A stretch of DNA of 25,635 nucleotides, taken from positions 1-25,635 of the IMG/VR virus record IMGVR_UViG_3300029448_000391; one strand, given 5' to 3'. The position numbers and the translations under genes were made by a program. Below the pieces are notes generated by a model. The model was not told the DNA's origin and made no database searches. It worked only from the letters and a program-made list of their open reading frames with translations. Numbering within the stretch: position 1 is the first letter of the stretch; every line of letters begins with the position of its first letter. This document shows positions 1 through 25,635 of the stretch, one piece after another. Source of the stretch: a virus (lineage: Duplodnaviria; Caudoviricetes).

Positions 1-661
1 CAGCTGTTACCATTTCTTCAATCTCAGATTTTAATTCTAAATTTTTATCTGTTGCAATTCTTAAAAACTTTTTAGGATTGCTGTTTTTTAATTCATATAA
101 AGAATTTTCAACCTGCTCTGAATTCATTTTGTCTGGATTAACATTAGACATTAATCTTAACACTCTTATCATAGATTTTAAATCAGTTGAAGTTTTAATA
201 AATGCTTTATCAGCATCTTTCTTTAATTGAATCTCATTGTTTTTTTCTTTATCTACTCTTGCAAGATCTTGGATATAAAACTTTTTTGTTACATCAGCGT
301 CCATTTCACTTTTAGAAAGTGCACAATAGGGATGTGATATAGCAAATCTGTATTTAATGTAGTCCATAATATTTAATGGCTTTCCATTTTCATCCTTAGA
401 TATTTCTAATTCAACTCCTGTAAACCCTACTGGAATTGTCATGTCTGCCCAGAATGTTTTAGAATGTTTAGGCCAATCTCCATGATCTGGATTAACATCT
501 AATATTCCGTTCATTAAATTTTTTTCTTCCTCCATAGAGAAAGGTTTTAAAGGTTGTCTATTTACATAAACACTACTAAGTCTAATTATAGCCTCAGCTC
601 GTACTGATTTTGGAAGATGACCTCCTAGGTCTTGTCTTCTTAAATATACTTTTTTACTCAT
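1..661 (-). CDS. Conserved crAss-like protein downstream of the major capsid gene (crAssphage gene 75-like), 3'-truncated by window edge
   Basis: Not in the ORF track. ATG at 661 opens a frame running off the left edge (MSKKVYLRRQDLGGHLPKSVRAEAIIRLSSVYVNRQPLKPF...FWADMTIPVGFTGVELEI...). Position directly after MCP matches the crAss capsid module. Confidence 0.7.
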   Translation of the reverse strand, partial: MSKKVYLRRQDLGGHLPKSVRAEAIIRLSSVYVNRQPLKPFSMEEEKNLMNGILDVNPDHGDWPKHSKTFWADMTIPVGFTGVELEISKDENGKPLNIMDYIKYRFAISHPYCALSKSEMDADVTKKFYIQDLARVDKEKNNEIQLKKDADKAFIKTSTDLKSMIRVLRLMSNVNPDKMNSEQVENSLYELKNSNPKKFLRIATDKNLELKSEIEEMVTA

Positions 662-730
662 AATATAGTTCTTTTAAAGTTTAAATTAAGTGGATGTAAA
701 GAATAACTCTCCGTGTAATTTTTATAATTA

Positions 731-769
731 ATTGAAGAACGCAGGGGATTTCTCCCCTACGACCTCAAT
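731..769 (-). terminator. Strong hairpin after MCP (terminator/attenuator or mRNA stabiliser)
   Basis: Minus strand reads ATTGAGGTCGTAGGGGA-GAAA-TCCCCTGCGTTCTTCAAT: GNRA tetraloop and G-U pairs valid on the minus strand, ~35 nt after the MCP stop. Confidence 0.7.
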
Positions 770-803
770 CAAAAACCAATATATAGATTGCGTTACCGCC
801 AAA

Positions 804-2252
804 TTAAGACGCTACACATGTAATATCAAGCGAAGTATCAAATCTCTTAAGAGCAATACCTGCTGTTTTTAACATATGTACCGACGCACCGTCAACATCA
901 GAAGCTCTAGATGAAGTTGAATCAAATCCTCTAGGGACTACAGATCCAGCTACACACCATCTCATTGCTTCACGACCTTTCTTAGAAATCATCTGAAGGT
1001 TATTTTGACCATCATAATTTGATTGATCAACAAATACCATTCTGTAAGACTCTAAAGAGTATCCTGTTGTAGGGTGTTTTGCACGAGCTTGCGCCACGGC
1101 ACCATGATCAAATAATGGTAATTTTACCACATTGATTGTGTGTCCATCTACATGCTCATAGGAAGTGAAGTATCCAGTTAATCCTAGGCTACGTCCTGAT
1201 CCTGTGATAAATCTGTTTTCTCCACCTACTTTCCAAGAACCAGCTGCTCCCGAAAAGTGATTTTTAAGAGCCTCATCGAATTCTCTTGCACCACCAGTAC
1301 CAGTATATAAAGTTACTTGTTTAGTTGCTGCATCAGTCATTCCGTAGAATAAATCTCCGATAATGTTCTTAAGTTTAGTTTCAGTCATTGTAGAGTAAGT
1401 GTCAGTATTAACAATTTGCTCTAAAAGACCAGGACCTACGATTACAGGCTGACCATTTTCATCTTTCATGTAAGTCTGTCCGTTTGAATCATAAGTTTTT
1501 TGACCATACCAGTAATACATTTCACACTCTTCTTTAAAGTCAAGCATGTGTAAGTATTCTTCATAGTCCATCCAAAGTTTAGTAGTAGATCCTCCTTTAG
1601 TTGGTAAAGAAAATTCTGCTACAAAATCTTTAGCATTTCCAGACATGTGGTAAGATTTTCTAACTGTAGTTAGTTTATTTCTTACTTTACCTGGAGTTTC
1701 CCAGTTTGAAGCATTACCTCTAGAGAAGTCAACTCCTACTGGTGCGTACATTTGTGCAAAAAGCGCTCCTGCAGTAATATCTGCTGCTGCGATTGTTGCT
1801 GTTGCCGCTGGGTTTACTAATTGTAAAGTGTATTTCCAGTTAGAACCTACTGCTTCTGGTTCTTTCATAATACGTGCTTGTATACCTGATTGAGATACTA
1901 ATACGTATGGGAATACAAAATGTTTATCAGGAAACTCAAGCTCAAAGCTTGCTCCTCCTAATCCTACATTTGATGTTGATGCTGGTGTTGCTACTACTGG
2001 TCTCGTTCTCAATCTATGTGTTGCCACACGATATTCATACTCCAAGCGATCAATAGACTTTGTGTTACCAACACCTTCCGTTAAGAAAGATAGAGGGAAT
2101 CTTTTGTCATCTTTTCCTGCTAAATGAGTAATAATTGGAGACAGTTCAGTAGGTTTAGACAACAACGCGTTTGATAGACTGTTCATATCAGTCATCTGCG
2201 AATCATTGTAAAACGTTTTTTGAACGCTTATGTTTGTTCCATTTACTGCCAT
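804..2252 (-). CDS. Major capsid protein (crAss-like, HK97 fold)
   Basis: 482 aa, position after portal and scaffold-like gene. Segments such as NKLTTVRKSYHMSG, G.GLLEQI, LYTGTGGAREFD and HVDGHTINVVKLPLFD resemble crAss-like MCPs. Confidence 0.9.
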   Translation of the reverse strand: MAVNGTNISVQKTFYNDSQMTDMNSLSNALLSKPTELSPIITHLAGKDDKRFPLSFLTEGVGNTKSIDRLEYEYRVATHRLRTRPVVATPASTSNVGLGGASFELEFPDKHFVFPYVLVSQSGIQARIMKEPEAVGSNWKYTLQLVNPAATATIAAADITAGALFAQMYAPVGVDFSRGNASNWETPGKVRNKLTTVRKSYHMSGNAKDFVAEFSLPTKGGSTTKLWMDYEEYLHMLDFKEECEMYYWYGQKTYDSNGQTYMKDENGQPVIVGPGLLEQIVNTDTYSTMTETKLKNIIGDLFYGMTDAATKQVTLYTGTGGAREFDEALKNHFSGAAGSWKVGGENRFITGSGRSLGLTGYFTSYEHVDGHTINVVKLPLFDHGAVAQARAKHPTTGYSLESYRMVFVDQSNYDGQNNLQMISKKGREAMRWCVAGSVVPRGFDSTSSRASDVDGASVHMLKTAGIALKRFDTSLDITCVAS

Positions 2253-2297
2253 TTTATAAAATTTTATAGGGTACCTATTTCCCTGTTTAGGTATTTC

Positions 2298-3386
2298 TTA
2301 TATATTAAGATCTAAATTATCTAAATCAAAACTTTTCTTTCGTCTTGATTGTTTACGAGCACTTTTTACAGTTTCTTCGTTTTTAGATATTTTTTCTCTC
2401 AATGTCTTCGTAGCCGTTGTTTTAGCTTTTTTGTTAATTATTTCTTCTAGATTAAATCCCTTATACATTAAATAATCTATAGCTAATTTTTGTTCCATTT
2501 CAGCTTTAGAGTGATCTATATCACGCTGTGTGTAACCATCCTTAGTTACCGGCTTCGAAAGATAATTAAAGAATTTTGTTTTTTCTCTTTCCGGAACTTG
2601 CAATCCTGCAAACTCTTTTGATTCTTTAATTGTCTCTTGCACACCATTCCAAAACTCTACTTGTTTTTCTTGCTCTTCTTGTAAAGATTGTTGTTGACGT
2701 GCTACTAATTGTTCTTTTTCCTGCGCTTGTACTTTACCTAAAGCTTGTCTTGCTGCTTCTGCTTTATTATGTAACTTACCAGAATCTTCATAATCTTCAA
2801 GCATTTCTTTAATAAAGCTTTCATCATGTCCTTTTTGGTAAAAGTAATCAGATAAAATTGCTTTTTGACTTCTTGAATCATCTTCAGAAATTTGCATTGT
2901 ATTATAATCTAAATTTGGATCATAAGCTGTCATAAATTTTTGAGATTCTCCTCCAGCTAATACATAATTTAAATGTTCTTTAACTAATGGAAATTTTTCA
3001 AGAACTTCATCAATTCTATCATCTGCCATTTGAGAAGCTACATCTTTAGTCATTTCTGTTAATCCTTCAGCTGTATCTTCATACTCTCCTTCATAGCCTA
3101 AACTAGTTAGTATTTCTTGTACAACTGTAGTATCAGAAACTTCGTCTTCTGTTTCTTCTTCCTCTTCTTTTTCTTCTACTTCTACTTCTACTTCTTTCTC
3201 TTCTTCTTCAGCTTCCTCTTCATCATTGTCTTCAATGTCTTCAAGTTCTGCTTCAGGTTTTTCTACTTCTTCTTTTACTTCTTCAATAGGTTCTATTTCA
3301 TCAATAGTATCCATTGCAACTCCATCACCCGCAATGACATCGTCAAAGGTAATATCGTCTAATTGTATTTTTTCATTTGGGTCCAT
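2298..3386 (-). CDS. Acidic scaffold-like/structural protein (crAssphage gene 77-like)
   Basis: Very Glu/Asp-rich N-terminus, helical coiled-coil middle, basic C-terminus, immediately upstream of MCP. Confidence 0.7.
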   Translation of the reverse strand: MDPNEKIQLDDITFDDVIAGDGVAMDTIDEIEPIEEVKEEVEKPEAELEDIEDNDEEEAEEEEKEVEVEVEEKEEEEETEDEVSDTTVVQEILTSLGYEGEYEDTAEGLTEMTKDVASQMADDRIDEVLEKFPLVKEHLNYVLAGGESQKFMTAYDPNLDYNTMQISEDDSRSQKAILSDYFYQKGHDESFIKEMLEDYEDSGKLHNKAEAARQALGKVQAQEKEQLVARQQQSLQEEQEKQVEFWNGVQETIKESKEFAGLQVPEREKTKFFNYLSKPVTKDGYTQRDIDHSKAEMEQKLAIDYLMYKGFNLEEIINKKAKTTATKTLREKISKNEETVKSARKQSRRKKSFDLDNLDLNI

Positions 3387-3399
3387 ATATATATTGTTT

Positions 3400-3470
3400 T
3401 AATTTACAAATTTAAGGTTTAATTTAATTGGTTTTTACTTATCTATAGTTTTACTTTTTCTTTTATTATA
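3400..3470 (-). promoter_or_regulatory. Putative late promoter for scaffold-MCP transcript
   Basis: TAAATTTG (Bacteroidota -7 consensus TAnnTTTG) within TAAATTTGTAAATTA at 3400-3414; TATAATA 49 nt upstream; same layout upstream of the portal gene. Confidence 0.55.
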
Positions 3471-3476
3471 TAACAC

Positions 3477-6215
3477 TTACCAGCATCCATACTTACATTT
3501 CTTTTTAAATCCTCCATATTCAAAAGGTACACATTTGTCTTTTCCATTCTCTGTTCCTGCATATCTATAACCATCCCAACAAGCTCTACCATCAGATCCT
3601 TTTTTCTTACCTCCTGTTTTAAAAATATCTTTAGTACTTTGATTCCATTTTTTTCTTTCTGCAGCTATTTCTTTTTTAGTTGCTTCATTTACAGGTACAG
3701 TTGTTTCTTTACCATCTCTTACTGCACTAACTCTACTTTTATGATTTTTTAGCCAATATTGAAACACTTCTTCTTGATTTGGTGAAGTAGTTCTATTTCT
3801 AGTTACTAAGTCAAACATATTTCTTCTTGGAGGGCCTCCAAATATTTTATCTCCTATAAATATTCCGTCTTGATTTGCTCTACTTGTTGTTGAAAGATCA
3901 GGATTTTTTTCTTTTGCTAATTTATTAATTTCTGGAAAATCTTTTAATTCTTTATCTGTATTAAACAAATGAAAACGATAATTTCTATTTAAAGCTGTAC
4001 TAGCTGCACCTTTATCAGACATTTCAAATTGATAAGCACCTCTACCAGGACCATCATAGAAAGTTCCGTCGTCTCTTTGTGAAACTTGTTTTTTATCATC
4101 TACATTTAAAGATTCGTGTTGTGCAATAGCATTCATTACAGTATTTACCATATTAGTATCTCTACCACTAGTATGTAAATAATTCATCATATGTTGTCTA
4201 TAATTTATAGGTTTTTCTTTTTTTTCATCATTATCAAAACCTCCTAATTTTTTTTCTGATGCTGCTCCTGCACCTACAGCAACAGGTGCTGCTGCCCATG
4301 CTTTTGAAATAACATTTCTAAGATCATCATACGTTGTATTAGGAGTAGTATTTCGTAATAATTCTTTAAAATCATCTGGTATCATTTCTTTACTTGGCCT
4401 TCTCCCTGAAACTTGTTCAAAAACTTCTTTTAACATATCATCTGACATACCAGCTTTAGTACCATCCCACTTATAGTTTCTTTTAAACCAGTCAGCTCCT
4501 CTTAAAAGTCTTACCTGTTGTTCTGCAGGTTTAGTCATATATTTAAACTCGCTTGATGTTTTGTTTATATTAAGTGTAGGATAGTTTTTATAAACTTTAT
4601 CCATTTTACCAGGTTGAACACCTTTAATATTAGCATACTTAGCTACTGCTGCATCTGCTTGCTTATCAGTTACTGCTTCTGCTAACTCTTTTTGTATTTT
4701 ATTAAGTTGCTCTGCTTCTTCTAATGCCTCTTTATATAAAGGAGATGATTTATCAAATTTTCCTGTAGGACTTAATAAGTGTTTTACCTCATGATCAATT
4801 ACTCCAAATGTATGATCACTTAGATTTTCTTGTAACCCTCTTCTAATTCCTATTTCTCCAGATTTGCTTGTAGCATATGCAGGATGTTGATAATAACCTT
4901 CCATACCTTTCATTTTAGGATCATTAGGACCTTTAAACTTCATAGGAGCAACTTCTAATTCTTTTATATACTCGTCAACTTGCTTTAAAACGGTTTCTTC
5001 AGATTCCCCTGTATTAGCCATTCTTTTAGATACATACTCATCACTTTGTAAATATTTTATATTTGAATCTTTTATTTTTGCAATTTTTAATTTATCTATT
5101 TCAGTTAGCTTAGGTATTTCATCGCTTACATCTGCTGTACGCAATATACTACTATTAGGGTATGAAGGTTTTGTTTTAGGTTTTGGTATATTATTTTTTT
5201 TAAATAAATTTTTTAATTTACCATATCCTTTTACAACAGGTCCTAATAAAACATCATCTATAAGTCCTGGTATTTTTGCTCCTGATGCTGATACTTTCAT
5301 ACTATTTAACAAAGGAATAGGTGCAGCAAAACCTAAAATAGTTTCACCATAATCTTGAGCCTTTTCTTTAGCCTCACCACTAGCATACATTTTATTAGAT
5401 GCTCCTGAGATCCATTGTTTATTAGGATTATTACCTGTAAATTTATCATAGTAATTACTAATAGTGCCTCCTGAAGTATTACTATTTGCCACCATTTGTT
5501 GAATTTGTTCCAACTTAGTTAAAGGTGTTTCTATTGTTGGGATATTAAAATTTTGAGATACATATGTAGAAGAAGGTTCTGCTGTATGTAATCCTCCATG
5601 AGATTTTTTTGTATTTGATTTATTTTTCCAATTTCCTTCCCTAGCAAAATCAATCATTTCTTCTTTAGTATCAAACTTGTATAGTTCACCTCTCTTTTTT
5701 GCTTCTTTAGCGTTACCTTTAAACCAGTTACCTTCTTCATCTTGAAATATACTTGGCCAAGCAGTTAAATTATTATCATCAGACATTAAGTGAGTTGAAT
5801 GCGGTTGTCCTTCATACATTGGAGTTTGTGAAAAGTATTCAGTATTTCTAACAGGATCAGTAATGACTGCTTTCTTATTTACTACATAAGTACTACCATC
5901 TCTAGATTTTACTCCACCTGTTTTTAATAACTGTGGTTCTGCTGATCCTGTTGGTAAATCTTGTATTTGTAGGGATGTATTACTAAAGCTATTTACTAAA
6001 GAGTCTTGCCCTACCGGAGGAGTTTCCATACTTACATTATTAACTGGAGGAGGAGTAGTTGGGGGTATAGACGCAGGTTCTTGTTGAACTTGCTGTTCTT
6101 GCATCTGTTCTTGTTGAGGTAAAACCGGTTGACCTTGAAGAGCTGCCATTATATCTCCAGATCCAGATGTTTTTACCTGTTCTAGTATAGCTCTTCTATC
6201 TTGGTTTGTTAGCAT
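3477..6215 (-). CDS. Large modular (polyvalent-like) protein with zincin-like HExxH module, lysozyme/transglycosylase-like module and CWxGY Cys motif
   Basis: 912 aa. HEVKH at aa 475-479 with downstream EQQVRL; AIAQHES...GPGRGAYQFE at about aa 696-731; ACWDGY...KCVP near the C-terminus; repeated xxGG motifs between modules. Start overlaps the portal stop. Confidence 0.6.
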   Translation of the reverse strand: MLTNQDRRAILEQVKTSGSGDIMAALQGQPVLPQQEQMQEQQVQQEPASIPPTTPPPVNNVSMETPPVGQDSLVNSFSNTSLQIQDLPTGSAEPQLLKTGGVKSRDGSTYVVNKKAVITDPVRNTEYFSQTPMYEGQPHSTHLMSDDNNLTAWPSIFQDEEGNWFKGNAKEAKKRGELYKFDTKEEMIDFAREGNWKNKSNTKKSHGGLHTAEPSSTYVSQNFNIPTIETPLTKLEQIQQMVANSNTSGGTISNYYDKFTGNNPNKQWISGASNKMYASGEAKEKAQDYGETILGFAAPIPLLNSMKVSASGAKIPGLIDDVLLGPVVKGYGKLKNLFKKNNIPKPKTKPSYPNSSILRTADVSDEIPKLTEIDKLKIAKIKDSNIKYLQSDEYVSKRMANTGESEETVLKQVDEYIKELEVAPMKFKGPNDPKMKGMEGYYQHPAYATSKSGEIGIRRGLQENLSDHTFGVIDHEVKHLLSPTGKFDKSSPLYKEALEEAEQLNKIQKELAEAVTDKQADAAVAKYANIKGVQPGKMDKVYKNYPTLNINKTSSEFKYMTKPAEQQVRLLRGADWFKRNYKWDGTKAGMSDDMLKEVFEQVSGRRPSKEMIPDDFKELLRNTTPNTTYDDLRNVISKAWAAAPVAVGAGAASEKKLGGFDNDEKKEKPINYRQHMMNYLHTSGRDTNMVNTVMNAIAQHESLNVDDKKQVSQRDDGTFYDGPGRGAYQFEMSDKGAASTALNRNYRFHLFNTDKELKDFPEINKLAKEKNPDLSTTSRANQDGIFIGDKIFGGPPRRNMFDLVTRNRTTSPNQEEVFQYWLKNHKSRVSAVRDGKETTVPVNEATKKEIAAERKKWNQSTKDIFKTGGKKKGSDGRACWDGYRYAGTENGKDKCVPFEYGGFKKKCKYGCW

Positions 6216-8478
6216 TCTGTTTTGCTATTTCTTTTTTACTTTCTATGTCCTCTCTTTTAAGAGCATTAGAATCCATGTCTCCTCTCATTTTTAATTCTAA
6301 CTCTTGCTCTTTTAATTCTAATTCTCGCTTTTTAAGTTCAAAATCTTGAATCATTTTTTCTAAATTAAGGGAGTTAACATCTGTTTGATCTTTAGATTCT
6401 GCAGATATTAAAGCAATCTCAATATCTTTTTGCCTATCTTTTTCTCTTTCAATGTTATCAGCTTCTAGTTGCATTTGTTGTGCTTCTAATTGTGCTTGTT
6501 GCTGTTCTTGTTGAGCTTGTTGTTGAGCTTGTTCTAATTCTTCATTTGCTTTGTCTGCAAGTTTAAGATTCTTTTTAATTTCAGTGAAACTATCTGAATC
6601 TAGCATCTCAGCTATATCTCCTGGCTTAGCACCATTCTGCATCATAGCTTGTGTTAATCCTTTAATGTTTTGTAGTTTTTCTTGATCTTTACCTGCATCA
6701 GAAACAAATATACCATAGTTAGTTTCCATATGATCCATACTATTTACATCTAAAAAGTCTGTAGTACCATCAGGCATTACAAACATTCCTTTTTTACCAG
6801 TTAACCATGCTTCTTTAGAATAATCTAGTAAAGCTTGGAAATCTCTTTGCTCCATTCTTTCAAACTTTCTAAATAAATCTTCTGTAATGTGTGATGATTG
6901 TAATATAGCTTGTTGTGAAGATGCTTTACCTTCATACGCTCCAATCTCACCTTGTCTTTGTCTACTTACACCAGATATTTTTTCCCATTCTACTAAAATA
7001 GAATCTAGCAAAGTAATGTATTGACTTATAGTTTTTATAGACATGTCCATAACAGATTGATGTTGTGGATTTAATTGTATTCCTTCTTTATTATAATCTA
7101 CCCAAGCAATACCTGTACCTTCTACGTAGTACATAAATTTATCCATGTCCCATTTTTTAGGGATCATGTTAATATCAAATTGTGCAATTATATCTTTACT
7201 TCTTGCAATAGCAAGTTCTAATCTGTACTTATATATGTTGTAATTTAACTGATAAGGTATTCCAAGCTTAACTAAAGATATATTTTTAGAGTTTGTATCA
7301 GAATATCTTCTCCCATTAATTGGTAGTTTACACTTAGATGGATTGTCTATAGATAATCTCTGGTTAAGAATAGGATTTATGTTTATATATATTCTACCAT
7401 CTATTCTTGTACCTTCCCATACTTCATTTACCCATTTCCATTCCATTGTAGCTCCCTGCTCTTTTAATTCTGCAGGCATTCTAAATCCATCTTCAACTTC
7501 TACCTCTTCAATGCTTCCAGTTTCTTGATCAAGGTAAGTTAAAAATCCTATTCTTTTTCTAGACTTCCAATATACATTTATAACTTCAATTAATCTATTC
7601 CTAAATGCATTTGTATCTTTATTTGCTGAATTAGCATATAAAAAAGAAATATCACCCTCAGAATGTTTTGGTTCTTCAAGTTCTAGTATTTGTTGTTCTG
7701 ATAAACTCTCATAGTAAGCATCAATAACTGTAGATGCATGTACATACTTTCTAACTAATGCCCAATCTCCATCTTCTACAAATTCTAAATCTGGATCAAG
7801 GTCATAATCTACATCTAAAGGATTTAATACAGAGTAATAAGGTTCTCCGTTTCTTACTCCTCTTTGTGTATAAGCCTCACCAGTTACTAAATAATGAAAC
7901 CAAGCTTTTTGTATTTTATCATAAACTTCTTGCTCTTGCATTACATAGTTTAAAGTTTTTTGCCCTAATACAGCTCTATTATCTATATAAGAACTTTCAA
8001 ACATGTCTGCAATATGTTTAGGAGTTGGTATTTCTTCCATATTAGCTCCTATATCTACTCCTTGTGCTTGCACTTCTTGTAAAAAACTTTGTCTTAAATT
8101 TTGTGCTATTGTTTCAGACTTTTCCATTTCTTTTAAAGTAAGGGCGTCTGAGTTTTGTACTGTAACAGTATAATTGAGAGGTCTTTTCGATTTTTCCCCT
8201 AGAAGAAGGTCAATTATGGGTTTAATGATAGGGTAGTTACGCATTTCAGAAGGAAAATTCTTACGGGCTTTGCCATAAGGTTTTAGTACGTAATTATAAT
8301 CAGCCTCGTCAATTACACCGTTATAGTAATCATATAATATCTTAAGGTCATTCTTTTGTTTAGAATGTGTTTGACCTGAATTAGAAAGATCTATAAATGC
8401 CTCCACACATTCTTCTCCCCATTTCTTATTCTTCTTATTAATCGAGAGCTTTTGTCTCGGTATTTTATCGTATCCCAT
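6196..8478 (-). CDS. Portal protein (crAss-like)
   Basis: 760 aa following terminase. YDYYNG, NYPIIKPIIDLLLGE, WVNEVWEG, ISGVSRQRQG and a Gln/Glu-rich C-terminal coiled coil are typical of crAss-like portals. Confidence 0.9.
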   Translation of the reverse strand: MGYDKIPRQKLSINKKNKKWGEECVEAFIDLSNSGQTHSKQKNDLKILYDYYNGVIDEADYNYVLKPYGKARKNFPSEMRNYPIIKPIIDLLLGEKSKRPLNYTVTVQNSDALTLKEMEKSETIAQNLRQSFLQEVQAQGVDIGANMEEIPTPKHIADMFESSYIDNRAVLGQKTLNYVMQEQEVYDKIQKAWFHYLVTGEAYTQRGVRNGEPYYSVLNPLDVDYDLDPDLEFVEDGDWALVRKYVHASTVIDAYYESLSEQQILELEEPKHSEGDISFLYANSANKDTNAFRNRLIEVINVYWKSRKRIGFLTYLDQETGSIEEVEVEDGFRMPAELKEQGATMEWKWVNEVWEGTRIDGRIYININPILNQRLSIDNPSKCKLPINGRRYSDTNSKNISLVKLGIPYQLNYNIYKYRLELAIARSKDIIAQFDINMIPKKWDMDKFMYYVEGTGIAWVDYNKEGIQLNPQHQSVMDMSIKTISQYITLLDSILVEWEKISGVSRQRQGEIGAYEGKASSQQAILQSSHITEDLFRKFERMEQRDFQALLDYSKEAWLTGKKGMFVMPDGTTDFLDVNSMDHMETNYGIFVSDAGKDQEKLQNIKGLTQAMMQNGAKPGDIAEMLDSDSFTEIKKNLKLADKANEELEQAQQQAQQEQQQAQLEAQQMQLEADNIEREKDRQKDIEIALISAESKDQTDVNSLNLEKMIQDFELKKRELELKEQELELKMRGDMDSNALKREDIESKKEIAKQNANKPR

Positions 8479-8546
8479 AATTTACAAATTTACCTATTTT
8501 TTTCTTCCGTTTTAGCCCTAATATTAATTACCGTACTAGTATTATA
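8478..8546 (-). promoter_or_regulatory. Putative late promoter for portal transcript
   Basis: TAAATTTGTAAATTA at 8478-8492 (its last A is the A of the portal ATG); TATAATA 47 nt upstream. Confidence 0.55.
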
Positions 8547-8555
8547 GATATACCA

Positions 8556-8891
8556 CTATAAGTAATTGCAAATATCATAAAGACTATATTTTAAAGTTAA
8601 TTCTTCTCCTGCCTCTATCTTACGTAATGTTTTTATTACTTTATAATGATAATCTTCGTCTTTATCTAGTAATTCACAGTTAGCATTGTCATTATGATTA
8701 ATAAATCCTCCTAATGGTGTCCTAATATAATCATGTTGAAAGTTTGGATCGTAAATATGTGTAATACCTATAACAACCTCTCCCGGAATATCTTCTTTTG
8801 CTAGGATCCCTGCTCCGTGTATGTTTGATGGTCCAATCGCCAAGTATTCTGGTAGAGGGTTATAAGGTTCACAATCTTTTTTTCTATTCAT
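8556..8891 (-). CDS. Stand-alone SET-domain protein (putative protein-lysine methyltransferase)
   Basis: SNIHGAGILAKEDI (GxG motif I), GFINHNDNANC (NH motif III), IEAGEELTLKY (ELxxxY motif IV). Confidence 0.85.
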   Translation of the reverse strand: MNRKKDCEPYNPLPEYLAIGPSNIHGAGILAKEDIPGEVVIGITHIYDPNFQHDYIRTPLGGFINHNDNANCELLDKDEDYHYKVIKTLRKIEAGEELTLKYSLYDICNYL

Positions 8892-8892
8892 A

Positions 8893-10857
8893 TTAATAAT
8901 AATTTTGTTCGAACCACTTATCTGTAGCTCTATCTTCTAATATATCTTTAACTTCTGCATTATACAATTCTCTTGTGTGATACATCCCAATCATTAGTGA
9001 CATCACACGGTCAAAGTTACCTTTATGATTAAATTTAATTAATTCTGTCAATAAAGCAGGATCATATATCTTATGTAAATTTAATAATTTTTTTCCTGAT
9101 TGATCTGTACTCCTAACTGTGTTTAGCCAATCTCTTATATATATCTCACCTTGACGCTTCCTTGCTTCTGTCATATGCATACCATATTGACGTTTTACGT
9201 TCTTACTTCTTAGTTCTTTTTTATCTAACATCTCAAATTCTTCTTGTAGTTTATGCATTTTTCTAAATCTTTTTGCATAAGCTATTACTTCTCCCCTGTC
9301 ATTTTCAAATCCTATCTTACACCCGTAATAATCTGCTAACATAAACAAATTTCTGTTATAATCATCTTGTGAGTGAGGTCTTCCTACATATGATGCTACA
9401 ATTATATCATCTGGTTGTGATAAATTGTTAGGTCTTTTTAATACATATGCTGAACCCAAAGATGTGCTATCTGCTGATTGATTTTGACCATAAGGGTCAT
9501 GACATATTACATATAAATTTACTGGAACTTGTTGTGCCTCGTTTTTATAAGGTGATTCATATATTACAACTGCCCCTGTCTTATCATCATCTTTTCTATG
9601 TGGAAATTTAGCTATAGGTTTTAGATCTCCATCTATTTTAAACTTCACTTCTCCTTTTTCATTGTGATAAAACCTCCCTGCTGTACCTACTGCTTGTAAA
9701 TTTCTTGCTTTTACATTATTATACTGTTCTTGCAGTGATGCTATGTCAAATAAATTAGCTGTTATTTGTAATGTAGCTTCTTGAGGTGAAAAAGGGTGCT
9801 CAGCTATATATTGGTCTAGAGATTTTGCATCTGCAGCACCTTTTTTCTTTTCCCTCATTGTTTCTTCATATTCTACAGCTTCTTGAGCTTTAGAATTACC
9901 ATCATCATCTATAAATCCATCTAAATTCTTTTGTATTGGGATAAAATACCCGCATCTTGTTCCTATTGCTCCTTCATCCCATATATTTTCATAATCCATA
10001 CAATCATATGCTGCTGGGTTATAAAATATCTCTTCCATAGCTTCAAAATCAGATCCTTCTGTACCACCTGTACCAAAAGCTACCATCATACCTAATGTTT
10101 TAGCACCTTGTCTCATTGTTGGCATTGTTACCTCCCATGCTTTTAACAATCCTGGAAATGAACCTGCTTCTTCAAAGAATACTAGCTCACCTGCCTTACC
10201 CCTTACTTTATCTGGGTTATCTTTTAGTGATACTCCTATTATTTGAGACTTCATACCCATTTCTATCTCCATACCATTTACTTTCTTCTTATATCCAGAC
10301 ATTTTATGCATTTCTCTGTCCCTTAACCTAGGCTGAGCCCATGCAGTATGGTCATCTATAAAAGATAAAAACTCCCAAGCTTTTGAGAGTAGTCCATCAC
10401 CAATTAAAAATTCTTTAGAGGATGCAAATACAAAGTTTTTACTATTTCTGACAAAAAAGTAGTTTCTAGCAAGCATAGATCCTGCTTTGTAAGAGTATCC
10501 CTTACGTCTTGCTTTTAAAACTATCATATGTTTATTCTGTGCTCTGGCTTTATCTATTTCATGAAAATATTCATAATCTCCATCGTAAAACCTAGGGAAT
10601 GTACGCTCACGTCTAGCCTGTATAGTGCCATCTGGCATTATTTCATCTACAGCCCTGTCAATAGGACAATAGTTTAAATAAAAATAGTGAAATCCTGTAA
10701 TATGTAATTCATCTACTTCATATCCGTACATACATCGCTTTTGCTCTTCATCCCAAAACTCATAATACTCTCTAGTTCCCGGAAGTGCAGATGTATAGTG
10801 ACCACTCTCTATAAATTTAACGGCGGCAGGTCTGACTCTATCTGTTTTTTTGAGCAT
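8893..10857 (-). CDS. terL: Terminase large subunit
   Basis: Walker A-like LKARRKGYS, Walker B VFFEEAG, coupling motif GTGG, RNase H-like nuclease residues CHDPY, FENDRG, NFDRV. Confidence 0.95.
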   Translation of the reverse strand: MLKKTDRVRPAAVKFIESGHYTSALPGTREYYEFWDEEQKRCMYGYEVDELHITGFHYFYLNYCPIDRAVDEIMPDGTIQARRERTFPRFYDGDYEYFHEIDKARAQNKHMIVLKARRKGYSYKAGSMLARNYFFVRNSKNFVFASSKEFLIGDGLLSKAWEFLSFIDDHTAWAQPRLRDREMHKMSGYKKKVNGMEIEMGMKSQIIGVSLKDNPDKVRGKAGELVFFEEAGSFPGLLKAWEVTMPTMRQGAKTLGMMVAFGTGGTEGSDFEAMEEIFYNPAAYDCMDYENIWDEGAIGTRCGYFIPIQKNLDGFIDDDGNSKAQEAVEYEETMREKKKGAADAKSLDQYIAEHPFSPQEATLQITANLFDIASLQEQYNNVKARNLQAVGTAGRFYHNEKGEVKFKIDGDLKPIAKFPHRKDDDKTGAVVIYESPYKNEAQQVPVNLYVICHDPYGQNQSADSTSLGSAYVLKRPNNLSQPDDIIVASYVGRPHSQDDYNRNLFMLADYYGCKIGFENDRGEVIAYAKRFRKMHKLQEEFEMLDKKELRSKNVKRQYGMHMTEARKRQGEIYIRDWLNTVRSTDQSGKKLLNLHKIYDPALLTELIKFNHKGNFDRVMSLMIGMYHTRELYNAEVKDILEDRATDKWFEQNYY

Positions 10858-11108
10858 TTACTTTTTATTTTAACTAATTCTGAACATTTTTCGTATTCTT
10901 CTGTACTTGTAAAATATTCTATTACAATATCGATTATAGCTGGAGTTCTACCGTCATCCGTAATAGGATCAAAGGGTAACGGAAAACGATCTATGCTATC
11001 ACTCTCTAAATCATAATAAATATCGTCAAGAGTTTTCTTTTTAGTTATTATCATGTAAGCATTTTGCATTGCTTCATTATAAAGTGCCATATCCTCTAAA
11101 AAATCCAT
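10809..11108 (-). CDS. Hypothetical protein with C-terminal UVR (UvrB/UvrC)-like helical motif
   Basis: 99 aa. IEYFTSTEEYEKCSELVKIK resembles the UVR E.YE.AA.LRD pattern. TAATG coupling to the upstream gene. Confidence 0.55.
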   Translation of the reverse strand: MDFLEDMALYNEAMQNAYMIITKKKTLDDIYYDLESDSIDRFPLPFDPITDDGRTPAIIDIVIEYFTSTEEYEKCSELVKIKSKCSKKQIESDLPPLNL

Positions 11109-11629
11109 TACATACTATATTTATTTACTTCAATACCGCCTCTGTTTGTATTAGCGGCTTGTTCTTCTTTTTTAACTATTTCTTCTAGATTTCTAAGACC
11201 ATCTACTACTTTTCCCATTTTTTCTAAGTTATTAATTAGATCTTTTGCGTGAAAAATTGGTCTTCCGTTATCATCTATTAAAGTTAAGTCTATATCTCTA
11301 AAGTATTTTTCTAATTTTATTACAGACTCTCGTGCAGCTCGTAATAATCTTACTGCAGATGTTTCTATTAGTTTATCGTATTTTTTACAAGCTGCTAATA
11401 CTTTAGAATTAGGTGTAAACTTATTATCTGCTCCAAATATACTATTTTTTACTTCAATTACACGTTGTTCCCATTCATATACAGAAAAAGGTGATTTATG
11501 GTCTGTTGTAAAATATACAAAAGCAAGTTCTTTTGGTTTTAATTCTTTAAACTCAATAATAGTTAAAGCATACCCACTAAGAACAGCTTTATTATCTACT
11601 ATATGTATTAAATCATCCCTTAGACTCAT
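11108..11629 (-). CDS. Conserved crAss-like protein, candidate terminase small subunit
   Basis: 173 aa, helical, two genes upstream of terL, C-terminal ...NRGG tail. Function is inferred from position only. Confidence 0.5.
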   Translation of the reverse strand: MSLRDDLIHIVDNKAVLSGYALTIIEFKELKPKELAFVYFTTDHKSPFSVYEWEQRVIEVKNSIFGADNKFTPNSKVLAACKKYDKLIETSAVRLLRAARESVIKLEKYFRDIDLTLIDDNGRPIFHAKDLINNLEKMGKVVDGLRNLEEIVKKEEQAANTNRGGIEVNKYSM

Positions 11630-11834
11630 TTTTTAATTTATTTATGTGTTTAACTCTGTTAGGGTTTACAGAAAACTTTCCAAAATATGGTAGTCTTATC
11701 ATTTCAAATTTTCCTTCTTTCATTATCTTTTCTACAAATTTAAACTGATGATTTACGATTTGTTCTACTTTTTGTAGAGGTAAATTATGCTTTGTTGCTA
11801 GTATTTGTATTATTGTTTTCTTGTCCTTGGCCAT
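11613..11834 (-). CDS. HU/IHF-like DNA-binding protein (short)
   Basis: KKTIIQILATKHNLPLQKVEQIV...IRLPYFGKFSV matches the HU/IHF helical body plus the l.gFG.F strand; the arm is truncated. Confidence 0.75.
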   Translation of the reverse strand: MAKDKKTIIQILATKHNLPLQKVEQIVNHQFKFVEKIMKEGKFEMIRLPYFGKFSVNPNRVKHINKLKNESKG

Positions 11835-12129
11835 CTAGTATTTGTTCTTTCCATCTTGTTGGTTTATCTGGGCATGTAGTTGTTTTCCATTTTGCTTTAT
11901 GTTCTAACAAACATCCACACAGACCACATCTCATTTGAGGCTTTAAAATATGCTCACAACTATCACAAGCTTCTAATCTTTGTACATAATCTTCTGTTGT
12001 TACATTTGGGGCACCTTGTTTTATATATTCTTTTAGATCTCTAGCAAAAGAACCAATCATACTAAACATTGAAGGCCCTTGTGAGTTTGCTATTTTTTCT
12101 CTGAATGTAGGATCTTCTGGATTATTCAT
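11785..12129 (-). CDS. Cys-rich zinc-binding protein (DUF6171-like)
   Basis: RLEACDSCEH...RCGLCGCLLEHKAKWKTTTCP...W pattern. Confidence 0.65.
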   Translation of the reverse strand: MNNPEDPTFREKIANSQGPSMFSMIGSFARDLKEYIKQGAPNVTTEDYVQRLEACDSCEHILKPQMRCGLCGCLLEHKAKWKTTTCPDKPTRWKEQILDGQGQENNNTNTSNKA

Positions 12130-12238
12130 AATAGTTAATTTTAATAGTTAACAACTCTCCGTTCTTGTCTTGCAGTATTACTATTTCCATATCACCTATC
12201 TCAAAATATGATGGCACTATTTCTTCAAATATATTCAT
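12122..12238 (-). CDS. Small hypothetical protein, 38 aa (not in ORF track)
   Basis: MNIFEEIVPSYFEIGDMEIVILQDKNGELLTIKINYYE*. Start is TAATG-coupled to the upstream stop, its end overlaps the next ATG, and it exactly fills the gap. Confidence 0.65.
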   Translation of the reverse strand: MNIFEEIVPSYFEIGDMEIVILQDKNGELLTIKINYYE

Positions 12239-12585
12239 TACTTTTTATTTATTATTACTTCTACAAAAGATGTATCAGGATTTAAAAATGGATTTAACGA
12301 ATATAAATTATTATTTTTAGTTAAAACTCCTTTATCTTTAAATCTTTTTACGTAATTATTTAAAGTATTGTAATCTTTTATCCCTACTATCCTTGCAACT
12401 TCTCTTTTATTCTTTACACTACATATATTTTCTTGATCTGTAATATTTTGTACATCTATAAATGCAGAAAGTATTTGCATACCTTTTTCTGTTAGGTTAA
12501 AAATACCATTCCATAATTGTACGTACTTATACGTAGTATCTATATTAACCGTAATTTTTTTTCTAGTTTCGTTTTTCTTTGTCAT
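12238..12585 (-). CDS. Winged helix-turn-helix DNA-binding protein (RepL/MarR-like)
   Basis: KREVARIVGIKDYNTLNNYVKRFKDKGVL...YSLNP helix-turn-helix plus wing. Confidence 0.65.
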   Translation of the reverse strand: MTKKNETRKKITVNIDTTYKYVQLWNGIFNLTEKGMQILSAFIDVQNITDQENICSVKNKREVARIVGIKDYNTLNNYVKRFKDKGVLTKNNNLYSLNPFLNPDTSFVEVIINKK

Positions 12586-12766
12586 TTTCTAGTAATTTAA
12601 TTACACCATTTTGTGTATGTAAAGGTTTAGAATTTTTAAATTTTCTATATTCTTCAGGATTATACACTAATTTAACTTCTTTTATCAATTCTTTCTCATT
12701 ATACTTTATTACCCATCTACTTGAGTAATGCATCTTATTTCTTTTTAGGTGTGCTAGGTAACTCAT
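12563..12766 (-). CDS. Hypothetical protein
   Basis: 67 aa, ATGA-coupled to the upstream gene in a tightly packed operon. Confidence 0.6.
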   Translation of the reverse strand: MSYLAHLKRNKMHYSSRWVIKYNEKELIKEVKLVYNPEEYRKFKNSKPLHTQNGVIKLLENDKEKRN

Positions 12767-13002
12767 TTCTTTTTTATTTTAACCATTCTATTTGTATCTA
12801 TCTCAATAACTGAAGATTTAGATTGTTTATTAAATTCTGTAAGATAAGGTGCTATATCAGTACGACTTACTATAAAAGACAAGAATACTTGTAATTCTTT
12901 AAGTAATAAATCACTTTTTTCTTGTAATTCTAGAGTTTGTATCTTAGCATCTAATAATGCATGATAATCTTCTAGTTTCATAGTAACTTGACCTTTTACC
13001 AC
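12763..13002 (-). CDS. Hypothetical protein
   Basis: 79 aa, start overlaps the groES stop. Confidence 0.65.
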   Translation of the reverse strand: MVKGQVTMKLEDYHALLDAKIQTLELQEKSDLLLKELQVFLSFIVSRTDIAPYLTEFNKQSKSSVIEIDTNRMVKIKKK

Positions 13003-13265
13003 TTACCTAATATTTGATGTTCTGAAATAACTAAGTATAATTGACCATCAATCTCTGTTCTTGCAGCTTCTGATCTAGGATCTACCATTACAATGTCACC
13101 TTTTTCTACAAAGTTACAATGAGGCCCAACAGCAAGCGCCTCCAAAACGTTTGATCGCTTTGCATTTTCTTTAGCTGTACTCTCATCTAAGATTATTCCT
13201 GATTCTGTTTCTGTAATTACTGGGTCCGGAAGGACTATCCAGCTTCCACTTGGTTTAAAATTCAT
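12996..13265 (-). CDS. groES: Co-chaperonin GroES (Cpn10)
   Basis: FKPSGSWIVL, mobile loop ETESGIIL, AVGP, VEKGDIV, IDGQLYLVISEHQILG. Confidence 0.9.
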   Translation of the reverse strand: MNFKPSGSWIVLPDPVITETESGIILDESTAKENAKRSNVLEALAVGPHCNFVEKGDIVMVDPRSEAARTEIDGQLYLVISEHQILGKW

Positions 13266-13282
13266 ATCTATATATTTTTCTG

Positions 13283-13315
13283 CAAATATATAAACAATTT
13301 TTTTACATTTCCAAA
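13283..13315 (-). promoter_or_regulatory. Bacteroidota primary-sigma promoter for groES-terminase operon
   Basis: TTTG (13312-13315), 21-nt spacer, TATATTTG (13283-13290): perfect -33/-7 consensus 17 nt before the groES ATG. Confidence 0.8.
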
Positions 13316-13320
13316 TATCT

Positions 13321-13572
13321 GTGGAGAAAATATAGCTCTCCCCCTTGAGGATTCTATTTCAAGTTGTGATTTCACTCTAGCAGTGCTCCGTTTTACGGGA
13401 CCCAAGGATACTAAAACTGGTGTTAATTCACCGCACCTACCTGTGTGCATTGTATCCTAACTAGAGTTTATACGTTAACTCTTTTGCAACTACCGGAGAA
13501 AACTCTATCTCTATTTGAGACTACAATCCGATGTCTAATCCCTTTTTTGGTTACCGAGGGATGAATAATGTT
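13321..13572 (-). ncRNA. Candidate structured non-coding RNA (unknown family)
   Basis: GC-enriched intergenic stretch with about ten stems including nested multibranch helices. Upstream TATCTTTGC promoter element. G-U extensions favour the minus strand. Confidence 0.55.
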
Positions 13573-13578
13573 GCGGTG

Positions 13579-13586
13579 CAAAGATA
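13579..13586 (-). promoter_or_regulatory. Bacteroidota -7 promoter element upstream of candidate ncRNA
   Basis: TATCTTTG followed by CA; AT-rich upstream; no exact TTTG at canonical -33 spacing. Confidence 0.6.
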
Positions 13587-13738
13587 TAAAAACTTTCTGT
13601 TAAAAAATAAAATTACCAAAAAAAATTTTTTTTACTGGGTTTGTGAACGTGTGAACCAACACAATCAACGACCCCTGCTATGCTACGCACTTAAAACACC
13701 CCGTATTGGGTTGTTGGTGTAAATACATAATTTGCCTT

Positions 13739-13993
13739 ATGAATAATTCAATTTCAGCGACGTATATTCGTCCAACTCAATCACTCAACCACGTAATGGT
13801 TGCGTATCAAACTAATATATTCTCTACTAATAAGACTATTGCTTATGTAAAGAATAGTGACTTTTTTAAATCTTTTGTTAAAGGACAAGAGTTTAAATTA
13901 CCAGCTAATCCTCGTCCTGTATTTCGTTTCCAAGAGAATGGAGACAGATATGAGTATTCTGATGGTACACCTCAAGTGTATTTAGAGTGGTAA
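13739..13993 (+). CDS. Hypothetical early protein (84 aa)
   Basis: Track ORF 13706..13993, with ATG at 13739 the likelier start. Followed by an intrinsic terminator. Confidence 0.65.
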   Translation: MNNSISATYIRPTQSLNHVMVAYQTNIFSTNKTIAYVKNSDFFKSFVKGQEFKLPANPRPVFRFQENGDRYEYSDGTPQVYLEW

Positions 13994-13996
13994 GAT

Positions 13997-14017
13997 AAGG
14001 GACTTTGTCCCTTTTTT
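13997..14017 (+). terminator. Intrinsic terminator
   Basis: AAGGGAC-TTT-GTCCCTT followed by T run, 3 nt after the stop codon. Confidence 0.75.
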
Positions 14018-14160
14018 AAACCACAATCAAAACAACTACGAACACACAATCAAAAACACTTGCTATTTTATGCGTAAGTGTGCAAACTAGCACGCATGCA
14101 CGTCATTTGGCACTTATTTTACAATCAATCTAATCAATCACATTAATACAATATAACACT

Positions 14161-14442
14161 ATGGAAACATTTATTATAATATTATCAATACTATCAGCTT
14201 ACATCTTTGGCTTTATGTCTGGTATAATTTACCAACGTAAAACAAACAAAGAGAAAGAAATGATTAAAGATCTATTCAAATCAGACCAAAAGCATACTTT
14301 ATCTAAAACTAAGAAAAAGAAAGTTTATGATTTATACAATGATATGCCTGGTGGCTTTGGTACATTTGGTCCAGGCAACAGCAATGGTCCAGCAAGTACT
14401 ATTAAAGAATCAACTTATCCAATTCCTGGAGTTAGTAAATAA
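14161..14442 (+). CDS. Small membrane-anchored hypothetical protein
   Basis: N-terminal hydrophobic helix FIIILSILSAYIFGFMSGIIY followed by a basic stretch. Confidence 0.7.
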   Translation: METFIIILSILSAYIFGFMSGIIYQRKTNKEKEMIKDLFKSDQKHTLSKTKKKKVYDLYNDMPGGFGTFGPGNSNGPASTIKESTYPIPGVSK

Positions 14443-14613
14443 TAACTATGAGTAGGGTTTTTGTTAATGTCAATCTTATTTAGTCGTAAACTTAGACATT
14501 AATTTTTGTTTTCATAATACTTGTTCCTACTCATAGTTAACTTTAAAAAGACTCATAAACTCTGCTTATTATCACTACTTTGATAGATGATAGGAGTATG
14601 ATAAGAGTCTTTT
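14443..14613 (+). other. Tandem long intergenic stem-loops
   Basis: TAACTATGAGTAGG (14443-14456) / CCTACTCATAGTTA (14526-14539), 14 bp perfect, with inner TTAATGTC/GACATTAA. AAAAGACTC (14546-14554) / GAGTCTTTT (14605-14613). Confidence 0.7.
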
Positions 14614-14683
14614 ATTAATAAACAAGGTTTGTGATATACCTTTTTAAAATCACTAATTAATCCATTTAAAACCAATTAAACAA

Positions 14684-15349
14684 ATGGCAAATCAAATTAA
14701 CAGTGGTAGTCTAAGCACTCTAAAACTAGACCAAACTTTATTATCTCATGTACAAAAAGCAGCTAATGATTCATATCAAGCTTGTTTTATTGAGAGAATC
14801 GATCGTAATAACACACCAACAACTGAGTCAGATAGTGACGAGATAGATGCACTATCAGTTCTAAACTATGGTGACGAGAGATTTCAGCAAGGTAGTAGAA
14901 CTTATGTTTATAAGAGAATTACTCCAGAGAGTATCGAGCTAATGCAAATTAAAAATGCTGATGGAACAGCTTTTAATCTTGATGCAGCTACATTCTCAGC
15001 TAAAACTACTAAAGCAGGTAAAGTTGTACAAGCTTGTGATCTAAATGTTTTAAATCCTGTGGTATCAGCTACAGATCACCCTAATGTAGGGATGAGATTT
15101 AGAATTAAGCTTGTAGAAACTCATGAGCCATCACAATGGCAAGCAGATAACAATGCACATAAGATTAATCCTTCGACTAAAGAAGCGTTAACTGTTACTG
15201 ATCCTACAACTGGTGAGATTAAGAAAATCTACAGTGCTCACAATGTTGTGTTATCAACTGCTAATCCTAAGCATATGCTTATTGCACATGACAGGGTAAC
15301 AGTAAATGCTGAAGCTAGTGTTAAAAAGGCTGAAATGAGTATGATGTAA
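14684..15349 (+). CDS. Hypothetical protein, possibly ssDNA/nucleic-acid binding
   Basis: 221-aa beta-rich ORF with strong A-rich leader. No diagnostic motif recognised. Confidence 0.6.
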   Translation: MANQINSGSLSTLKLDQTLLSHVQKAANDSYQACFIERIDRNNTPTTESDSDEIDALSVLNYGDERFQQGSRTYVYKRITPESIELMQIKNADGTAFNLDAATFSAKTTKAGKVVQACDLNVLNPVVSATDHPNVGMRFRIKLVETHEPSQWQADNNAHKINPSTKEALTVTDPTTGEIKKIYSAHNVVLSTANPKHMLIAHDRVTVNAEASVKKAEMSMM

Positions 15350-15372
15350 ACAGACGGCAAATCTGTGTATTG

Positions 15373-15450
15373 ATATAAAATGAGGGAGGAAAATCTGGTT
15401 GGCTCTTTTGAGCAGCTGTAATGTCAGCCCAGTGCTCCCTTGTTTTATAT
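15373..15450 (+). other. Long intergenic stem with branched top
   Basis: ATATAAAATGAGGGAG / CTCCCTTGTTTTATAT (16 bp, two G-U) enclosing CTGG/CCAG, GCTC/GAGC and GCTG/CAGC helices. Confidence 0.7.
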
Positions 15451-15468
15451 TTAATTTAAAATAAGTTT

Positions 15469-15720
15469 ATGACAAAACGATATGATGTAAAAATACCATC
15501 AGTTGTGGAAAGGACTGTGGTACAAGAAGAGATTATGTTTCGAGGAAAGAAAATAATCAGAGAAAGAATTGAAAAAAGAATAAAGCTACCTAAAATAATC
15601 ACAAACGATTATAGTTATGAAATGATGACAGGATTCAAGCCTGGTGTACCAAAATATGGGAATAAAACTACAGGAATAAAAACAGTTACTGTCAACATAA
15701 GTAATAATTTAATCAAATAA
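15469..15720 (+). CDS. Hypothetical basic protein
   Basis: 83 aa, co-oriented with neighbours, A-rich leader. Confidence 0.6.
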   Translation: MTKRYDVKIPSVVERTVVQEEIMFRGKKIIRERIEKRIKLPKIITNDYSYEMMTGFKPGVPKYGNKTTGIKTVTVNISNNLIK

Positions 15721-15732
15721 AATAAATTAAAT

Positions 15733-15843
15733 ATGGATACAACAAGGGAAATAGTTATTAATATAGCAGAGGTAAAATTACTATGGTTATGCTTAGGCAT
15801 GATATTTGGTTTTATACTTTGTGAAGTAAAAAATAGACAATAA
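15733..15843 (+). CDS. Small single-pass membrane protein, 36 aa (not in ORF track)
   Basis: MDTTREIVINIAEVKLLWLCLGMIFGFILCEVKNRQ*. TAATG coupling to the next gene; A-rich leader. Confidence 0.6.
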   Translation: MDTTREIVINIAEVKLLWLCLGMIFGFILCEVKNRQ

Positions 15844-16100
15844 TGGGACAAATGAAATGGATATATAGTCTTGCCGAAGATGGGAGACTAGAAGAGTATG
15901 CAGAAGTATATTATAAAAACTTAGCTAATAATTGTGCTGGGTTTACATATGATGGAAAGTTTTTAACTATGGTTCGTGCTACAGCAGTATTAAAGCTATT
16001 AAAAGATGCTAGTGTAAAATATAATTCGTATCTTGAAGAGCAAGCTGACCAAGCTGAAGCAGAACGAATATATAACAACCAAATAGACGTAAGAAAATGA
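15843..16100 (+). CDS. Hypothetical protein
   Basis: 85 aa beginning MGQMKWIY; ATGA-coupled to polA. Confidence 0.7.
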   Translation: MGQMKWIYSLAEDGRLEEYAEVYYKNLANNCAGFTYDGKFLTMVRATAVLKLLKDASVKYNSYLEEQADQAEAERIYNNQIDVRK

Positions 16101-17998
16101 TTTATTTAGTAGATGGATCAGTAAAAACGATACCTTCTCCGCATTATCAGTTGGCAACGATTGATGATGTGGTTAAGTATTGTGAAAACAAAGAAATACT
16201 TGGTGTAGACACGGAGACTGAAGGTTTTGACTTTACTTGTAAGAAGATGATTATGTTTCAGATCGGTGACAATGAAGATCAATTTGTAATTGACACTCGT
16301 ATTGTAAGTATTGAACCTTTACGTAATCTACTAGAAAACAAAACAATCACTAAAATATTTCATAACGCAAAGTTTGACTACAAGTTTATTAAACGATGGT
16401 CTAATATATCTTGTGAAGGTATTTATGATACTTTCTTAACTGAACGTGTTCTTAATTGTGGTAAAGACAAGTATGGGTATGGATTGAAAGACGTGTGTAA
16501 AAGATATTTGAATGTAGATTTAAATAAAGATGTGCGTAATCAGTTTATAGGACTTACAGGTCAACCATTTAAGAATGATCAAATCGTGTACGGTGCAAAA
16601 GATGTAGAATATCTTATCAAAATACGTACGCATCAACTACCTCTTATAGATAAGTATAAACTACATAATGTAGTTAAACTTGAAAATGAAGTAGTGTCAG
16701 CGTTTGCAGACATAGAATACAATGGGTTAGAACTAGATGTAGAACAATGGTCAAAGTTAGAAGCTCTTAACACTGACAATGCTAACAAATTAGAAAAAGA
16801 TCTAGATACTATGATTAGAAATGATCACAGAGTTAAACACTTTGTATCTAAGTATGTGCAAACAGACATGTTTACTCCAATTGAAGAGATTAGAGATATA
16901 GATATAAAATGGACATCACCTAAACAGGTGTTAGAAGTATTTCAGTGTCTTGTTCCTAGTCTTGATAATGTTAACGGTAAACAAATGTATAAATATAGAT
17001 TTAAATTTCCTTTGATAGATAAGTATGTAAAATATAAAGAAGCTATGAAATTATGCACATCATATGGTGATGCATTCTTTAAAAACTTAGCAGCTGATAA
17101 TAAAATACATACAAACTTTCATCAGATACTAGATACCGGTCGTGTAAGCAGTAGTAAACCTAACATGCAACAGATACCTGCAGATAATATGTATAGAAAT
17201 TGCTTTACTGCACCAGATGGTTGGAGTTTTGTAAGTTCTGACTACAGTTCACAAGAATTAAATGTAATTGCATTTGGCTCTAAGGATCCTGTATGGTTAA
17301 AAGCTTTAGAACAAGAACAAGATCTACACTCAACATGTGCAGAGCTAGTTTATGGGGAAGAATGGATTAATGTAGCTGAAGACAATTGCCTTTATATGAG
17401 TAAAAAACAAAAGTGTAATTGTCCTTCACATAAAAAACTAAGAACTAATGTCAAAACTATTAATTTCGGGCTTGCTTATGGGATGGGCCCTAATAAGCTT
17501 TCTGATACTCTTAACATCAGTTTGGATGCAGCTAAAGAGCTCATCGAAAAATATTTCCAAGCGTTCCCATCGATCAAAGGGTTCTTAGATAAGCTAGGTA
17601 ACTTTGGTAAGAAGTTTGGATATATTAAAACATTTCCTCCATATAATAGGAAGAGATGGTTTAGTAATTGGTATCCAAAGATTTGGAACAATAAATCATC
17701 TATGATGGAGCTTGGTAGCATTGAGCGTGCTAGTAAAAACACACCTATACAAGGTGCATCTGCAGATATGACTAAAAAAGCATTAGTGCTTATGCGTGAA
17801 TATACAAAGGGATTTGACAATTCACCTGTAAAAATAGTTATGACTGTACATGATCAAATAGATACAATATGTAGAAATGATTATTTACATATTTGGAAGT
17901 CAGATATGAAAGATCTGATGGAAGTAGCAGCAAATGAAGTAGTAACAAATGGGTTACTAAAAGCAGAAGTAACAGTTAGTAACTGTTGGGAGAAATAA
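16097..17998 (+). CDS. polA: Family A DNA polymerase with 3'-5' exonuclease (no 5'-3' exonuclease)
   Basis: ExoI GVDTET, ExoII HNAKFD, ExoIII YGAKD; TGRVSSSKPNMQQIP; motif A DYSSQEL; motif B RTNVKTINFGLAYG; NTPIQGASAD; motif C VHDQI. Confidence 0.95.
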   Translation: MIYLVDGSVKTIPSPHYQLATIDDVVKYCENKEILGVDTETEGFDFTCKKMIMFQIGDNEDQFVIDTRIVSIEPLRNLLENKTITKIFHNAKFDYKFIKRWSNISCEGIYDTFLTERVLNCGKDKYGYGLKDVCKRYLNVDLNKDVRNQFIGLTGQPFKNDQIVYGAKDVEYLIKIRTHQLPLIDKYKLHNVVKLENEVVSAFADIEYNGLELDVEQWSKLEALNTDNANKLEKDLDTMIRNDHRVKHFVSKYVQTDMFTPIEEIRDIDIKWTSPKQVLEVFQCLVPSLDNVNGKQMYKYRFKFPLIDKYVKYKEAMKLCTSYGDAFFKNLAADNKIHTNFHQILDTGRVSSSKPNMQQIPADNMYRNCFTAPDGWSFVSSDYSSQELNVIAFGSKDPVWLKALEQEQDLHSTCAELVYGEEWINVAEDNCLYMSKKQKCNCPSHKKLRTNVKTINFGLAYGMGPNKLSDTLNISLDAAKELIEKYFQAFPSIKGFLDKLGNFGKKFGYIKTFPPYNRKRWFSNWYPKIWNNKSSMMELGSIERASKNTPIQGASADMTKKALVLMREYTKGFDNSPVKIVMTVHDQIDTICRNDYLHIWKSDMKDLMEVAANEVVTNGLLKAEVTVSNCWEK

Positions 17999-18140
17999 AT
18001 ATGAGTGAGGTCCTAATCTAAAGGGGTGCCTAAGAGACATCCAGTTTAATATTAAATGTTTACCTCGCTCATATAATATATACAAAGGGGCAGACATAAA
18101 GGCGATTTTGCCAAGCAAGTTAATACTATTGTCTGTCCCT
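17999..18140 (+). other. Tandem long intergenic stem-loops after polA
   Basis: ATATGAGTGAGGT (17999-18011) / ACCTCGCTCATAT (18062-18074); AGGGGCAGACA (18086-18096) / TGTCTGTCCCT (18130-18140). Each has one G-U pair valid on the plus strand. Confidence 0.7.
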
Positions 18141-18161
18141 GAGTAAACTAAAATAATAATT

Positions 18162-18434
18162 ATGAACGATAAAGTTAAAAATTTAATAGCAGAACTTAAA
18201 CAAAAAAAAGAACTAGATGAGCTACAAGCGTCTAGAGTTATAGAGTTTGATCATTATTTTAAATATAGTGGTAAACAAGAGATAAGATTTAAAAGTTATA
18301 AATATAATGGTTATGATTATAGTAGAATTGTTAAGTCTCCTACACATTATATCCCTCCTTTAGATTATAGGGAGATAATGAAAACAAATGACATGAGTAA
18401 GTATAAATTAAAAAAACAGAGAAAAGTATGGTAA
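18162..18434 (+). CDS. Hypothetical protein
   Basis: 90 aa, A-rich leader, overlaps the next start. Confidence 0.65.
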   Translation: MNDKVKNLIAELKQKKELDELQASRVIEFDHYFKYSGKQEIRFKSYKYNGYDYSRIVKSPTHYIPPLDYREIMKTNDMSKYKLKKQRKVW

Positions 18435-18691
18435 AGAAAATTAGACAGACTCAAGTAGAGTCTTTAAAACAAACACAGAAGAATATAGGAGAAAAACAAA
18501 AAACTGTTTATTCTGTAATAAAATCTAAAGGTGGTGCTACTAACAGAATGATTGCCAAGCATTTAGGATGGGACATTAACAGAGTTACAGGTAGAGTAAC
18601 AGAACTTGTAAATATGGGGATGGTTACAACTACGGGAACATTTAAAGATAAAGAAACTAATAGAACAGTTACATTATGGAAAGTGTTATGA
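18428..18691 (+). CDS. Winged HTH DNA-binding protein
   Basis: QKTVYSVIKSKGGATNRMIAKHLGWDINRVTGRVTELVNMGMV wHTH pattern. Confidence 0.75.
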   Translation: MVKKIRQTQVESLKQTQKNIGEKQKTVYSVIKSKGGATNRMIAKHLGWDINRVTGRVTELVNMGMVTTTGTFKDKETNRTVTLWKVL

Positions 18692-19836
18692 GTAAAATAA
18701 ACGCAATAAGAGATAAAGAACAAAAAACTGCTTTAAATGCGTGGGCAGGACAAAACTTTATTGGATCTATAATTGCAGGTACAGGTTTTGGTAAATCCAG
18801 ATGTGGTGTGTTGGCAGTACAACATGCACTTAAAGATGGGGGTACTGCTTTAATACTTGTTCCTACTGTACAATTGCAAGATCAGTTTGCAGAGGAGTTT
18901 GAGAAATGGGGAGTGTCTATGGAAAATGTAGAGATTCTTTGTTATCAAAGTGCATACAAATTAGAAGGTGAAAGCTATACTATAGTAGTATGTGACGAGA
19001 TACACTTAGGTTTGTCCCCAGAGTATCGTAAGTTCTTTGAAAATAATCGTGCTAAACAACTATTATGTATGACTGCAACTTTACCAGAAGAGCTTGAGTA
19101 TAAAGATATACTAAGTAAAATGGCACCAACAGCGTATAAAATTACACTAGATAGGTGTGTAAAATTAGGATTTGTAAGTCCATACAAGATTACCTGTATA
19201 CCGGTTAAGCTAACTAAGGCAGAAAGAGATGATTATAAAAAAGTAAATAACTCTTTTGTCTATAATAAGTATAAACTTGGACAGTTTGATGCATTTAACG
19301 AAGCAAGTAGAATACTAAAAAGCAAAACTGCAAGTGGGCCTGAGAAGAGAGCTGCAGTATTATTTTGGAAAGCTATTAGAGATCGTAAAAGTATTGTAGA
19401 CTATGCAGAAAACAAGATAAAAAAGTTTAAGAGTATTTATTATAAAAATACAGATAAGAAAATACTTGTATTTGGTGGTGCTAATGACTTTACAGATCAA
19501 TTGTGTGATTCTATAGCTCCTTACGCAATGGCTTATCATTCTAAAAAGACTAAAAAACAAAGAGATATAGCCCTTGAATTATTTAAAACAGGGGATATAA
19601 ATGTGCTTTGTTCTACAAAAGCTCTTAATCAAGGATTTGATGTTCCTAATGCAAACATGGGTATAATTTGTGGTATTACAAGCAAAGGATTGTCTATGAT
19701 ACAGCGTGTAGGACGTCTTGTACGGTTTCAAGAGAATAAAATAGGTCAAATTATAATCTTGTATGTTGCTGATTCTCAGGAAGAAAAGTGGCTAAAAAGC
19801 GCTACAAAAACACTAAAGAATGTTGTGTGGAAATAA
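18688..19836 (+). CDS. Superfamily 2 helicase (UvsW/XPB/Res-like)
   Basis: AGTGFGKS, LVPT, DEIH, MTAT, QGFDVP, QRVGR. Start probably the ATGA-coupled ATG at 18688 (track start 18676). Confidence 0.9.
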   Translation: MSKINAIRDKEQKTALNAWAGQNFIGSIIAGTGFGKSRCGVLAVQHALKDGGTALILVPTVQLQDQFAEEFEKWGVSMENVEILCYQSAYKLEGESYTIVVCDEIHLGLSPEYRKFFENNRAKQLLCMTATLPEELEYKDILSKMAPTAYKITLDRCVKLGFVSPYKITCIPVKLTKAERDDYKKVNNSFVYNKYKLGQFDAFNEASRILKSKTASGPEKRAAVLFWKAIRDRKSIVDYAENKIKKFKSIYYKNTDKKILVFGGANDFTDQLCDSIAPYAMAYHSKKTKKQRDIALELFKTGDINVLCSTKALNQGFDVPNANMGIICGITSKGLSMIQRVGRLVRFQENKIGQIIILYVADSQEEKWLKSATKTLKNVVWK

Positions 19837-19848
19837 TTATTTAAAATA

Positions 19849-19880
19849 TTTGTACATAATAACAGAATTTAGTATATTTG
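19849..19880 (+). promoter_or_regulatory. Bacteroidota primary-sigma promoter for replisome operon
   Basis: TTTG (19849-19852), 20-nt spacer, TATATTTG (19873-19880) followed by C. Confidence 0.8.
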
Positions 19881-19932
19881 CTTTAGATTTAACAAATAGT
19901 ATAACAGAACTTTTTATAACCTTTACTGCCAT

Positions 19933-20484
19933 ATGAATGTTGATATAGATTTTGAGGTTTTAGAACAGACAGGGATGTCTGCAGACGACTTTCTATATCT
20001 TTATATAATACATAAGGAAAGTTATGCTAAATTGATCAATCTTAATCTTAAACCAAATTTAGAGAAGTTACAAGAAGAAGGATATATTAAGCTAGGCGAA
20101 GCACCTGATCAACATTTTATTAGACAAGAGTTTATAGACCTCTTTTCTTCTAATTTTGATCAGATGTTTGCTGAGCTTATAGGTACATATCCTATGAAAG
20201 TAATGACTACTGATAGAGGTATTAGAGTGTTACATGCTAAGGATCCAGATGCTAAGGCAAATGCTAAATGTAAGGCAAAGTATAAAAAAATTGTAGGTGA
20301 TAAATTGTATAAACACAGACATATTATGGACTGTTTAAATACACAACTTACAATAGAAAAGCACAATCTTGCATATATGCAAAACTTAGAGACATGGATT
20401 AATAACCATACTTGGGAAAAGTATGAAAACTTAGATGAAAATGACACAAAACAAGAAACCAACAGAATCACAAGATCCCTTTAA
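19933..20484 (+). CDS. Putative replication initiator / helicase-loader-like protein
   Basis: wHTH-like N-terminus; FAELIGTYP...YMQNLETWINNHTWEKY resembles the C-terminal motif of phage replisome organisers; directly upstream of dnaB. Confidence 0.55.
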   Translation: MNVDIDFEVLEQTGMSADDFLYLYIIHKESYAKLINLNLKPNLEKLQEEGYIKLGEAPDQHFIRQEFIDLFSSNFDQMFAELIGTYPMKVMTTDRGIRVLHAKDPDAKANAKCKAKYKKIVGDKLYKHRHIMDCLNTQLTIEKHNLAYMQNLETWINNHTWEKYENLDENDTKQETNRITRSL

Positions 20485-21385
20485 GACTAAGGGGTTTAAA
20501 AGCATTAGAAAAGCAATTAGCGCATCTCTACATCAAGTAGCAGATGGAATGAATGGTAAACGTCAGGTTTATCCTACTAAATGGGACAGGCTAAACAAAA
20601 ACTTACTAGGTGGTTTACAACCAGGTAAGATGTATGTTGTAGCAGGTCGTCCAGGTGTAGGTAAGTCAGCGTTTAGTAATCAATTGATCTTTGACTTATT
20701 AGATAAAAACATAGGTAAGAACTTATTAGTATTGTATTGGTCTTTCGAGATGCCCGGTTATCAGCAGATACTCCGTGCAGGTTCAAAAGGTATAAACAAG
20801 CAAGTAGGAGAACTATTATCTGTAGGTAAAAGATTAGAAAACGAATCGTACCAAAGATTTAAAGAAGAAGTTATGAAGTATGGGAATTATCCTGTGTATT
20901 TCAATAACGTTCCAAGAGATATAGAATTTATTAAACAAGCTAATTTAGATATAGCTAACCAACGTCCAGACTCAATTGTAGTTAATGTATTTGACCACTC
21001 TCGATTAATTTTGAGTAACAAAGACATGGAATTACAAAAACTAAATGATGTCAGTAAAGGATGTATGTGGATGCAAGCAAATTTAGGTTGTATTAATATA
21101 TTGTTATCTCAGCTAAATCGTAACATAGAATCAGAACATAGGGCTAAAGCACAGTATCAGCCTTTGCTAACAGATTTGTTTGGTGGCGATAGTATTGGTC
21201 AGGATGCACATGTAGTAATGATGCTCCAACGACCTAATGACTTGTATGGTATTACAGATAAATACTGTAATGAAGATCCAGTAGGATTACTAGCTGTACA
21301 TATAGAAAAGAATCGTGATGGCTTATTGGGTATGATACCTTATGAAGCTGAAATGTCAACATTTACAATTAAAGAAAGATTATGA
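20435..21385 (+). CDS. dnaB: DnaB-like (SF4) replicative helicase, ATPase domain only
   Basis: GRPGVGKS, SFEM, VFDH, LSQLNR, SIGQDAHVVM, KNRDG. Confidence 0.9.
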   Translation: MKMTQNKKPTESQDPFKTKGFKSIRKAISASLHQVADGMNGKRQVYPTKWDRLNKNLLGGLQPGKMYVVAGRPGVGKSAFSNQLIFDLLDKNIGKNLLVLYWSFEMPGYQQILRAGSKGINKQVGELLSVGKRLENESYQRFKEEVMKYGNYPVYFNNVPRDIEFIKQANLDIANQRPDSIVVNVFDHSRLILSNKDMELQKLNDVSKGCMWMQANLGCINILLSQLNRNIESEHRAKAQYQPLLTDLFGGDSIGQDAHVVMMLQRPNDLYGITDKYCNEDPVGLLAVHIEKNRDGLLGMIPYEAEMSTFTIKERL

Positions 21386-21543
21386 GCAAAAGAAACGGGA
21401 AAAACAAAGCAAAAGTAGCAGTCTTAAACGAAATAAATCAAGTAGATAAAAGATTAAAGAGGTTTAAAGATAATGAAGAAGAAACTACAAGACTTATGTC
21501 TAGAAGAGACACATTAAGAAGTAAATTAAAAACTAAAAAATAA
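21382..21543 (+). CDS. Small basic helical protein, 53 aa (not in ORF track)
   Basis: MSKRNGKNKAKVAVLNEINQVDKRLKRFKDNEEETTRLMSRRDTLRSKLKTKK*. ATGA-coupled to dnaB; fills the gap to the next gene. Confidence 0.7.
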   Translation: MSKRNGKNKAKVAVLNEINQVDKRLKRFKDNEEETTRLMSRRDTLRSKLKTKK

Positions 21544-21550
21544 TATATAG

Positions 21551-22258
21551 ATGGAAATTATGGAATTACCAAAAGCAAAGGTTAAAGCGAGCCGTAAATC
21601 GCCTAAAAATATGATAATATATGGTGCACCTAAAATAGGTAAAACTACTGTATTGTCACAACTAGATAATTGTTTAATCATTGACTTGGAGGACGGCTCA
21701 GATATGGTAGACGCTTTAAAAGTTAAAGCTCACAATCTAAAAGACCTTCAAGCTATTGGCTCAGCAATTATTAAAGAGGGGAAACCTTATAAATATATAG
21801 CTATAGATACTATATCTAAGCTAGAAGAATGGTGTGAAGTTTATGCTAAACAAATTTATATGAGGACTCCTATGGGTAAAAACTTTGATAAAAATAATCC
21901 TGGAGCATCAGTTCTATCACTGCCAAACGGCGCCGGCTACTTATATTTAAGAATGGCCTACAAAGAATGGATAGACAAACTGAATAAACTTGCGGATCAC
22001 GTAATCTTAGTTGGACATCTTAAAGATAAAATGCTTGAAAAGAAAGGTAAAGAGGTTGCTGTAAAGGACCTTGATTTAACTGGAAAAATTAAGCAGATTA
22101 CTTGCACTAATTCAGATGCTATTGGTTATATTTACAGGGAAGGAACAAATACTATGATTTCTTTCGATTCCCTAGATGATATAGCTGCTGGTACTAGATG
22201 TGCGCACTTAAAGGGCAAGGCCATGCCTTTAGAATGGTCAGAAATTTTTATAGATTAA
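21551..22258 (+). CDS. Sak4-like / AAA_24 ATPase (single-strand annealing recombinase)
   Basis: IYGAPKIGKTT, IIDLEDG, IAIDTI, ILVGH, DAIGY. Confidence 0.8.
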   Translation: MEIMELPKAKVKASRKSPKNMIIYGAPKIGKTTVLSQLDNCLIIDLEDGSDMVDALKVKAHNLKDLQAIGSAIIKEGKPYKYIAIDTISKLEEWCEVYAKQIYMRTPMGKNFDKNNPGASVLSLPNGAGYLYLRMAYKEWIDKLNKLADHVILVGHLKDKMLEKKGKEVAVKDLDLTGKIKQITCTNSDAIGYIYREGTNTMISFDSLDDIAAGTRCAHLKGKAMPLEWSEIFID

Positions 22259-22277
22259 CTAATTAAACCAATTAAAC

Positions 22278-22616
22278 ATGATTGAAGCAAATGAACCAAC
22301 TGAGGGCACAGTTGTAAAACAAGAGACGCCTGCACAAATTACTACTACACAGATCATACAAGATCTAGAGAATGGTATAGACAGAACCGGTATTCAAACT
22401 AAATATGGTTTGGAGTCTTGGGAAGTTAAACAAATGTTCCAACACCCAACACTTAAAGGTAAGAAAGCTAAGAAAGTTAGAAAACTATCTTTTGAGTTTG
22501 TAGATGATACAGTAGAAACTGTAAGTCCTAATCAAACTAGTATTCCTGTAGAAACTACAGAGACTTTTCATGGTACAGTAGAAAATGATACAAATACACA
22601 ATTTACACAATTTTAA
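22278..22616 (+). CDS. Hypothetical protein (small HTH-like core, acidic/Thr-rich tail)
   Basis: 112 aa; IIQDLENGIDRTGIQTKYGL...VKQMFQHPTLKGKK. Confidence 0.65.
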   Translation: MIEANEPTEGTVVKQETPAQITTTQIIQDLENGIDRTGIQTKYGLESWEVKQMFQHPTLKGKKAKKVRKLSFEFVDDTVETVSPNQTSIPVETTETFHGTVENDTNTQFTQF

Positions 22617-22636
22617 TAACCAATAAATAATTAATT

Positions 22637-23416
22637 ATGGCAATACAAAGTAATGCAAGTACGGAAGAAGTATCTGGAGGAGGAAGAGAATTCTACTCTG
22701 GTTTAACAAATGTGAATGTTGTAGCGGTTAACCCTACAATGGCAGAATTACACGCACTAGATGTGAATGTAAAACAAGAGCCTGCATATTCAGGAACTAG
22801 TAACGATCAAGCTTGGAATAAAGTGACGTTTTGGCTAGCAAATGAAGATGGTAAATTCAAATTAGATTTATTTCTAAAAAATAATCATAAACAATCTCAA
22901 ACTGGTAAGTTTCTATGGCTAAATAATGTAGGTCAATCTACATGGTCAGCTGATGCACCAACTTATGACTGGTGGAAAGCAGAAGGTCAAAGAAAAGCTT
23001 ATGACGGCGAGAGAGAGTTGATTGAGTTTACTAAAGCTTGGGCTAACGTTGCTGCTGGAGGATCTGTGTTTTATGATACAATGGCAGATATTGTAAATGG
23101 TAATGTAGCAGAGATTAAGACTCTTTGTACAGCACTTAAAAACAATCAGCTTAGAGTACTAGTAGGTGTTAAAGATGACAAGTATCAAGGTATTTATACT
23201 GGATATTTTGGCAGAGTTAAACCTCAAAGAGACGATCTATTTGTTAAAGCTCTTAATGATGAGTATTCTCAGTTTAAGAACCATGATTTCAATGCAGACC
23301 TTAAATGGGGTAAGCATGTTTCAACAGTAAGTCTAGTTACACCAGACACTATTGATGAGAATGAAGACTGGACAGTACCTGCAGATCCACAAGTACAGGA
23401 AGACGCTCCGTTCTAA
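22637..23416 (+). CDS. Putative single-stranded DNA-binding protein
   Basis: Aromatic-rich core; acidic tail ending EDAPF like SSB DDIPF; located between the Sak4-like gene and primase. Confidence 0.6.
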   Translation: MAIQSNASTEEVSGGGREFYSGLTNVNVVAVNPTMAELHALDVNVKQEPAYSGTSNDQAWNKVTFWLANEDGKFKLDLFLKNNHKQSQTGKFLWLNNVGQSTWSADAPTYDWWKAEGQRKAYDGERELIEFTKAWANVAAGGSVFYDTMADIVNGNVAEIKTLCTALKNNQLRVLVGVKDDKYQGIYTGYFGRVKPQRDDLFVKALNDEYSQFKNHDFNADLKWGKHVSTVSLVTPDTIDENEDWTVPADPQVQEDAPF

Positions 23417-24411
23417 TGGCTATTGATCGTAGAGATAGCAACGATCACCTACATACCGATGTCATACTTAGTAAAATTACTGAGTATGACATTTTTAGGT
23501 ATTACTGCCCTAACTTTAAAATATTGGGTAAGAAATTTAAGAGTGACCTTCGACAAGATAATTCACCTACGGTTTCTATAATACCTTATAACGGCAAACT
23601 TTTGTATAAAGATTTTGGTTCTAGTGAACATACGTTTGATTGCTTTAACTATGTAAAATTTAAATACACCTGTGATTTCTACTCTGCGCTAAATATTATC
23701 GACAATGATTTTAATCTTAACCTTAGTTCTAAAAAAGATAGTATAAAATTTACTATGGGTCTTATGGCTTATAGACAAGATAAAGTACCTTCTTATACTA
23801 AGTCTCAAGTTATTATTAGAAAGAAGCGTCGGCAATGGACTAGAGATGATGCAAAGTTTTGGGTTCAATATTTGGTTAGTAAAAAAATATTAACTATGTT
23901 TGGAGTCGAACCTATAAGTCACTTCTGGGTAAATAGTACTAGATTTACTTGTAAATCAATTACTTACGCTTTTAGATTCAAGAATCGATATAAAATTTAT
24001 TCTCCTTATGAAGAACAAAATAAGTGGTTAAGCAATACAAAAAAGACAGATGTCCAAGGCTATAACCAACTCCCGTATAAAGGTGAGAGACTTATCATTA
24101 CATCATCTCTTAAAGACGTTATGTGTTTGCATGCAGCAGGTTATCATGCAATTGCACTACAGAGCGAGATGCAAATACCTTCAGAAAAGTTAGTAAAAGA
24201 TTTAAAAGCTAGATTTACTACAATAGATGTTTTATACGACAATGATTTCGACAAAGTAACAAATCCAGGCCAGACAATGGCTAAGAAGATTTGTGATTTA
24301 TATGGTTTTAATAATATCTGTATACCAGATAGCTACAAATCTAAGGATCCATCAGATTTAGTTAAGAACGTATGCAGTTTTAACGAAATTAAAAACATAT
24401 TAAATGGATAG
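23416..24411 (+). CDS. DNA primase (crAss-type, TOPRIM)
   Basis: Degenerate N-terminal zinc-ribbon-like region (SDLRQDNSPT...YKDFG); TOPRIM LIITSSLKDVM, LYDND, KDPSD. Confidence 0.8.
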   Translation: MAIDRRDSNDHLHTDVILSKITEYDIFRYYCPNFKILGKKFKSDLRQDNSPTVSIIPYNGKLLYKDFGSSEHTFDCFNYVKFKYTCDFYSALNIIDNDFNLNLSSKKDSIKFTMGLMAYRQDKVPSYTKSQVIIRKKRRQWTRDDAKFWVQYLVSKKILTMFGVEPISHFWVNSTRFTCKSITYAFRFKNRYKIYSPYEEQNKWLSNTKKTDVQGYNQLPYKGERLIITSSLKDVMCLHAAGYHAIALQSEMQIPSEKLVKDLKARFTTIDVLYDNDFDKVTNPGQTMAKKICDLYGFNNICIPDSYKSKDPSDLVKNVCSFNEIKNILNG

Positions 24412-25573
24412 AGAAGAGATTATTGAAAAACTCAGAAAGCAAAAAGGATGGTTAAAGAAAGGAGCGCAGTGGTTAGCTGACAAATGGGAGGTAGATATTG
24501 CTATTATTAAAGATTGTAAAAAACTTGTAACTTCTGAAGAGTGGGTACAAGAACGTATGAACAATGATAATGGTCATGAGCTTAGTGAAAGTCAAGCTTT
24601 TACAAAACATTTGTTAGATAATGGTTTAACAATGGCAGATGTAAAGTCTGTTAAATTTTGGCAAAACTTTAATGGTGAACAACGTTATAGTATAGTAACA
24701 CATAACCAGTGGCATGAACAGCCCCAGGTTAAAGATGAGCTACTAGATTATATAAAGAATAGATCTGCTAAAGTGGCTAAGATTAAGTATACAAAACCAA
24801 AAGATCCTGTGTTGTATGAAATATCATTACCAGATATACATTATGGTAAAATTACTGATGAGCCTTTTGATGCTATAGAAAAACATTACATGCAAGCTAT
24901 TGTAGATTTACATAGAAAAGCAGATGGTTTAAATATAGAGAGATTTTTATTACCGGTTGGTAATGATGGTTTAAACTCAGAAGGTATGAGTAGAGCTACA
25001 ACTAAAGGTACACCTCAACAAGATAGTATGCGATGGCGTCAATCTTTTAGAGGATACTGGCATTTAGTTACAAAAGCAATTGATTATTTAACACAGTTTG
25101 CCCCGGTAGATGTAGTTGTAATACAAGGTAATCATGATTTTGAGCGTATGTTCTATGTAGGAGAAGTTTTAGATGCTTTATATCATAATAATAAGAACGT
25201 TAATATAGACAATGGTTTAGATTCACGTAAATATTATGAGTATGGTATAAACATGATAATGTTTACACATGGAGATAAAGAAAAAGCACAAGAGTTACCA
25301 CTCTTAATTGCTACAGAACAACCTGCTATGTGGAGTAGATCTAAAGTTAGGGAAGTACATTGTGGACATAAGCATAAAGAAATGCTTAATGAATACATGG
25401 GAACTAAAGTTAGGTTTATACCATCTATTTGTGCTAACGATGCTTGGCATAAAACACAGGGTTATGTAGGAACACTTAGATGTGGACAGGCTTTTATATG
25501 GAGTAAGAATAGAGGGCTGGAAGGGTACCTCCAAACAAACGTCATGAATTATGGCCTGGAAAAGGAGAGGTAA
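24404..25573 (+). CDS. Calcineurin-like metallophosphoesterase with N-terminal extension
   Basis: PDIHYG, VGNDG, QGNHD, THGD, CGHKH. Confidence 0.85.
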   Translation: MDREEIIEKLRKQKGWLKKGAQWLADKWEVDIAIIKDCKKLVTSEEWVQERMNNDNGHELSESQAFTKHLLDNGLTMADVKSVKFWQNFNGEQRYSIVTHNQWHEQPQVKDELLDYIKNRSAKVAKIKYTKPKDPVLYEISLPDIHYGKITDEPFDAIEKHYMQAIVDLHRKADGLNIERFLLPVGNDGLNSEGMSRATTKGTPQQDSMRWRQSFRGYWHLVTKAIDYLTQFAPVDVVVIQGNHDFERMFYVGEVLDALYHNNKNVNIDNGLDSRKYYEYGINMIMFTHGDKEKAQELPLLIATEQPAMWSRSKVREVHCGHKHKEMLNEYMGTKVRFIPSICANDAWHKTQGYVGTLRCGQAFIWSKNRGLEGYLQTNVMNYGLEKER

Positions 25574-25635
25574 ATCTAAAGTAAAGAATGCTAAGAAATC
25601 TAGCTACAAAGGTTTAGACTTTAAATCTAATTTAG
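25551..25635 (+). CDS. N-terminus of probable PD-(D/E)xK endonuclease (DUF1064/endonuclease I-like), truncated
   Basis: MAWKRRGKSKVKNAKKSSYKGLDFKSNL... resembles the basic leader plus G..F.S.LE motif. Only 28 codons visible. Confidence 0.5.
   Translation, partial: MAWKRRGKSKVKNAKKSSYKGLDFKSNL

Follow-up and report, generated by a model that had tools for sequence, protein, structure and literature searches.

Why would a phage head module hold a single gene that encodes several unlike, enzyme-like segments, each closed by the same short peptide, and does anything read that peptide? The question is posed by a 912-aa protein, P0001, encoded at 3477..6215 of the 25,635-nt stretch of viral DNA that was analysed as a whole (hereafter the window); all features given by coordinates below lie on its minus strand. 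As the initial annotation had it, the gene occupies a slot between the portal gene (6196..8478; PF16510, E 2e-7, and phrog_6547, E 2e-126), whose stop is overlapped by the P0001 start by 20 nt, and the gene of an acidic protein of 362 aa (2298..3386; 27% D+E), which matches no Pfam or PHROG family and, to judge from its position, is probably a scaffold. The crassvirus major capsid gene comes next (804..2252; PF23898, E 9e-84), followed by a conserved gene that matches unnamed clusters only. The window carries the Crassvirales markers PF23898, phrog_6547 and phrog_6681 and conserves the order of capsid, portal and terminase, and a 97% complete relative, G001, has a capsid protein 84% identical to that of the window and carries crAss_MUZ and CrAss_Ring; on these sequence markers the phage is classified as a marine crAss-like member of the Crassvirales. 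An assembly chimera at the P0001 gene was considered and rejected, given that the whole gene is tiled without mismatch by the contigs of run X1, even if this run is possibly the source sample itself. In RNA runs, only 5-8% of the words of the gene are present.

So what does P0001 consist of? Sequence searches returned no Pfam family at E 0.05, no solved structure and no cultured phage, with one weak match among PHROGs, and Foldseek found no match for either model; the domain names used here rest on fold matches at Z 6.5-7.6 and on motifs, not on family matches. The N-terminal leader (aa 1-101; 5913..6215), a constant feature of 74 of the 78 proteins found in this slot, combines 29 conserved N-terminal residues with a shortened remnant of DUF192 (PF02643), a domain that relatives with longer leaders carry and that is detected in 22 of the 47 relatives scanned, but not in P0001 itself; it is 30% identical to the leader of G001 (E 7e-5). 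Module B (aa 102-208; 5592..5912) is modelled as a small alpha/beta domain (AF2 mean pLDDT 73.8) that has no PDB match, no fold match above Z 3.5 and, in the Atlas, matches to unnamed viral clusters only. Module C (aa 209-659; 4239..5591) comprises an N-terminal part (209-345) and a domain with the motif HEVKH at aa 475-479 (4779-4793) and a conserved EQQxR downstream, invariant as E-Q-Q-x-R in alignment A3. This domain shows moderate fold matches to zincins (Z 6.0-6.5 overall), among them Zmp1 (3zuk; Z 6.5, rmsd 4.2, 110 aligned) and ECE-1 (3dwb; Z 6.2). Module D (aa 660-869; 3609..4238), with a conserved HES and Glu701, moderately matches phiKZ gp144 (3bkh; Z 7.6, rmsd 4.7, 137 aligned), lambda lysozyme (1am7; Z 7.1) and Slt70 (Z 6.5). 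With moderate confidence, module C is thus predicted to be a zincin-like metallopeptidase and module D a lysozyme or lytic transglycosylase. The protein ends in module E (aa 870-902; 3510..3608), a portable two-cysteine CWxGY peptide, probably a hairpin, and a basic tail of 10 aa (3477..3509); across the family, the short terminal and spacer segments contain 31% K+R and 3% D+E.

The peptides that separate these units, which we call seams, are LLKTGGVK (GG at aa 100-101; 5913..5918), KKSHGGLH (207-208; 5592..5597), EKKLGGFD (658-659; 4239..4244), IFKTGGKK (868-869; 3609..3614) and PFEYGGFK (901-902; 3510..3515), the last of which closes module E. All five had been correctly placed by the initial annotation, which had also rightly counted only two further GG pairs in the protein; these are at aa 249 and 793. 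The number of GG pairs as such was discarded as evidence (7 against 4.92 expected from the glycine content; Poisson P 0.23, not significant). What distinguishes the five sites is their context. A profile built from 71 GG windows, taken from 29 relatives whose leader is of another type, ranks them 1, 2, 3, 4 and 7 among the 25 GGs in the open reading frames of the window, and the other two pairs of P0001 17 and 21 (rank-sum P 7.5e-5, a comparison that is not fully independent because some modules of P0001 recur in the training set). When the profile is derived from leader-end sites only, sites 207, 658 and 901 score negative, which makes the seam a loose motif; this narrower profile was abandoned for poor generalisation, with breakpoints at 29 of 50 high-scoring and 104 of 301 low-scoring GGs. 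In the structure model, GG658 (in the linker 642-667, pLDDT <50) and GG868 lie in unfolded linkers, in keeping with the initial annotation, and pLDDT is also <50 at seam 2, whereas GG793 is inside a folded domain.

The dipeptide is retained in 67/67 of the slot reading frames that have the leader, at the leader end, where it is encoded by 10 codon pairs such that synonymous change is evidently free; over 122 contexts, 14 of the 16 possible pairs are used. GGAGGT is depleted among them (9 against 22), which rules out a Shine-Dalgarno origin of the seam codons. The initial annotation had proposed to scan the rest of the genome for the motif; such scans place it in a small number of proteins in each genome, and these all belong to virion modules. 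G001 has 137 GGs, and of the 15 with the highest scores all but one fall into four proteins, namely the slot protein, the products of two genes after the muzzle gene and one small basic protein. Capsid, portal and scaffold-like proteins have no high-scoring copy: the best GG scores are 1.0 in the capsid protein and -10.8 in the scaffold-like protein, and the portal protein has no GG. There is no GG at the seam in a sister lineage, and no description of the seam was found in the open-access literature.

Do the seams mark units of evolution? The 78 distinct relatives display 45 architectures behind one constant leader, and the breakpoints of homologues on P0001 cluster at 95-107, 199-215, 660-673 and 857-869; of 662 clustered breakpoints, 206 stand no more than 8 aa from a GG, where 92.5 would be expected, the other 456 not being near one. 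Site 901 is inside the end margin of this test and is supported by DNA segments that start at aa 897-898 and by a contig joint at 3509-3606. The exchange can be followed to the nucleotide in L002, which shares nt 1-303, 1972-2607 (99%) and 2692-2739 of the P0001 gene: the GG codons at nt 298-303, 1972-1977 and 2602-2607 coincide with the segment ends, identity ceasing at the last base of seam 1, the 99% identical segment starting at the first base of seam 3 and ending at the last base of seam 4. In a run from a different study, contigs are joined so as to leave out module B (5600-5904) or module E (3509-3606). The 107-aa module B exists in other phages as a stand-alone gene of 103-144 aa with the same borders, and the 44 segments of module D follow six different upstream neighbours. 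The locus is a hypervariable cassette slot in which modules are added, dropped and swapped at GG seams, as the initial annotation had surmised. Its claim that GG motifs lie between unlike segments holds for the breakpoint clusters and crossovers but is incomplete for the HExxH unit, because module C is itself a mosaic whose internal breakpoints, at 321-341 and 374-430, have no GG. Since all modules share this short peptide at their end, its codons also supply microhomology for cassette exchange.

The CWxGY module also occurs outside the crassviruses. It is found at 119 viral loci in 77 distinct contexts, and in non-crAss phages a glutamate stands upstream of it in 42 of 66 cases (7.9 expected) and downstream in 47 of 61 (17.0 expected), contexts that belong to related phages and are not independent events. 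PF03420, the T4-type head protease (S77), is present in six of the nine long records tested, the three misses being 45-46% complete. In T4, the gp21 protease cleaves behind Glu and trims Alt at either end (PMC5694885), and the internal head proteins bear short terminal propeptides, which the short terminal peptides seen here resemble, and a capsid-targeting sequence (CTS) (PMC5694885, PMC9958956). The module is thus bordered by Glu in PF03420 phages and by GG in P0001, and the cargo units of the gp21/CTS system are, like the modules of P0001, bordered by one recurring short site. Unlike T4, the crassvirus has a podovirus-type particle, its capsid and scaffold-like proteins lack the site, and no S77 protease was found in G001 although six other records matched.

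A second point of comparison is gp45 (C1) of crAss001, a cargo protein from a phage of the same order with repeated AxGG seams similar to those of P0001, which separate segments bound to tail and portal as described for the virion structure (PMC10172136). The A-x-GG sites of gp45 are at 207, 261, 330, 370, 425, 560 and 826. P0001 lacks the crAss_CARG1 domain, is not matched to gp45 by BLAST and resides at a different locus; the link is provided by P0087, in which homologues of modules D and B are joined via AFGG seams to the portal-binding crAss_CARG1 domain. The resolved segments of gp45, 214-245 in the tail and 425-552 in the head, are 420 A apart, and each falls within one AxGG-delimited unit; the census of these sites, with 7 of 8 hits, relied on a pattern tuned on gp45 itself, and the marine GG profile fails to single them out. 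The 964-aa gene of G001 was dropped as a C1-like candidate, proposed by position and eye only, with no BLAST or Pfam link. Bayfield et al. (2023) modelled gp45 as a single chain that threads the portal and treated it as uncut, the words 'cleav' and 'protease' having 0 occurrences in the main text (PMC10172136). We re-fingerprinted the crAss001 gel peak lists and recovered the portal, the muzzle, gp47/49/50 and gp22/23/25/26; for gp45, a protein of 91 kDa at full length, bands 5-9 gave one match (1.9 expected), with few small bands excised and with gp46, which has no seams, missing too. An apparent gp45 signal in band 7 (5 against 0.9) did not survive recalibration once the peaks explained by gp22/25/26 had been taken out.

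If the seam is cut, what could cut it? The adenovirus protease and ASFV pS273R process virion precursors at Gly-Gly, and their di-glycines at unit borders and small basic peptides resemble P0001. The initial annotation accordingly envisaged a ULP/adenain-like enzyme cutting after GG, an expectation that found no support. C48, C39 and S78 proteases were found in 0 of 5 records, one of them near-complete, with controls that matched (for C5, the same 0 of 5 came with no control matching either), and none of C48, C39, S77 and S78 was found in the 97% complete G001; furthermore, the seam consensus is loose, and the modelled gp45 segment 425-552 opens with A425-F-G-G428 and continues unbroken into its domain. 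As the model runs through AFGG, cleavage after GG of the adenovirus kind is unlikely, and a putative cut 2-3 residues before GG, after the aromatic position, is the more likely one. When 64 proteins selected from G001 and G002 were scanned with Pfam, nothing beyond an M15 peptidase and proteins with HExxH emerged; this motif is present in only 36 of the 78 slot proteins, which means that a zincin in cis is not required. In the literature covered, no crassvirus maturation protease is described.

In composition, P0001 fits the polyvalent proteins as characterised by Iyer et al. (2017; PMC5512222): it joins unlike predicted effector domains that vary between relatives in one late-region protein and shares with them a zincin-like MPTase, with HExxH and an invariant downstream Glu, and a lysozyme-like domain, ART-PolyVal being present in a relative. 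In those proteins the MPTase has been proposed to process the chain into units (PMC5512222), whereas 42 of the 78 members of the P0001 family lack HExxH. The suggested MuF-type cargo was not borne out, P0001 having a DUF192-type leader in place of the MuF or ArdC-N anchor that is frequent, if not universal, among polyvalent proteins, and the seam peptide repeated at module borders is not described in the passages covered (PMC5512222). Gene position and shared modules suggest that P0001 is delivered at infection. We give a little less than an even chance to the reading we place first, namely that P0001 is cargo carried in the head of the virion and its seams are cut. The precursor would be packed inside the head, with the leader and the basic terminal peptides perhaps anchoring it there at the prohead stage, with the portal or the acidic scaffold-like protein as the attachment point; the seam, a basic or aromatic residue followed by x-x-Gly-Gly, would be read by a candidate protease that releases the modules as separate proteins, and would take the place of the Glu sites of phages that encode a protease of the T4 gp21 type. 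The freed modules might then act at entry as muralytic enzyme and metallopeptidase and, in relatives, as ADP-ribosyltransferase and beta-barrel-like units.

Is cleavage needed at all? The seam might be an uncut docking or capsid-loading tag whose copies bind the portal, the scaffold or the inner shell, the protein being packed and ejected whole. This possibility, which we hold to be doubtful though quite conceivable, would accord with the empty protease searches, the shell proteins devoid of the motif, the ordered AFGG with which the portal-bound segment of gp45 opens and the existence of a form (L257, L259) made up of the leader, a single seam and a tail of 14 aa; the tandem seams interspersed with basic spacers, and a basic protein of 144 aa that has several of them, would suit multivalent binding. 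A tag, however, is not needed at both borders of each module, gp46/47/49/50 are packed in crAss001 without a seam, and the equivalent borders in T4-type phages bear the protease residue; the failure to find a full-length gp45 band on the gel also speaks, weakly, against it. A further possibility is a mere flexible hinge that aids unfolding through the tail, combined with a recombination scar copied along with the cassette and read by no partner. Crossovers on seam codons, one with 7 shared letters, the over-use of GGT GGA (45 against 22), a Sak4-like annealing protein (phrog_124) encoded in the window, the low-confidence linkers at the seams and the threading of gp45 as one chain in the model of Bayfield et al. 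all accord with that view, which we nevertheless consider unlikely: GG is kept at every leader end despite free synonymous change, the flanking residues are conserved, related seams are kept in a gut phage with a 28% identical portal, and seams adjoin the extreme N- and C-terminus of family proteins, where no hinge is needed.

Given that the genes after the portal in crAss001 encode head and tail fibres and that P0001 lacks a match in cultured phages, the protein might not be an internal cargo but decorate the outside of the virion or act late within the cell, with another reader of the seams. We find this very improbable, since modules are common to P0001 and P0087, which bears the portal-binding cargo domain, and the ART-PolyVal, SLT and phage-tail lysozyme units of relatives are typical of injected proteins.

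The Crassvirales include the most abundant phages of the gut, and for the loading and ejection order of their cargo the seam provides exact positions, for instance in crAss001 gp45. We tentatively propose, on a footing still short of even probability, that crassviruses process injected cargo with a protease of their own that reads aromatic-x-x-Gly-Gly, a lineage counterpart of the T4 Glu code; that portable modules pass between phage families and are re-addressed with the seam of each family; and that the head and tail segments of gp45 are separate fragments, not one chain threaded over 420 A. Should the seams be cut, the published threading model of gp45 would have to be revised, and the seams would point to a new protease; should they be an uncut tag, they would be a loading signal usable for putting proteins into phages of Bacteroidota. 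Either way, the units of the slot can be delimited and annotated one by one.

All seven GG pairs of P0001, the 912-aa protein encoded between the portal and scaffold-like genes (3477-6215, minus strand), lie where the initial annotation placed them. Their number, 7 versus 4.92 expected, does not exceed chance (P 0.23). What, then, could set apart the five pairs (GG at aa 100, 207, 658, 868 and 901, here seams 1-5) assigned to module borders? In a context profile trained on 71 windows from 29 relatives with a different leader, these five rank 1, 2, 3, 4 and 7 among the 25 GG pairs of the window (P 7.5e-5), and the two other pairs of P0001 rank 17 and 21. The seam consensus starts with basic or aromatic residues, followed by two variable residues, GG and a hydrophobic residue, often with a basic one; it is loose, given that a narrower profile built on leader-end sites only misses three of these seams. 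AF2 modelling of aa 346-871 puts seam 3 in a linker with pLDDT under 50 and seam 4 in the disordered terminus; GG793, which is not a seam, sits within a block of pLDDT 87.

The units thus delimited are diverse. Module B (aa 102-208) is folded, with no known match, and occurs in other phages as a free gene of 103-144 aa that, by eye, sits between ring-like and muzzle-like genes in some of them. Module C (209-659) combines HEVKH and an invariant downstream Glu with a zincin-like fold (Z 6.5, rmsd 4.2, 110 aligned), and module D (660-869) has a lysozyme-like fold matching phiKZ gp144 (Z 7.6, rmsd 4.7, 137 aligned), both matches being moderate, with Z under 8. Domains found in 47 scanned relatives include SLT (4), phage-tail lysozyme (2) and ART-PolyVal (1); a 1553-aa slot protein (L049:12294-16955) carries an ART-PolyVal ADP-ribosyltransferase domain (E 3e-14). 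Beta-barrel-like modules of relatives (P0006 aa 937-1056; L255:912-2099) end, by eye, in Y-x-F at a seam or the C-terminus, resembling the ends of outer-membrane proteins.

The proposal that modules are swapped at the seams is borne out by DNA borders, contig joints and an excess of breakpoints. A related locus, L002, shares with the P0001 gene positions 1-303, 1972-2607 (99%) and 2692-2739, and in that gene GG is encoded at 298-303 (seam 1), 1972-1977 (seam 3) and 2602-2607 (seam 4); in L009, L019, L023 and L025, the swaps are also only a few codons off the seams. Contigs from a sequencing run of another study lack module B (joint 5600-5904) or module E (joint 3509-3606). In alignments of 79 distinct proteins (42 homologues and the complete slot ORFs of related loci), 206 of the 662 clustered breakpoints are no more than 8 aa from a GG, where 92.5 would be expected; the rest lie away from GG, including 321-341 and 374-430 within module C. 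Splitting 78 proteins, near-identical relatives included, at scored seams yields 280 segments, 41 clusters and 45 architectures, with a common leader opening 74 of the 78, six different upstream neighbours of module D, and short spacers and tails (n=101) that are 31% Lys/Arg. Furthermore, every one of the 67 leaders in the first locus set terminates in GG, for which 10 codon pairs are used, and the Shine-Dalgarno-like pair is depleted at seam GGs, so the constraint acts on the peptide; the seam codons probably double as crossover points. The Sak4-like annealing protein encoded at 21551-22258 (plus strand) could drive cassette exchange by short homology.

The CWxGY module (module E of P0001) offers a cross-family view of module borders. 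It occurs at 119 viral loci in 77 distinct contexts: 43 Glu-preceded, 8 N-terminal, 25 other and one, crAss-like, GG-bounded. Glu is found upstream in 42 of 66 cases (7.9 expected from the same proteins) and downstream in 47 of 61 (17.0 expected), with P values overstated because these phages are related. A T4 gp21-type protease is encoded in six of nine hand-picked long CWxGY records, the other three being 45-46% complete. T4 gp21 is described as cleaving after Glu, stripping targeting propeptides and trimming Alt at both ends (PMC5694885, PMC9958956). Thus, the GG seam occupies the place of a known maturation site in another family, and this correspondence, an analogy, is the main reason to favour processing.

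Under such a scenario, the slot protein would be expressed late, coupled to the portal, and captured into the prohead via its leader and basic ends; a putative phage or host enzyme would cut the seams, and muralytic and other units would be ejected. Cutting is our tentative preference, short of an even chance. In G001, a 97%-complete relative genome, no C48, C39, S78 or S77 protease was found. Zincins occur in RNA-polymerase-linked giants, and both the phi14:2 preprint (10.1101/2020.03.07.982082) and Iyer et al. (PMC5512222) suggest that they act as processing enzymes; among the 78 slot proteins, however, only 36 contain one in cis. An uncut docking tag is a less probable but serious contender. 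In crAss001, the gene after the muzzle encodes cargo protein gp45, which mass spectrometry and cryo-EM place in virions; its segment 214-245 is resolved in the tail and its segment 425-552 at the portal (PMC10172136). Each segment falls in a single seam-delimited unit, but segment 425-552 starts with AFGG itself, which argues against a cut after GG and is compatible with a bound tag or with cleavage immediately ahead of x-x-GG. That the seams are passive hinges appears improbable, and that the slot protein is not internal is most unlikely.

P0087 bridges the P0001 modules and gp45: module D and B homologues, zincins and a crAss_CARG1 domain are strung on AFGG seams, one aligning with gp45 AFGG at 425 (E 1e-7) and another with seam 2 of P0001. 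Seven of eight A-x-GG matches in the crAss001 proteome are in gp45, on which the pattern was tuned, and the marine context profile does not single out these sites. Peptide-mass fingerprinting redone on 13 crAss001 gel peak lists (source data of PMC6235969) identifies gp44, gp47/gp50, gp49, portal, gp26, gp22, gp25, gp23, capsid, gp36 and gp29 (two peaks); for gp45 (91 kDa), bands 5-9, with masses inferred from band identifications, give one residual match versus 1.9 by chance. Support for fragmentation is weak, since the seamless gp46 is likewise not found and small bands were barely sampled. For bands 1-2, the largest, the fingerprints match muzzle gp44 plus the ring proteins gp34 and gp40, which would fit cross-linking of tail parts.

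In G001 (83.7 kb), 14 of the 15 best-scoring among 137 GGs fall in four proteins: the slot protein (part of the profile's training set), the products of two genes that follow the muzzle gene, and a basic protein of 144 aa; the capsid, portal and scaffold-like proteins lack the motif. The 144-aa protein (L089:11964-12398), very basic, with eight GG pairs and encoded between ring genes, is a candidate precursor of an internal DNA-condensing peptide.

The P0001 leader is a shortened version of a DUF192 leader, and a 149-aa slot protein (L257:3516-3965; L259:300-749) comprises a DUF192-type leader, one seam and a basic tail, with no cargo module. In a sister lineage, the leader ends without GG, in a YQQP-type seam instead; its slot protein (L225:2039-2719; L246-L252; L251:7381-9921) has no GG and seams TY(Q/K)Q..IN(D/N)W, and the gene next to the slot has a basic leader and KYQQP at its start. 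Throughout this lineage, the seam may have been replaced. Another phage group (L226, L229, L234, L244; P0067, P0094, P0102) has module B and small basic proteins under a different leader motif, SP-hydrophobic-K, FPFK, that we read as a third address code.

The window belongs to a crAss-like phage: a single strand encodes terminase (phrog_6681), portal (phrog_6547 / PF16510), P0001, the acidic scaffold-like protein of 362 aa and the major capsid protein of a crassvirus (PF23898, E 9e-84). The P0001 gene is present in sequencing runs of marine origin; cultured crassviruses are distant (portal identity at most 34%), and none yielded a P0001 match. A SET-domain gene (8556-8891, minus; PF00856, E 5e-9) in the terminase-portal interval, retained in close relatives, possibly encodes a protein methyltransferase. 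The conserved gene 3' of the capsid gene (2-661, minus), for which no family or Atlas name was found, is a candidate assembly or maturation factor worth testing. GroES-like co-chaperonin (12996-13265, minus) and HU-like (11613-11834, minus) genes are also present. Where the coding strand changes from the head to the replication module lies a gene-poor interval (13266-14680), and GC skew changes sign near 14500-15000.

Polyvalent cargo is a known kind, as are head signals read by a protease; the seam is described in no paper found in the open-access literature, and the available text of one review (PMC10136315) contains no occurrence of 'protease'. This analysis adds the portal-scaffold slot, exchange that is exact to the codon, a test of Glu versus GG at module borders and a new analysis of the gel data. 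In the P0001 family, a conserved peptide located in linkers connects a constant leader with exchangeable units.
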